The translations under genes were made by a program, and so were the position numbers. A stretch of DNA of 64,000 bases from Isurus oxyrinchus. Its lineage: Eukaryota. Below are positions 1 to 64,000 of the stretch, piece after piece. The stretch lies in contig JANJGN010000008.1 of assembly GCA_026770705.1 (NCBI GenBank), positions 87,978,001-88,042,000 on the forward strand, written 5' to 3'. The first letter of the stretch is position 1, and each line of letters opens with the position of its first letter. The notes beneath the pieces were generated by a model, which saw nothing but the letters and a program-made list of their open reading frames with translations, searched no databases and was not told the DNA's origin.

Positions 1-852
1 ATCTAATTTTGTATAGGATTTGCCTCCAGCTAGCTTTGCATATAAGTTATCTATCCGTGGAATGGGATACTTGTCTAGTTTGGTTGCCTTGTTTACAGTC
101 AATTTATAGTCCCCACAAATGTGTATGGTTTGGTCAGGCTTAACCACTGGAACTATGGGTGTTGCCCATTCTGAGAATTGGACAGGCTGGATGATGCCCA
201 ACTTTTCTAACTGGCACAGTTCTGCAGCCACCTTATCCTTCATTGCATAAGGCACAGGTCTGGCCTTAAAGAAACGTGGTATCGCCTGAGGATCTATATA
301 TATTTTTGCTTGCAAGCCTTTTAACTTCTTTTATTCATCCTGAAATACACTTTCATATTTCCTTTGCAGTTCAGGAACTCTTCCTGTTTTTCAGGTGAAA
401 TATTTCAGACCAGTCAAGCTTGATTTTCTGTAACCAGCCCCAGCTCAGAAGACTGGGTCCTTTTCCTGTCACTATCACTAGAAACTGGGCTGTCTATTAA
501 ACACCGGTACTGTAGCGATGCTCTTTACCTGAATAGACTCTCCAGTGTATGCCTTCAATTTAGTGGTTGTCTGCTCCAGATTTATTGGCTGGGTACCTTC
601 ATTTAGGTATTTAAATGTGTGCTCTCCCACCACTGTCGTTGAGACTCCTGTATCTATCTCCATCATTAGTAGCTTCCCATTAACTTGGATGGTGACAGTG
701 GTAGGTTCAGTTGTTACAGCGCTGACATTATACAGGGAATAGATGCCTGTGCCACCAGCTTCAAGTTCTGTTGTACTTTTCAATTCACTCCTGTTAGTTT
801 GATGCTTTTTGGGCTGTTTCGACTTCACCCTGCGTTACCTTACAACATGACC
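1..852 (-). mobile_element. Ty3/Gypsy LTR retrotransposon: gag 3' end, aspartic protease and start of reverse transcriptase (degenerate); continues at 5548
   Basis: Minus-strand translation gives the protease motif MEIDTGVSTTVV (ORF 478..828). Bases ~1-280 read PVPYAMKDKVAAELCQLEKLGIIQPVQFSEWATPIVPVVKPDQTIHICGDYKLTVNKATKLDKYPIPRIDNLYAKLAGGKSYTKLD, the typical Gypsy RT N-terminus. Stops and frameshifts are present. Confidence 0.92.
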
Positions 853-1403
853 ACCGACTCCCACAGCTACCTCGACTACAGCTCCTCACACCCCGCTTCC
901 TGTAAGGACTCCATCCCATTCTCTCAGTTCCTTCGCCTTCGTCGCATCTGTTCCGATGATGCCACCTTCAAAAACAGTTCCTCTGACATGTCCTCCTTCT
1001 TCCTTAACCGAGGTTTTCCACCCACGGTCGTTGACAGGGCCCTCAACCGTGTCCGGCCCATCTCCCGTGCATCCGCCCTCACGCCTTCTCCTCCCTCCCA
1101 GAAACATGATAGGGTCCCCCTTGTCCTCACTTATCACCCCACCAGCCTCCGCATTCAAAGGATCATCCTCCGCATTTCCGCCAACTCCAGCATGATGCCG
1201 CCACCAAACACATCTTCCCTTCACCCCCCCTATCGGCATTCCATAGGGACCGCTCCCTCCGGGACACCCTGGTCCACTCCTCCATCACCCCCTACTCCTC
1301 AACCCCTTCCTATGGCACCACCCCATGCCCACGCAAAAGATGCAACACCTGCCCCTTCACTTCCTCTCTCCTCACCGTCCAAGGGCCCAAACACTCCTCT
1401 CAA

Positions 1404-1733
1404 GTGAAGCAGCATTTCACTTGCATTTCCCCCAACTTAGTCTACTGCATTCGTTGCTCCCAATGTGGTCTCCTCTACATTGGAGAGACCAAACATAAAC
1501 TGGGTGACTGCTTTGCAGAACACCTGCGGTCTGTCCGCAAGAATGACCCAAACCTCCCTGTCGCTTGCCATTTTAACACTCCACCCTGCTCTCTTGCCCA
1601 CATGTCTGTCCTTGGCTTGCTGCATTGTTCCAGTGAAGCCCAACGCAAACTGGAGGAACAACACCTCATCTTCCGACTAGGCACTTTACAGCCATCCGGA
1701 CTGAATATTGAATTCAACAACTTTAGGTCGTGA
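1404..1733 (+). pseudogene. GIY-YIG endonuclease domain in the upstream pseudo-LTR copy
   Basis: ORF 1404..1733 reads NLVYCIRCSQCGLLYIGETKHKLGDCFAEHLRSVRKNDPNLPVACHFN...EEQHLIFRLGTLQPSGLNIEF, with the PLE-type CCHH residues. Confidence 0.88.
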
Positions 1734-2121
1734 GCTCGCTCCTCCATCCCCAACCCCTTTCTGTTTCCCCCTTCCTTTTTTTTTTCCAATAAATCATATA
1801 GATTTTTCTTTTCCCACCTATTTCCATTATTTTTAAATATCTTAAAATCTTTTATGCTCTCCCCACCCCCATTAGAGCTATACCTTGAGTGCCCTACCAT
1901 CCATTCTTAATTAGCACATTTGTTTAGATAATATCACCAACTTTAACTCCTATGTGTTCTATTGTTGTTGACATCTTTTGATGATCTGCTTCTATTACTG
2001 CTTGTTTGTCCCTACAACCACACCCCCCCCCTCCACTTCTCTCTCTCTCTCTCTCTCTCCACCCCCCCCCGACACACCTTAAACCAGCTTATATTTCAAC
2101 TCTTTCTTGGACTCGAACTCA

Positions 2122-2160
2122 AGTTCTATCGAAGGGTCATGAGGACTCGAAACGTCAACT
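2122..2160 (+). ncRNA. Minimal type I hammerhead ribozyme motif, copy 1 (core mutated to CUAUCGA)
   Basis: AGTT-CTATCGA-A-GGGTC-ATGAG-GACTC-GAAA-C-GTC-AACT: stem I AGTT/AACT, stem II GGGTC/GACTC, palindromic ACGT stem III, GUC site at 2154-2156. Minimal HHRs in PLE pseudo-LTRs are established. Confidence 0.7.
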
Positions 2161-2308
2161 CTTTTCTTCTCCGCCGATGCTGCCAGACCTGCTGAGTTTT
2201 TCCAGGTAATTCTGTTTTTGTTTTGGATTTCCAGCATCCGCAGTTTTTTTGTTTTTATCTTTTTGTTTTTATCTCTGTGTTTAATTGACTGCCACTGCTC
2301 TTCAAGAA

Positions 2309-5055
2309 ATGCCTACCTCCTTGAAGAAGTTCTGTTCTTTTCTGCGACAAGATTTCCGTTCCTCTCTTTTGCCTTGCTCACCTTCATTGCTTTCCATTTC
2401 CCTCCTGGTGTTTGACAAGGTGTTTACTAAAACCCGCTTTCACAGCCATATCTCCTTTCTCAGTGATTGTCTCCGTCTCCGACTTACCCCACGTGGATTT
2501 CAACTGAAATTCCACACCTCGTGTTTCGAACCCACCCAGGATTACAGGTATCTCCGGGACATAAAACGTTTCTCGGACTGCTGTTCCCGTCACATTCTGA
2601 AATCCACATTCAGTGCCATGCGCCGCCATATGAACACACTCGACCTCTCCCTCCAGCAGCATCGCCGTACCCTTTTTCAAAGCTGCGCGTGCCCCCAGTT
2701 TCATTTTATTCTTCGGCTCATCCGACGCCTCAACAAGAAACTTTTTCTCTTTCTCTCAAGTGATAAGGAACGCAAGCTCCAACAACTCATCAACACCAAC
2801 ACCCATCTAGGACCTTCCACCCCTGCCCATCCCTCCGTCCCCACCCCATCTTCCAATCCCAGCCCCAGCCGTGTATTCACTATACTCCCTGACCTTCCCC
2901 TCTCCGATGCTGAACGTTCAGTGCTCAGCAAAGGACTTAGTTTCATACCCTTACGCCCTCACCTCAATGAATTTCGGGCTCGGCATGATGCTGAACTCTT
3001 CTTCTGCCGTCTTCGTCTCCGGGCTCACTTCTTTGGGCAGGAGTCCTCTACCAGTTCAACGGATCCTTTTACCCATCTCCAATATTCTCCCTCTACCTGG
3101 ACCCCTCCCTCTGGATTCTTGCCTTCTCTTGATCTTTTCATTGAGAACTGTCGGCGCGACATTAGTCATCTCAATTTCTCTGCTCCTCTCACCCATTCTA
3201 ACCTGTCTCTGAACTTACTGCACTCCATTCTCTCAGGTCCAACCCTGACATTGTCATCAAACCTGCTGACAAGGGTGTTGCTGTTGTTGTCTGGCGCACT
3301 GACCTCTACCTCGCGGAGGTTGAGCATCAACTCGCAGACACTTCCTCCTACCTCTCCCTGGACCATGACCCGACCACTGAACATCAAGCCATTGTTTCCA
3401 GGACTGTCACTGACCTCATCTCCTCTGGGGATCTTCCTCCCACAGCTTCCAACCTGATAGTCGCCCAACCTCGGACGGCCCGCTTCTATCTCCTACCCAA
3501 AATCCACAAACAGAACTGCCCCAGTAGACCAATCGTCTCAGCTTGCTCCTGCCCCACAGAACTAATTTCTCGTTATCTTGACTCCCTTCTCTCTCCCCTT
3601 GTCCAGTCCCTTCCCACCTACATCCGTGATTCCTCTGACACCTTACGTCACATCAACAATTTCCAGTTCCCTGGCCCCAACCACTTCCTCTTCACCATGG
3701 ACGTCCAATCCCTCTACACCTCCATCCGCCACCAGGATGGTCTGAGGGCCCTTAGCTTCTTCCTCGAACAGAGGCCCGAACAATCCCCATCCACCACTAC
3801 TCTCCTCCGTCTGGCTGAACTTGTTCTCATGCTGAACAATTTCTCTTTCAACTCCTCTCAATTCCTCCAAATAAAAGGTGTGGCTATGGGTACCCGCATG
3901 GGCCCCAGCTATGCCTGTCTCTTTATGGGGTATGTGGAACATTCCTTGTTGCAGTCCTACTCCGGCCCCCTTCCACAACTCTTTCTCCGGTACATCGATG
4001 ATTACTTCGGTGCCGCTTCATGCTCTCGTCGGGACTTGGAAAAATTTATTAATTTTGCTTCCAATCTCCACCCCTCCATCATTTTCACGTGGTCCATCTC
4101 TGACACTTCCCTTCCCTTCCTTGACCTCTCTGTCTCAATCTCCGGTGATAGACTGTCCACCAATATCCATTACAAACCCACCGACTCCCACAGCTACCTC
4201 GACTACAGCTCCTCACACCCCGCTTCCTGTAAGGACTCCATCCCATTCTCTCAGTTCCTTTGCCTCTGCCGCATCTGTTCCGATGATGCCACCTTCAAAA
4301 ACGGTTCCTCTGACATGTCCTCCTTCTTCCTTAACCGAGGTTTTCTACCCACGGTCGTTGACAGGGCCCTCAACTGTGTCCGGCCCATCTCCCATGCATC
4401 CGCCCTCACGTCTTCTCCTCCCTCCTAGAAACATGATAAGGTCCCCCTTGTCCTCACTTATCACCCCACCAGCCTCCGCATTCAAAGGATCATCCTCCGC
4501 CATTTCCGCCAACTCCAGCATGATGCCGCCACCAAACACATCTTCCCTTCACCCCACCCCTATCAGCATTCCATAGGGATCGCTCCCTCCGGGACACCCT
4601 GGTCCACTCCTCCATCACCCCCTACTCCTCAACCCCCTCCTATGGCACCACCCCATGCCCACACAAAAGATGCAACACCTGCCCCTTCACTTCCTCTCTC
4701 CTCACCGTCCAAGGGCCCAAACACTCCTCTCAAGTGAAGCACTTGCATTTCCCCCAACTTAGTCTACTGCATTCGTTGCTCCCAATGTGGTCTCCTCTAC
4801 ATTGGAGAGACCAAATGTAAACTGGGCGACCGCTTTGCAGAACACCTGCGGTCTGTCCGCAAGAATGACCCAAACCTCCCTGTCGCTTGCCATTTTAACA
4901 CTCCACCCTGCTCTCTTGCCCAAATGTCTGTCCTTGGCTTGCTGCATTGTTCCAGTGAAGCCCAACGCAAACTGGAGGAACAACACCTCATCTTCCAACT
5001 AGGCATTTTACAGCCTTCCGGACTGAATGTTGAATTCAACAATTTTAGGTTGTGA
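2309..5055 (+). pseudogene. Penelope-like RT / GIY-YIG polyprotein ORF, disrupted
   Basis: The N-terminal ORF from 2285/2309 frameshifts near 3205-3210 in a CTCT run into the frame running NPDIVIKPADKG...RYIDD (YIDD at 3991-4002). There is a premature TAG at 4426-4428 (CAG in the upstream copy), a 9-bp deletion near 4740 and further frameshifts before the EN stop. Confidence 0.9.
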
Positions 5056-5444
5056 GCTCCCTCCCCCATCCCCACCCCCTTTCTGTTTCCCTCTTCCTTT
5101 TTTTTTCCAATAAATCATATAGATTTTTCTTTTCCCACCTATTTCCATTATTTTTAAATATCTTAAAATCTTTTATGCTCTCCCCACCCCCACTAGAGCT
5201 ATAACTTGAGTGCCCTACCATCCATTCTTAATTAGCACATTCGTTTAGATAATATCACCAACTTTAACTCCTATGTGTTCTATTGTTGTTGACATCTTTT
5301 GATGATCTGCTTCTATCACTGCTTGTTTGTCCCTACAACCACATCCCCCCTCCACTTCTCTCTCTCTCTCTCTCTCCGCGCTCCCCCCCCCCCCACGCAC
5401 CTTAAACCAGCTTATATTTCAACTCTTTCTTGGACTCGAACTCA

Positions 5445-5483
5445 AGTTCTGTCGAAGGGTCATGAGGACTCGAAACGTCAACT
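5445..5483 (+). ncRNA. Minimal type I hammerhead ribozyme motif, copy 2 (core CUGUCGA)
   Basis: AGTT-CTGTCGA-A-GGGTC-ATGAG-GACTC-GAAA-C-GTC-AACT, with the GUC triplet at 5477-5479. It lies at the 3' end of the PLE. Confidence 0.78.
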
Positions 5484-5547
5484 CCTTTCTTCTCCGCCGA
5501 TGCTGCCAGATCTGCTGAGTTTTTCCAGGTAATTCTGTTTTTGTTTT

Positions 5548-6389
5548 TGACCTTTTTTATGGCAGTTATGGCATTCTGTTTCTAATCTGCAGGTGCCTGG
5601 GCCGTGGTCACCCCCACATCTATAACAAATTAACCTTGGAGTCACTGCTGATGTGTTTCTACTAGGCCTTTTCATATTTTTAATAATGGACATTGCCTCT
5701 CACTTTGATACTGTGGGTCTGGTTTTTGTGCCACCCCCAGTGGTAGGTTCCCACTCCACATGAAGAACAGCGCCATGTTGTATACGTTGTAAAGCCTGTG
5801 AGTCTCTCGCAGTATTTTCCATGGTGAGTGCTATTTCCAGGATGCACTTCAAATCAATGTTGATCCTTGCAAGTAAACGGCCCTGAATTGAGAACTCCAC
5901 AAACTAAACGGTCCTGCAGCATATCATTTAGTGTGTCCTCAAAGTCACAGTGTTCTGTCACCTGCTTCAGCTTCACTACATAGGTTGCATTGGACTCTCC
6001 TGTGGCCTTAACTCTGGAATTAAACTGAAACCGCTGCATTATTATGGATGGCTTTGGCTGGAAATGCGTTTTCATGAGATCCACTAATTCATTAAAGGGT
6101 TTAGAATTGGGCATGTTTGGGGCCATCAGGCTGTGAATGAGGTTGAATGTCTTGCCACCACATACACTCAGTTGGATGGCTTTCTGCTTTTCCTCCATGG
6201 TAATTTCATTCACTATGAAATAAAAACCAAGGTGCTCCTCATACTGGCTCCAGTCTCCAATAGTCGTATCGTAAGGATCAATTCTGCCAAAGAGTGGCAT
6301 GACTGGTGAGTAGTCTTTTCTTTTTTCTTTGGATTTAGTGTACTCACATTAGCAAGGCAGCGTGGAGCTATTTTACCCTGGTTGCCAAA
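5548..6389 (-). mobile_element. Gypsy gag (degenerate) with leader and primer-binding site
   Basis: ORF 5854..6300 MPLFGRIDPYD...QRFQFNSR...VKLKQVTEHCDFEDTLNDMLQDRLVCG is Gypsy gag. Zinc knuckles CYRCGGDH and CHNCHKKG lie at ~5550-5630. A PBS-like TGGCAACCAG (minus strand, 6378-6387) sits just inside the LTR. Confidence 0.9.
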
Positions 6390-6590
6390 TGTAATGACTT
6401 GATGGACTGGACAGGTTTCAACAAGAAACAGATAAACTTTATTACAGGGAGCTTTTCAGATGCTTCATATTCAATCAGGACTCTCATCAGGAAGCCCCGC
6501 CCCCCTGATTACCCATGCTTAGGGCTCATTTGTCGGACCTTCATGTGATCCCTGATAGACAGCAAGAGAGGCTATACCTTAGTTACTGCA
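6390..6590 (-). repeat. Probable 5' LTR of the Gypsy element (~200 bp)
   Basis: TG...CA termini with imperfect inverted ends (TGTAATGAC / GTTACTGCA), AATAAA on the minus strand at 6438-6443, adjacent to the PBS. The outer boundary is approximate. Confidence 0.6.
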
Positions 6591-7642
6591 GGGACATAAC
6601 CAATCCTTGTGACAAAGCATTCTGTCTCCAACAACCCTCTATGAGTAAAGACATTTACGCTTATCTCTCTCCTCTCTCTCTCCGTGACAATTTGAAATTG
6701 ACGCCTCCTCATTACTGACTTCCTAAAAAAACAAAATAGTTTACCCACATTCACTCAACCCAAATCATTTATAAATGTCCTCATTCATTTTCTCTGCTTC
6801 TCTGCTCCAGTGAAATTCATCGGCGTGTTTCACAGGGATTCCAGGCACAGCTATGGTCACTCCTTAAACTATAGTTACAGCTTTAAGGGCTGCAAGTTTG
6901 CGTGTTATTTTGTTGTCCCTCACATATCATTACCCTCCTTCACAAAGCACCAGTAAGGCAGGAATGTGTTTAAATTAGATTCAAAAATTGGGGGCGCAAT
7001 ACTCCTCAGAAAGTGTAGCGCCCTGCTGGGTGGGGATTGTAATGTCACACCTTGGAAGTAGCAATTTAGCAGTGAAAGAGTAATTACGCAGTGTCAATTT
7101 GCCACGCCTTATTTGAACAGATTACAATCCTACGAACAAATTACCTCCCAGCCCTCTCGGCAAGACTTGGAGGCATATGACTGAGAATAGAAAGGAGAGC
7201 AAGCCATATTTGATACCAGAAAGGGCTAAAGCTTGTTCACTTGAATCAATCAGGAAATGCTAGATATTGTAATAGGCAGACAATGGGGTTGGTATATTGT
7301 CGGAGGATGAGATCTGACAAGTTGAATAGCCTTCTTCATCCAACCCTGTTTTGTGGTCTGCTCACTCAAAAGTGAAGAGAAAATGATGAGTTTTATAAGA
7401 TGACTAAATTCAAACATGCAGTGCACAGGACATGGAGATAGAGCAGCTCCTACAGGAGTTAATAAGAAACATTTTAGCTTAATTTTTTCTCAATCAATAA
7501 CAACTGCACTCTTGCTTTCCCTGCTGTTGATGTCATTGACTTCTGAATCAGTGTAAAGCAGTCTACTTTTAGCGTCGATCCTTTGAAGAAGTTCATTGGA
7601 CAGTGGCCAGTGATGCTTCTAATGTCGCTAGCATTCAGCTAT

Positions 7643-7852
7643 TTTTTTTTCCATTCTTTCATGGGATGTGGGTGTCACTGGCTAGACCAGCATTTGTTGC
7701 CTTTCCCCAGTGCCCTTGAACTGAATGGGTTGCTTGGCCATTTTAGAGGGCAGTTAACAATCAACCACGCTGCTGTGGATCTTGAGTCACATGTAGGCCA
7801 GACCAGGTAAGGACAGAACATTTCCTTCCTTGAAGGGCTTTAGTGAACCATT
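7643..7852 (-). mobile_element. HE1-type SINE, 3' portion
   Basis: Poly-T plus CATGGGATGTGGGTGTCACTGG tail shared with HER1/CR1 3' ends in this window; body matches 18285-18660 and 23783-24560. Confidence 0.75.
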
Positions 7853-8261
7853 GGGACATCTAAGTCTGACTCCATCCCCTAATAATGAAAATTGCTCAGG
7901 GTGCAAGTGAACTTAATTTGGGAAGTCTCAGATAAGTCACTCTAGGACAAGAATTCAATTGGTCAGAGAACTCCGAGGTCACAAACAGTTTCCAAATTAA
8001 TTGGGTCATTTCAGTCCTACCATTTCCAAACATAGATTTGACCTAATTTAGACCTGAAGGGGCTGCTGTGATGGGCAAAAATATGCAAAAATTTAAATTC
8101 TGCTTTTCCATGACGCATAAATCTCAATTTGCAACACGTTGAAAAGGTAAAATTTGGTTTGGTGTTTGTGGCTGGAGCATCAATATGTGCTTCTGTGTGT
8201 TAGTGGTGCTAACTTCATTGCCCTCCTTTATGACACTGTGAACCACAGTTAGAGTCACACT

Positions 8262-8571
8262 CCTCCTCCTTCAGGTACCATGCCTAAGAGGGCATTGATG
8301 ACCATGGACTTCCATTGGATTGGTCTGTGATTATGCTTGGCAAAGCGTAGCAGTTGTTCGCTGTTGCCCTCTGCAATATGGTTGACCAAGAAATTCTCCC
8401 GCTCTTAACCGCCTGCCATCAGGCATATTGGAAGGATTTACAGGCTGGTAATCAATCCGTTTGGCCAGGTTATGAATGCACCTTCCATGGCCATCAGGTC
8501 CTGAAGTAGGACTTGAACACAGAGCTGCTGGCTTAGAGCTAGGGATACTACCACTGCATCATAAGACCTCC
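8262..8571 (-). mobile_element. tRNA-derived SINE with (GAG)n tail
   Basis: Minus strand starts GAGGTCTTATGATGCAGTGGTAG (A box-like), has GTTCAAGTCC (B box-like) and ends GAAGGAGGAGGA. Confidence 0.6.
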
Positions 8572-9067
8572 AGAATCACACTACAAAGGGTTATTCTCTT
8601 TAAAATTGGAGAGAAGGAGTACAACTTGCCCCTAAGAGTCCATGAAGTGTTGAAGAGCTATAAATCCTTGGTGACCTGGTTTTAAGTAAATACCAATTCC
8701 TAGTCATATAGTTTTGCTGTTTTTGTAACTTCACATCATCTCTTGGAAAACAATGTAAAATAATGCAAGGATTAACAATCCAGTTAATAATCCGTAATAT
8801 CAATGTTCCTTGTAGCTGTAATTACCTTCATCCTAGCCAACGTGGTTAGTCTTAAGTCAAGGGAGGATTTTAGGAGCTGCCATAACCCATATGGTGAAAG
8901 GGGCCTTCCACATCAATTGGACATGCGTACCTCAGATGATGTCAACTCAGAATTCAGAGCTGGAGCTCTGGTTTCCACCCATCACAATGTCCGAAGTGAG
9001 GTTAAAATCCTGCAACTTTCTACTCAGAAACAGGAATACTATTCCTGAGTCAAATGCTCATTCCACA

Positions 9068-9195
9068 CCCAATCCTTGGTGGCCCAATGATGAGTGAATA
9101 TCCAATCATTGGTGTTCTGGTGATGAGTAAATATCCAATCATTGATGGCCTAGTGATGAGTGTAAACCCAATTCATGGTGCTCTAGTGATGATGT
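9068..9195. repeat. Degenerate tandem repeat, ~33-bp unit, about 4 copies
   Basis: Recurrent (TAT)CCAATCATTGGTG.YCT.GTGATGAGT.AA units. Confidence 0.75.
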
Positions 9196-9864
9196 ACATG
9201 TATTGCCAGGGACACTAATAGATAATAGTTATATGGCCTCATCTTCAGACACTTCTACAGTCCAAACTTGCGACATTCAGGAGTCAAAAGTTGAAAAACC
9301 AAATGAAAAATTAATGGTTTGAAATGATGGATGTGTAGGCAGAGTGGAAGCCAGATGGAAGACATTCAGGGTGATGCAAAGAGCTTGGTAGTGACTATGC
9401 ATTTGAGGACTTTAGAGAGGAAAGGAAGGTAATGATGAATTGAAATTGGGAGACTTTATTGAGTATTTGTAGGGGAAGAATTGCAATTTTTTGTGTGGAA
9501 GGGATAGTACACAAATGATGCAAAGAAAGTTTATTGCATATTTTCCACTCAGTGACAATATTGGAGGTACAATTTACATTATCATGTGGTGCATCCACAT
9601 ACACCTGACTATGCACTATTGTTTTATATTGGACAATTTGTCAAATTCTTATCCTATTTGTTGGGATGGTCAAGAACTAGTCTGAATGTGACTATATCAT
9701 GATGGCAGAATGTATCAATTTACTATTCAAAGTGTGCAGTGAGACTTCCTCCAATAATTCAGTTCAATGATGCTTGTAGTTCACCAACTTTAAACATTAA
9801 CCACTGGATAGAGTGAAGAAAGGCTATGTTTGTACAACTCATTTTTTGGTGTCACTGACACAAA

Positions 9865-9976
9865 GGCTGGAATTTTCCAGCACACCCGTGGCTGGGTCAG
9901 TGAGCCAGTAAAATCTTCATTCACCCTGGCAGGACCAGAATATCCCACCAGCGTGAGGGGCTGGAAAATTCTGGCC
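9865..9976. mobile_element. 112-bp MITE (PIF/Harbinger-type TIR) inserted in a Deu-domain SINE remnant
   Basis: Left end GGCTGGAATTTTCCAGC; right end reverse-complements to GGCCAGAATTTTCCAGC (15/17 match). Flanks (~9830-10108) resemble the SINE at 19070-19470. Confidence 0.7.
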
Positions 9977-10111
9977 GAAGTTTCACAGGCAAATATTCAT
10001 TTTCAAGTACTGTGACTCTTCCAGTAAATGTGGCAGCCATGTTGTGAACAGAAAAGAACCACAAACAACAATGAAATAAGTATCCAGTTAATCTGTTTTT
10101 GGTGGAGTTAT

Positions 10112-10480
10112 AATATCATACAGCCATACAACAGAGAATGAGGCCATTCTGCCTGTATGCCTATGCCGGCTCTTTGGTAGAACTATCCAATTAGTCCCAT
10201 TCCCCTGCCCATTCCTTGTAACCCCTTTTTTTCATTTTTAAGTATATATCTACTTCCCTTTCAAAGGTGACTACTAAATGTGCTTCCACCATCCTTTCAG
10301 GCAGTGCATTCGAAACCATAGCAACTCACTGAGAAAAACAGTTGTCATCTCTCCTTTTGTTCTTTTGTCAATTATCTTAAATCTTTGATCTCTAGTTACC
10401 AACCCTCCATCCAGTACAGTTCATTCTTATCCACTCTATCAGAGCCTGCCAGTATTATAAACATCTGAATTACATCTCCC
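10112..10480 (-). mobile_element. CR1 LINE 3' fragment
   Basis: Minus-strand LRGDVIQMFIILAGSDRVD (CR1 RT C-terminus) followed by a CR1-like 3' UTR. Confidence 0.75.
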
Positions 10481-10649
10481 CGTAATCCTCTTTGGAGGAC
10501 ACTTGCTGCGTCTTGTTTGAGACTGGCTGAGCAGGTCACCAGGTGGCTTTTTCTCTTCCAAAAGCACCACAGGATCTTTAACATCTGCTTGAACTTGTAA
10601 CAGACAAAGGCAGATTGGTTTATTGTGACATATGATGGATGGCACATTC

Positions 10650-11335
10650 CAAGTTTTTTATTCTTTCACGGAGCTTGTCAATCCTGTTGCTGATCCTTAA
10701 TTGCCCCTGAGAAGGTGGTGCGGACCCACATTGTTGAATTGCTGCATTACCTCTGGACTGGGTACATCCACCGTGCTGTTAGGAAGGAAGTTGCAAGATT
10801 TTGACCCAGTTACAGTGAAGTAGTGCTCAGTTTCTGCTCAATGGCAACCCTCAGAACTTTGATGGTGGAGGGGAGATGGTTGGATTCTCTCTTCTTGAAG
10901 ATGGTCATTGCCTGGCACATGTGTGGTGCAAATATTACATGCCAGTTATCAGCCCAAGACTGAACGTTACCCAGGTCTTGCTGCATATGGACACAGGCTC
11001 TTCAGTATTTGATGATCATCAATGAACATTCCCGTTTTTGACCTTATGATGGAAGGAAAGTTGTTAATGAAGCAGCTGAAGATGGATGGGCTGAGGACAC
11101 TACCATGGGGAGCTGCTGCAACGATGTTCCAGGACTGAAATGATTGACCCCCAAAAACCACAACCATCTTCCTTTGTGCTAGGTATGACTCCAATCAGTG
11201 GAGAGATTTCCCCTTGATCCTCATTGACTACAATTTTGCCAGGGCTCCTTGATGCCACACTCCATCAAATGCTGCCATGATGTCAAGGGCAGTCACCCTC
11301 ACCTCACCAACACTTGAGTTCAGCTCTTTTGTCCA
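10650..11335 (-). mobile_element. HER1-type CR1 LINE 3' part; continues at ~14503-15240
   Basis: ORFs MESYLAQRKMVVV...FINNFPSIIRS and WTKELNS.GEVRVTALDI.AAFD.VWHQG; homologous to 27920-29837. Confidence 0.85.
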
Positions 11336-14300
11336 TAAGAACAGAGGAACATAAGAAAATAAGAAATAGGAGCAGGAGTAGGCCATTTGGCCCCTCAAGC
11401 CTGCCCCACAGTTCAATAAGATCGTGGCTGATCTGCCCCAGGCCTCAACTCCTCTTTCGTGCCAGCTCCTCATTGCCCTCAACTCCCTGATATTTCAAAA
11501 ACCTATCTACCTCCTCTTTAAATACTCTCAGTGATCTATCCTCCACCATTTTCTAGGGTGGAGAATTACAGACATTCACCACCATTTGAGTGAAGAAATT
11601 CCTTCACATCTCAGCTTTAAATGAGTGTCCCCCTTATTCTGTAACTATGTCTCCTAGTTTGAGATTCCCCACTAATGGAAACATTTTCTCAACATCTACC
11701 CTGTCAAGCCCCCTCAGAATCTTGTATGTTTCAACAAGACCACCCCTCATTCTTCTAAACTCTGATGAATAAAGGCCTAACCTGTTTAGCCATTCTTGAT
11801 AAGTTAACCCTTTCATCCTAGGAATCAGCCTGATGAATCTCTTTTGAACTGCCTCCAATACCAGTGTATCTTTTCTTAAATATGGGGACCAAAACTGTAC
11901 ACAGTACTCCAGGTGCAGCCTCACCAACACCTGTACAGTTGTAACAGGACTCCCTTATTTTTAAACTCCAAACCCCGAGCAATACAGGCCAAAATTCCAT
12001 TTGCCTTTTTAATTACTTGCTGCACCTGCATGCTAACTTTTTGTGTTTCATGCACAAGAACACCCAGATCCTTCTGTGCTGCACTTGTTTGGAGTCTCTC
12101 TTCATTTAAATAATAGTCTGCCTTTTGAATTTTCCCACCAAAGTGCATGAACTCACACTTTCCTACATTAAACTCCATCTGCCAAGTGTTTGCCCATTCA
12201 CTCAATCTGTCTATATCCTCTTGCAGATTCTTTATGTCCTCATCACAACATGCCCTCCCACCTTATTTTTGTATTGTCAGCAAATTTGGATACATCACAC
12301 TGCCCCCTCCTCCAAGTAATTAATATAGATAGTAAATAACTTAGGCCCTACGACTGACCCTTGTGATACTCCACTCGTTACATCTTTCCAACCTGAAAAA
12401 GATACATTAATCCTGATTCTCTGTCTTCTGTGTGTTAACCAACCCTCAGTTCATGCTAATATGTTACCCCCAATATCGTGAGCTCTGATCTTGTGCAATA
12501 ACCTTTTATGTGGCACCTTATCGAATGTCTTCTGAAAGTCCAAAAACATCTACCAGTTTCCCTTTATCAACTCTGCTTGTTATATCCTCAAAGGACTCTA
12601 GCAAATTTGTCAAACATGATTTCCCTTTCACAAAACCATGTTGACTCTGTTTGATTGCGTTAAGCTTTTCTCAATGTCCTGCTATTTCTTCCTTAATAAT
12701 GGACTCCTGCTTTTTCCCAACGACAGATGTTAGGCTGACTGGCCTGTAGTTTCCTGCTTTTTGTCTCCTTCCCTTTTTGAACAGGGGCATCACATTAGTG
12801 ATTTTTCAATCCGCTGGGACCCTCCTGGAATCCAGTGAGTTCTGGAATATTTCAACCAATCCCTCCACTATCTCTGCAGTTACTTTCTTTAAAGCCCTTC
12901 GATGCAGGCCATCAGGTCCTGGTGACTTGTCTGCCTTTAGTCCCATTGGTTTGTCAAATACTTTGTCCCTTGTGATAGAGACTGTTACAAGATCTTTCCT
13001 CCCATTAGTTCCTTGCTTATCTGATACCTTTGGACTATTTATAGTGTCCTCCACCGTGAAGAGAGATGCAAAATTATCTGCCATTTCCCTGTTCTCTGTT
13101 ATCAATTCTCCAGTTGCATCCTCCAAGGGTCCCATGATCACTTTAGCTATTCTCTTTTTATATACCCATAGAAGCTTTTGCTGTTTGTTTTTTTATTTCT
13201 TGCCAATTTATTTTCATAATCAATTTTCTACTTCTTTATTAGCTTTTTAGTCATCTGCTGCTGGTTCCTAAAAAATTCCCAATCTTCTGGCCTACCACTA
13301 GTTTTCGCCACTTTGTTTGCCATTATTTTTGATTGGATACTCTTCTTGACCACCTTTGTTAACCATGGGCGTTTCATCCTTCCCATCGAGTCCTTTTTCA
13401 CCAGGATAAATTTTTGCTGAGCGTTATGAAATATCTATTTAAATGTCTGCCACTGCTCATCCACTGACCTTCCCCTTAGTCTATTTTCCCATTCTGCTTT
13501 AGACAACTCTTCTTCATACCTCTGTAATTGTCCTTATTTAAGTTGAGGAGATGGGTTTGAGATCTGAGTTTTTCGCCTTCAAACTGAATTTAAAATTCTA
13601 CCATGTTGTGATTGCAACCCCCATAGAGGATCCTTAACTATGAGATCTCTTATTAATCTTACCTCATTACACATTACTAGATCTAAAATGGCATTATCCT
13701 GGGTAGGTTCTATAACGTATTGCTCTAAGAGACAATTCCTGATGCACTCTACAAATTTGTCTTCCATGTTACCCCTGGCAATCTGATTTGTCCAGTCAAT
13801 ATGCAGATTAAAATCACCTATGACAATTGAAGTGCCTTTCTTACACACCTCCATTATTTCCTGATTTATACTTTGTCCTACAGTGAGGCAACTCTTCGGG
13901 ACCTATAGAAGACTCCCACCCGTGGCTTCTTCTCCTTGCTATTCCTTATTTCCACCCAAACTGATTCCACATCATGATCTATTGCACCTATATCACTACT
14001 CACCACTTCACTGATACCTTCCCTTATTAACAAAGCTACCCCGCCTCCTTTTCCTTTTTGCCTATTTTTCTGGAACGTCGAATACCCTTGAATATTGAGT
14101 TCCCAGCCTCAGTCACCCCGCAACCATGTCTCTATAATAGCTATCCAGTCATATCCATATATTTCTATTTGTGCTATCATCTATCTTGTTACAAATGCTG
14201 CATGTATTCAGATAAAAAGCCTTTTGACTTTGACTTTTTACCATTATTACTCATTCTGATTCTAATTTCTGCTGCACTCTACTGCTTATATTTTCTGCCC

Positions 14301-14502
14301 CTTCCTCTCACACTTTGATTATCGTTTGCCTCGTCACTACCCTGAATCTCTGCTCTCTCCTTTAATTTTGTCTTTTGAAACTTCCCTTCAATTGAACCCT
14401 CACCCTCATTAATTAGTTTAAAGCCTTAACTACAACCCTAGTTATATGATTCGCCAGGACACTGGTCCCAGCATGGTTCAAATGAAGCCCATCCCAACAG
14501 AG
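11336..14502 (-). mobile_element. CR1 LINE (end of ORF1, APE endonuclease, RT, 3' UTR) nested in another CR1
   Basis: Motifs IGDFNLHIDW, NAILDLV, KSPGPDGLH, HLEYCVQFWSP and WQMEFNVGKC; tail repeat (ACATAAGA-like on +) at 11336-11370; multiple stops and deletions. Confidence 0.92.
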
Positions 14503-15240
14503 TGTTTGGAACAAGGTTGTAATGAAGTCAGGAACTGCATGACTGTAGTGGAAGCATCAGTGAACAGGTTATTGCTGTATACGTTCCACTTGATAGCACT
14601 GTCAATTACACCTTCCATCGTTTTGCTGATAATCGAGAGTAGACTGATAGGTTGGTAATTGGCCTGATTCGGTTTGTCCTGCTTCTTGTAGACAGTACAT
14701 GCCAGGGTACATTTCTACATTGTCAGGTAGATACCAGTTTTGTAGCTGTACTGGAACAGCTTGCCTAGGAGCATGGCTAGTTCTGGAGCACAAGTCTTCA
14801 GTACTACTGCCAGGATGTTGTCAGAGTCCATAGTCTTCTCTGTGTCTAATGCCTTCAGCTGTTTCTTGTTCTCACATGGAGTGAATCAAAATAGCTGAAG
14901 AGTGGCATCTGTGATGCTAGGGACCTCAGGAGGAGGCCAAGATGGATCAGCAACATTTCCAGCTGAAGATGGTTGTAAATGTGTTAGCCTTCTCTTTGAT
15001 ATGCTGACCTCCTCCATCATTGAGGATGGAGATATTTATGGGGTCTCTTTTCCCGATTAGTTGTTTAATTGCCCACTACTATTCATGAATGTGCAGGCCT
15101 GTAGTGCTTTGACCTTATCTGTTGGTTGTGGGATCACTTATCGCTCTACCACATGCTGCTTCCAATTGTTTGGCATGCATGTAGCTTCTTGAGGTTAGCA
15201 CCTCATTTTTAGGTATGTCTGGTTCTGCTTCTGGCATCTG
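14503..15240 (-). mobile_element. HER1-type CR1, 5' continuation of the 10650-11335 copy
   Basis: GTCCA|...|TGTTTGGAACAAGG rejoins across the nested CR1 and matches the reverse complement of 28660-28680. Confidence 0.8.
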
Positions 15241-15769
15241 GCTTACTAGTGCAAAACATTACCGCTATACCATCATTCCCTAATGTAATATTCAAAACTC
15301 CACTGGAGCATAGCCTACATCATCATACACTTCCATGTTGTCCAGTTTTCATTGAGTTGGGTGTGGTACCGACTAAACCAGGTTGAGGCAAGTTGTGGTA
15401 CATGACCCAAAGTTGCAATAATGTAGAATTGCCTTCCATTTTATGGCAAATTGGAACATGAACATTAGCTTTTTGACTATGTCTTTTCAATTAAAAATTA
15501 GAATTGGTTGCCTCAACAATGTTCATAGAATAAATGACCCTCAATTGGAGGTACTTACCCTGCAAGTATCCAGAATTGACTGTTGTTGAGTGATGAGCAG
15601 CACTGAGTACCTCTTGTCTAGGATAAGCGAAAGAAATCTGCAAATATTCCTGATTACCGCAATCCAGTGCCTCATAATGGATAACATATGTGTATTTGAT
15701 GCGGCAGAGCTGTGATTTTAAACAGACCAAACAGCTTTCTCAAAATTTGGCCATTCACTCTCCCAAAAC

Positions 15770-16200
15770 CATTGCCCACAACACCAGTTCACAGAGATAC
15801 CGTTGGCCTTCAATTCAAGGAGACATACATACGAATTTGGAGCAAGAGTAGGCCACTCAGCCCCTCAAGCCTGCTCCACCATTCAATATGATCATGGCTG
15901 ATCTGATTGTAACCTCAACTCCACATTCCTGCTTACCCCCGATGACCTTTCACCCCCTTGCTTATCGAGAATCGATCTACTTCAAAAATTTTCAAAGACA
16001 CTGAACTGCCTCCACTCCCTTCACTATAACCTAACCACCCCAGCTCACAGACACACAGAACCTCTCAGAACTCAATTCACAGAGACACTGTACTCCTCGG
16101 GACACAATTTACTGAGACATTGAACCTGCTTCACAGGACACTGAACCCCTAATTCACAGAGACAATGTACTCCTCAGGACCCAATTCACTGATACCATTA
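15770..16200. repeat. Degenerate minisatellite (AATTCACAGAGACACTG core) interrupted by a short minus-strand CR1 3' end (~15826-15995)
   Basis: Repeated CAATTCAC.GAGACA.TG.AC units; the insert has AGCAAGAGTAGGCCACTCAGCCCCTCAAGCCTG as in 11370-11400. Confidence 0.65.
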
Positions 16201-18264
16201 GAACTAAGCCACTGAGGCCTCAGCTGGTATCTTTAGTGCAGTGATGACTTCAGTTTCTTCTGGATCTCTGCCCCTGTAGCCCTCTATTCAAACAAATACT
16301 CCTACCTACACCACCCCACCGCCCCCCAACTGACACTTCCCTCTCCTCCCCACAACAGAGGCCTGTCCTCCAAGCACTATAGATTGGATCTCCTTTACTC
16401 ATGTTTAGTTTCACCAACAGTGTTCAAAGTGCAGATAGAACACTGCAAGTGTTCAAAGTGTGCAAAATGCAAGTAGAACACTAAACCCTTCCTTTGAGAC
16501 AGGACTCTCAAAGTAAGACCTCCCAGTGGAGAGCGGGGCCCAGATTTACACTATTTTCTTAATTGCATATGAAACATTGACTGTCAGCATGAATGGGTAG
16601 GCATGTCTGGAATTAGCTGTTGAGACTCAGTGTCTAGGTCCTTCCATGCTAAATGGTCATTTGAATGAGTTTGGAGTTTGTGAGGCCCATTGCCTAGCAT
16701 AAGTCAACACCTTCAGGAGAGAGAAAGGAACAAAGATTGAATTTTATCCACCCTCTGTCCTTCAAGTATTTATGCAGTGCAACAAAATATAAAACAGTCC
16801 CCTTATAAATTGATATCTGGCAGTGAAACTTAACTTTATCAGGGAGGAAATGGTCTGACAGGCATGTTGCCCTGGTTCAAAGTTCATTTCCTGCTCAGTG
16901 TAAAAAGCAAAGCAATTTTTTTTTCATGTAGGCGCACAGGCTGCTTTGAATTCCTCTGAGGTTCAAGTGGAAGTGCTTTCTTTTTCAAAATATAATGGAA
17001 TGCAAGTAGAACACTAAACCCTTCCTTTCAGTGTTCAAGTGGAGGGATCTCTGGTTAATTTCAGTGTCTATGGCCATGTCTAGCAAAGAGAAACATGGAT
17101 TATGTCGAAATACATTCACAGAAATGTTGGGACAAGTCAAGTGCATTGTAAAACGGCTGCTGAAGAATTTTGTGAAGCTTCACTTATACTACAGAATGAT
17201 TTTTGAGTTCTTGAGACTCATGTAGTTGACAACCGACTATTTACTATTTGTGACCTTGAATCATTCCAGAAGCTGTGGGCCCATGACAGCAAATTCATTA
17301 TAATCCAGCAAGACTTGAAGGATGTCAAAATTTTGAATGTAACAGGATTATAGATCGAAGCAGAGCCTTGCAGAAGGGGAATATGAGAGCTGTAACTCAT
17401 TCCTGAAGATTCTGTTGGCTTTATACTAGCATGAAGTATTGATTGAATTATAGTCTTTCACCCCCGCCCAGATATTTGTTATTCCATCTATGACATACAA
17501 TTTAACATGATTTCATTTTGCAAATGGAAATGTAGTTGCTATAACTACTAGCTACTCTTGTTAATAATTATACATTTGCAAGCTGGGGTGAATAGAACCA
17601 TTATTTATGAATAATCTCTCTATAATGCCTGCTGTAATAATTTTGTTCATTCAAAATTGAAACTGAGTGAAGCTGCCTTCATGTCTGAGAGGATGAATTC
17701 ATGGTTTGCTATGCTACTGAGAGTTTGGGTCATTTTGTTTTGGGCTAATCAGGTGAAGTTGCCTGTTATAGACATTTGTTGATTTTCATTTTATGGAATC
17801 AGAAGAAATGTGAACCAATATTGCCCTGTTTAGTCTGACGTGTCTAAACTACTCTCCCATGGCTCCAGGAAGGTCCAAATTTCCATTCCCGATCTGTGCT
17901 ATGGTGTGACAGCAGGAACATTGCAATTAATATCAGCTTCAGTGTCCTGCTCACTGTCTACCTTCAATGCAGCTTGAAATATGTCAAGGTGGGTGTCAGA
18001 TGATGACTTTGCTTATGACCACCAGGGTCAAATAGCCTGCTGACATTGTCTCGGAACATCTGTGAAGAAGAATGGCCTGGTCTTGATACTGGAGCAAAGG
18101 TGTTCAAATGCCTTGTCTTTATCACCAATTTGGGTACATATCATGGACCCTCACAGACCACCATATAAAATCTAAATGAATGCTCCCATAAATTGCCTTA
18201 GGTTAGAACTAACAGACCATGGTGCTCAACATGAGAACAGTGTCGAAAAAGTACATTTACTATT

Positions 18265-18661
18265 TTTTTCTTTGCTAAATTGTTTCACAGGATGTGGGCA
18301 TCACTAGCAAGGCCTGCATTTGTTGCCCATCCCTAACCACCCTTCAGAAGATGGCGCCACCTTGACCACTGAGAGACAAGGCCATTTCAGAGAGCAGTTA
18401 AGAATCAACCACTTTGCTGTTGTTAGTCACATGTAGGCCAGACTGGGTAGGGATGGCAAATTTCCTTCCCTAAAGGATATTAGTGAACCAGCTGGGTTTT
18501 TACTACAATTGATGATAGTTTCATGGTCACCATTACTGAGACTAGCTCTCAATTCCAGATTGATTAACTGAATTTGAATTCCAACAGCTGCCATGGTGGA
18601 ATATTCACCTGAGCTTCTGGATTGCTTGTCTACATACATTACCATTATACCACCATCGCCC
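18265..18661 (-). mobile_element. HE1-type tRNA-derived SINE, near full length
   Basis: Minus-strand head GGGCGATGGTGGTATAATGGT, central body shared with other copies, HER1-like 3' tail. Confidence 0.8.
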
Positions 18662-19069
18662 TATCACCAGACGCTAAAGGGGAAAAACATAGGGGAACTT
18701 AGAATTTGTTCCTGATTCCTGAGACCTTTAGAGAGCCAGGACTCACAGGCTATATATGACTTCCATGTCATAGTTTGGACATCCCAGTATGAAGGGTTGC
18801 TAATGTCTGTGGCACATATTCCAAAATGAGTGATTAGCTTCAGGACAGGAGAGGAGAAAAGAGAGGTGTGTATTTATGCACCAGATCTCTCTTGAATTTT
18901 CGAAAGCACAGTTAATGTAAGTATGTTACATCATTAATGTCCTGAAAGCAGCTGAGATGAATAGTCTATTAACCAACTTTTGCTAGTGTTGGATGAGGAA
19001 AATATATCGACTGGGCCACTGGCAAAACTATCTGCTCTTTATCAAATTGTACCACTAGATCTCTAAAAA

Positions 19070-19472
19070 GGAAACACTTGCATTTATATAGCATTTTTCC
19101 TGACCACCGAAGATCTCAAAGTGCATTACAGTCAATGAAGTAGTCTTTGACATGCAGTGGCTGTTTTGATACAGGAAACATGGCAGCCAATGTGCAGATA
19201 GCAAACTCCCATGATCAGCAATATGATAATGACAAAATACTCTGTTTTTGTGAGGTTAGTTGAGGGGTAAATATTGACCAAGACACCAGAGATAAATGCT
19301 CTCTTCTTCTTTAAAATGGTGCATCCACTTGAGAGGGCAGATGAGGCCTTGGTTTAACGTCCCATCTAAAAAGCAGCCTGGAGTGCCAGCCTTGATGTTT
19401 TTTGCTTAACTCCTGAAGTGGGACTTGAACCCAGAACCCTGTGGCTTAGAGGCAAAAGTGCAATCAGCTGAA
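19070..19472 (-). mobile_element. Deu-domain SINE (SacSINE1-like) with L2-type tail
   Basis: B box (GGTTCAAGTCCC on minus), Deu core ATTGCTG...TGGGAGTTTGCT...AATTGGCTGCC-like, tail GCTATATAAATGCAAGT. Confidence 0.75.
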
Positions 19473-19489
19473 ATCTGTAATCACCTGTC

Positions 19490-20155
19490 TTACAGGAGCA
19501 AACAATTTGGAGGAGCTGTTGGTTGAAGAGGCTTTATTTCTTGAATGCTTTTTGGAAGCCTGGATTTGTGTAGGGAAAAAGTGAAGTCTAGGGGTTGTTG
19601 TTGGGAGCAGCTCTCCAGTCATGCCTATGACCGGTAATTGGATTCCTCCGGGCCAGTATAGTGGTGCGTCGGTTGTCCATAATCAGAGGTCTTTTAGCCA
19701 CAGTTCCTGATCCGACAGGACTGTCACACTGGCTCCTGTGTCTAACTTGAAATTTGTGAGGTGATCATTTACAGATTGTCGGCATTCCAAAATGTGAACC
19801 TGGGATCCTTAGTTTCTCTCAAGAAGCATTATTGGACTTCGTCTTGGTGTGGCTCATCTATCTCATGGATTTGTTTGGGATCCTCCGCATGTATCGAGGT
19901 TTTGGACTTACACATTTCTCCAAAGTGTCCCAGGTGTTTGCAGTGAAAGCACGGCACACTAATTGCTGGACACTGTTCGCGCCTGGGAGGTCTTTCGGTG
20001 CCACAGTGCTGACATGATCTGCCACCATTTTGTGTTTTGCTTGGGTATTGCTTCCCTTGTCCTGGTGTCTCCTTGCCCTTTTGTTGCTTTATGAGCCAGA
20101 CTGTTGGGGTTGCTCTGTAACATGGTTTAACTTTGCCACGCAAAATGGGTCAGTT
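19490..20155 (-). mobile_element. Second Gypsy fragment: gag zinc knuckles and protease
   Basis: ORF 19829..20143 CQHCG...CPA.SVPCFHCKHLGHFGEMC; minus-strand LTNFKLDTGASVTVLS at ~19715-19760. Confidence 0.85.
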
Positions 20156-20157
20156 TT

Positions 20158-21310
20158 TAAAATATTTGTTTATGGGATGTGGGCTAGGGCAGCATTTATT
20201 GCTCATCCCTAATTGCTCTTGAGAAGGTGGTGGTGAGCTACCTTCTTAACCTGCTGTTTTTCGTGTGGTGTAGGCACACCCACAATGCTGTTAGGAAGGG
20301 AGTTCCAGGGTTTTGACCCAGGGACAGTGAAGGAACGGCGATATATTTCCAAGTCAGGATGGTGAGTGGCTTGGAGGGGACCTTGCAGATGGTGGTGTTC
20401 TCATGCATATTGTGGCCTTGTCCTTCTTGGTGGTAAAGTTTGTGGGTTTGGAAGGTGCTGTCAAAGGAGCCTTGGTGAGCAGTGCAGCTTGTAGATAATA
20501 CACACTGCTGCTACTGTGTGTTAGTGGTGGAGGGACTGAATGTTTATTGTGGTGGATGGGGTGCCAATCAAGCAGGCTGCTTTGTCCTGGATGGTGTCAA
20601 GCTTCTTGAGTGATATTGGAGCTGATGAGCACTTGGCATGTCATAACATTCAAGGCTATGGGCAAAGTGCTGGTAAATGGGATTAGGCAGGTATGCCAGG
20701 TGTTTCTCACGTGTCGGTGCAGACTTGATGGGCCGAAAGGCCTCTTCTGCACTGTGATTCTGTGATTCTGTGATTCTATACTCATCCAGACAAGTGGAGA
20801 GTATTCCATCCCACTCCTGACTTGTGCCTTGCAGATGGTGGATAGGCTTTGGGGAGTCAGGAGGTGAGTTATTTTCCACAAAATTTCTAGCCTCTGACCT
20901 GCTTTTGTAACTACAGCATTTTTTTGGCTGTTCAAGTTCAGTTTATGGTCAATGGTAATCCCCAGGATGATGATAGTGGGGGATTCAGCGATGATAATTT
21001 CATTGAATGTCAAGGGGAGATGTTTAGATTTCTACCTTGTTGGAGATGGTCACTGGCACTTGTGTGGCATGAATGTTATTTGCCACTTGTCAGTCCAAGC
21101 CTGGATGTTGTCCAGGTCTTGCTGCATTTGGACATGGACTTCTTTAGTACCTGAGGAGTCGCAAATGGTGCTGAACATTGTGTAATCATCAGCGAGCATC
21201 CCCGCTTCTGATCTTATGATGGAAGGAAGGTCATTGATGAAAAGCTGAAGATGTTTGGGCCTAGTACACTGCCCTGTGGAGCTCCTGCAGTGATGTCCCG
21301 GGACTGATTC
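20158..21310 (-). mobile_element. HER1-type CR1 3' part with a nested + strand CR1 tail (20627-20779)
   Basis: RT motifs FINDLPSIIRSEAGMLADD and KAQVRSGMEYSPL; the nested piece ends in (TGATTCTG)n. Confidence 0.88.
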
Positions 21311-21680
21311 TTTAGTGCAGAAGGAAGCCATTCAGCCCATCGAGTCTGCACTGGCTCTCTGAAAGAGCATTCCACCTAGTCCCACTAGCAAACCAATTCC
21401 CTTTTGGATACCTCGATTGAACCTGCCTCCACCACCCTTTCAGGAAGTCTGCTCCAAATTCCAACCAGCCTCTGGTTGAAAAAATATTTCCTCACATCTC
21501 ATTTACTCCTTTTGCCAAATATTTTGAATCTGTGCCCTTTAGTTCTTGATGCTGTCTTGAGTGGGAACAGCTTCTCACTATTTTACCCCTCAGGATCTTG
21601 AATACCACCATCAAGCCTCCTCCAGCTTCTTTTCTCCTAGGAAACGACTCTCAACCTCCCTAATCTTTTCCTTATTATTT
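21310..21680 (-). mobile_element. CR1 3' fragment
   Basis: CAGAAGGAAGCCATTCAGCCCATCGAGTCTG 3' UTR stem-loop and RT C-terminal remnants. Confidence 0.7.
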
Positions 21681-23782
21681 TTAAGCAAGACCAGAATGGG
21701 CCAAATCCGTCTTGCGCCACAAATCCCGTTCATGTCTCCAAAGACCCACCAAAACTGCTTACCCCAGCTCCTGGAATTTCAACGACTTAAACTCTAATCC
21801 TGCTTAAAGTTTACTAAATTGTACCTGCACCCTCTAGCCTTGTAGCTGCACTGCTTTACCAACATTCAGTAGCATTGTGCTTTCTCCGCAGCACTGGAAA
21901 GTTGTGGGTAACAAAATTAACTGTGCATGCAACAATCACTGCACAGGCAATATTTTTTGAAAAACATTGTTCGTATAACCTTCCAGTGCCAGACTGAAAG
22001 CAGTGTTCCAGTATTAAAACTGCTATAATGGAAGCAGGAGGAAGATTGGGGATTCATGGTGGTGAGCACATAACAACTGAGGATAGGATTGGGCTCAGCT
22101 CCAATGCAATGGCCTGCATTATTCAATGCTTAGACTCACATATGAAGCATGGTCACTTTGGCAAGGTACCTGAAAGGTGCAGCAATACCATACCATTGAG
22201 GCACTTTTATATTAGCATGTCAAATGCTTACAGCCAATGATGTTAGTATGAAACCTGAACCACTTTTATGGTCAGTACTTATTACAATAATATTAGTCAG
22301 CTTCCCACGGCGAACATGCACTGACAGGCATCCCACCAATCAGACAACTAGGAAATTCTCCAGGAAACTGAGCCTGAATTATTGACATTAAAGCAACTGG
22401 GTAATCAAGGAAATGCAACCATGGATGTGAACGGGAAAACTATTGTACAGTCAGGGGATGCATTTGTGCTTCTTCTGGCCTCAAAAATTATTGGCAAAGC
22501 TTTTCTTTGTTATTTTTCACCTACAGCAATATATTTATGAACCACTAGTTTGGCCACTCCATGCTCAGTCTAAGTGAGTGGAGAGCACTCCCCATCCGGG
22601 GAAAGAACCAACTTGCCGCAGGGTCCTAAACACCACTAGTGAGTCACAAATTTGCGTATGGTACAAATTCTCCTGCTTTGTTTTGGGCAGGGCCTCGGCT
22701 TGGCTGTTTCGCAGCCCACTCTTAGTCAGTGGGAACGAAGTGTCCAATGCTGCACTGCACCTGTTGGTCCATTATCCCCCATTTCCACCTGAACACAAGG
22801 ATGAAAATTGCCTCCCAAACCCAGAAGATAACATGCACAGGAAAAAGGATTTTTAAAAATCTGACAACTGAATACACACATGTTCACATATCTGTCATTT
22901 CTTCCTTCTTTCATGCTCACACAATGTGGACTCATGGATTTATGGAGTATAAATTCAAAATGAACAATCTTCCTGAAAACAAAATGGAGAATGGACAATT
23001 TATTTTTTTTTAAATGGAGTTGATAGCTCAGGTGACCTTTTCCTTCCTGTCAATAAACATGAAACTACACAAGGCCCTGGAGTTAACCTTCATGTCTGTT
23101 CAAGTCATAAAATGCAAATGAACTTTTGGGACATCTTATTGAGAGGTAATTAAAATATGACAAACCTTTCCTGTGGTTTAATGGATGCTTTATCCAACTA
23201 ATTAAAGAGACTAATTCACAATGGATTTGCAGTCTTTTCAGTTTTAGAGTAGAATTCCAAAGGATGGGCGTGACAAAACCATATTCTGCCAGAATAATAT
23301 GCGAATGGGTGAAATTCCAGACCCCCATTGTTTGACAATGGCCAAGTCATCAGAGACCATTTGTGAGGACCATGAGAAAGGTACAACGGTCACATGACAG
23401 AAACCAGATTTCTGGTAAAGGATATTTAATAAGACACATGTTTGGAGTGCAAAGAGCAAGAAGGGATCCAGACCAGGGGAATAGGACCCTGCCTAATATC
23501 CATTAGCAGGCAATTAACTCATGTTAGCCTTTTCTTGTCTATTTGAAGAACCAAACCAAGTTTTTACCCTTACAAGGAAACCTGTCGTTTGTCTGTTTGT
23601 AACAGTTACAGCACTCAGAGGGCTAAAACACATTTCCTTTTAAAAAAACACATCTGTCTTTGGTCAGTAGAGACATGGAAAGCCATGTCTCTCCTGTCCG
23701 TAACACTTCCACCAATGTTTTCCGACCTCAGACGTGACTATATTAATAAAATTAAAACTATTAAAAGCATGTACCCATGAAC

Positions 23783-24560
23783 ATTTTTTCTTTATTCTTC
23801 ATGGGATGTAGGTGTCACTGTCAAGGTCAGCATTTGTTGCCCATTCCTAATTTCCCTTGAACTAAGTGGCTTCTAGGCCATTTCAGAGTGCAGCTATGAG
23901 TCAAACACATTGGCCTGAAATTTCCCCTCGGTGATTTGGGGGTGAGGCCCGCTCACTGATGGGAAAATGACGCGGGATGACGTTGGGAGGAACCCCGACG
24001 TCATCCCAGTCCATTTAAATCTTTAGGAAGGCAGGCGGACAGCGCAATGTCCAATTGAGGCCATTGACAAGATAATTAAGATAATTAAAGACCTTTCCCC
24101 TCCAACCTTAAGGTTGGCAGGCAGGCCAGGAGCCCCAGCGGGCTGCTGAAAAAACATGAAACCTCATCCACTGGCAGGATGAGGTTTCATGTCCAAAGTG
24201 AGCGAAAGAGCGCACTTTGACAGGTGTGGAATACCTCCCCCCCGGCACAGGAAGCTCATAGTGCTTCCCGTCTGGCGGACTGGCCGGCAACCTAGGGCAA
24301 AATTTTGCCTATTGCTGTAGGCCTGAAGTCACATGTAGGCCAGACCAGGTAAGGATGACATAGACATAGACCAGACAATCATTGATAGTTTCATTGTTAC
24401 CATTATGGAGACTAGCAATTTTTAAAATGAGATTATTATTAATTTTGAAATTAAATTCCACCAGCTGCTGTGGTGAGATTTGAACCTGTGGCCCTATAGC
24501 ATTTGCCTAAGTCTCTAGATCATAGGTCAAGTGACATTACCAGTATGCCACCATCTCCCC
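23783..24560 (-). mobile_element. HE1-type SINE split by a MITE
   Basis: The SINE body CACATT|GCTGT rejoins across 23912-24310; the head GGGGAGATGGTGGCATACTGGT is on the minus strand. Confidence 0.8.
23912..24310. mobile_element. PIF/Harbinger-type MITE with 3-bp TSD ATT
   Basis: Ends GGCCTGAAATTT / AAATTTTGCCT; ATT at 23909-23911 and 24311-24313; homologous to 40556-41125 and 44488-45195. Confidence 0.8.
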
Positions 24561-24919
24561 AAAAACACAGATGCCAATTACATGCATTGCAAAGCCAAAT
24601 ACAGACTGTTCATATGTAATTCTTTTTAAATAAAATTATCCGTGGGTGTACCCAACAGAATAATGGGGTTGTGAAGCCTGGTCTCAGCTAAGTAAGTGCT
24701 GTAGCTTCACTCTCAGCATTGCACAATTTCAATGAAGCTTTTCTCTACTATTTAGTTTGCTTTTTCCACTGTGAGTGGTGAAGCAATCCCAACATTTAGT
24801 AATACCTCAATTTCTGTCAACAAATTGAAGTTGGAACATTCTTATGCAAATGAAAAGTCATTCTATATCATGGGGATCATGTCACTTAAAGAGAAACTCA
24901 GTGACTGATCAAACTGCTC

Positions 24920-26060
24920 GGGCAAGAATTTGGACTCATTGGCGTCCACTTATTGGACACAACAAGCACCTTTAAAACTCCAAAATGGTGTCTGCAGTAT
25001 GGGCCACTTTTGGGGTGTATCACACCAGATGTCATATCAGTGAGGGCATCAACAGACTCACCGAGAATGCCCACCAGAAGTATATACAGCAGGCAGATCA
25101 TATTGTCAATCCACTTGCAACACTTTGATTCCAGTAGTACCAGATAATAGACACAGGGATAAGGTTGTGATGCGGAGAGTGAGGTGGTGGGGGGTGGTGG
25201 GTGTGGACGTTAGAAGTGCATTCTTACACCATCTGCAGCTTATAAATCAGAAATATGGGATGAGCTAGATTAAATATATGCGGAGTGCTTTCATTTTCAG
25301 AGCTTTCAGCCCCTCTGCTGGGCACAACCTCAGCAATGGCCCTTCCAAAAATGGCCAGCACTGTCTCCTCCATTTGGCTCATGCTGCCTCTGGTTGAGTG
25401 CTACCTTGTCTTGCAAGACAGAAGGAAGTGCATCAGTGAGTATGGGTGATGTGGCTGACATGGTTGAATAACTGGCGTTGTATGCAATGTATGAGATGTG
25501 GGTGTGAGGCTTGCACACATCATGCTAAGTGTGTGAGGTGAGGTGAAGCATGTGAATGTTACTACATGTCCTGATTGATAAAGATTGTAGGTAGGTGAGT
25601 GATAGGGCTGTGGTGATTTGAGCAGTGTCTGAGGCTGGTGGTGTGGTTAATGGGATATTATTTTTGAAGGTGCATCCACTGACCTTGATCATTCATGTCA
25701 GAATATTGAACTTTTTATGGCACTGCATCAAAGTTCTTTGAGCTTGACTCCTGGCATTGATTTTCAGAGCTTTGTTTCCACTGCCTTTTGACCATGATCT
25801 AGAGGACCTCCTACTTTCCAACACCTCCACCAAGCCCTCCAATGTAGCCTCTGAGAACCTTGGAGCCCACTCTCTGCCATGTTGTGCCATTCTTCACTGT
25901 TTCCGTTAATTTCCTGCATGATTACCAGCAACTGCTCCAGCAAGAATGCACCTCCCCTTTAAGCAGTGCAGACCAGCTTTAATTGGCTCGATCAAGTTAC
26001 AATTTTGGGCCTCCTTTTGATGCTTGCAGCCAATGAGCAGTGAGATGATTGCTGGCAAAC
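24920..26060 (-). mobile_element. Harbinger DNA transposon remnant with spliced Myb/SANT-like gene (pseudogene)
   Basis: ORF 25693..25890 MAQHGREWAPRFSEATLEGLVEVLESRR...INARSQAQRTLMQCHKKFN is a Harbinger Myb/SANT-like domain. A GTCAGT donor (minus) is at 25678-25683, a second exon DKVALNQRQHEPNGG near 25370-25410, and a TIR-like GGGCAAGAATTT at 24920. Confidence 0.75.
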
Positions 26061-26319
26061 TTTGGATTGTCTGACGATTGGAAGGCTTTTTCCAAAGTCA
26101 GATCTTCCTTAGATTGGAGCACATTCGAAAGAGTATTAGCGGCCACTCCCACTAATCTCTTAGGCGCTCTGACTGAAGGTCACCATGTATAACTCATTCA
26201 TGAAAGAGTTGATGGGTTCCCGCTTGTTAAATTTTGCTTGCTATGCAATTTCATTGCTTCTTAGGTTAAAGTTGGTGTTAAAGGACTTCATGACCACTTC
26301 AAAGTTTTCGGAGGATTCA

Positions 26320-27920
26320 TTTCACAATGGACGTCCAATCCCTCTACACCTCCATCCCCCACCAGGATGGTCTGAGGACTCTTTGACTCTTCTTTGAACA
26401 GAGGCTCAAACAATCCTCATCCTCCACCACTCTCCTCCATCTGGCTGAACTTGTTCTCTCACTGAACAATTTCTCCTTTAACTCATCTCGCTTCGTCCAA
26501 ATAAGTGATGCTGCTATGGGTACCCAAGTGGGCCCCAGTAATCCCTGTCTTCTTGTGGGTTATGTGGAACACTCCTTGTTCCAGTCCTGCTTAGGCCCTC
26601 TTCCACAACTCTTTGTCCGGTACATTGCTGACTGAACCTTTGATGCTTCACGCTCTCGTCTGGTCCTGGAAAAATTTATCACATTTCTTTCCAATTTCCA
26701 CCCCTCTCTCACCTTCACATGGTCCATCTCCAACACTTCCCTACCCTTCCTTGACTTTTCCATTTCTGGTGATAGACTGTCTACCAACATTTATGATAAG
26801 CCCGACTCCCCCAGCTACCTCGATTAGACCTCCTTACACCCTGCTTCCCGTAAGGTCTCCATTCCATTCATCCAGTTTCTCTGCCTCAGTCACACCTGTT
26901 CTGATGATACTACTGTCCACAATGGCGCTTCTGCCATGTCTTCGTTTTTCCTGGGCTGAACTTTCTTCCCAACTGTGGGGGGGAAACAACAGGGCCCTCA
27001 ACCTGTTCCCCTTCCCCTTCCTCCCAGAATCATGATAAGGTTCTCCTTGTCCTCACTTTTCACCCCACCAGCCACCGCATTTAAAGGATCATCCTCCACC
27101 CTTTCTGCTAACTCCAGCATGATGCCTTCACCAAAGACAACTTGCGCTCATCACCCCTGTCTGCGTTCTGTCAGGACTGTTGCCTCCAGGACACCCTGGT
27201 CCACTCCTCTATCACCCCAACATCTCATCGTCTTCCCATGGCACTTTCCCATGCAATCCCTTTACATCCTCTCTCCTCACTGTCCAAGGCCCCAAACACT
27301 CTTTTCTGGTTTGCACTCCTTTCAATTTAGTCTACTGCATTTGCTGCTCACAATACAGTGTCCTCTACATTGAGGAGACTAAATGCAAACTGGGTGACCT
27401 CATTGCAGAACACCTTCGCTCAGCCTGCAAGCATGACCCAGATCTTCCTGTCGTTTGCCATTTCAATTAATCATCTTGCTCTCAGGCTCACATTTCTATC
27501 CTTGGCCTACTACAATGTTCCAGTGAAGCCAAACGCAAACTGGAGGAACAGCACCTCCTCTTCCGATTAGGCACTTTACAGCCTTTTGGACTTAACATTG
27601 AGATGAAGAACTTCAGACCATGAACTCTGCCCTCTATTTTGATACTTTTTGCATTTTTTTCCAACCTCTTCTCCCCACAAAGGCCCATCATTAACTTGTT
27701 CTCATGTTTTGCTTTCAGAGAATGCTTATCCTTGCTCTGCTATTGACATATTCTGTTATCTGACCTTTATGCCACTATTAACATCTTAGCCTTTAACACT
27801 ATCATTACTACTCCCTTTATCTTGTATCCGTGACATCTTTGTCAAATGTCTCCTGAGCTCCCACCTATCCCTGACCTTCTATTTTGCTCCGCCTGCTCCA
27901 CCCCCTCTCTTTAACAGTGC
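26320..27920 (+). mobile_element. Older, degenerate Penelope-like element (RT, GIY-YIG, 3' UTR); tail continues at 29838-29955
   Basis: Colinear with 3691-5400 (ATGGACGTCCAATCCCTCTACACC...; NLVYCICCSQYSVLYIEETKCKL); many stops and deletions. Confidence 0.9.
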
Positions 27921-29837
27921 ACAACAGAAGCAGCATCGGGCATACCTAAAAATGAGGTGTCAACCTAGTGAAGCTACAAGACAAGAACTACTTGCATGCC
28001 AAACAGCATAAGCAGCAAGTGATAAACAGCGCTAAGCGATCCCACAATCAACGGATCAGATCTAAGCTCTGCAGTCCTGCCACATCCAGCCATGAATGGT
28101 AAATTAAACAACACACCGGAGGAGGAGGCTCCACAAATACCCCCATCCTCAATGATGGGGGATCCCTGCACATCAGTGCAAAAGATAAGGGTGAAGCATT
28201 CGCAACAATCTTCAGCCAGAAGTACTCAGTGGATGATCCATCTCGGCCTCCTCTGGTGGTCCCCAGCATTGCAGATGCCAGGCTTCAGCCAATTTGATTC
28301 ATTCCACCTGATATCAAGAAATGGCTGAAGGCCCTGGATACTGCAAAGGCTATGGGCCCTGACAACATTCTGGCTATATTACTGAAGACTTGTGCTCCAG
28401 AACTTGCTCCGTTCCTAGCCAAGCTGTTCCAATACAGCTATAATACTGACACCTACCTGCTATGTGGAAAATTGTCCAGGCATGTCCTGTACACACAAAG
28501 CAGGACAAATCCAACCCGGCCAATTATCACCATCAGTCTACTCTCAATCATCAGTAAAGTAATGGTAGGGGTCATGAACAGTGCTATCAAGTGGCACTTG
28601 CTTAGCAAAGCCCGCCCACTGATGCTCAGTTTGGGTTCTGCTCCTCACCTCGTTACAGCCTTGGTTCAAACATGGACAAAAGAGCTGGATTCCAGAGGTG
28701 ACGTGAGAGTGATTGTCCTTGAGTGAGTGTGGCATCAAGGAGCCCTAGTAAAACAATGGGAATTGGGGGAAAACTCTCCACTGGTTGGAGTCATACCTAG
28801 CACAAAGGAAGATGGTTGTGGTGGTTGGAAGTCAATCATCTCACTTCCAGGACATCACTGCAGGAGTTCCTCAGGGTAATGTCCTAGGCCCAACCATCTT
28901 CAGCTACTTGATCAATGATCATCCTTCCATCATAATGTCAGAAGTGGGCATGTTTGCTGATGATTGCACAATATTCAGCACCATTCATGACTCCTCAGAT
29001 ACTGAAGCAGTCCATGTCCAAATGCAGCAAGACCTGGACAATATCCAGGTTTGGGCTGACAAATAGCAAGTAACATTCATGCCATACAAATGCCAGGCTA
29101 TGACCATCTCCAACATGAAAGGGTCCAACCATCACCCCTTGACATTCAATGGCATTATGATCACTGAATTCCCCAATATCTACTTTCTGGGGATTACCAT
29201 TGACCACAAACTGAACTGGACTAGCTATATAAAGACTGTAGCTACAAGAGCAGGTCAGAGGCTAGGAATCCTGCAGCGAGTAACTCACCTCCTGACTTTC
29301 CAAAGCCTGCCCACTATCTACAAAGCACAAGTCAGAAGTGTGATGGAATACTCTCCGCTTGCAGCTCCAAAAACACTGAAGAAGCTTAACACCATCCAGG
29401 ACAAAACACCCCATTTGATTGGCACACCATCCATAAACGTTAACTCCCTCCACCATTGACACACAGTGGCAGCAGTGTGTACCACCTACAAGTGCACTGC
29501 AGAAACTTACCAAGCCTCCTTAAACAGCACCTTCCAAACTCCTGATCACAACCATCTAGAAGGACAAGGGCAGCAGACACATGAGAACACCACCACTTGG
29601 AAATTCCCCTCCAAGCCACTCACCATCCTGACTTGGAAATATGTGACAGTTCCTTCACTGCCGTTGGGTCAAAATCCTGGAACTCTCTCCCTATCAGCAT
29701 TGTGGGTGTACCTACACCACATGGAATGCAGTGGTTCAAGAAGGCAGCTCACCACCACCTTCTCAAGGGCATTTAGGGATGTGCAATAAATGCTGGACTA
29801 ACTAATGATGCTCACATCTCATGTATGAATGAAAAAA
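27920..29837 (+). mobile_element. HER1-type CR1 LINE, 5'-truncated, inserted in the PLE 3' UTR
   Basis: GPDNI...LKTCAPEL, GVPQGNVLGP, MFADD, KAQVRSVMEYSPL; tail ATGAATGAAAAAAA. Confidence 0.92.
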
Positions 29838-29955
29838 ACATTTATACCACTCTTCAGCTCTGAAGAAGTCATATGGACTTGAAGTGTTATCTCTGTATCT
29901 CTCTCCGCAGATGCTACCAGACCTGCTGATTTTTTCCAGCATTCTGTGTTTTTAT
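29838..29955 (+). ncRNA. PLE terminal region with degenerate hammerhead (canonical CUGAAGA core)
   Basis: CTGAAGA-AGTC-ATATG-GACTT-GAAG-TGTT followed by the PLE tail GATGCTACCAGACCTGCTGA...TTCCAGCATTCTGTGTTTT; GAAA is mutated. Confidence 0.6.
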
Positions 29956-32684
29956 ACAAGATTCAACTCTGACTAGGTGCTATCTTCATGCCAACTACTA
30001 CCAGATTCACTATTACTCTCTACCACTCTCATGTGACCTGCTAGGTCATAATGTGGGCGGTATTGTTTCCTCAGTCCCACATTAACCCTTACAGTCTGAG
30101 CACCCTAATACTACAGGGGTGACAAAGATAGGTAAACTGGTTTTGGAGATAATGGATCTGAGGTATGGGTGAAATACAGGGGAAGCATGTGTCATTTTTA
30201 GTGCAATTGCACCATCCACATAATGCCATGACGTATTTTCATGACTGAAGTCATCACGTTGAATATTTACAACAGAATGAGAAATGATTTACCAAGCATC
30301 ACTTCCACAAAAGACCGTGACCTTGTAAGAAATGTTTCCTACTTCTCCAAGATTCTCAAGCTCCACTTTATAACTTTACAGAGCCTTACATATGGTTTTT
30401 TTACAGATGTCACATGAAAAGGAAAAACAAAATCCATCTTCTGAAACTTGAAAAAGTCTCCCAATGTCAACTCAAGGAAATTAATGAGTGAAGCTGTAGC
30501 CAATGTTAACGTTAGCAGTGGGTATACAGGTTCCCTATGGTCCAAGATAACTTTAAACTTCAAAAACAAAAGCCTTAGAATTTGATCTTACTTAATAAGA
30601 TCAAGTGTTTAGTATTTGAAAGGATGCTGTAAAACCCAATTGTATAAGAGCAAAACTGAAACACTCCAGACACTGGCACTGCGCAATGACTGTGCACCAT
30701 GTCAAAATAAATTCTTTAAATTTGAATTTTTTTTTTACTGTTCTTTGAGTCGAGGGATATTACGGCTGAGAAATTGAACACTTGCCTACTCAGGGTCAAC
30801 ATCCAAGAAATGTACACCACAGGTTAGGTGCAAGTAAAGCTTGCAAAAATTATGTGCAGGATAAGACCAGAGACCCCATCAAACCTCCCTTACATTCATG
30901 TTGGCTGGAGTATTATGTCTAGACACTTTCCAACCCAGCAGCCATGTTGGGAGAGGCAATAAAACAGCGTCAATAAGTAAATAAATACTCTGGAAAATGC
31001 CTCTTCAAACCTCCCAGGCGATCAAAACCAGCTTATGAGATACAGACTTCCTCCACTCTTCCCCAACAACATGACTCATCATATGCCTCATTTGAGCACC
31101 ACCTATAATGGACTGGAACAATGTTCCCATATTCAGCACTTGCGTGACTTAAGTAAGTGAGGCCAGTTTGCACAGTGCATTTCACTTCATCACAATTAGC
31201 TCCAAATATTTCAGTTCAACTCAGCTCAAGTTCAGAGAGCAGCATCAATCTGAGCCCCATCCTTTGGAACAACAATGAAAACAAAAAGTGGCTCTTGATG
31301 GGTTAGAATATCTGAGCAAGCACAGTGACTTAATGTCCAGCCCTGCTCTAGACAGGACAGTATGCATGAACTTAACAGTGAGCGGACTACATAAAGAACA
31401 GGTCAGCCTTGTTGATAGTAATCATGGGCAATGCCGCCACAAATATTATCTTCATTTGGCACTCAGTTCTTGGTATGTAACTGCTAGATCTACTTGTTTT
31501 CTCCTGTTGTACTGGACTGAATATATGGAGAAATTGCTGGGGCTTGAGAAGGCTTGGGGGCACCATGTGGGGTTGGGAATGTTGGTGACAATGTCAATCC
31601 ACCTTTTTTGACTTTTCTCAATGGACCTAGAACTGATGGATTGATGGTCTGGTCAACACTACTAACTAAGGAATCAGGCATGCTAAGACTCTGTTACCTG
31701 ATTACCATTCAAACTCCTGTTTTTGGGTGGAAGGAACTGCAGCCAGCCCCATGTGAGCATTAACAATGAATGTTAGCAAACCATGAAGCCATCATATGAT
31801 GCTGACTGCGTCTGCTTTCAAAGAGGAATTGCAAAGGCTGCTTGAGATTTCATCTCCCCGCCCAAAGAGCACTGAGGATAATTGTTAATACTCTTACCTC
31901 CAGACTGGCTACATTAGGTTTAGGGTTAGGGTCATCTAAATTAGCAAGAATAGAGTACCAAAGTGGTGCCTTTGCCATTCTGTGTGGCTTGATACCACGT
32001 TATGTGGCGAGCTGGCCTATTGTGCATTTTGAGAGTGCTAACAGTGATACTTCTGTGGTGATTGTTGCCTACGAGTCACCCCTAGTACCCCTTGCCATTG
32101 TTACACTATTCTCAGTCAATTACTTAGAATGTAAGTGTTGACTCCATGCTTTGCTGCCTCCAGCAGGGAGACACACTTACAGGGATAGTCATGGGCACAG
32201 CTTATGAGTTTCCATCCATTAACATGAATGAATGGAATATCTTGAGTTGTGCACTTTCGTGTTCTTGTCATACGGTCTCCACACAAAGAGGGTAGAATTG
32301 ACCTGAAAACCTCAGTTCTGGTGACATTCAGTTTCTACACTTTATAACCTGGAATAATTTCCTTTCTAGTGATGCTGACCTCAATGTACTGGGGCAAACA
32401 TTGGGGGAGACAATGTGAAAGGAAAATGGGTCCTAATATTTCCATTAAATCAAAATTCAGTTATTTCCCAATTTTCTCCCCTCCTCAAGTTGCTGTTAAA
32501 ATGATGAATAATGAAAGGTATGCAAAATACATTCTTAAAGAATAGTTCAGAAAAAAATTATTAATTCTGATTCATTAACTATTTAATTCTGACGTAAAAG
32601 TCCGAACCTGGAGCTGGATGGTTCTGTCAGTCAGAACGTAATACTTCAGCATGAAAAAAGCCTAGACTCAGAGAAATGAAGGTG

Positions 32685-32765
32685 TTTTTTTTCTCTCTCT
32701 TCCCCTCCTCTTCTCTCTCTCTCCTCTCTCTTTTAATCCTCCTCTTTCTTTCTCTCCTGATCCTT
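32685..32765. repeat. Polypyrimidine / (CT)n low-complexity tract
   Basis: Direct reading; a similar tract lies at 34740-34840. Confidence 0.8.
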
Positions 32766-35224
32766 TGCGAGCTTAGACATCATCAATCCAATTGCCAGTC
32801 ACTACAAATCTACAGCACTGCACTATCATTGTATTTATTGAGAGTTCGAAATGAGACAACAGGAAGCTTAATAATGCAGCCAATTCAGGTCAAACTCTTG
32901 TTAATTAGAAGAGTCATTTTGGGGGGCAGTAAGTGATTTATTATTGTCCAGATATGTTCAAGAATTAACATTTGAACTGCTCATGCAACAACAGTCACTG
33001 CCCTTCCATGCAATTCATTTTTTGTGAGATACCATGAGAAGTTTCTGGGCAACGTAACAGAGCATTATAGAAGTGCTAATCATTTCTGAACTATATATAT
33101 TTCTTGCCAGTGACAGGTTGAGTGTATAAGTGATTACTGGCTCCTGCTTTAGAAAAAGTGAAAGTAGCCTAAAATGGATTAGAGAATCAATAGAAATAGA
33201 ATAATATTGTAGTAAAGCTAATGGTGATTGAATAATGATCCTTTTAAAGCTGCTGGCCTCTTTCTTTAATGAGCTGGTTGTCAATTCATTGCAATTTCAC
33301 ATATTCGAATTATCCAGACAGTGCCCTCCAGGACTAAATGAGTAATACAATACCCATCTAACTCCTTATGGATTAAAGGATTTTATCAGTGGAGTGATGG
33401 TGGAGTTGGGTGGGGGTGTTATTTGCCATCAAGTGTTTTACTTTTTGTGCCATTGTCGGATTTGTCCGCTCTTGTTAAAGATGAGTAGGCACATGCAGGA
33501 ATATAGACCAGTAGCCCATTTTCTGCTGCACTCAGTCACTCAGCCTCCATCCACAAGCTCACACAGTGAATGTTGGCAGACTGGCCAACTAGGCGTGCAT
33601 TGGAATCGAGTACAATCCTGGCCCTTCCTGATGCTTCTGGAAAGACAGGGGTAACTGGTTAACGAACATGATTGGAAGCTTTCCGTGATTTTGTCTCCAC
33701 CCCATTCAAAACGTGGATGCTATGGGCATTAGGATGCTGCTGCAACATCTCCCAGAGCATCACAGCTTCAGGTTATCCAAACCTTTAACCTGTATTAACA
33801 TTCCAGAAGTGATGAATGATGCACTCCCACAAATACGAGCATACGCGCTCCTAGGTGGATATCATTCCTTACAACGAGGAAATGCTAAGATTATATTGAG
33901 CTATTTTTACCCCTTGCTGGGACAAACATAGTTAGGAGAGGAAAGAAGAGTGGGTGCACAGCCAGCTGTGGAAATTACATGTGTCGATGGAAGAGGAGGA
34001 GGGCAGGATCAAACTTGGCTGTGATTGTGCTCATAGTCCCATATCCTGCTCCTGATAATCATTGCATATGAACTCATAGTGAAATGTTGTCTCAGATATG
34101 GCTTTTTGTATAATGCGCACTCATACCTTCTATCTAGGACATGGTTCAAACCCCTGCCATCACCCAGTCTGATTAAATAGCTTCTTAATTCAAAAACATA
34201 ATGCTTGATAAAGTTCATAGGAAGTGAACTGGGAAATCACAACTTCATTAAAGAGGTCGCTTTAAAAATATTTTAAAAAACTATTATACTCATGGCAGAA
34301 AACTAGGGAAACAGCAGGAAATATGTGCTAAGAGTTGTTCAACACTCCGCCTTTAAAGAGAACTTCTGAAATGAATATTTAATTACCACTGGAGAAGATG
34401 GCAAAACACCCATCTTAGGGCAATGTGTTTTGCATCTGGCTCGAAATTCTAATGTGTTTCATGGGAGTTATTTTGCATGTTGGGTAGATGCAGGACTGAC
34501 ACCCTGTTCTGTTTGAACTGCATAATTCCAATCTGAATTAGCTGTCCAGAATGTTCTGAAACTTCGTTTTCATTTATGTTTGAGTCAATTATTGAGTAGT
34601 TTCTTCAAATTCGCAATAAATATTTTTCTTTTCCATCAGGAAACAAGTCAGAATTTGAGTTCCACCCCTTACCTATCCAAGTTAACATTTGGATTAGCCA
34701 AAAGCTAGTAATCTGAGAGTTACAATATATAATAGGCATCTCTGTCTTTGTCTCTATCTATATTCTCTCTCTTTTATTGTCTCTATCTCACTCTCTCTCA
34801 TTCTTTCTCCCTCTCTTTCACTTTCTCTCACACTCTCACTTAAAACATTGTGTATACCACACATTTTTTGTACATGGTAATCCCACTTGCTGTGTCACAT
34901 TCTAAAATGGAAAGCCCATACGTCACACATCACAAAAGAAAAAGCTGACTAAATGCGTCAACACCACTCGCACTCGCAATTGGTTTATTAACCAATTGAA
35001 GCAGTTAAAATACATTTTGAAAAAGTTTTCATCAACTTTTTTTTCTCTGTAATTAAAATTTTTTAATAGCCAAAATAATATTATTAAACAAAAGTAAACA
35101 GATGCATATTTGATATTCTCCATTGAATTGTTTTTAATTGCTTGTCTTTCACTAAGTAAATGATACTTTTTATTGAAGGCTTTTACCTCCCCCAAAAGCT
35201 TGGATGTATATTCGTAAGATCATT

Positions 35225-35785
35225 GGTTCAAACCTCAGTCCAGAGACACTCGGCTGACACTTCAGTGCAGTACTGCACCATCAAAGATAGCAATTTTTTG
35301 TTGCAATCTTATACAAAGATCCTACCTGTCCTCTTAAATAGACATGATAAATTTTAAGGCACTGCTTGAAAAAACAGCAGCAGACTACTCCAGGTGTCTG
35401 GTCAACATCAGTATCTCAACCAAAATCATTAAAGTAGATTTAATATTTATCTCATTGCTATTTATGGAAGCTTCCTCTGTTTTTTTTATTCATTCATGAG
35501 ACATGGGCTTCGCTGGCTGGGCCAGCATTTATTGTCCATCCCTAGTTGCCCTTGAGAATATGGTGGTGAGCTGCCTTCCTGAACCACTGCAGTCCAAGTG
35601 GTATTGGTACACCCACAGTGCTGTTAGGAAGGGGGTTCCAGGATTTTGCAAGTTGGCTGCCACATTTGCCCATGCTACAGTAGGAAATAGACTTCAAAAT
35701 ACTTAACTGGCTGTGAATCACATTGGGGTGTCCTGAGGTTGTGAAAGGTGCTACATAAATAACACATTTATTCTTTCTTCTTCTC
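35225..35785 (+). mobile_element. Deu-domain SINE interrupted by a minus-strand HER1/CR1 3' tail (~35480-35648)
   Basis: GGTTCAAA B box; the Deu core TCTCATTGCT...GGAAGCTT|...|AAGTTGGCTGCC rejoins across the insert; tail GGTGCTACATAAAT. Confidence 0.72.
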
Positions 35786-35809
35786 ACTTGATATTTTTGC
35801 CTACAACAA

Positions 35810-37535
35810 ACATACTAGAAATAATGGGGAATCAGGAGAATAATGAGAGTGAGGAGGTTATAGTATTATCATTAGTATAAAAAAAGTACTGGAGAACTTA
35901 ATGAGTCTAAAAGCTGATTAATCCCTTGCACCTGATGATCCACATTCTAGAGTCTTTAAAGAAGTGGCTGCAGAAATAGCAGATGCATTAGTTGTGATCT
36001 TCCAAAATTCCAGATTTATTCAAGAAAGGAGGAAGAATAAAAAAAAAAGAACTATAAACAAGTTAGCCTGATCAGTGATCAGGCAAATGTTGGAATCCAT
36101 TATGAAAGAAATGGTAACCTGGTGCTAACAAATTCAGGATATGAATAGAGCCAACATAGGTTTATGCAAGGGAAACAGTGACAAACCTATTAGAGTTTCT
36201 TCAGGATGTAACAAATAGGGGAACCAATGAATGTAGTATATTTGGGCTTTCAAAAGATATTTGTCAGGGTGCCACATGAAAAGTTGATACACAAAATAAG
36301 AGTTCATGGGGTTGGTACGATATTAACATGGATTGAAGTGTGTTTAAAGAACAAAGCAACAGCCTAGGAATGAACAGGGCATTTTCAGGTTGGCAGGTTA
36401 TTATTAATGGAGTGCCACTAATGGGCCTCAGATACATAAAATTTATATTCATGTCTTAGCTGAAGAGACTGAGTGTAATGTATCCATGTTTGCTGACAAT
36501 ACAGGTCGGTATGTAAGCTGCAAGGAAGACACGGTGGCTGCAAAGTGTCACTGACAGACTGGGTGACTGGGCAAGAACATAGCAGTTGGGCTATAATGCA
36601 GGGAAATGTGAGGTTATTTGACAGGAAGAATAGAAAAACAGAATATATTTTAAACTCCTAAATGCTGGTGTTCAGAGGGATTTGGATGTCCTTGTACACA
36701 AATCACAGAAAGTTAACATGCAGGTACAGCAAGCAATGAGAAAGGTGAATGGTATGTTGGCCTTTATTGAAAGGAACTTGGGAATACCACAGTTAGAAAG
36801 CATTGCCTCAATTATACAGGATTTTGGTGCAGTCATGTCAGGAATCTCTGTAGTGAAGGAAGGTATTTTTGACTTAGATGTGGTGCAATGAAGGTTCACT
36901 TGATTTATTCAGAATGAGATGGTTTCCAATGAAGAGAGATTGAATTGAATGGCACTCTCGTCTCTGGAGTTTAGTGGTCTTTGATTGGCCCTCCAGCATT
37001 GGAAGCCTGCATGCCACCCTGAATTAGACAGGGAACCTGTCTCCATGCTAGTTAAGGGAGTGCCTCAAAATCCCAAAGAGTGAAACTTTCCTCCTGGTGG
37101 GCTGGGGTGGGGAGTGGGGTGGGTTTCTGACTTGCAAACTGTCCTGACTTCTGTTTCCCACCCCCAGAGGGAGAATCCAGGACATAGACTTCAGATAAGG
37201 GGTCAGCAATTTAGGATTAAGATAAGGAGAATATTTCTTCATTCGACTGGTTGTGAATCCTTGGAATTCTCTGCTACAAGGGGTGGTGGATGTTCCATTA
37301 TTCAATATATTTCAGACTCAGAGAGACAGATTTCCTTACTGTTCCACTCCCAAGTTCCTTCCAATAAAGGCCAACATACTATTCACCTTCCTAGTTGCTT
37401 GCTGTACCCCTCAAGGAATAAAGGGATATGGCATTAGGCAGGAAAGTGTGTTGAAATAGAAGATCAGTGTATTGAATGGAGGAGTAAGCTCAAGGTGCTG
37501 TATGGCCTACTCCTGCTCCTATTGCTTATATTCTG
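35810..37535 (+). mobile_element. Degenerate CR1 LINE RT region and 3' UTR
   Basis: MDVLVHKSQKVNMQVQQAMRKVNGMLAFI and the 3' TGGCCTACTCCTGCTCCTATT; another CR1 3' end lies at 37680-37835. Confidence 0.85.
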
Positions 37536-38903
37536 AAAAGTGTATCTTTTGCTTCTTCTAACAGGTGAAGGTAGACGTTGCATTCAGAAGATATGCAATA
37601 TGTACACAATTTTCCAGGATGGATCAGCAGCATTTAAGCGAGCCAGGTGGTAGAAAGCTACTTAGTCAGTCTGGAGGAAATAGATTTCTGGACTCTAAAG
37701 GCATCAAGGGGTGTAGGAAGAGAGCAGGAATATGGCATTGAGATAGAGGATCAGCCATGGTCCCTTTGAATGGCGGAGCAGGCTCAAGGAGCTGAATGAC
37801 CTACTCCTGCTCCTATTTTTCTATGTTTTCTATGTAAGAAAATCTATTTTGTTCTTTTTCAAAATTATCTCAAGACAGCCAGTAGACAAACCTCAGTAGG
37901 TTTATTCGGGTAGAACTGCATAATGAATATTTTAGAAAGGGAGAGGCTGTCACTGTAAAAAAATATACACTTGTGTGCATGCGATAATGAGATATTTTCC
38001 TTCAGAAACCTTCAGAAAGCATATTAAGCTGAGCAACAGACGTAGGCGCATCCTTGTGCTGGAATGCTGCTCCATGGATTTCTGTGGCCCAGCAATCTGA
38101 CTCCAGTCACTACAGTTTGCAAATCATGTGGCTGTGTTCATAGTTTTAAACAGGTAAAGACTAAAAATAAATACATGGGTAAAGTTATATATGTTTAAAA
38201 TAAAGGCTGGTTATTTTTGCTATGGAGAGACTTGTGGAATTCACACCCTGGAGTACCATTAGATAAGAATTTGACTTGTTCAGTCATTGTAAATCAGTGG
38301 CCTTGATCAATGGTCTAGCATGGAATAAACACCACTATTGTTATAAAATAACATAATTTCAACTTGCTGTGTCTTAGCAGATCTGTTCGTATCAGAGCAA
38401 TTCTTGGCACTCCCTGTTGTCACGAATTGATAACTTCCAGTTAAGACTGGTAACACTTGGGTAATGCTTCAATTAGTAACATCGAATCATAGCATCTTGC
38501 AGCTCAGGAGGAGATTGGACTATTTCTATTATGGGCAATGGATCTGCATCGCCAGTTTTATGTCCAGGCAGTTGGTTTAAAATACCACCATCACCACCGT
38601 CGCCCTACCCCACAAGGTTCCCCCCCTCCCCCCCACCCCCCAACCACCCAACACCCCCCATCCCCCTCCACCCTTACCCCTCATTACCATGAGCAAAGCT
38701 GTGAAAGAGTCACTGGTAATGTTATTAAACCACAACATCGAACATGCATTTCTGGTCTGTCACACATCAAGTGTCACACTTCACTTTCTGTGACACAGTT
38801 CAAAGGAAAGTAGAGAAAGAGATAAAGGAAATTTCTAAGAACACAAAATACCAGAGTCAAGTTGTCTGCAGTATCTTAATGACCTCTGTACAAACCTAAG
38901 TTG

Positions 38904-39134
38904 AAAACAAAGAAAACTGCGGATGCTGGAAATCTAAAACAAAAACAGAATTACCTGGAAAAACTCAGTAGGTCTGGCAGCATCGGCGGAGGAGAAAAGA
39001 GTTGACGTTTCGAGTCCTCATGACCCTTCGACAGTTCTGTCGAAGGGTCATGAGGACTCGAAACGTCAACTCTTTTCTCCTCCGCCGATGCTGCCAGACC
39101 TACTGAGTTTTTCCAGGTAATTCTGTTTTTGTTT
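38904..39134. mobile_element. Fold-back mini-element derived from the Penelope terminal/hammerhead region, with 14-bp TSD
   Basis: Perfect 98-bp inverted arms 38937-39034 / 39037-39134 with a TT spacer; near-identical to 2126-2223; TCTGTACAAACCTA at 38885-38898 and 39134-39147. Confidence 0.92.
39033..39071 (+). ncRNA. Minimal hammerhead ribozyme motif in the right arm of the fold-back element
   Basis: AGTT-CTGTCGA-A-GGGTC-ATGAG-GACTC-GAAA-C-GTC-AACT, identical to 5445-5483; GUC at 39065-39067. Confidence 0.72.
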
Positions 39135-39825
39135 CTGTACAAACCTAGTTTTGCATAGCAGTGATTAAATCTTAATAGCCTCACCAAGATACATGCATAC
39201 ACACTGTTGCAGAGCAATAATACATCATGCTTCAACCATTATAAAATTATTGTGAACTATGCGATGTGAGTTTGTTAGTAATATGACAAAAAGGTATATC
39301 TAACGTGCATTTCCTGATCATCACCCTTCTCTGTCACACTTCAATGTCTCACTCAAATACATGTATGTATCATACTTAGAAAAAACAATGGCAGCTATTC
39401 TGCCTGGGATCCAGACTGCCTGTAAGCTTTGAGAAAACTTAACAATCATCACTTACGAGGACCTATAGACTGGAAAGTAACCAAATCCTGGCATCGCACA
39501 GTATGTGCCTAACAGTAATTAGAATTTGAATTCTTAATAGGGCACATCTTAGCAGCAGAAAGGTACATTATGGACAAATGGTGGTGTTCCACAAGGATTG
39601 GAGCTGGTGACCGCTTTTGTTTACTATTTATATAAATGCTTTGGACTTGGCATACAATTTTAAAATTTGTGGGTGAGCTTTACAGTTAGTACAGAGGAGG
39701 ACTGCGACAAAATACAGGAAGACATTAATAAATGGGCATGTAATTGGGAAATAAACATCAATTGAGTTATGTGTGAGTAATATATTTTGGTAGGAAGAAT
39801 AAGGAGTCATATTCCTTGAAAATTA

Positions 39826-40507
39826 AAGACTAAATTTAATGTCATGCCCCGTGGCGAGTGCATTTAAAAAGGAGGCAAGGTGCTGGGCAGAGAGCCCACC
39901 ACTTTCCCGCTACTGTCCAGATTATGTCAGTAGTGGGAAGGCCCATGGATGGCCTCCCAGCACCGCTGCTAACCGAGGCCCTAAATTGCCCACTTAATTG
40001 CCTCATTCCGCCACTGCTCATACTCATCCAACAGTGGGCAGGGACTCACCATGCAGGAAGCACAACAATGAAAATCCTGTTAGGATTGCTCGCGGGCGAT
40101 CAGCATTCAAAAGCAGTCAGTGCCTGATTGAGGAATCCGGCATTGGGAAGTGGGGGCCCCACTGAGATCCACCCCGTTGCCTTGCTGCTGACCCTCCACC
40201 CACCTTTCCTCACAAACCCCACCCATGACCCTCTTCCCGCCATCACTCAGCTATGTCTGGGCCCGTGGGGTGGATGTAGTACTGGCAGCAGCCACCACCT
40301 CCCTGGTGGTGCTGCTGAGCAATGAAAAGCTGCTGGCCTCTGGTCAGCCAGGAGCTCTCAGTGGGCAAGGCTTCCATTCCTAGGGTCCTTGATCCCAGGG
40401 AAGGTCTGCTGTTGTGCAATTAAGTGCCTGATCTGCCTTTCTTCACAGGAGCGATGCAAGGCTCTCCGGCTGGCAAGCAAAACCCTCATCACCAAATTAA
40501 ATACCCC
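39826..40507. mobile_element. Degenerate non-autonomous DNA transposon (Harbinger-like MITE)
   Basis: GC-rich insert interrupting CR1 with weakly inverted ends (AAATTTAAT / ATTAAAT). Confidence 0.55.
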
Positions 40508-40555
40508 TTAAAGTATCTAAATGAAGGAACAGAGATCTTATGGTACAGATACATA

Positions 40556-41125
40556 GGGCAAAGTTTTTAGCTCAGTGGGCGGGCACTCACCCGACACGCT
40601 TGAGCTTAAAATGACGCACATTGACATCGGGCGAGTGTCCCGATGTCAATGCGCAATCGTGTGATATTTTGGTCGGAGGTTGCACGCCAGGGTTGGCAGC
40701 GTGCCCGCCAACAATTAAAAGGCCTGTTAAGGCCATTAAATTATCAATTAAGTTACATTTTTCGCTGCCCGTCCAACCTTATGGAGTCACATGAGGGAAC
40801 ATGTTTTATTACATTTTTAAGTTCTTTATTATTTTTTAAAAAGTCTTCATCTCCCTGAGGCAGCTCTGTGCCTCAGGAAGATTCTGAAGTTCACACACAA
40901 ATGCTCTTAAGCGAAGTTCGCGCTCGCCCTACTCGCTCTCTTCCCCCTCCCGCACTGCCCGCACAGGCAGCGCTGAGCGTTGCTGCGCGTATTTCACATT
41001 GGATAGGCCTTACTTGGCCCGCCAGGGTGAAATCACCTTCTGGCCTCGATCGCGGGCGGTTGTCGGCTTCCCCACCACCCCTACCCGCCCCACCGAGCCG
41101 GCCTGACATCGGCTAAATTCTGCCC
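40556..41125. mobile_element. PIF/Harbinger-type MITE
   Basis: Ends GGGCAAAGTTT / AAATTCTGCCC, flanks ATA/GTA, interrupts CR1; homologous to 23912-24310 and 44488-45195. Confidence 0.8.
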
Positions 41126-42149
41126 GTAGACCACTAAATCTAGCAACACAAACCATAATAAAAACCAGGAATAGAAATGAAAATCACTGAATGTCCTATA
41201 CCCTATTGTTTGGCTACTCTTGGAGTACTGTGAAAGGTTTTGGTCTCCAAATTATGAGAAGGATTTAGAGGCACTGGTTAAGGTTCATAAAAGTTTTACA
41301 AGAATAATATCTGAACTGACAGTTATACCTATCTGGAAATATTGAACAGACAGCAGTTCTTTCCTTGAGAAAAGAGAAAACTGTGCAATGACTAGATGAA
41401 GGGTTAAAGGGTTTGATAGGGGAGACTAAGAGAAGGTATTTCCACTCGACGGAGACCAGAACCTGGGGTCATAAAGGTAATATAGTCACTCATAAATCCA
41501 ATAGGGAATTCAGAAGAGACTTCTTTACCCTGAGAGTGGTTTGAATTTTTCTTTATTCTTTTATGGGGTGTAGGCATCGCTGCCAAGGCCAGCATTTATT
41601 GCCCATCCCTAATTGCCCTTGAGAAGATGTTGGTGAGCTGCCTTCATGAACTGCAGTCCATGTGGTGTAGGTACACCACAGTGCTGTTAGGGATGGAGTT
41701 CCAGGATTTTGACTCAGCGACAGTGAAGGAATGATGATATATTTCCAAGTCAAGATGGTGTGTGGCTTGGAGGGGAACTTGCAGGTGGTGGTGTTCCCAT
41801 GCATTTGCTGTCCTTGTCCTTCTAGGTGCCAGAGATCGTGGGTTTAGAAGGAGCTGTTGAATGAGCCTTGGTGAGTTGCTGCAGTACATCTTGTGTAGAG
41901 TACACACTGCTGCCACTATAGTGGAGGGAGTGAATGTTGAAGGTGGTGGATGGGGTTCCAATCAAGTGAGCTGTTTTGTCCTGGATGATGTTGAGCTTCT
42001 TGAGTGTAGTTGGAGCTGCACTCGTCCAGGCAAGTGGAGAGTATGATTGATTGTGGAACTCGCTACCAAGAGGAGTAGTTGAGGCAGATGTCATAGATGT
42101 GTTCACGTGAAATCTAGATATGTCATGAAGGAGGAATAAACCAAAGGAA

Positions 42150-42285
42150 TAAAAACAGAAAAAGCTGTAAATACTCAGCCGGTCTGGCAGCATCAATGGA
42201 GACAAAAACAGGAATGTTTGGTTGACTTGAAATATAAATTGTTTCTCTCGCTGCAGATGTCAGACCTACTGAGCATTTCCAACAT
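42150..42285. mobile_element. Older fold-back PLE-derived element; right end displaced to 44428-44475 by a CR1 insertion
   Basis: AAAACAGAA...ATACTCAGCCGGTCTGGCAGCATC is inverted relative to GATGTCAGACCTACTGAGCATTTCCAACAT|TTTCTGTTTTTATTTCTGGTTTTCAGCATC. Confidence 0.7.
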
Positions 42286-44427
42286 AGAAATAAATAATTA
42301 TGATTTGATAGCCATTAAAGAGACCTGGAATATTAAAGGGTATAGGACATTTAGGAAGAACAGGAAGTGAGGAAAAGATGGAAAGGTGACTCCATTTGTT
42401 AATGATGATATAGTACATTAGAGAGGGATGACCTAAGTTCAGGAAACTAGGTTGTGGAAATGGTTTGGGTAGAGTTGAGAAATTGTAAAGGCAAGAAACC
42501 ACTTGTGGGAGTCATGTACAGCAACCACATCTTATGATGGAGCATAAAGAGAGAAATAATGGGAGCTTGTTAGAAAGGCACGGCAATAATCATGGGAGAT
42601 TTTAATCTACATATGAACTGTAAAAGTCAGATGGGCAAAGGTAGCCTAGATGACAAGTTCATAAAATATTTCCGGGATAGTGTCTTAGAGCAGCATGTTC
42701 CTGAGCCAACCAGAGAGCAGGCTATACTAGGCCTGGTATTGTGCAATGAGATGGGATTAATTAATGAACTCATAGTGAAGGTGTCCCTAGGTAGTAGCGA
42801 TCATAACATGATTGGTGTTTACATTCAGTTTGAGGGAGAGAGGAGTGGGCCCAAGACTATGTTTTTAAACTTAAATAAAGACATTTATGAGGGCATGAAA
42901 ACAGCTGGCTGAAGTGAATTGGCATATTAAGTTAAGGGCTAGGTCAACAGAGATGCAGTGGCAAACTTTCAAGGGGATATTTCAGAATGCACAGAAACAT
43001 TCCAATGAGAAAGAAAAAGTCCAAGGGATAGACACACCATCTGTGGTTAGCTAAAATAATTAAAGATAATATCAAACTTAAAGAATAGGTGTATAATTGC
43101 GCTAAGATAAATGGAAGGCCAGAAGATTGTACAGACTATAAGGAACAGTAAAGGATGACTAAAAAATTAATTAAGGAGTGAAAAATTAGGGTACGAGAGA
43201 AAGCAAGCCAGAAATATAAAAATGGATAGTGAGAGTTTCTATAAATATTTTAAAAGGAACAAGTTAACAAAATGATAGAAAGTGAGTCTGGAGAATTGAT
43301 AATGGAAACCAGGAAATGGGAGATGAATTCAACAGGTATTTTGCATCAGTCTTCACTATAGAGGATACAAATAACATCCCAGAAGCAGCTATAAACCAGG
43401 AAATGGAAGGTAAGGAGGAATGCAGGAAAATTACAATCATCAGAGAAGTGCTACTGAGTAAATTGTTGGAGCTGCGGGCTAACAAGTGCCCGGGTCCTGA
43501 TAGTCTTCAACCTAGGGTCTTAAAAGAAGCGGCTCATGAGAGAGTTGATACATTGATTTTAATTTTCCAAAGCTCCCTAGATTTGGGGAAGGTCCCATTA
43601 GATTGGAAGATAGCAAATGTAATTCCATTATTCAAAAGGGAGGGAGACAGAAAGCAGGAAACTACAGGCCACTTAGCTTAACACCTGTCATAGGGAAAAT
43701 GTTAGAAGTTATTATTAAATAAACTATAGCAGGGCACTTGCATAAGTTCAAGGTAATCAGGCAGAGTCAACATGGTTTTGTGAAAGGGAAATCATATTTA
43801 ATCAACCTACTGGAGTTCTTTAAAGAAGTAACATGTGCTGTGAATAAATGGGAACCGGTGGGTGTACTGCACTTAGATTTCCAGAAGGCAATTGATAAAT
43901 TGCCACATCAGAGATTATTTTGGAAAATAAAAGCTCATGATATAGGAGGTAACGTATTGGCATGGACAGAAGATTGGCTGGCTAACAGGAAGCAAAGAGT
44001 AGGCATAAATGGATCTTTCTCAGGTTGGCACAGGGATCACTGCTAGGACCTCAACTGTTTACAATTATATAAACGACTTGGATGAAGGGATGGATGGGAT
44101 AGTTGCCAAATTTGCTGATGACACAAAGGTAGGTAAGAAAGTAAGTTGTGAAGAGGACATAAGGAGGCAAAATTTTTTCTCTGAGGGTCGTGAGTCTCTG
44201 GAACTCTCTTCATGCAAAGGCGGTGGAAGCAAAGTTTTCGAATACTTTTAAGGCAAAAGTGGATAGATACTTGGTGAGCAAGGGGGTGATAGGTTATCGG
44301 GGATAGGTCGGATGCAGATTTGAGATTACTATCAGATCAGCCATGACCTTGTTAAATATTGGAGCAGGCTCGAGGGGCCAAATGGCCTGCTCCTGATTCT
44401 TGCTTTTATGTTCATATGTTCCTATGT
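42286..44427 (+). mobile_element. CR1 LINE (APE + RT with internal deletions), candidate TSD AACAT
   Basis: MGDFNLH, KCPGPD, QHGFVKGKS, LDFQKA, KFADDTK; tail (TATGTTC)n; AACAT at 42281-42285 and 44428-44432. Confidence 0.92.
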
Positions 44428-44487
44428 AACATTTTCTGTTTTTATTTCTGGTTTTCAGCATCTAGCATACTTGCTCTTGAAGAAACA

Positions 44488-45195
44488 TAGCATAGAATTT
44501 TCCCATCGGTGAGTGGGGTGGGGGTGGGGCGGGGGGGGGGGGGGGAGCGGGGCCCACTCGCCGAAGCATAAAATGATGCGTGGTCACATCGGGCGGGCAT
44601 CCCAACGTCACCGTGTGTCATTTAGATTGTCAGTCTGGCGGGCACGCAGCCAAGTCGGCTATGCACCCACCGAACTGTCAAAGGCCTATTAGGGCCATTA
44701 AGACAGTAATTAAAGTAGTTAAGAATGCTGCTTGTCCAACCTTAAGGTTGGGGGGCAGGTGAAGAGCCCAGGCGGCCTTCGCATTTTTCATGAAACCTCA
44801 CCTAAGGAGGGAAGAGGTTTCATGAAGGGTTTATTAATTAAGTAAAAATTTTTGAAAAAATTAATGGACATGTCCCAGCTCATGTTACAGTTTCACATGA
44901 GGGGACATGTCCTTAAAAAAATTTTTTCACCTTAATTAAATTTTCCATAACTTAAACTAATCTCCCTGAGGCACCTCTGTGCTCAGCGAGATTTTTGCAC
45001 TCTTTCGCATATGCGCGAACCCTCCAATCGCACAGGGAGTGCATTGTGCTTCTGGGTGTGCATCACGCTGGGTGGGCCTTAATTGGCCCGCCCACATAAA
45101 ATGGCAGCGCGCACCCGATAGGGGGCACCAATCGGGTTCGGGCTCGCTCCTGTCTGCCCCCGCACAACCACCCTGATTGGGGGAAAATTCAACCT
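44488..45195. mobile_element. PIF/Harbinger-type MITE (longest copy) with poly-G tract
   Basis: Ends TAGAATTTTCCC / GGGAAAATTCAA; shares internal blocks with the 23912 and 40556 copies; G-run at 44514-44545. Confidence 0.8.
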
Positions 45196-45200
45196 ATGAA

Positions 45201-46142
45201 GTTATGTTGCTGGAGTTTATGATGAAAGTATAATAATTTTCATAATATTTTTCTGGTTTATTGTGAAGTAGATTTATGGGGGTAATTATAGTTGGGCCTG
45301 TGCGTGATTTAGTTATATTTAGAGTCAAGTAGACTGCAAGTTTGAAATCATCAAAATAAGCTAGGTGCTTGACATGTGAATGAATAAACTTGGATGTTGG
45401 CTTAGCATGTAAGGTGTGAAGGGGATTTGCATTTTTAGATAAATGAAGAGATTTGGATTTCAAAGGGATTTTAGTCTGTTTACACCTAGCCAGATAAGCA
45501 AGGCTAAGGAATGTGTTTATTTTTCCCAAAGGTTACTAACAATATATTAGCAACATGGAAAGTTTTTATTTTATGAGGAAGATACAGTTTCAAAGGCACA
45601 TGTAATAATATAATTTGTGTATTAAAAAAAGAGAAAGATATATAAAGGAGAATGAAAGGCTATGTGTTAGAAGGCCATGTAAGATCTAACAGGAACATGT
45701 GAAATAGTCTTAATGAAGCCCTCAGCCATGTGTGCATGAGCCTGTTATATAACAAAACTGACGTTACAGAAAGCCATTTGGAATTCCACGGTCAAGTGGG
45801 CATTGTGTTAACTTGCTGGTCCTGTTTTAAATCTGAAATCTACTCTAGACTGTTGCCTTAAAGAGAGTGTAACTGGGAGTCAGGTCAATTAGGAATTTTA
45901 GGAGTTATTACAGTAGTTAGTAATTGTAGTCTTATGTCTGTGCTTGAAATCTTTTATATTTTGTTAATAAATATTTTAGTTTTAATTTTTAAAACCTCTA
46001 AAGGTTTTGGTGGAAGTATTACTTCTGAATTTAGTACACACATCTTGTAATAAATATAAATTGCAAAACTGTTATGATAGTTGCCTAAGTTTCCTTTGTG
46101 GGTTTGGTCCACTTGACATACATCATCTTCCATGTCATAACA
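45201..46142 (+). repeat. Possible solo LTR
   Basis: Inverted termini GTTATG / CATAAC(A), TATATAAA near 45639, AATAAA at ~45966 and ~46049; no clean TSD seen. Confidence 0.45.
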
Positions 46143-46572
46143 GGTTGGATTGAGAGGTGGGGGAGAAGGTTCATTTGGAGCTTTAACCCTTGATTAGACC
46201 AACTGGCCTGTGTTTGTGCTGTGAGTACTTTATGCTAGCATAGAAATAGCACTGTGGTGTACCAATGGCTCACCACCACCTTCTCAAGGGCGATTAAGGA
46301 TGAGCAAGAAATGGTGGCCTAGCCAGCGATGCTCACATCCCATGAAAGAATAAAAAAGAAATAATCTGGTCCTCTCAAAACAGCAGATTTGGATGATTTA
46401 TGTGATCTAGCCATCTGCTTGGCCTATATAAGTAGGTAAATAAATCTGGCATGATTTCCTGATCGGTCATTGGGAAATTTGAGGCACTCAAAAGCAAAAA
46501 TAAAACCTTTTCATGGTTTGAGTGCATTTTTCACACGATTCTTCCTAAATCCCAGTCTGCTCGCCACCTCTT

Positions 46573-46927
46573 GGGAGTTGCCAAACTTCCAGAATTGGCC
46601 TTGAGCAGACAAGAATGGAAGAGTCATCTCCAGGCCATTGCCGTGAGCAGCCCTGGAGAAAAATCAGAGGGGCACTAGAAACCATTCTGCCTTTTGTTTC
46701 TTTCTTTGAGTGGCTTATGTTTACCAGCTCTCACAATATTGAAGATGGGGGGGGAAAAAATCTGTTTAGTCAATTCTTGGCTGTTAATGAATCAGCTATT
46801 CATTTTCCGTGAGGTGTTGTTAAGGTGGTGTGTCGGGTCATTGATGGTGGCAGTGTGGGGGTGGGGAGAGGGGCAATTGGAGGTGGGTTTACTCCAGGAT
46901 TACATTCGACCAGAATTAGCAACCCTA
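46573..46927. mobile_element. Degenerate hAT-like MITE (TAGGGTTGCCA-type TIR)
   Basis: Left end GGGAGTTGCCAA, right end TTAGCAACCCTA. Confidence 0.45.
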
Positions 46928-47339
46928 CACCTCTGACTTCCCTTTTCCACATGCGCCGAACTTAAACCGTATCCTCGAACATGCCTTGAGCAAGCCACAA
47001 GTGATCTAGTGGTTGCTTGAAGTGAGAAGTGTCATACCAAAGGATGATGCATTTATCACAGGGAGGAAATGTTGTAGATGGCACAGTACAAAATCACTCC
47101 ATGTGGCTGATTATAAGGTTTTTTTTCATTTTTAACCTTGATTTTTTAACATGATACAGGCAGGATCATAAATGGAAAAAACATGTTTAATGCACATTAC
47201 AATACAACTTGGATCCCCGTCAGAGGGAAGAGGTGGTTGGAATTGGGTCAGATCCCTAATTATCAGAAACCCAAGAGGATATATATCATTTTGTTTTTCT
47301 CTTTGAGCTGTTTTCTGGGGACTTTATTGAGGGTGCCAG

Positions 47340-47406
47340 AGGTGCTGGATGTTGGGAGTAGCCTTGGCTCCGCCTGGTGGTAACTGTGCCGCGTCGCGTA
47401 TGCACA

Positions 47407-47437
<31 letters not shown>

Positions 47438-47680
47438 CCTGGGCGAGGCGAGAGCTGCAGACAGCGATCAATAGCAGCTGGAGGGAGGCGCAGCATTGGA
47501 GCAGCCTATAGTCAGAGCCCAGCACACTCGCACAGCGCTGCTATTGTATGGGCACAGGAGCAAATCACATCCCTACAAGACTCCAGCAGAAGAAGCTAGA
47601 GGGAGAGAGAGAGAAAAAAAAGTGCTTAGTTTTTATTTTATTTTTTAACTGATAGATTATAATACCCTTTAAAAAAAAAC
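47340..47680 (+). promoter_or_regulatory. Putative promoter and 5' UTR of the short CRMP/DPYSL isoform
   Basis: Transposon-free, locally CpG-rich (GCCGCGTCGCG, GGGCGAGGCG) segment directly upstream of the first coding exon. The TSS cannot be placed from sequence. Confidence 0.65.
47403..47437. repeat. Compound (CA)n(GA)n microsatellite
   Basis: CACACACACACACACACACACAGAGAGAGAGAGAG read directly. Confidence 0.95.
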
Positions 47681-47728
47681 ATGATGATGTCGGGATATCA
47701 GGGTAAAAAGAACATTCCTCGGATAACG
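47681..47728 (+). CDS. DPYSL2: First coding exon of dihydropyrimidinase-related protein (CRMP) short isoform; DPYSL2 favoured, DPYSL3 not excluded
   Basis: ATG ATG ATG TCG GGA TAT CAG GGT AAA AAG AAC ATT CCT CGG ATA ACG = MMMSGYQGKKNIPRIT, then a phase-0 donor GTATGT (47729-47734). This matches the CRMP2/CRMP4 N-terminus MSYQGKKNIPRIT|SDRLLIKGG, including the exon boundary. The family call is firm. The paralog call rests on my recollection that fish CRMP2 starts MSGYQG. Confidence 0.85.
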
Positions 47729-49194
47729 GTATGTTTCTATGCCTGTTTTGTTGCATCTTCTAATCGTGCAGTTGTTCTCTCCTTGGATTCTTTGCGCCGG
47801 GACTAGATAAGACTACAAATGGTCAGGGATGTATATTTACTGCATTGTGTTGCTGGCTTCTAGCCTCCAGTGCACTGTGCTGCAGATAATAGAAATCTTA
47901 AAGTGGGGCTTTTTCTGTGTGTGTGCGCATAGGAAACAGCACCGTTGCAAGAAGGTAATGTGTGAAAGAAATCTGCCTTGAATTTTAATCGAGGTTATTT
48001 ATCCGGGGCGGGGGAATGTTTGTTTCCCCCTTTTTTTGTTATTTAATTGCAACTTTAAAAACGACTTAAGTTGTTGAGAATAGGGATTTTACAGGTTCCT
48101 GGAGTGACTACCGTTAGGAATTATGCGTTCTGTTCTTTACAAACGAGGCGTACTCTTAGTGTTAGCGATCCAGAGACTGAAATCTTACATTTTTTAAGGC
48201 AATTCTTGTTGCTTCATGTGCCTTTTTTAACAGACGAATCCCACCGGTGTGCTAACTTTTATTTGTCTATACATACACACGTTTGTGTGTGTATATTTAT
48301 ACATACATGTTTTATTTCAACATGGGGAGTGGGACCAGTTAGAAAACAAGCGCGGAGACACCACCCAGTTAGCTCTTTATGGCACAGTCTCTCCGTTGCA
48401 TCACTAAAACTGCATTTACACAGTGAAACGAATAGATACGGAGTCAGTGAGCTTTGCGGGCTGATTTGAGGATTGGCTGGCGGGATAAACTTCAGTCCCG
48501 GCTGGACTGACTGTGTGTCCTTTAGCTTCTTTCTGGACCAGTCTTATTGTCGTGTTGGGGCTGTTGCCTTTGTCTCTGACGAATTGGGATATGTTGGGAA
48601 GGCGTGGGGTGGAGGCATTCTGTCAGGTCAAACAAAAGAATTTAATCCAGTGCATGAAAGGGACTGGCAGCAGGTTTGAGTCTTTTTTTGTAAAAGGAAA
48701 TTGGCCAGCACGCACATTCATTGTACAGATCAATACTTAATATTTTTTATGTATTCCATTAAAAAATTCCAAATCTTAATTTCCAGTCATCTGCAGCATT
48801 CCAAATGATTTCAGTATAAAGCAATTACAATTATCGATGCATTGTGACTGTGCATGCATCTTTGTGTTATATTCTTTGGGTGGAGTCAAGGAATGGGTGG
48901 GGAACAGGAGGTAAAGTCCCTTGATAGTGCAATGTGGTAGCTCCCTCTCTCCTCCTCTGAGTGGGGCTGAATCCCATTTTTCTTGGCGATATTGGTTTCT
49001 ATAATGTGTACCAAATTCCATCTACAAGTTCTAAAGGTAGATGAGTGAAATAATATTCATAATTTGATAAAACATAAAAGAGATTTTAAATTTTTTTTCA
49101 GTTGCTATGGTTTTTGAGATGTCCCGGCTGTGTATCTTCTATTCGATTTACAAGAACTGGGGTCTCCTGCCATGCACCACATGCTCATGCACGC

Positions 49195-49196
49195 AT

Positions 49197-49227
<31 letters not shown>

Positions 49228-49228
49228 C
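49195..49228. repeat. (CA)n microsatellite
   Basis: Direct reading. Confidence 0.95.
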
Positions 49229-51959
49229 GTGCGAATCTTGGGTGTTGTTAGAACTAGTCTACCTAAAGTGAGCCTTTGTTTTATCTTTGCCTTCCCTCCC
49301 AAAAGTTATCACCCTTGTATCACTCCACTGTGATTTGTCGCCTGCCATCTTGAGTCTGACTTTGGCACTGAGGCTGTTGATTATTTTGGCATTTGGCCTG
49401 GGTCAGAAGGGGAGGACAAGGGCTAAGGGATGGGGTTGTGGCCTTAGTTCTAAAGTGACCTTTGGTGCTGAGGAAACCTCAGTGGAAACTTGCACTTATG
49501 ACTCCTCAACTCCAGAGTTTCACATTGAGTTGTTATAAATAGGAATGTGCTATCTGAGGAATGGTGGAAATAGATTCAGAAATAACTTTCAAAACAGTAT
49601 TGGATATATACTTGAAAATGAAAAAGAAATGCAGGGTTATACAGAAAGAGCACATGATTGGGGCCAATTTGATAGCTCTTTCAAAGTGTGCAAGGGTGCA
49701 GTCTTGACGGGCCAAATGGCCATCTCTTGTGTTTGTTAGATTGTATAGTAATAAGCAAAAGCATTGTGAGGGTTAATGGATTGGGGGGTGGTGGGGAAGG
49801 ATGGGATAGGAGGGGCTTTCTTTGAAAACCAGGCTTTGAGCATTTTAGAAATTCCCAGGCAGATCATTTCAAAGCTCGGACATTTTGGTGCGGAAGTGAC
49901 AACTCGACTGAACATGCCTCCTTTCTGTCCAAGCTGATTTCAACATCTTATCAGGACTGTGAAGAAGTGTAATGTGACAACTTTATACATGTCCTGTTTT
50001 ATTGAATGGCAGCTCAGTCTAAGTTTGAGGGTCAAAGTGTCAGAGCTCTGTGCAGATCCTCTTACCTTGAGCTTGTCAGCTTGCTCCTTTCTCCGCCTAT
50101 GTACAATGCTGTGTGTAAACCAGGGGCTCCAAGTTTGTTCTCAGTGGGACAAGGAAGTTAAAAGGGTTGGTGAGTGAGGGTATGGTGATAGCGCTGTGCT
50201 GTTAAATCAGACTTTCTTGCCTCAGCCTCTCAAATAGGATTTGGGAATAATGGTTTAAATTCTGCAATTTTGAGAAGGTTAATTGTTGACTTGAGAGGCT
50301 CAATGATGGTGCAGTGCCATATAGAAGGACAGGTTAGACTAACTCATTGAGGATATGGGTACACCATCTTAGCTTTGGTTAAGGACAGGAGGAAGAGTTA
50401 ACTGTGGGAAAAGTGTGTACACAAAGTAGGGGATTCTGCCAATAATTTTCCACAGTACAGCACTCATATTAACCTTATATCCTTATATTTGCCATCGATA
50501 TTGTTATGGACCTTGAAAGGGACTTAATTCTAGCTAATGTCCTTGGGATTGTTGCTATTCCATTAAAACTAGGAAGCTGAGAGCAGAACCTACATTTAGC
50601 ACTGGTGGAATGGAACTGGCGCATTTAATCTTACTGAAAGGTTGGGGTGAGTGTAAAGCGGTAAAATACTGCATTGTATTAATGTCTGTCTTTTAGAAAT
50701 TGATTGCTCAGATTAGTCAGCAACTCCATTATTGTTGTATCATGTGACTACCAGGATGGCAGCAGGCGAACTAGATGGACCTTTGCTTTGCAGACAGCAT
50801 ATTCTAGAAGCTGCAAAGTGGAACTCAAGTCAAGGTTATGTAATTGCAGATGTGTTGCATCAGAAAAAGCTTTGGATGCAATCCTCTCCTTCACTAGTTG
50901 AAGTTCTGAGTGATCTCAGTGAGTCAGCAAGTTAAAGGAATATGATGAACATGGTCATGTTGCAAAAGAGAAGCTTCTGCAGTTTTTACTCAGAACCCAG
51001 TCCCACCTAGGATAAATTGCACCAAATCTTCTTTCTTCAATCACGCCAAGTTAGAATGTTGATGTTTTATTTACAGCCACGCTCTGGTATGAAGTGCCTG
51101 CAGCCGACAGTTCCATCTTAATGAAAGAACTTTGATATATGGGAAACCGAAGAAAAATTCTATAAGACATTTATAAAGGTTAACAGCAAATAGTGACCAA
51201 AGTAATGTTACCATTCAATAGAAGGTTATGTGAATTCATGAGGTTTTAATACCTCATCCAGGTTATACACACAAGTTAGGGGACCACAAAAAAAATTTGA
51301 AGATTTAATGCTATGTTAAAAACATGGACAATCTTATTGGGAGCATGAGCCAACTATTTGTTCTTATGGGGCAGTGTGTTGGAGAAATGGCATGTTCAAG
51401 GACAGGACAGGCTGGCAGTGCAGCACTGGGCTTTGGCCACTAGAGGCCTCCTGGAAGCCATTTGAGCACTAGGGATCCCTCTGGTGGCAGAGCTCTAGCA
51501 ATACATCATTCCAGTCTACACCAAACGTCTGACAACACATTTATCCTGCGTTTCTACACTTTCTCTCACCTCCCCCTACCCCATATAACAAACATCAATC
51601 CTGTGGAATCCTGTCTTGCTAACCATTATCCTCCCAGCAGTCTGATGACTCAGTCATGATCAAGAGTTCTCAATGTATGAAGAGTTCAGTGGGTCAGACT
51701 CGTGTGGCAATATGACAGAATAAAAATCTCTCTCCATCTCGGAACCAGGAGGCCAGATTGAGTGCAGCACTGCATAGAGCTGGGTGGGAAGTTGTGGGTG
51801 CAGAGGTAGAATGAAGTCAGCTAAGATGTAGGGCTGGAGGAGGGTAAAGAGTTAGTCGTGAGAGGTAATTATCTCAGTGACAGTCACATTGGAGCTGGAT
51901 TTTGAACAGGCTGTTCAAATGCAAGTCTGTGGACGACAGATTTAATACGAAGGGGAGGC

Positions 51960-52690
51960 TATTCTAATTTCTAATTTTGAAATTCCAGAAGTTCTCATTT
52001 GCAAGTCCCTCCATGGCTTCACTCCATCCCCCCTCTGCAACCGCCTCCAGCTGTACATCCCAGCTCATTCTATCCCACTCTTATATTGTCCTGCAGCCCT
52101 ACATCCCAGCTCATCTCTGCTTTGATGATGCTTGGTTTCCGGCACGCCTGCTCCCGTCCCATTACTCTGTCCCCTGTTAACCTGGTATTCTTCCATTCTA
52201 CCACCAGTGGAAGACTTGACAGTCATTATATCTCAGCACTGTGCAAAAATAAAAACAAAGAACTGCGGATGCTGGAAATCCAAAACAAAAACAAAAACAA
52301 AAATACCTGAAAAACCTCAGCAGGTCTGGCAGCATCGGTGGAGAAGAGCACAGTTGATGTTTCAAGTCCTCATGACCCTTCAACAGAAATCACCCCTTTC
52401 CTATTTTTACTTAGTTCTGTTGAAGTGTCATGAGGACTCGGAACGTCAGCTGTGCTCTTCTCCACCGATGCTGCCAGACCTGCTGAGTTTTTCCAGGTAT
52501 TTTTGTTTTTGTTTTCATGTCAGCACTGTGCAGTTCTGTTCCAAAATACCACTGCATTGTTAAACCGTCTTTCCCATCTTCTAAAGCCTATTCTAGCAGC
52601 CAATTCTTATCCTATTGCCTGGTCAGTGACTGCACACTCTTTTGAAGTACCTTGGGATATTTGCTATGTTAATGCTGTCTGGGTTCTTTT
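51960..52690 (+). mobile_element. L2 LINE 3' remnant interrupted by the fold-back element
   Basis: CAAGTCCCTCCATGGC...CCTGCAGCCCTACA...CCTTGGGATATTTGCTATGTTAATGCT resembles an L2 3' end; the reverse-orientation relative is at 57015-57400. Confidence 0.6.
52246..52517. mobile_element. Second fold-back PLE/hammerhead mini-element with 13-bp TSD
   Basis: Inverted arms ~52288-52388 / 52415-52515 with about 7 mismatches and a 26-nt spacer; TCAGCACTGTGCA at 52233-52245 and 52520-52532. Confidence 0.9.
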
Positions 52691-55129
52691 ACCGCATCTG
52701 GGAAAAATGGGTGCCTTAAATCATGTGTTTTTAATGGAATTCAAAAAGAATGCTTTCCTGATGTTATGAGGCTTTTTCCCATATTTTTCCCTTCTTCATT
52801 CTCGACTTATTCTAAAGGAAAATCCATATTTGGGGAATGGTTTTATAGACACTGAGTTTTATCCCCCCCACCGATTGTTGACTCACCCAGGCATGATAGC
52901 CCCACTATTTGCATAGCTGCACATCCCAGCAGGAATCTCCCTATAATGATCCGGAGTGGGAACCCTGCTTGATTTCGCTTTCCCCTTCCAAGTCAGTGGT
53001 CCTGAGGCCAACTGTAGCACCCCTAATATCAAATTGGCTAAGGTGGCTACCACTCAGAGACCAGGAATGGAATTTGGGGCCTTCTGGTCTGCCTACCTTT
53101 TTCAGCTCCCCCTATTTGTTCTTATTCTTTCTTGGAAAGTGCTGACTCTCACAGGGCCACCATTCAGAGCGCATCAGCTGACCTTCAGTACCTCACACAA
53201 GTGCCCATTCTGTATCCTTGAGCCCACACAGCAATCCTTGGCAGGTTGTTCTACCTCAGCAGATGCAAAGGCATGCTAGATACCAGCCTTGCTAGACTTC
53301 CAGGCATGTGACCGGATAAAGAACACAAGCTGTAATTCTGAACTATACTTCCTAGGTAGATCCCAAATACTACATAGGTGGTGTTATATTTGACAATGGA
53401 GAAGAAAATGGGCAGAGTGTAAATGGAATGCTGAATTGCTAGTGCCTATTCTGTGCCATAATGCAAGACTAGTTTTGTGTCCGAGAACTATAGCTGATAT
53501 TCTTTCTTCCCTTCTTACCTACATCCTTAGCTCAGGGACATTGAAGCCAATTGGTAACACCACCAATGTTGCCCCGCCCAAGATCAACCAAGCCAACACA
53601 GACCAGATTTAGGATCTACCTGAAACTATGGTTGGGAATTACATCACATGGTTTATTTATCCACGGAGCAAGTTTGGGGTTGGGGGAAGCACTATCCAGA
53701 GGAGTTTTGTTTAAGCTAGTGCACCTTATATGAGACAACAGTGAAGCATGGCAGTGGGCTAAAATTGGGGAATTGTTTGGCAATATGACCACTGTATAGA
53801 ATTGGGGTGGGATTATTTGGGAACTTTGCAGTTTATTTCTTGCTTCTTGTTTATCCTCAGCTTTGGTGTTTCACCAAATACTTGGGAAGGAGATGGTTTG
53901 AGGAAATGTTGCAAAGTCTATCTGTCAATGATGCATGTACCCTGGAGTATAAATTTGTTTTGTACTATTGCCTGTTTGGCACTGCAGCCCACAAGGAAAT
54001 TATGTGCCTCTGATTCTCAGCATACAAAGTGCAGGAGGAGGACCGCTTTGTATGTACACATCTGAGGTGGCTGGACAGTACATGGGCTTCCAATTGGAGC
54101 TGTGCAAGTAAGGTTGGGGCAGAAGTTAATGGAAGGAGATCATGATGTTGGATAAATGCGGGGGAGAGAAGATGTTAAGTCCATCCTACTTTGTCCATCC
54201 AAGTGTACCTAGAGTATTCCATCATAACTTCCAGCTGGTGCTTAGTGTTCCAGGATTTTTGTCTCTTACCCAACATCCCGTTAATTTTTTATCGATTGCT
54301 TGTAGATCTTGACATATTGTTCTCTGTACATTGGCCCTATTAAAGGATCTTGCTGACTTTCTGGAGGTAATGCCAGTCTTTCTAACAGGGTTGAGATCAC
54401 TAACACTGACAGTAAACGGCTTGGCATCTGGGATTATTTTGTGTGCAATGTGGAAATTGGCTTGGGCTCCAAATTTCCATATGGTAGGACTGATGAAGGA
54501 TGGATTGCTTTAGACTGGTTAGGATTGTCACAAACTTCAGTACTTTCAACATGCATAACAAGGGCATGTATGCACAAGGACTTAATTAGAACAGTAACGA
54601 CCTTCTAATTAAGTCTTCCAAAGATGGTGTGTAAATTGTCCTGCTCAGTTTGGGCCTTTAATTATTCTGTTTACATCTGTATTTTTTTCCACTTTCATTT
54701 CCAATACCTTTTCAATACTTGGATGTACAAAGTCTTCCTTGTCAGCCTGTCTCCCTGCTTCAATAATGTATTACTTTGTGTGGGGCACAACCAAAATTTA
54801 TCGGTGCTTACCCTCATTATCGCATCTGATTCCTCTCAAGCATGGGCATGCTGCCCATTCGTGGTTGGAAACTCTGACGTATTGCCTCAGTGACTAAGTC
54901 TCTTTTTATATGCGTGTTCCTTTCAGAAAAGATGACTCCTGACAAGCATGGATGGGGGACACATAGTGGAACTGCAATAGGGCAGGGCAACAGGGCATGA
55001 TTTCACTACCAGAGGGACTTATAGTTTAGTGTCTTTTGATATGTAGACTGGAATTAGCCCCTAATGCCGATGGGATCTTCCGTTCCCGCCGACGTGTACG
55101 GAGATTTCAATGGCTCACCGGTCCTGTCA

Positions 55130-55378
55130 CGGTGGGGTGGGGGGGGTGGTGTGTGGGGGGGATAGGGGGTGGTGGGGGGGATAGGGTGTGGGGGGGATAG
55201 GGGGTGGTGGGGGGGATAGGGGGTGTGGGGGTGGGGTGGTGGGGGGAATAGGGGGTGTGGGGTTGGGGTGGTGGGGGGGTTAGGGGGTGGGGGGGTGGTG
55301 GAGGGGATAGGGGATGGGGGGGGTGGGGGTGGGGTGGTGGGGGGGATAGGGGGTTGTGGGGGGGGAGGGTGTGGGGCT
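55130..55378 (+). repeat. G-rich tandem array (GGGGGTGGTGGGGGGGATAG-like units) inside a small MITE-like element (~55047-55393)
   Basis: About 250 nt almost devoid of C, with many G4-G8 runs; weak inverted ends GACTGGAATT / GATTGCAGCC. Confidence 0.85.
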
Positions 55379-56169
55379 GGAAGATTGCAGCCTTGACAAC
55401 CTGGGCTTCAAAGCTCAATTTGCATTTCTATATGTTTTTTATTTCCTGGTTTAGTGGGTTTGTGGGCCCGGTGGGTTGGAAAGGATGGCATTGGCCTCGA
55501 TGCATTGTACTCGCACCAAGATTTGGTAGTTTCAATGACTTGTGAGACAGGGAAATTAATGAAACCTCAATTTATATGCCACTCTCTGGGCCCCATACAA
55601 CTGTGTGACACCCTGAACACCCCCGATTTAAGTACATCTTGATGTCTAGAATTCAGTGCGATGGAAGTGGCTGTGACTTTGAGAGGAAAATGGAGTGCAG
55701 GGCAGTGGAATGTGATTCCACAGTCCTTCACTCAATTATGCCCAGAAATCCAGTGTTGCTCATTAAACTACTGTTTCAAATATATTGAGGTTTACAGCAA
55801 CCTTGTAAGTGGTTCTTCCTGGATGGTGTCAGATTTCATGAGCCTCTGTGCAAACTGCATGTCTTGCCATCTCTAACTTTAGAATAGAACTGTGCATCCA
55901 TTTGTAGCCTACCTTCCCCTTCACCTGATCCCTTCAGGAGACCTATTCCTCAGGTACACTTGGCCCTCTGTTCTGATCCTGAACCCATTCCCCAGACCTA
56001 GCCATGAGATGTCAAGTCAGGATTCAAAGAGATCTTTCTACTATTTTTTTTTAACCTTTGAGTGAGAAAAAATGGGAAAGAGTGTGCCAGTGGAGAACAT
56101 GATCTGAAGGCACTGTTACACCCATCACCACACAGTAAGTGAAGGAGGCCTGTTAAATTAGAATGATCA

Positions 56170-56480
56170 ATACTTCACCCAGGCTGACACTTCAATGCAG
56201 TGCTGAGGGACATCTGCACATCAGAAATGCTGTCTTTTGGATGAGGCGTCAAACTGATGCCCCATCTTGTGGACATAAGAGAACAAGCAGCACTATTTTG
56301 AATAAGAGCAGGGGAGTTCTCCCCGTGCCCCGGCCAGCATTTCTCCCTCAATTATCATAATTAAAAAATAGTCACTATCCCATTGCTGTTTGTGGGAGCA
56401 AGTTAGCTGCCAAGCTTCCTACATTTCAAAGTGTGCAAGGACTCTAAACTGCTTTGGGATGTCCTGAGGTCATGTAGTGA
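56170..56480 (+). mobile_element. Deu-domain SINE remnant
   Basis: AGGCTGACACTTCAATGCAGTGCTGAGGGA...CATTGCTGTTTGTGGGAG...GCTTTGGGATGTCCTGAGGTC, homologous to 35225-35785. Confidence 0.7.
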
Positions 56481-57011
56481 AAAGCCTGCACTTGCCCACA
56501 GTAAATTGCACAGGAGTTTACTGCATAGCTAAAACACTGACCCACAGCCCATTGCTTAGGCTTTGCAAATGTTGTTGTGACACCGGGTTTCAGCCTTGCA
56601 GATCCGTTCAGTAATGGCTGTTGGCATGAAAATGAAGGTTTGCTTTGTCGGGTGATGGCTACTTAATCGTAACTGACAGAGGCTTGGAGAGTGGGGGTTG
56701 AAATGAAGTGTAGCACCTGCAGTTGGAGTGCCTCCAGCCCTGGTGATACAAGTCATGGGCAGCAGCAAGGCAGTGAGAGTTAATGGCGGCTGTAAGCTGT
56801 CCTTGCACAGCATCGTGGGTGGTGCGGTTGACATGTACAAAGATAACCTGCCGCCTAGGACGACTTGTGTCTGAAGCCAAATCTGCATTAGCACCAAAAC
56901 TCTATCTCACATCCGCACAGAAGTAAACTTTATCCTTGTTGGAAACTGAGACTGAAAACTGTATCAAAAGCATACTGACTGTTAATTCTCACCAGTGCTG
57001 AATAGGATAGC

Positions 57012-57400
57012 AACCAACAACTTGCATTTATGTAGCGCCTTTAACATAGGAAAACCCCCAACCGTGCTTCACAGGAGCACAATCAAGCAAAAATTGACTG
57101 TAAGCCAGAGGAGGAGATATTGGGAGAGTGACTGAACGTTTGGTCAAATAGGTGAGGACCTTTACAGGGAGAGAGAGGAGCACAAAGCTCTGGGGAAGAG
57201 ATTCTGGTGCTTCAAGTCTAGAGGCACGGCTGCCTGGGTTGTTGTGGCAGATGCACAGGAGAACAGGGTTGGAGGAACACTGAGTTCTTGGAGGATTGTC
57301 TGACTGGAGGAGGCGACTTGGGGAGGAGCGAGGCCATGGGGAGATTTGAACAGGATGACGGGAATTCTAAAATTGAAGCGTTGTTGGGGTGGGAGCTAAT
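57012..57400 (-). mobile_element. L2 LINE 3' end
   Basis: AACAACTTGCATTTATGTAGCGCCTTTAAC tail and downstream L2-like sequence. Confidence 0.7.
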
Positions 57401-59609
57401 GTGGATTAATGAAGATAATATGGTGAAGGAGACAGTTTAAATGGGAAGATCTCTGGTGACTAAGCTAAAGATTGATTAGGTATATTTGTAAATCCCAGTT
57501 TGGGCGAATGTTGCTTCTTTACTGCTTTCAAAATCCTGAGATTTTTAAGATGCAAATCCTCAGCTTTTGAGGTAATTATAATGGATAAAGCTTCCAGCTA
57601 TGTCTGTGTAGCAGCATTTCTGAGAGTGGTCTTCAAGCGAGGTATTAGTTGGGATTGGGGTGCTGATTGAACTATTAGTAATACTGAAGCAGTGTACAAC
57701 ATTCATTGTGAATGCCACAAGAATCCCCCTGCCCTCAACTTTCCAACAATGAATGTGTTGGGGAATCTGTGTCTGCATGTGGTTGAATGGGGGAGGGGAG
57801 TGGAAGAACAGGAGCAGCCATTCAGTGTGTGCAGCTGTACTCGTGCCCTATTTAACTCAATTAAGCTTCAGTGAGAGACTTTGAGTCTATAAACCTCGGT
57901 CAGTAAGGGCTGATCAATGCAGGCAGCAAGCATTAAAAGCTGATTACCAGCTAAAGTCGAAAAGGAGAAGTGACTGGAAGAAAATGGAGCTTTTTTTAAA
58001 GGTTCTTCAACTTGTAATCAAGTTAAGTGGTCAGAAAAAATTCCCTTTGGAAAACTATTTTTTTTGGACAACGCTTTTAAGTGTTGCTGATTCTTCCCGT
58101 TCGGCATGCATTGCATTGTTGCTGTGGTTCTGAAGGGATAGATACATTCGACCCAGGGCGATGGGTTTACAGTTAACTCCTGCAGCTCTTTCATCTGTTT
58201 TCCTTCGACAGCAAACCTAATTAGGCTGTCTCAGCTGCATCCTATAAAGGAAGAGTATTTGATAAACCTTGAAACGTTTTAATGACAGTAACTCTCCTGG
58301 AGACTGGACTAAAATCGACAAAGGATTTAATCTGATTTCCCTTCCAATTGCCTGGCTGTCCAATATATTCTGAGCTCTTGGTGTATTCTAGAGTTTTTAT
58401 GTCTCATTTGCTATAGGGGATCTTAGAACAGACCCTCTATTTTTATGCATCTCAACATCTCTCTTGTAATAGGGGCTTGCTGTATTCAGAATAGAGAAGT
58501 GTGCTTTGTGTTCTTGCTATGTTTTTAAAATCCTTTTCACAATATCCAGCATTATACTGCGATGGAAACCTAGGTCTGTGTGTCAGCCAGGCCAAGTGCC
58601 TCTATTTAAACAGCTAATGGGAAACAGCAAGGGACGCTTTGAAGATTTTTTGCAGTCACCTTCCTATTTACCAGGAGGTAGGTTTTATTACCATAATATG
58701 GCTGTCAGTTCTAACCAATTAGGAGTGTTTTCCAGGCCCCTCGCTTGTCCTTTTGCCCGGAGCGTTGTGGGGTGGGGGGTGGGGTGTGTGTGGTGGGGGA
58801 ACAGAAAACTTTAAAATTTTACCCCTTAACTATCACCAAATGTTAACACAAGTAGACATACATTTGCACACATACATGCTTCCTGTCCTAAATTACTGTT
58901 ACTAAATAGAATAACTCCTGTCTAAATGAGGACTGGAGGTTGTAGCTTGGCACAGCAAACACAGCATCCATTGTAATAGGCCACCTCCCTGCATGGATGA
59001 TGCTGGAGTGCTAAGCTACTGTGCGCAGGCACTTTATTTTTCCTTCACATTTCCAACTCGTGCAACCAAGTTCAAAGCAGCTTCTGTAGTACTCAAGTGC
59101 AGGCTGTTTTTAGACATTATGTCATGAATGACTCCCTGCGTGCATTCCAGTATTATCCACCCATTTTTAAAATTAGATTGCTTTCAATATGTTGAAAACA
59201 AAAGCTCACTTTAGCAGATTGGATGTAAAAAGCCCCAGCAAACCTTGGCAGTTTCCTGTCTGGACACGTTCTATTAACTAGATCTTCTGCACAAGGAGGG
59301 TTTTCCCTCCCTCCCCCCATTGTACATTCTCATTAGAATTGCCTCTGTGTTTCAATGGAATTGAACCACATGCATGTTTGTGTGCAGGAGTGGCCAGAAT
59401 CTTTAAAAACTTGGCAACTGCCTGCAGAATTCATATGCCAGTGTTGTGTACTTTATGTACCCACTCTTGTCAGAGATTATGCCGGGTGTCCTTTAGTTTA
59501 GATTCTGGGAGACAATGACTTTGAGGATGATGTCACTTAACCTAGCTTGATCTCACTACAGTCGAATGTCCCACCATCATTATCTTTGATGACGGGAAGA
59601 TGGTGCTGG

Positions 59610-60790
59610 CACTTAATGGGGTTAAAAGGGTTAAGTTATGAGAACAGGTTGCATTGTCTAGGCTAGAATTCCCTTGAGTATAGAAGATTAAGGGCTCATC
59701 TATTAAGATGTTTAAGGTGATTAAATTAGTTGCTAAACTGGACAGAAACGACTGCATCTGGTGGGGTCCAGAACAAAGGGGCATACCCTTAACATAAGAG
59801 TTTAGCCACTTGGGAGTGATGTCAGGAAGCGCTTCTTTCCACAAACAGGAACACAAATCTGGAACTTTCTCCCCCCAAAAGCTGTTGAGGCTCAAGGTTA
59901 ATTGAAATTTTCAAAACTGAGATAGATGGATTTTTGTTAGGCAAGGGTATTAAGGGTTTCAGAACCAAGATGGGTTGATGGAGGTAAGATGTAGATCAGC
60001 CATGATCTAATTGAATGGTGGAAGAGGCTCAGGGGGTTGAATGGCTTAGTCCTGTTCCAAAGTTTCTAAATCTACTGTACATAGCTAACATTAATGGATA
60101 AACTTAGGTGGGTCACATTTTCAACCTTCAGTCTGTGCTGATCTAGCTAACTAACGTCAGCCAAGATGGTATAGTTGCTTCATTTGACTTGCCCTTGAAG
60201 GCAGTCACTTGAGTAAGGTGCTGGGACAAACATGGGCTGACTCCTCACCTCTCCTTAGGAGAGTTGTTTCTGACTTAGTGAACAGTATTGGTCTCTTTAT
60301 TTAAGGAATGAATGTAAGTGCATTAGAAGCAGTTCAGAGGAAGTTTACTAAAGTAATACCAGGAATGGTCAGGTTGATCTCTGAGAAAAGATTGGATAGG
60401 TGGACAGGCTCAGCTTGTATCTACTACAGTTTAGAAGAGTAAGAGGTGACTTGAGTGAAACATATAAGATCCCGAGGGGACTTGACAGGGTGGATGAGGA
60501 GAGGGTGTTTCCTCTTATGGGAGAATCTAGAACTTGGGGGTCACTGTTTAAAAATAAAGATCACCCATTTAAGACAGAGATGAGAAGAATATTTTTATCT
60601 GAGGGTAGCAAGTCTTTGGAACTCTCTTCCTCAAAAGACTGTGGAAGCAGATCCTTTGAATATTTTCAAGGCAGAGCTAGATAGATTCTTTATAAACAAG
60701 GGGGTGAAGGGTTATCAGGGTAGGTGGGAGGTTAGTCAGCCATGATCTTACTGAATGGCTCAAAGGACTGAGTGGCCTACTTCTGTTCTT
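59610..60790 (+). mobile_element. Two CR1 3' fragments (~59610-60060 and ~60290-60790)
   Basis: RRVRGDLSETYKIPRGLDRVD and GATCAGCCATGATCT...GAATGG 3' UTR motifs. Confidence 0.85.
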
Positions 60791-61239
60791 AACTCGCATG
60801 TTTGTATGCAAGGGAAAAGCAAGGCAGGGTTCCTGATAGCTATCCACTCAGTCTTGCTGGATTGTATGCAAATGAGTTTTTATTAGGTGAGAATTGAGTT
60901 CAGTCTCCATTGCTTTCCATGGTCGAATGGCCCATTTGACATCCAAGCTGAGAAATGAAAAACAGCTAATTGATTGTGTCACGAGCCATGGAACCATATC
61001 CTAGCAGAGTCAATACCTGCTGGAGAGAAGGGGAGCAATTATATTGTTTTTAATCTGCATCTATGCTGCTTGTGTCTGGAGAAATTTGCACAACTGAGGG
61101 AACCATGATCTAATTTAATGGCAGACCAGGCTCGAAGGGTTGAATGGCCAATCCCTGTTTCTGATTTATATCCCTCGCCAGCTATTTTATCTTCTGCTCC
61201 TTCCATTCACAACCACAGGTGATTGGGTCATTGGAAGCT

Positions 61240-62150
61240 AAGAATATAAGAAGATAAGAAATAGGAGCAGATGAAGATCATGTGGTCCGTTGAGCCTGCA
61301 TGCCATTCAGTATGATCACGGCTGATCTTGAGCTTTTATTACTTTTCCACCCACTCCCCATATCCCTTGGTTCCCTGAAAGACCAAAAATCTGTCTACAC
61401 CAGTCTTAAATATATTCAATGATGGTGCATCCACAGCCCTCTGGAGTAGAGAAGATTCACGACTCTTTGTGTGAAGAGGTTTTTCCTCATCTCAGTCTTA
61501 AATGACCAGCCGCTTATCCTTAAACTGTGCTCCCTTGATCTAGATCCTTCAGCTTGGGGATATAACCCCTCAGTATCTACCCTGTCAAGACAGAGTATAG
61601 ACCCAGTTTAATCAGCCTCTCATCGTAGGACAACTCCTTCATCCCAGGGACCAAGTTAGTGAACCTTCGCTGTACTGCCTCCAACGCAAGTTTACCTTTT
61701 CTTAAATGTGGAATTCAAAACTGCACAGAGTATTCCAGGTGTTGTCTCACCAAAACCTGTACAATTTCAGCAAGACTTCTTTATTCCTGTACTCCAATCT
61801 CCTTGCAGTAAAGGCCAACATGATATTTGCTTTCCTAATTGCTTCCTGTACTTGCTTGCTAACTTATTTTGTTCCTTGTACGAGTACACCCAAGTCTCTC
61901 TGAACATCAACATTTGCAAATTTCACCTCTTAAAAAAGAATATTCTGCTTTTCTATTCTTATGACCGAAGTGAATTACCTCACACTTGTTGCATTATACT
62001 CCATCTGCCACCTTGTTGCCCGCTCACTTAATCCGTCTATATCTCTTTGCAGCCTCTTTGTGCCCTCCTTACAGCTTGCATTCCCACCTAGCAATGATAC
62101 AATTTGTATTGTCAGCAAACTTAGATACATTACTCTCTGTCTCTTTGTCG
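61240..62150 (-). mobile_element. CR1 3' fragment
   Basis: RLQRDIDGLSERATRWQMEYN; tail (ATAAGA)n at 61240-61265. Confidence 0.85.
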
Positions 62151-64000
62151 CATGAATGTAGATGCCACAGGTAGAGTTGATGAGCCTCATATTTTGCTGA
62201 ACCCACATACAGATGTGTATGTGTTTGCTTAGAGCTGTCATCACTTTGTTAGCCTTGTATTTGCTAGTGTGGCCTGTGCTGTGTTTTATGGACAAATCCT
62301 GCTCTCTTACTGGACTCATTTAGACTGAGAGACTCCTTGAAGTTGGTGCATCAATCAAGCCTGAAGTGACTGCTTTTATATGTACTTCAGACAGACCTTT
62401 ATAACGTACTGGAATTTAAACCTTTTATTATAAACATCCTATCCCACAGGGACAGTAAAGAACTATTGATAATTCCTGTCCCCCTCCTCAACCCATAAAT
62501 TAAATTTTCCTTGCATGTAAATCAAATACCTAAATTACTCCCATTGAAAAAGTACAGCTTTAACTTCAGTCCTTGCACCCATTTCTGTGTGTGTATACAA
62601 AAAGTACGCTGTAGCTCACTGCCTTGACTAAATTGGCTTCTTCTGGCCTTGAGAAGTATAATTGTCTCTATGTACATGTTACCTATTGTTCCAGAAAGGA
62701 TAGACCCTGATCATAATGAGCTGCCGGGGTTTTGCTAAGAGCTTTAATGTTCAATTTACAACCAGAAACAGAGGAGAGTCATAAAATATTGCACTCACTG
62801 AAAGGAACAGGACCTCCGCAGTGACCCCTAGTTGGACCCCATGATAGTCTGTAAATATTGAATTGTGGGTAGAGTACTATCCTGATCTTCATCTTCATGA
62901 AGCAATATCTAGAAGGAGTTTGAATTTATTCTTTCATTAGATGTGGGCATCACTGGCAAAGCCAGCATTTGTAATGGTGAGAGTAATTAGAGGTTGTAAA
63001 TGAAGCATTTCATTGCAGCTTTGAAGTGCATTGGCTTGAGTGTTATTTTCTTTGAAGGATAACTGCCTGATGAATAATCATATTGAATGGCGGAGCAGGT
63101 TTGAGGGACCATACCGTCGTCTCCTGCTCCTATTTTGTAAGCACTAATGAGCCATGGTAGATATATCTTTGGCCAGGTGTTTGTTTTTGTCAGGATGTGG
63201 AATTATAGTTCTCCTCTGCTCGGCCCAATCTCAGGTGAGCATTCTCTACCGCACCAGAGTGAAGATTTGTGTTTTGCATTTTTCACATCACCTGTCCTTG
63301 GGCCTTTATGGACGCTCTTTGCATTTAAAATAGGCCTTAAGTAGTGAGCCCACGTCTACTAGAAATAAGATTTGCAAGTTCCCACAATTGTGTAGCAACC
63401 CGAAGAAGGGAGAAACTTTATGGCATTCATTCGGAGCTACATCGCACAGATGAATGGTAATGCATGGAAACCTGGATGTTGGAAGCTGTTGGTTGGTGGT
63501 TCTGGTTGGTGTTATATCTGGAGATATCATCACATGACCTCCCCATGCTCCTGCCATTTGTCATTCCTTTAGGTGTGCTGCCTTCCTATGTTGATTGGAA
63601 AAGAAACAAATTGTTTGTCACCCTATTGGATTAACATTCACTGTCAGCAAAACACAATTTTCCCAACTCCAATAACTTTAAAAAATGCTCAAAGTGAAAA
63701 AAACCCCACAATTTTGTTTACTAGCGCAATGATTTCTCACCTGGATTGTTCACAGCCATGTCCCATCCATAATCCTGGGAAGAACCCAGGAGAATTGCAC
63801 ATTCAGAGAGCTGGAGCAGACTCAATAGGCCACATGGCTTCTTACTAAGCTGTAATGAGTGTGTGATAATCCTGAAAGGTTGGTAATCCTAACTATCTGC
63901 ACTGTTACGTTTCCTTAGCTGCACAGCATGTTCAAAAAATTCATTGCAACCCAAGCTCATAGACCAGATTTGGGTTGCAGAACTGTATTGATTTGTACAG

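Follow-up and report, generated by a model that had tools for sequence, protein, structure and literature searches.

The combination of inverted pseudo-LTRs (pLTRs), a one-sided tail, a target-site duplication (TSD) and palindromes at the junctions has already been described for Penelope-like elements (PLEs) (PMC3846280, PMC8557442, PMC8969392). Head-to-head inverted ends that meet in a junction palindrome are found in Pen2a of Adineta vaga (PMC3846280) and in Penelope of D. virilis (PMC2377424; overview in PMC8557442), and EN+ PLE insertions have the tail at one end and the TSD around the whole unit (PMC3846280, PMC8557442, PMC2377424). The mechanism behind the inverted pLTRs and one-sided tails is termed undefined in PMC8557442, and a self-priming model has been put forward for head-to-head PLE palindromes (PMC3846280). 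In Poseidon of Anolis carolinensis (PAc), both target strands are cut and extended, and reverse transcription has two start sites, one on either side of the tail; insertion in vitro does not need the ribozyme, and inverted copies are left unexplained in the available text (PMC11167929).

Metazoan PLEs also carry minimal type I hammerheads, which have a short stem I, an extra base between positions 9 and 10.1, a G10.1-C11.1 pair and palindromic positions 15-16, and in Schistosoma pairs of such motifs lie on opposite strands 100-700 bp apart (PMC4209133). Non-LTR retrozymes are non-coding, hammerhead-bearing and derived from PLE pLTRs, and are built of units that follow one another head to tail, each with its own ribozyme (bioRxiv 10.64898/2026.07.22.740005).

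Here we analyzed a hairpin inside a 64,000-nt stretch of the Isurus oxyrinchus genome (the window, meaning that whole stretch). As in EN+ PLE insertions, it holds an inverted 5′-truncated copy joined head to head, its tail of 38 nt compares with the 30-40 bp of their one-end tails, and a TSD surrounds the whole unit. Unlike those insertions, stubs such as this one have no remaining ORF and occur in thousands, and the mode of their TSD lengths is 14 bp, while 8-10 bp are given for Adineta (PMC3846280). The two outer ends recall the two start sites of PAc, which lie inside the ORF (PMC11167929), whereas those seen here precede the first ATG of the copy in the window. The hairpin shares its non-coding, hammerhead-bearing, pLTR-derived nature with the retrozymes, but it is not made of repeated head-to-tail units that all hold a hammerhead, its arms being head to head with at most one usable motif per strand; a head-to-tail dimer does exist at a related locus. 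The layout itself is already published, and the added value here is a mechanistic tally.

RESULTS

Structure and insertion of the focal hairpin

On recheck, the 98-bp arms around a 2-nt spacer (38937-39034 and 39037-39134) are exact reverse complements, as a preliminary description of the locus had reported, the same 14-mer flanks them on both sides, and both arms carry the two changes noted there relative to the PLE ends at 2126 and 5449 (Table 1). The insert spans 38899-39133 (235 bp), with base 39134 doubling as the first TSD base, and a chance origin is set aside by z = -33.5 against 200 shuffles. The left arm does run further than the right one, although by 38 nt and not the ~33 nt first given, and the extension is fully templated by the source subfamily. 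Similarly, the right arm does stop near the end of the full PLE, whose copy in the window matches out to ~5550, but the short arm is 1-4 bases short of it and not "within a base".

A 798-nt contig of DNA run X2 joins 38884 straight to 39134 with one TSD copy and has 1 differing letter in 402 flank bases. This empty allele, from one contig of one run, confirms that the hairpin is a real insertion that arrived as one unit, and it points to a recent event. The assembly artefact considered in the preliminary description was ruled out by the same contig (one contig, one run; the filled allele is the assembly sequence). The interpretation in the preliminary description is partly supported, namely in the PLE origin and in the insertion as a single unit through PLE enzymes.

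Table 1. Features of the window, in order of position (positions are those of the whole 64,000-nt stretch)
Feature	Position	Strand	Remarks
Related full-length, frameshifted PLE unit, RT + GIY-YIG, partial tandem	2126..5550	+	RVT_1 E 7.9e-8, GIY-YIG E 1.3e-4
Left 14-bp TSD copy	38885..38898	.	Equals 39134-39147; single copy in the empty-site contig of run X2
38-nt PLE tail, the start of the next unit's 5′ UTR	38899..38936	-	Ends at the distal preferred arm end, ~+130 to +135
Left arm: PLE pLTR end and minimal hammerhead motif	38937..39034	-	Stem I 5′ strand missing on - strand
2-nt spacer	39035..39036	.	Fits a 2-nt microhomology join, arm to -4 plus arm to 0
Right arm: PLE pLTR end	39037..39133	+	Ends at the nearer of the two preferred sites, ~+94 to +98
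Hammerhead motif in right arm	39033-39072	+	Stem I restored via the junction
Right 14-bp TSD copy	39134..39147	.	Base 39134 also fits the arm
Second, older head-to-head hairpin, sister subfamily	~52245..52518	.	101-nt arms 93% complementary, 26-nt spacer

The parent element and the source subfamily

The PLE unit at 2126-5550 has a detectable RVT_1 domain and a GIY-YIG match that reaches its cut-off, and its reading frames are broken. It shows 3-4 differences from the focal arm, placing it in the same family with another haplotype, and for this reason it is not the direct source of the hairpin. The focal long arm with its tail (38899-39034) is instead identical at 136/136 positions to both unit junctions of a tandem array (L209) on contig C1 at ~462-469 kb (L209 3710-10000 plus L210 1-502). 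The units of this array, ~3.35 kb each and 99.5% alike, have the focal haplotype, with an open frame of 918 codons in one and of 815 codons in the other; the 918-aa product matches RVT_1 with E 6.9e-8 and GIY-YIG with E 8.9e-4, just under cut-off. The parent family encodes an RT with a C-terminal GIY-YIG endonuclease, and tandems that form pLTRs are seen both in the window (2126/5449, partial) and in the L209 units. Because the long arm is identical to an ORF-bearing array, the two changes shared by the arms mark a young coding subfamily and not a hairpin lineage.

No host exon was found among the 20 of 41 long frames that were scanned, the sole match being a piece of LINE endonuclease. About half of the sampled words of the PLE stretch at 2085-2800 are present in a coral metatranscriptome run (X16), which may be contamination.

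A genome-wide population of stubs

The 4.98-Gb genome has 84,897 exact 16-mer hammerhead cores, 42,109 of them with the 17 nt upstream kept exactly. Exact head-to-head junctions whose spacer is no longer than 30 nt number 6,128 and take in 12,256 cores (14%). These core and junction counts are lower bounds, as the motifs were exact, and reversed-pattern controls gave 0-3 matches over the abundance counts and 0 for both junction counts, that of 6,128 and that of the focal junction, which occurs 1,109 times.

Two samples were read closely, namely 51 head-to-head junctions (the first 50 among the matches listed plus the focal one) and 71 copies of the focal junction (the first 70 among the 1,109 plus the focal copy), with six loci common to both and nearly all of the sampled places on contig C1. 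The 51 junctions have 34 spacer types and comprise 20 microhomology joins of 1-2 nt, 9 blunt joins and 22 with inserted bases. A tailed arm is present in 50/51, the exception being L037, while the second end of L027 is blurred by alignment, and arms extend into the ORF in 3 of them.

Exactly one arm is tailed in 71/71 copies of the focal junction, on the left in 38 and on the right in 33 (binomial p 0.64), and the left:right split is 25:26 for the common haplotype, 4:5 for A17 and 3:1 for the focal one; T49 copies likewise occur with either tail side. Long arms end at ~+130 to +135 and short arms mostly at ~+94 to +98, where 0 is the base with which the hammerhead core starts. A premature stop is seen in 15/60 mapped short arms, where the overlap with the target is slightly greater (2.5 vs 1.3 nt). 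TSDs measure 12-16 bp in 63/71 copies, and all 66 TSDs of ≥10 bp differ from one another. Arms mismatch at 44 of 5,017 sites, and 41/71 pairs are perfect.

The focal junction sits on at least 4 haplotypes, the focal haplotype carries five junction types and recurs both among the long inverted insertions and in the array of coding units, and the focal hairpin has no private mutation against that array. Junction, orientation and haplotype are not inherited together, with one exceptional pair: a particular 18-nt complex junction occurs in L152 1406-1626 and L153 1406-1626 (contig C1, 25.72 and 25.84 Mb) and nowhere else. A distance of 123 kb separates the two, which share their strand but differ in TSD and in the side that bears the tail. 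Either gene conversion or re-copying, at a local scale, could be behind this pair.

Other loci depart from the simple layout. At L040 (525-902), the tailed arm is a head-to-tail dimer of a short unit with two sense hammerhead motifs, resembling a retrozyme, and may come from a template jump. L196 holds three separate stub hairpins within 4.3 kb (348-4618), which suggests local clustering of insertions.

Long inverted insertions and agreement between arms

From the core listings, 20 pairs of minus and plus cores within ~4.5 kb were taken and read by eye (a separate search for long focal-haplotype copies gave 37 matches and missed the focal subfamily, which has another upstream word). Each of the 20 is a single insertion, tailed at one end, with a TSD of 12-16 bp. 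The arm that extends further upstream is the tail-less one in 9 pairs and the tailed one in 9, with one pair equal and one complex, and in 6/20 the tail-less arm is longer than the tailed one by >100 nt.

Diagnostic variants of the stubs agree between arms in 17/17 and 19/19 comparisons, from two overlapping sets. In 18 longer pairs, 46/57 non-CpG and 12/24 CpG-type recurrent variants agree, an overall agreement of 0.72 vs 0.12 when permuted, and arms of kilobase length with a large central asymmetry also have variants in common. These tallies favour one RNA as the template for both arms, while the variants that disagree (11/57 non-CpG and 12/24 CpG-type) speak against a single shared template. 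Arm agreement, together with the balanced orientation of spacers, could also come from template switching inside the palindrome after insertion.

Two further loci, L194 (1336-2516) and L175 (314-1692), combine a short terminal unit, a copy broken ~1 kb into the ORF and an inverted stub within one TSD.

The inner end and the putative RNA 5′ end

Arms stop at -4 to -8 in 64/102 cases, 44 of these at -4 or -5. In windows of equal width, 6,128 junctions fall at this inner-end peak, 422 upstream and 462 downstream at the ribozyme cut site, a ~14-fold ratio that is rough given that the three counts used different exact motifs and missed some subfamilies. Solo arms with their own TSD begin at -4 (L192 4394-4496) and at -10 (L193 4223-4334), and the template-jump tandems of L194 and L040 begin at -4 to -10 like them, so the inner stop is independent of the palindrome. 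Position -5 is preceded, at a distance of 31 nt, by a TATA-like word, and the promoter and transcription start of Penelope are within the pLTR (PMC2377424). The inner end at -4/-5 is likely the RNA 5′ end and transcription start, as judged from these positions, and a stall of the RT or a nuclease cut at the ribozyme edge would fit it too. L192 has an untemplated C at its start, which might be the trace of a cap; untemplated C after arm ends was considered as a cap trace more generally and set aside as too ambiguous.

The hammerhead motif

The core reads CUGUCGA, with U at what we take to be position 6 in hammerhead numbering, and thus departs from the conserved CUGANGA...GAAA. A6 is conserved in hammerheads. 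An older PLE-like end at 29866-29953 of the window has a hammerhead core with the canonical A at this position, and judged from it the U looks like a derived variant; no report on A6U in hammerheads was apparent by title or abstract start. The motif otherwise has the extra base after A9, the G10.1-C11.1 pair, the palindromic 15.2-16.2 and the short stem I of the described minimal hammerheads, and it occurs in opposite-strand pairs as they do, although here they lie directly next to each other, each motif being paired to the opposite arm (PMC4209133).

The 5′ strand of stem I survives on the + strand only, and the full transcript is predicted to fold into one long stem (-194 kcal/mol) with a pair probability of 0 for stem II. 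Isolated hammerhead segments gave no ribozyme shape in ViennaRNA (z 0.0-0.7), which is neutral and expected for a dimer-dependent motif, and in Rfam no part of the window matched a hammerhead family, the matches being chance ones of microRNA precursors to the second hairpin. No second junction peak is seen at the ribozyme cut site, where the count resembles that of the upstream control, and only 1 of 50 junctions listed in the cut-site window is a blunt join exactly at the cut. The hammerhead core that the preliminary description saw on each strand is there as far as the core boxes go, and no further, given the U at A6, the one-stranded stem I and the predicted locking in the hairpin; little or no cleavage is predicted. 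With an altered core, a locked stem and no cut-site peak, the hammerhead is best seen as a passenger in this model.

DISCUSSION

Our main reading, to which we give a probability of roughly 0.7, is that the hairpin consists of two head-to-head ends of a young PLE laid down in one twin-priming event, and that it is a predicted dead end. The GIY-YIG endonuclease would cut the target with a stagger of ~14 bp, and each target 3′ end would prime cDNA on one RNA molecule, one at the +97 site and the other at the +132 site, in keeping with the two preferred outer ends at ~+97 and ~+132. With priming at the sites nearest the RNA 5′ end, which likely is the transcription start at -4/-5, both cDNAs would run off there after only 100-135 nt, and would then be joined via 0-2 nt of microhomology or short inserted patches before host repair fills in the rest. 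The hammerhead would be carried along owing to its place between the priming sites and the 5′ end of the RNA. The layout of the stubs matches that of insertions up to 4.5 kb, and the stubs likely arise anew, from the same short piece of RNA copied onto both cut target ends. The focal locus is probably an ordinary, dead by-product of a known kind, which agrees with the fallback reading of the preliminary description, a stereotyped by-product of PLE reverse transcription.

In LINE-1 twin priming, both target strands prime on one RNA and leave an inverted 5′ part inside the TSD, in a minority of events and with a variable internal site. The stubs resemble it in the two strands priming on one RNA and in the inversion within the TSD, but here this looks like a main route, with a preferred second site, and it is because this second site is preferred that the arms overlap and form a palindrome. 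Our literature search found no twin-priming model for PLEs and no mini hairpin stubs treated as a class, and subscription journals, supplements and older Penelope papers may hold one.

Snap-back self-priming, in which one cDNA folds at its 3′ end and copies itself, is close to the published model (PMC3846280) and would explain the identity of the arms at once. The 1-2 nt of microhomology at 20/51 junctions and the long pairs whose arms begin at one base (L189 at -1029, L177 at -167) are in line with it. However, an arm copied back can neither gain a tail nor outreach its template, and two priming events are therefore needed where the tail lies on either side of one junction (38:33) and where the tail-less arm exceeds the tailed one by >100 nt (6/20 long pairs). 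In addition, an obvious 4-bp fold-back just upstream of the core accounts for 0/51 junctions, and zero-loop palindromic joins are common. Our tallies thus favour two priming events over the self-priming proposed for Adineta (PMC3846280), and we regard the snap-back route, which the preliminary description had also offered, as quite unlikely.

Slightly less unlikely, though still doubtful, is an origin from cDNAs of separate RNAs, or from a longer inverted insertion trimmed at its center, with palindrome repair evening out the arms later. Palindromes are known to be prone to central deletion and template switching, which speaks for this origin, as do the recurrent sites that disagree in some long pairs. 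Repair of this kind sits poorly with the mismatches that the arms retain (44/5,017, with only 41/71 pairs perfect), with the common variants of kilobase arms despite a large central asymmetry, and with the solo and tandem copies that start at the same place without any palindrome.

The preliminary description favored a non-autonomous family of ~235-bp ribozyme hairpins that spread from their own RNA, and this is the least probable of the origins considered. The 1,109 copies of one exact junction, the L152/L153 pair and the presence of arm sequence in contigs of run X15, only guessed to be RNA, can be quoted for it. Against it, junction, tail side and haplotype are uncoupled, with the focal junction on at least 4 haplotypes and five junction types on the focal one, and the hairpin has no mutation that the coding copies lack, its long arm being identical to ORF-bearing copies. 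The variable junctions and the arms matching autonomous PLEs that the preliminary description named as signs of one-off products are what we found (34 spacer types in 51 junctions, 136/136 identity to L209). Furthermore, by analogy with the anole protein (PMC11167929), a stretch downstream would be required that is missing from the hairpin, which stops at the priming site, and the ribozyme is predicted to be unable to fold in the full transcript. The balanced tail side alone would be compatible with a junction inherited from a master copy, but the mixing of haplotypes on one junction calls for many separate origins. That the PLE enzyme has copied a minority of hairpins anew, with transcripts of these hairpins as the template, giving an incipient non-autonomous family, is very doubtful as well, though a shade less so than the spreading family; L152/L153 offer the one lead, for which local gene conversion is at least as good an explanation given that both are on one strand and 123 kb from each other.

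While the focal locus is ordinary as an element, its population is a testable clue to PLE integration, as the family supplies thousands of young, countable PLE insertion events. If twin priming is true, it would link a genomic layout to the two start sites seen in vitro for the anole element, argue against self-priming and mark the RNA 5′ end without RNA data. The genome would also gain thousands of near-perfect inverted repeats of ~100 bp, some still polymorphic, which might give rise to double-stranded RNA or to fragile sites.

Other features of the window

The second hairpin (52245-52518), absent from the preliminary description, has one tail and a 13-bp TSD as read by eye. Its spacer resembles the upstream sequence of the sister subfamily; directly ahead of the hammerhead, it closes with a run of pyrimidines followed by AG, as a splice acceptor does. 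At 55120-55390, the window also has a G-rich, irregular short tandem repeat of ~270 bp, a possible G-quadruplex former.

What the first reader, a model, noticed from the sequence alone, without database searches (positions are those of the whole stretch)
52233..52532. Independent second fold-back hammerhead element inside the CRMP/DPYSL first intron
Seen: same architecture as 38904-39134 (left arm extended by AACTGCGGATGCTGGAAATC, right arm stopping at TTTTGTTTT), but a different subfamily (GAAGAGCACAG variant), a 26-nt spacer of pseudo-LTR-like sequence, about 7 arm mismatches and its own 13-bp TSD. The sense-strand hammerhead has GAAA>GGAA and a stem II change; the antisense one keeps GAAA but has CATC at the cleavage motif. 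Inference: the same geometry in a different subfamily means the mechanism is general, and arm divergence offers an internal clock like LTR dating. A ~100-bp dsRNA stem in a neuronal pre-mRNA could be an ADAR or Dicer substrate.
Basis: partly seen in the sequence, partly recalled or inferred. Interest (0 to 1): 0.7.

Follow-up and report, generated by a model that had tools for sequence, protein, structure and literature searches.

The report
Back-to-back Penelope retrotransposon stub in intron
This DNA hairpin is one of many thousands of dead stubs of a Penelope-type jumping gene, two short copies of the element's end joined back to back inside a neuronal gene's first intron, likely made when both cut ends of the target DNA started copying the same RNA.

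Summary
Real but ordinary. The 101-bp arms (7 mismatches), 26-nt spacer, one-sided extension and 13-bp TSD are there, in intron 1 of a + strand CRMP/DPYSL gene. Both arms are the 3' end (pseudo-LTR with minimal hammerhead) of a Penelope-like element; a near-full copy lies at 851-5549, and one 29-mer of the arm has 131,104 exact matches. Inverted pLTR + one-sided tail + TSD is published. The junction is unique in the genome, so this is a one-off insertion. The hammerhead core is non-canonical across the family (U for A6 in 190 of 248 arms), and no sense/antisense decay bias was found. Editing was not testable. The population of copies is informative: 78 of 80 TSD-bounded pairs have exactly one tail and none has two; arm lengths correlate (rho 0.89); 40 of 160 short arms end at one Inr-like base. 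This fits priming from both nicked strands on one RNA, then end-joining of the two cDNAs. The scan has reported this architecture many times in this genome, and the two-ended priming reading in other genomes.

The parts
52233..52245 (.). Left target-site duplication (13 bp)
   Evidence: Exact repeat at 52520-52532; TSD mode is 14 bp (34 of 80 pairs)
52246..52287 (-). PLE tail (about 35 nt) plus one extra TTTTTG unit; likely the outer reverse-transcription start site
   Evidence: Aligns to the tail that follows the upstream pLTR of the window PLE at about 2225-2258; in Anolis Poseidon the tail is the interval between two RT start sites (PMC11167929)
52288..52388 (-). Left arm: PLE 3' end with minimal type I hammerhead (52352-52388); U6 core, CATC at the cleavage motif, helix I clipped at the junction
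   Evidence: two of its four private changes are CpG transitions
52389..52414 (+). Spacer: upstream pLTR sequence of the right arm, with 0-1 nt of junction filler or microhomology; contains the Inr-like TTAGTT (A at 52413)
   Evidence: The same sequence precedes the hammerhead in other copies; junction 22-mer occurs once in the genome
52415..52515 (+). Right arm: PLE 3' end without tail; minimal hammerhead 52413-52451 with U6 core, GAAA>GGAA, stem II G>T, helix I A>G; likely the inner RT start site
52516..52532 (.). Four filler bases and right TSD (52520-52532)
851..5549 (+). Near-full-length, frameshifted partial-tandem PLE of the same family (younger subfamily): upstream pLTR + tail, RT + GIY-YIG ORF with CX4CX2C linker, terminal pLTR without tail
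   Evidence: Direct repeats 3.3 kb apart; RVT_1 E=7.9e-08; GIY-YIG weak, E=0.047, below cut-off; motifs in the ORF list
38885..39147 (.). Sister fold-back, younger subfamily: 98/98 identical arms, 14-bp TSD; its central 28-mer recurs 1,092 times
47681..47728 (+). Exon 1 coding part of the CRMP/DPYSL-family host gene; intron 1 runs to 67 bp past the window end
   Evidence: paralog not determined

Best explanation
This is a dead, one-off insertion of two 3'-end stubs of an abundant Penelope-like retrotransposon, joined head to head and bounded by a 13-bp duplication, likely made when the element's enzyme nicked both DNA strands and primed reverse transcription from both nicks on the same RNA. 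Shown: identity of the arms, tail on one side only, TSD, unique junction, neutral-looking decay. Inferred steps: (1) the RT/GIY-YIG protein makes two nicks about 14 bp apart; (2) one 3'-OH starts at the inner U-rich site (no tail) and the other at the outer site about 35 nt downstream (tail); (3) both cDNAs run towards the RNA's 5' end and often stop at the A of YYAGTT, the likely transcription start, 29-32 nt below a TATA-like TTATATTT; here one arm stopped at +2 and the other at about -23, so this template began further upstream; (4) the two same-sense cDNA ends are trimmed and joined by microhomology end-joining. The hammerheads are passengers, probably weak or inactive (family-wide U6). 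The intronic hairpin may be edited by ADAR like any inverted repeat, with no sign of a host function.
For: Arms align to the ends of the window PLE. Of 80 TSD-verified head-to-head pairs, 78 are tail/no-tail, 1 none/none, 1 none/partial and 0 tail/tail (p about 5e-21 against independent choice). Ten further neighbours without a TSD call and 20 of 20 same-junction copies also have exactly one tail. In 73 clean pairs the two arm lengths account for the whole interior and correlate, rho 0.89 (0.70 in 30 long pairs). Either arm can be longer: tail arm 9, no-tail arm 14, within 25 nt 7. That excludes a simple fold-back from one fixed first arm. The recurring sister junction has the tail on the trimmed arm in 12 and on the full arm in 8 of 20; as self-priming it would need a 2-bp stem with a 2-nt loop. 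5' ends: 40 of 160 at -1..+1 (p 1e-23), 2 of 160 at the hammerhead cut. Arms share 62 derived variants against 307 differences over 8,937 sites in 59 pairs. In vitro, a PLE protein nicks and extends both strands, starts at two sites bounding the tail, is predicted to be a dimer and uses uncleaved RNA (PMC11167929).
Against: In PMC11167929 the start sites did not differ between top and bottom strands, which does not by itself predict strict one-tail pairing. Junction sequence cannot tell intermolecular joining from fold-back when the loop is long. Two of 27 top-hit loci have arms of different subfamilies (L017, L030), so one RNA is not obligatory. The transcription start is inferred from motif spacing and end pile-up only; D. 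virilis Penelope has a TATA-less internal promoter (PMC2377424). Solo arms with a TSD also exist (15 found), so two-ended priming is not the only outcome. The sample is mostly contigs C1-C3 and is anchored on conserved motifs.
Confidence: 0.8

Rival explanations
1. Self-priming (snap-back): one cDNA, or an antisense RNA template, folds back and copies itself; the endonuclease then resolves the hairpin and leaves the tail on one side.
For: Proposed in PMC3846280 (self-priming on an antisense template) and PMC8557442 (tail from EN-mediated resolution). It explains correlated lengths, shared variants and the single tail.
Against: Here the no-tail arm extends 25 nt further 5' while the other arm holds the tail, so neither arm can template the other fully. 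Either arm can be longer, by up to 1.7 kb. The common sister junction would need a 2-nt loop and occurs with the tail on either arm. Mixed-subfamily pairs exist.
Confidence: 0.12
2. A non-autonomous palindromic mini-element (retrozyme- or MITE-like) that is transcribed and moved as a unit.
For: The sister's junction recurs 1,092 times; 42 of 80 pairs are short.
Against: This element's junction is unique (1 match). Junctions differ copy to copy. Same-junction copies carry the tail on either arm (12:8). Sizes run continuously from about 130 bp to 4 kb. No tandem array. A self-pairing RNA would bury the hammerhead and the priming sites.
Confidence: 0.05
3. An exapted regulatory hairpin (functional editing site, small-RNA precursor or ribozyme switch) in a neuronal gene.
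For: Very stable duplex on the transcribed strand (94 Watson-Crick + 3 G-U pairs of 101). Contigs of public runs about 2% different in the flank span the left junction (3 runs) and the right junction (2 runs), so the insertion is not private to this assembly. Penelope repeats in lizard and palindromic repeats in frog are heavily edited (PMC5625713).
Against: Divergence of 7% is within its subfamily's range (0-13.8%, mean 5.4%). No compensatory changes. Roughly 26,000 similar short hairpins by extrapolation (21 elements per 105 exact arms in C1:1-2.9 Mb). Rfam hits are generic hairpin miRNA models far below gathering score. No orientation bias in CRMP genes.
Confidence: 0.03

Closest known systems
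Inverted-pLTR insertions of EN+ Penelope-like elements (Adineta Pen2a/Pen2, D. virilis Penelope; PMC3846280, PMC8557442, PMC2377424; passages read)
   Same: Head-to-head 5'-truncated copies, a 30-40 nt tail at one end, a TSD and partial-tandem full copies.
   Different: Minimal size (both arms near 100 nt, no ORF), TSD mode 14 rather than the 8-10 bp quoted for Adineta, very high copy number, and a pile-up of 5' ends at one base.
Minimal hammerheads of metazoan PLE pLTRs (PMC4209133; first half of the text read)
   Same: Type I minimal motif with an extra base after A9, G10.1-C11.1, palindromic ACGU in place of helix III; 'dual min-HHRs 100-700 bp apart on opposite strands' are already noted there.
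   Different: Position 6 is U, not A, in the two dominant subfamilies; canonical cores are a minority (14 of 248). This copy has further lesions in both motifs.
Anolis Poseidon (PAc) in vitro mechanism (PMC11167929; main text read)
   Same: Two internal RT start sites bounding the tail, both strands nicked and extended, uncleaved RNA used.
   Different: The paper does not report that the two sites are used one per strand in an insertion. The window element has a CX4CX2C linker, pointing to Neptune/Nematis rather than Poseidon.
L1 twin priming (mechanism recalled; search listing only)
   Same: Second-strand nick primes a second cDNA; inversion joined by microhomology; TSD.
   Different: In L1 the two cDNAs copy different parts of the RNA; here both copy the same part, giving a palindrome.
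Non-LTR retrozymes (bioRxiv 10.64898/2026.07.22.740005; abstract and one term search seen)
   Same: Hammerhead-bearing non-coding derivatives of PLE pLTRs.
   Different: Retrozymes are tandem and depleted from introns; this is inverted, single, intronic and not amplified as a unit.

Membership tests
EN+ PLE insertion unit | Ends derive from the pLTR of an element with RT and C-terminal GIY-YIG | tested here: met
   Arms align at 89-90% to the window PLE end; RVT_1 passes cut-off; GIY-YIG weak but YIGET and CCHH-like residues are visible
EN+ PLE insertion unit | Inverted 5'-truncated copy, 30-40 nt tail at one end, TSD | tested here: met
Neptune/Nematis clade | CX2-5CxxC Zn-finger-like linker before GIY-YIG (PMC8557442) | tested here: met
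   CPRKRCNTC in ORF 1113-1733, definition
Neptune/Nematis clade | Placement in the RT phylogeny | not tested
   No tree was built
Minimal type I hammerhead (active) | Core C3 U4 G5 A6 N7 G8 A9 ... G12 A13 A14 A15.1 ... U16.1 H17 | tested here: not met
   Both copies have U6; the sense copy also has A13G. A6 changes lower activity (A6C, PMC3088659); A6U itself was not found assayed
Minimal type I hammerhead (active) | Self-cleavage as a dimer or with protein help | not testable with these tools
   Indirect only: 2 of 160 short arms end at the cut site
Non-LTR retrozyme | Head-to-tail tandem monomers with a hammerhead, amplified as a unit | tested here: not met
   Inverted, single, unique junction
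MITE / palindromic non-autonomous element | Many copies with the same internal sequence, ends and fixed short TSD | tested here: not met
   Junction unique; junctions and ends variable; TSD calls range 9-20
ADAR/Dicer substrate | Long duplex on the transcribed strand | tested here: met
   gene on the + strand
ADAR/Dicer substrate | A-to-G clusters or 21-23 nt reads mapped uniquely to this locus | not testable with these tools
   Only assembled contigs were served, and RNA contigs over the arms come from the repeat family

The most novel reading that the evidence does not exclude
These stubs are double strong-stop products of the PLE cycle. One protein dimer primes both nicks on a single unspliced RNA at two fixed sites, and both cDNAs run off its capped 5' end at a TATA/Inr promoter placed exactly at the hammerhead's first base. 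Both priming sites would lie inside a roughly 100-nt 5'-UTR intron (GT at window 2206, AG at about 2305, just before the ATG), so only unspliced RNA could be copied. That would explain the tail, the inverted pLTRs and PLE intron retention with one rule.
Probability: 0.3. Interest if true: 0.6.

Novelty: new member of a known kind. Interest (0 to 1): 0.2.

Why it matters
The locus itself matters little: it is one neutral stub among tens of thousands. The family matters as a fossil record of a transposition mechanism that the cited papers call unresolved. Strict one-tail pairing, correlated arm lengths and the single-base end peak give concrete predictions for the existing in vitro PLE system. 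Such stubs may also be a large source of intronic dsRNA in this genome, which is testable with brain RNA-seq.

Tried and rejected
ADAR signature in genomic copies: an apparent A>G excess (51/4323 vs T>C 37/6204) vanished after removing divergent arms and motif-ascertained columns (10/2283 vs 13/3047) and in arm-versus-arm differences (33/3806 vs 42/6268, p 0.28). A G>A excess (40/1822 vs 15/2389) also vanished arm-versus-arm (p 0.73), so there is no cDNA-deamination signal. An A>C versus T>G difference (13 vs 6, p 0.008, one of five comparisons) was left unexplained. Arms ending at the hammerhead cut: rejected (2 of 160). A first TSD-versus-arm comparison (0.9% vs 3.5%) was biased by TSD ascertainment and was replaced. 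The TSD run had a faulty 3'-end rule and was superseded. Hairpin-driven homogenisation: inconsistent (short vs long pairs 3.6% vs 5.1% in one subfamily, 7.5% vs 4.7% in the other). Rfam: no hammerhead model hit, only sub-threshold miRNA hairpins. Expression: no RNA holder listed; RNA? contigs of X1 covered family sequence and 159 nt of flank only; this is no evidence either way. The putative 5'-UTR intron has no read support and stays untested; no spliced copy was seen among fetched loci. The blastp comparison was uninformative. Literature searches listed no paper describing one-site-per-strand pairing or a strong-stop peak in PLEs; subscription papers such as Arkhipova 2006 and all supplements were not seen and may hold this.

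Full report
Observation. The element is as described. Arms 52288-52388 and 52415-52515 are 101 bp with 7 mismatches and a 26-nt spacer. A 13-bp TSD lies at 52233-52245 and 52520-52532. The RNA folds at -185.5 kcal/mol, z = -23. The host gene is a CRMP/DPYSL-family gene on the + strand: exon 1 at about 47681-47728, exon 2 68 bp past the window end, and further D-hydantoinase-family exons downstream. The peptide motifs used to find the exons and the family name are recalled; the paralog was not determined. The sister at 38.9 kb lies upstream of this exon 1.

Identity. Both arms align to the 3' end of a partial-tandem retroelement at 851-5549. It has an RT domain, a weak GIY-YIG hit and a CX4CX2C linker, which fits a Neptune/Nematis-type Penelope-like element by the definition in PMC8557442; no tree was built. 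The left extension is the PLE tail. The spacer is the sequence that normally precedes the hammerhead in this subfamily. One 29-mer of the arm has 131,104 exact matches in a 4.98-Gb genome. That the host is a shark is my recall of this repeat and the wording of earlier notes, not a tool result. The architecture is published: inverted pLTR, one-sided tail and TSD (PMC3846280; PMC8557442; PMC2377424; passages read), and dual minimal hammerheads on opposite strands (PMC4209133; parts 1-2 of 4 read).

Sample. I annotated 332 arms from four sources: the first 100 listed places (C1, 0-2.9 Mb), all but the last two of the 100 listed places of a subfamily pattern with 501 matches, 340 kb of seven CRMP-family genes, and the window. 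The 30 top-hit loci were kept apart because the query biased them. Many singly anchored loci had only 1.5 kb of flank, so long pairs are undercounted.

Pairing. Eighty head-to-head pairs have a TSD (mode 14 bp, 34 of 80). Of these, 78 have exactly one tail, one has none, one has a partial tail and none has two. Tails are present on 164 of 332 arms overall, so independent choice would give about 20 tail/tail pairs. Ten more close neighbours without a TSD call, and 20 of 20 copies with the sister's junction, also have one tail. In 73 clean pairs the two arms account for the whole interior and their lengths correlate (rho 0.89; 0.70 in the 30 pairs over 200 bp). The tail arm is longer in 9, the no-tail arm in 14, and 7 are within 25 nt. 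Arms of a pair share subfamily markers in nearly all cases: 64 of 80 have both arms in the same one of the two main subfamilies, one pair mixes them, and the rest are minor, truncated or singly mutated types. They share 62 derived variants against 307 differences. Two of 27 scorable top-hit loci are clear mixed pairs.

5' ends. Of 332 arms, 126 run past the TATA-like block, 160 were mapped between -44 and +45, and 46 were dropped for poor score, range or missing flank. Forty of the 160 end at -1..+1 of the A in YYAGTT, and 2 end at the hammerhead cut site. Palindromic junctions blur single ends by a few bases. A TATATTT motif sits 29, 30 or 32 nt upstream in 110 of 126 long arms, although the sequence between differs by subfamily. 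I read this as the transcription start; that is inference. In this finding the arms end at about +2 and -23, and the junction 22-mer occurs once in the genome. The sister's junction, a 2-nt overlap at +1, occurs 1,092 times, with the tail on the trimmed arm in 12 and on the full arm in 8 of 20. This symmetry fits repeated joining of two run-off cDNAs better than spread of one master.

Mechanism. The best fit is two nicks about 14 bp apart, one RT start per strand at the two sites that bound the tail, usually on the same RNA, followed by end-joining of the two cDNAs. The in vitro work on Anolis Poseidon supplies both-strand nicking and extension, two start sites, a predicted dimer and use of uncleaved RNA, but it saw no strand difference in start site (PMC11167929; parts 1-2 of 4 read). 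Simple snap-back fails for this copy because each arm holds sequence the other lacks; hybrids of two-ended priming and fold-back are not excluded.

Hammerheads. The core reads CTGTYGA in 190 of 248 scorable arms and canonical CTGA(A/T)GA in 14, so the A6U change predates this insertion. A6C lowers activity (PMC3088659, passages); I found no assay of A6U. Non-CpG substitution is the same in core and non-core positions (22/850 vs 109/4154 in tail arms; 26/934 vs 125/4554 in no-tail arms). In CRMP-family genes there are 16 sense and 16 antisense arms, and GAAA is intact in 13 of 14 and 12 of 14 readable ones. This is a small test, but it gives no support to sense-biased loss.

Clock. Mean arm divergence is 3.5% (105/2960, 38 pairs) in the sister's subfamily and 5.4% (108/1987, 25 pairs) in this one, close to TSD mismatch rates of 3.1% and 4.9% (true pairs had at most 2 mismatches in 85 of 90, shuffled pairs in 1 of 265). 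The clock therefore orders subfamilies, but one copy gives a wide interval (2.8-13.8%), and the per-pair correlation is not significant. Contigs from three public runs about 2% different in the flank run into the left junction, and two into the right, so the insertion is not recent.

Editing. The duplex is a plausible ADAR substrate, and editing of Penelope and palindromic repeats is documented in other vertebrates (PMC5625713, passages). It could not be tested here. A rough extrapolation from C1:1-2.9 Mb gives about 26,000 such short hairpins, so editing would not single out this locus.

Verdict. A real, ordinary PLE stub. Earlier notes of this scan reached the same filing for many copies in this genome and the two-ended priming reading in other genomes; I consulted them after forming my reading and tested the claims here. 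What this analysis adds is the promoter-like geometry at the end peak, the symmetric recurring junction, the clock check and the untested intron idea. Supplements and subscription papers were not seen and may bear on novelty.

Noticed in passing
window 2206-2305: Possible 5'-UTR intron of the PLE: CAG|GTAATT after the hammerhead, then U-rich tracts, a branch-like TTAAT/TTGAC and CTCTTCAAG just before the first ATG; similar in six tandem junctions of both subfamilies. It would span both RT start sites; Chlamys-3 has a 5'-UTR intron across the pLTR/body boundary (PMC8557442).
   Followed up: partly
window 2173-2238: The tail (CAGCAUC) pairs with the upstream GAUGCUG, enclosing the inner U-rich start site in a stem-loop in both MFE and centroid folds; the overall z-score is not significant (0.57).
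   Followed up: partly
window 851-5549: Near-full-length, frameshifted partial-tandem PLE, pLTR copies 93-97% identical; a related truncated copy lies at about 26321-27607.
   Followed up: partly
window 29860-29953 and 42138-42202: Older, more diverged PLE ends; the first keeps a canonical CTGAAGA hammerhead core.
   Followed up: no
L051, L075, L188 (C1:500882, C1:1449357, C3:190720451): Short hammerhead arms joined to ORF-start or internal PLE sequence, suggesting template jumps after a strong stop.
   Followed up: no
L069 (C1:1177596-1177905): About 190 nt of non-PLE sequence captured between two arms that both end at -1/0, inside one 14-bp TSD.
   Followed up: no
L016 and L018 (C747 and C31): Near-identical element and flanks on two contigs: segmental duplication or unplaced haplotype.
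   Followed up: no
G000:C5:159519153-159519290: A D-hydantoinase-family exon match on the strand opposite to the rest of that gene, apparently an inverted duplicate of the exon at C5:159524555.
   Followed up: no
window 55124-55386: G-rich tandem repeat (GGGGGATAGGGGGT-like units) in the same intron, able in principle to form G-quadruplexes.
   Followed up: no
window 5854-6348: 164-aa open frame resembling a gag-like LTR-retrotransposon fragment (resemblance recalled, not searched).
   Followed up: no
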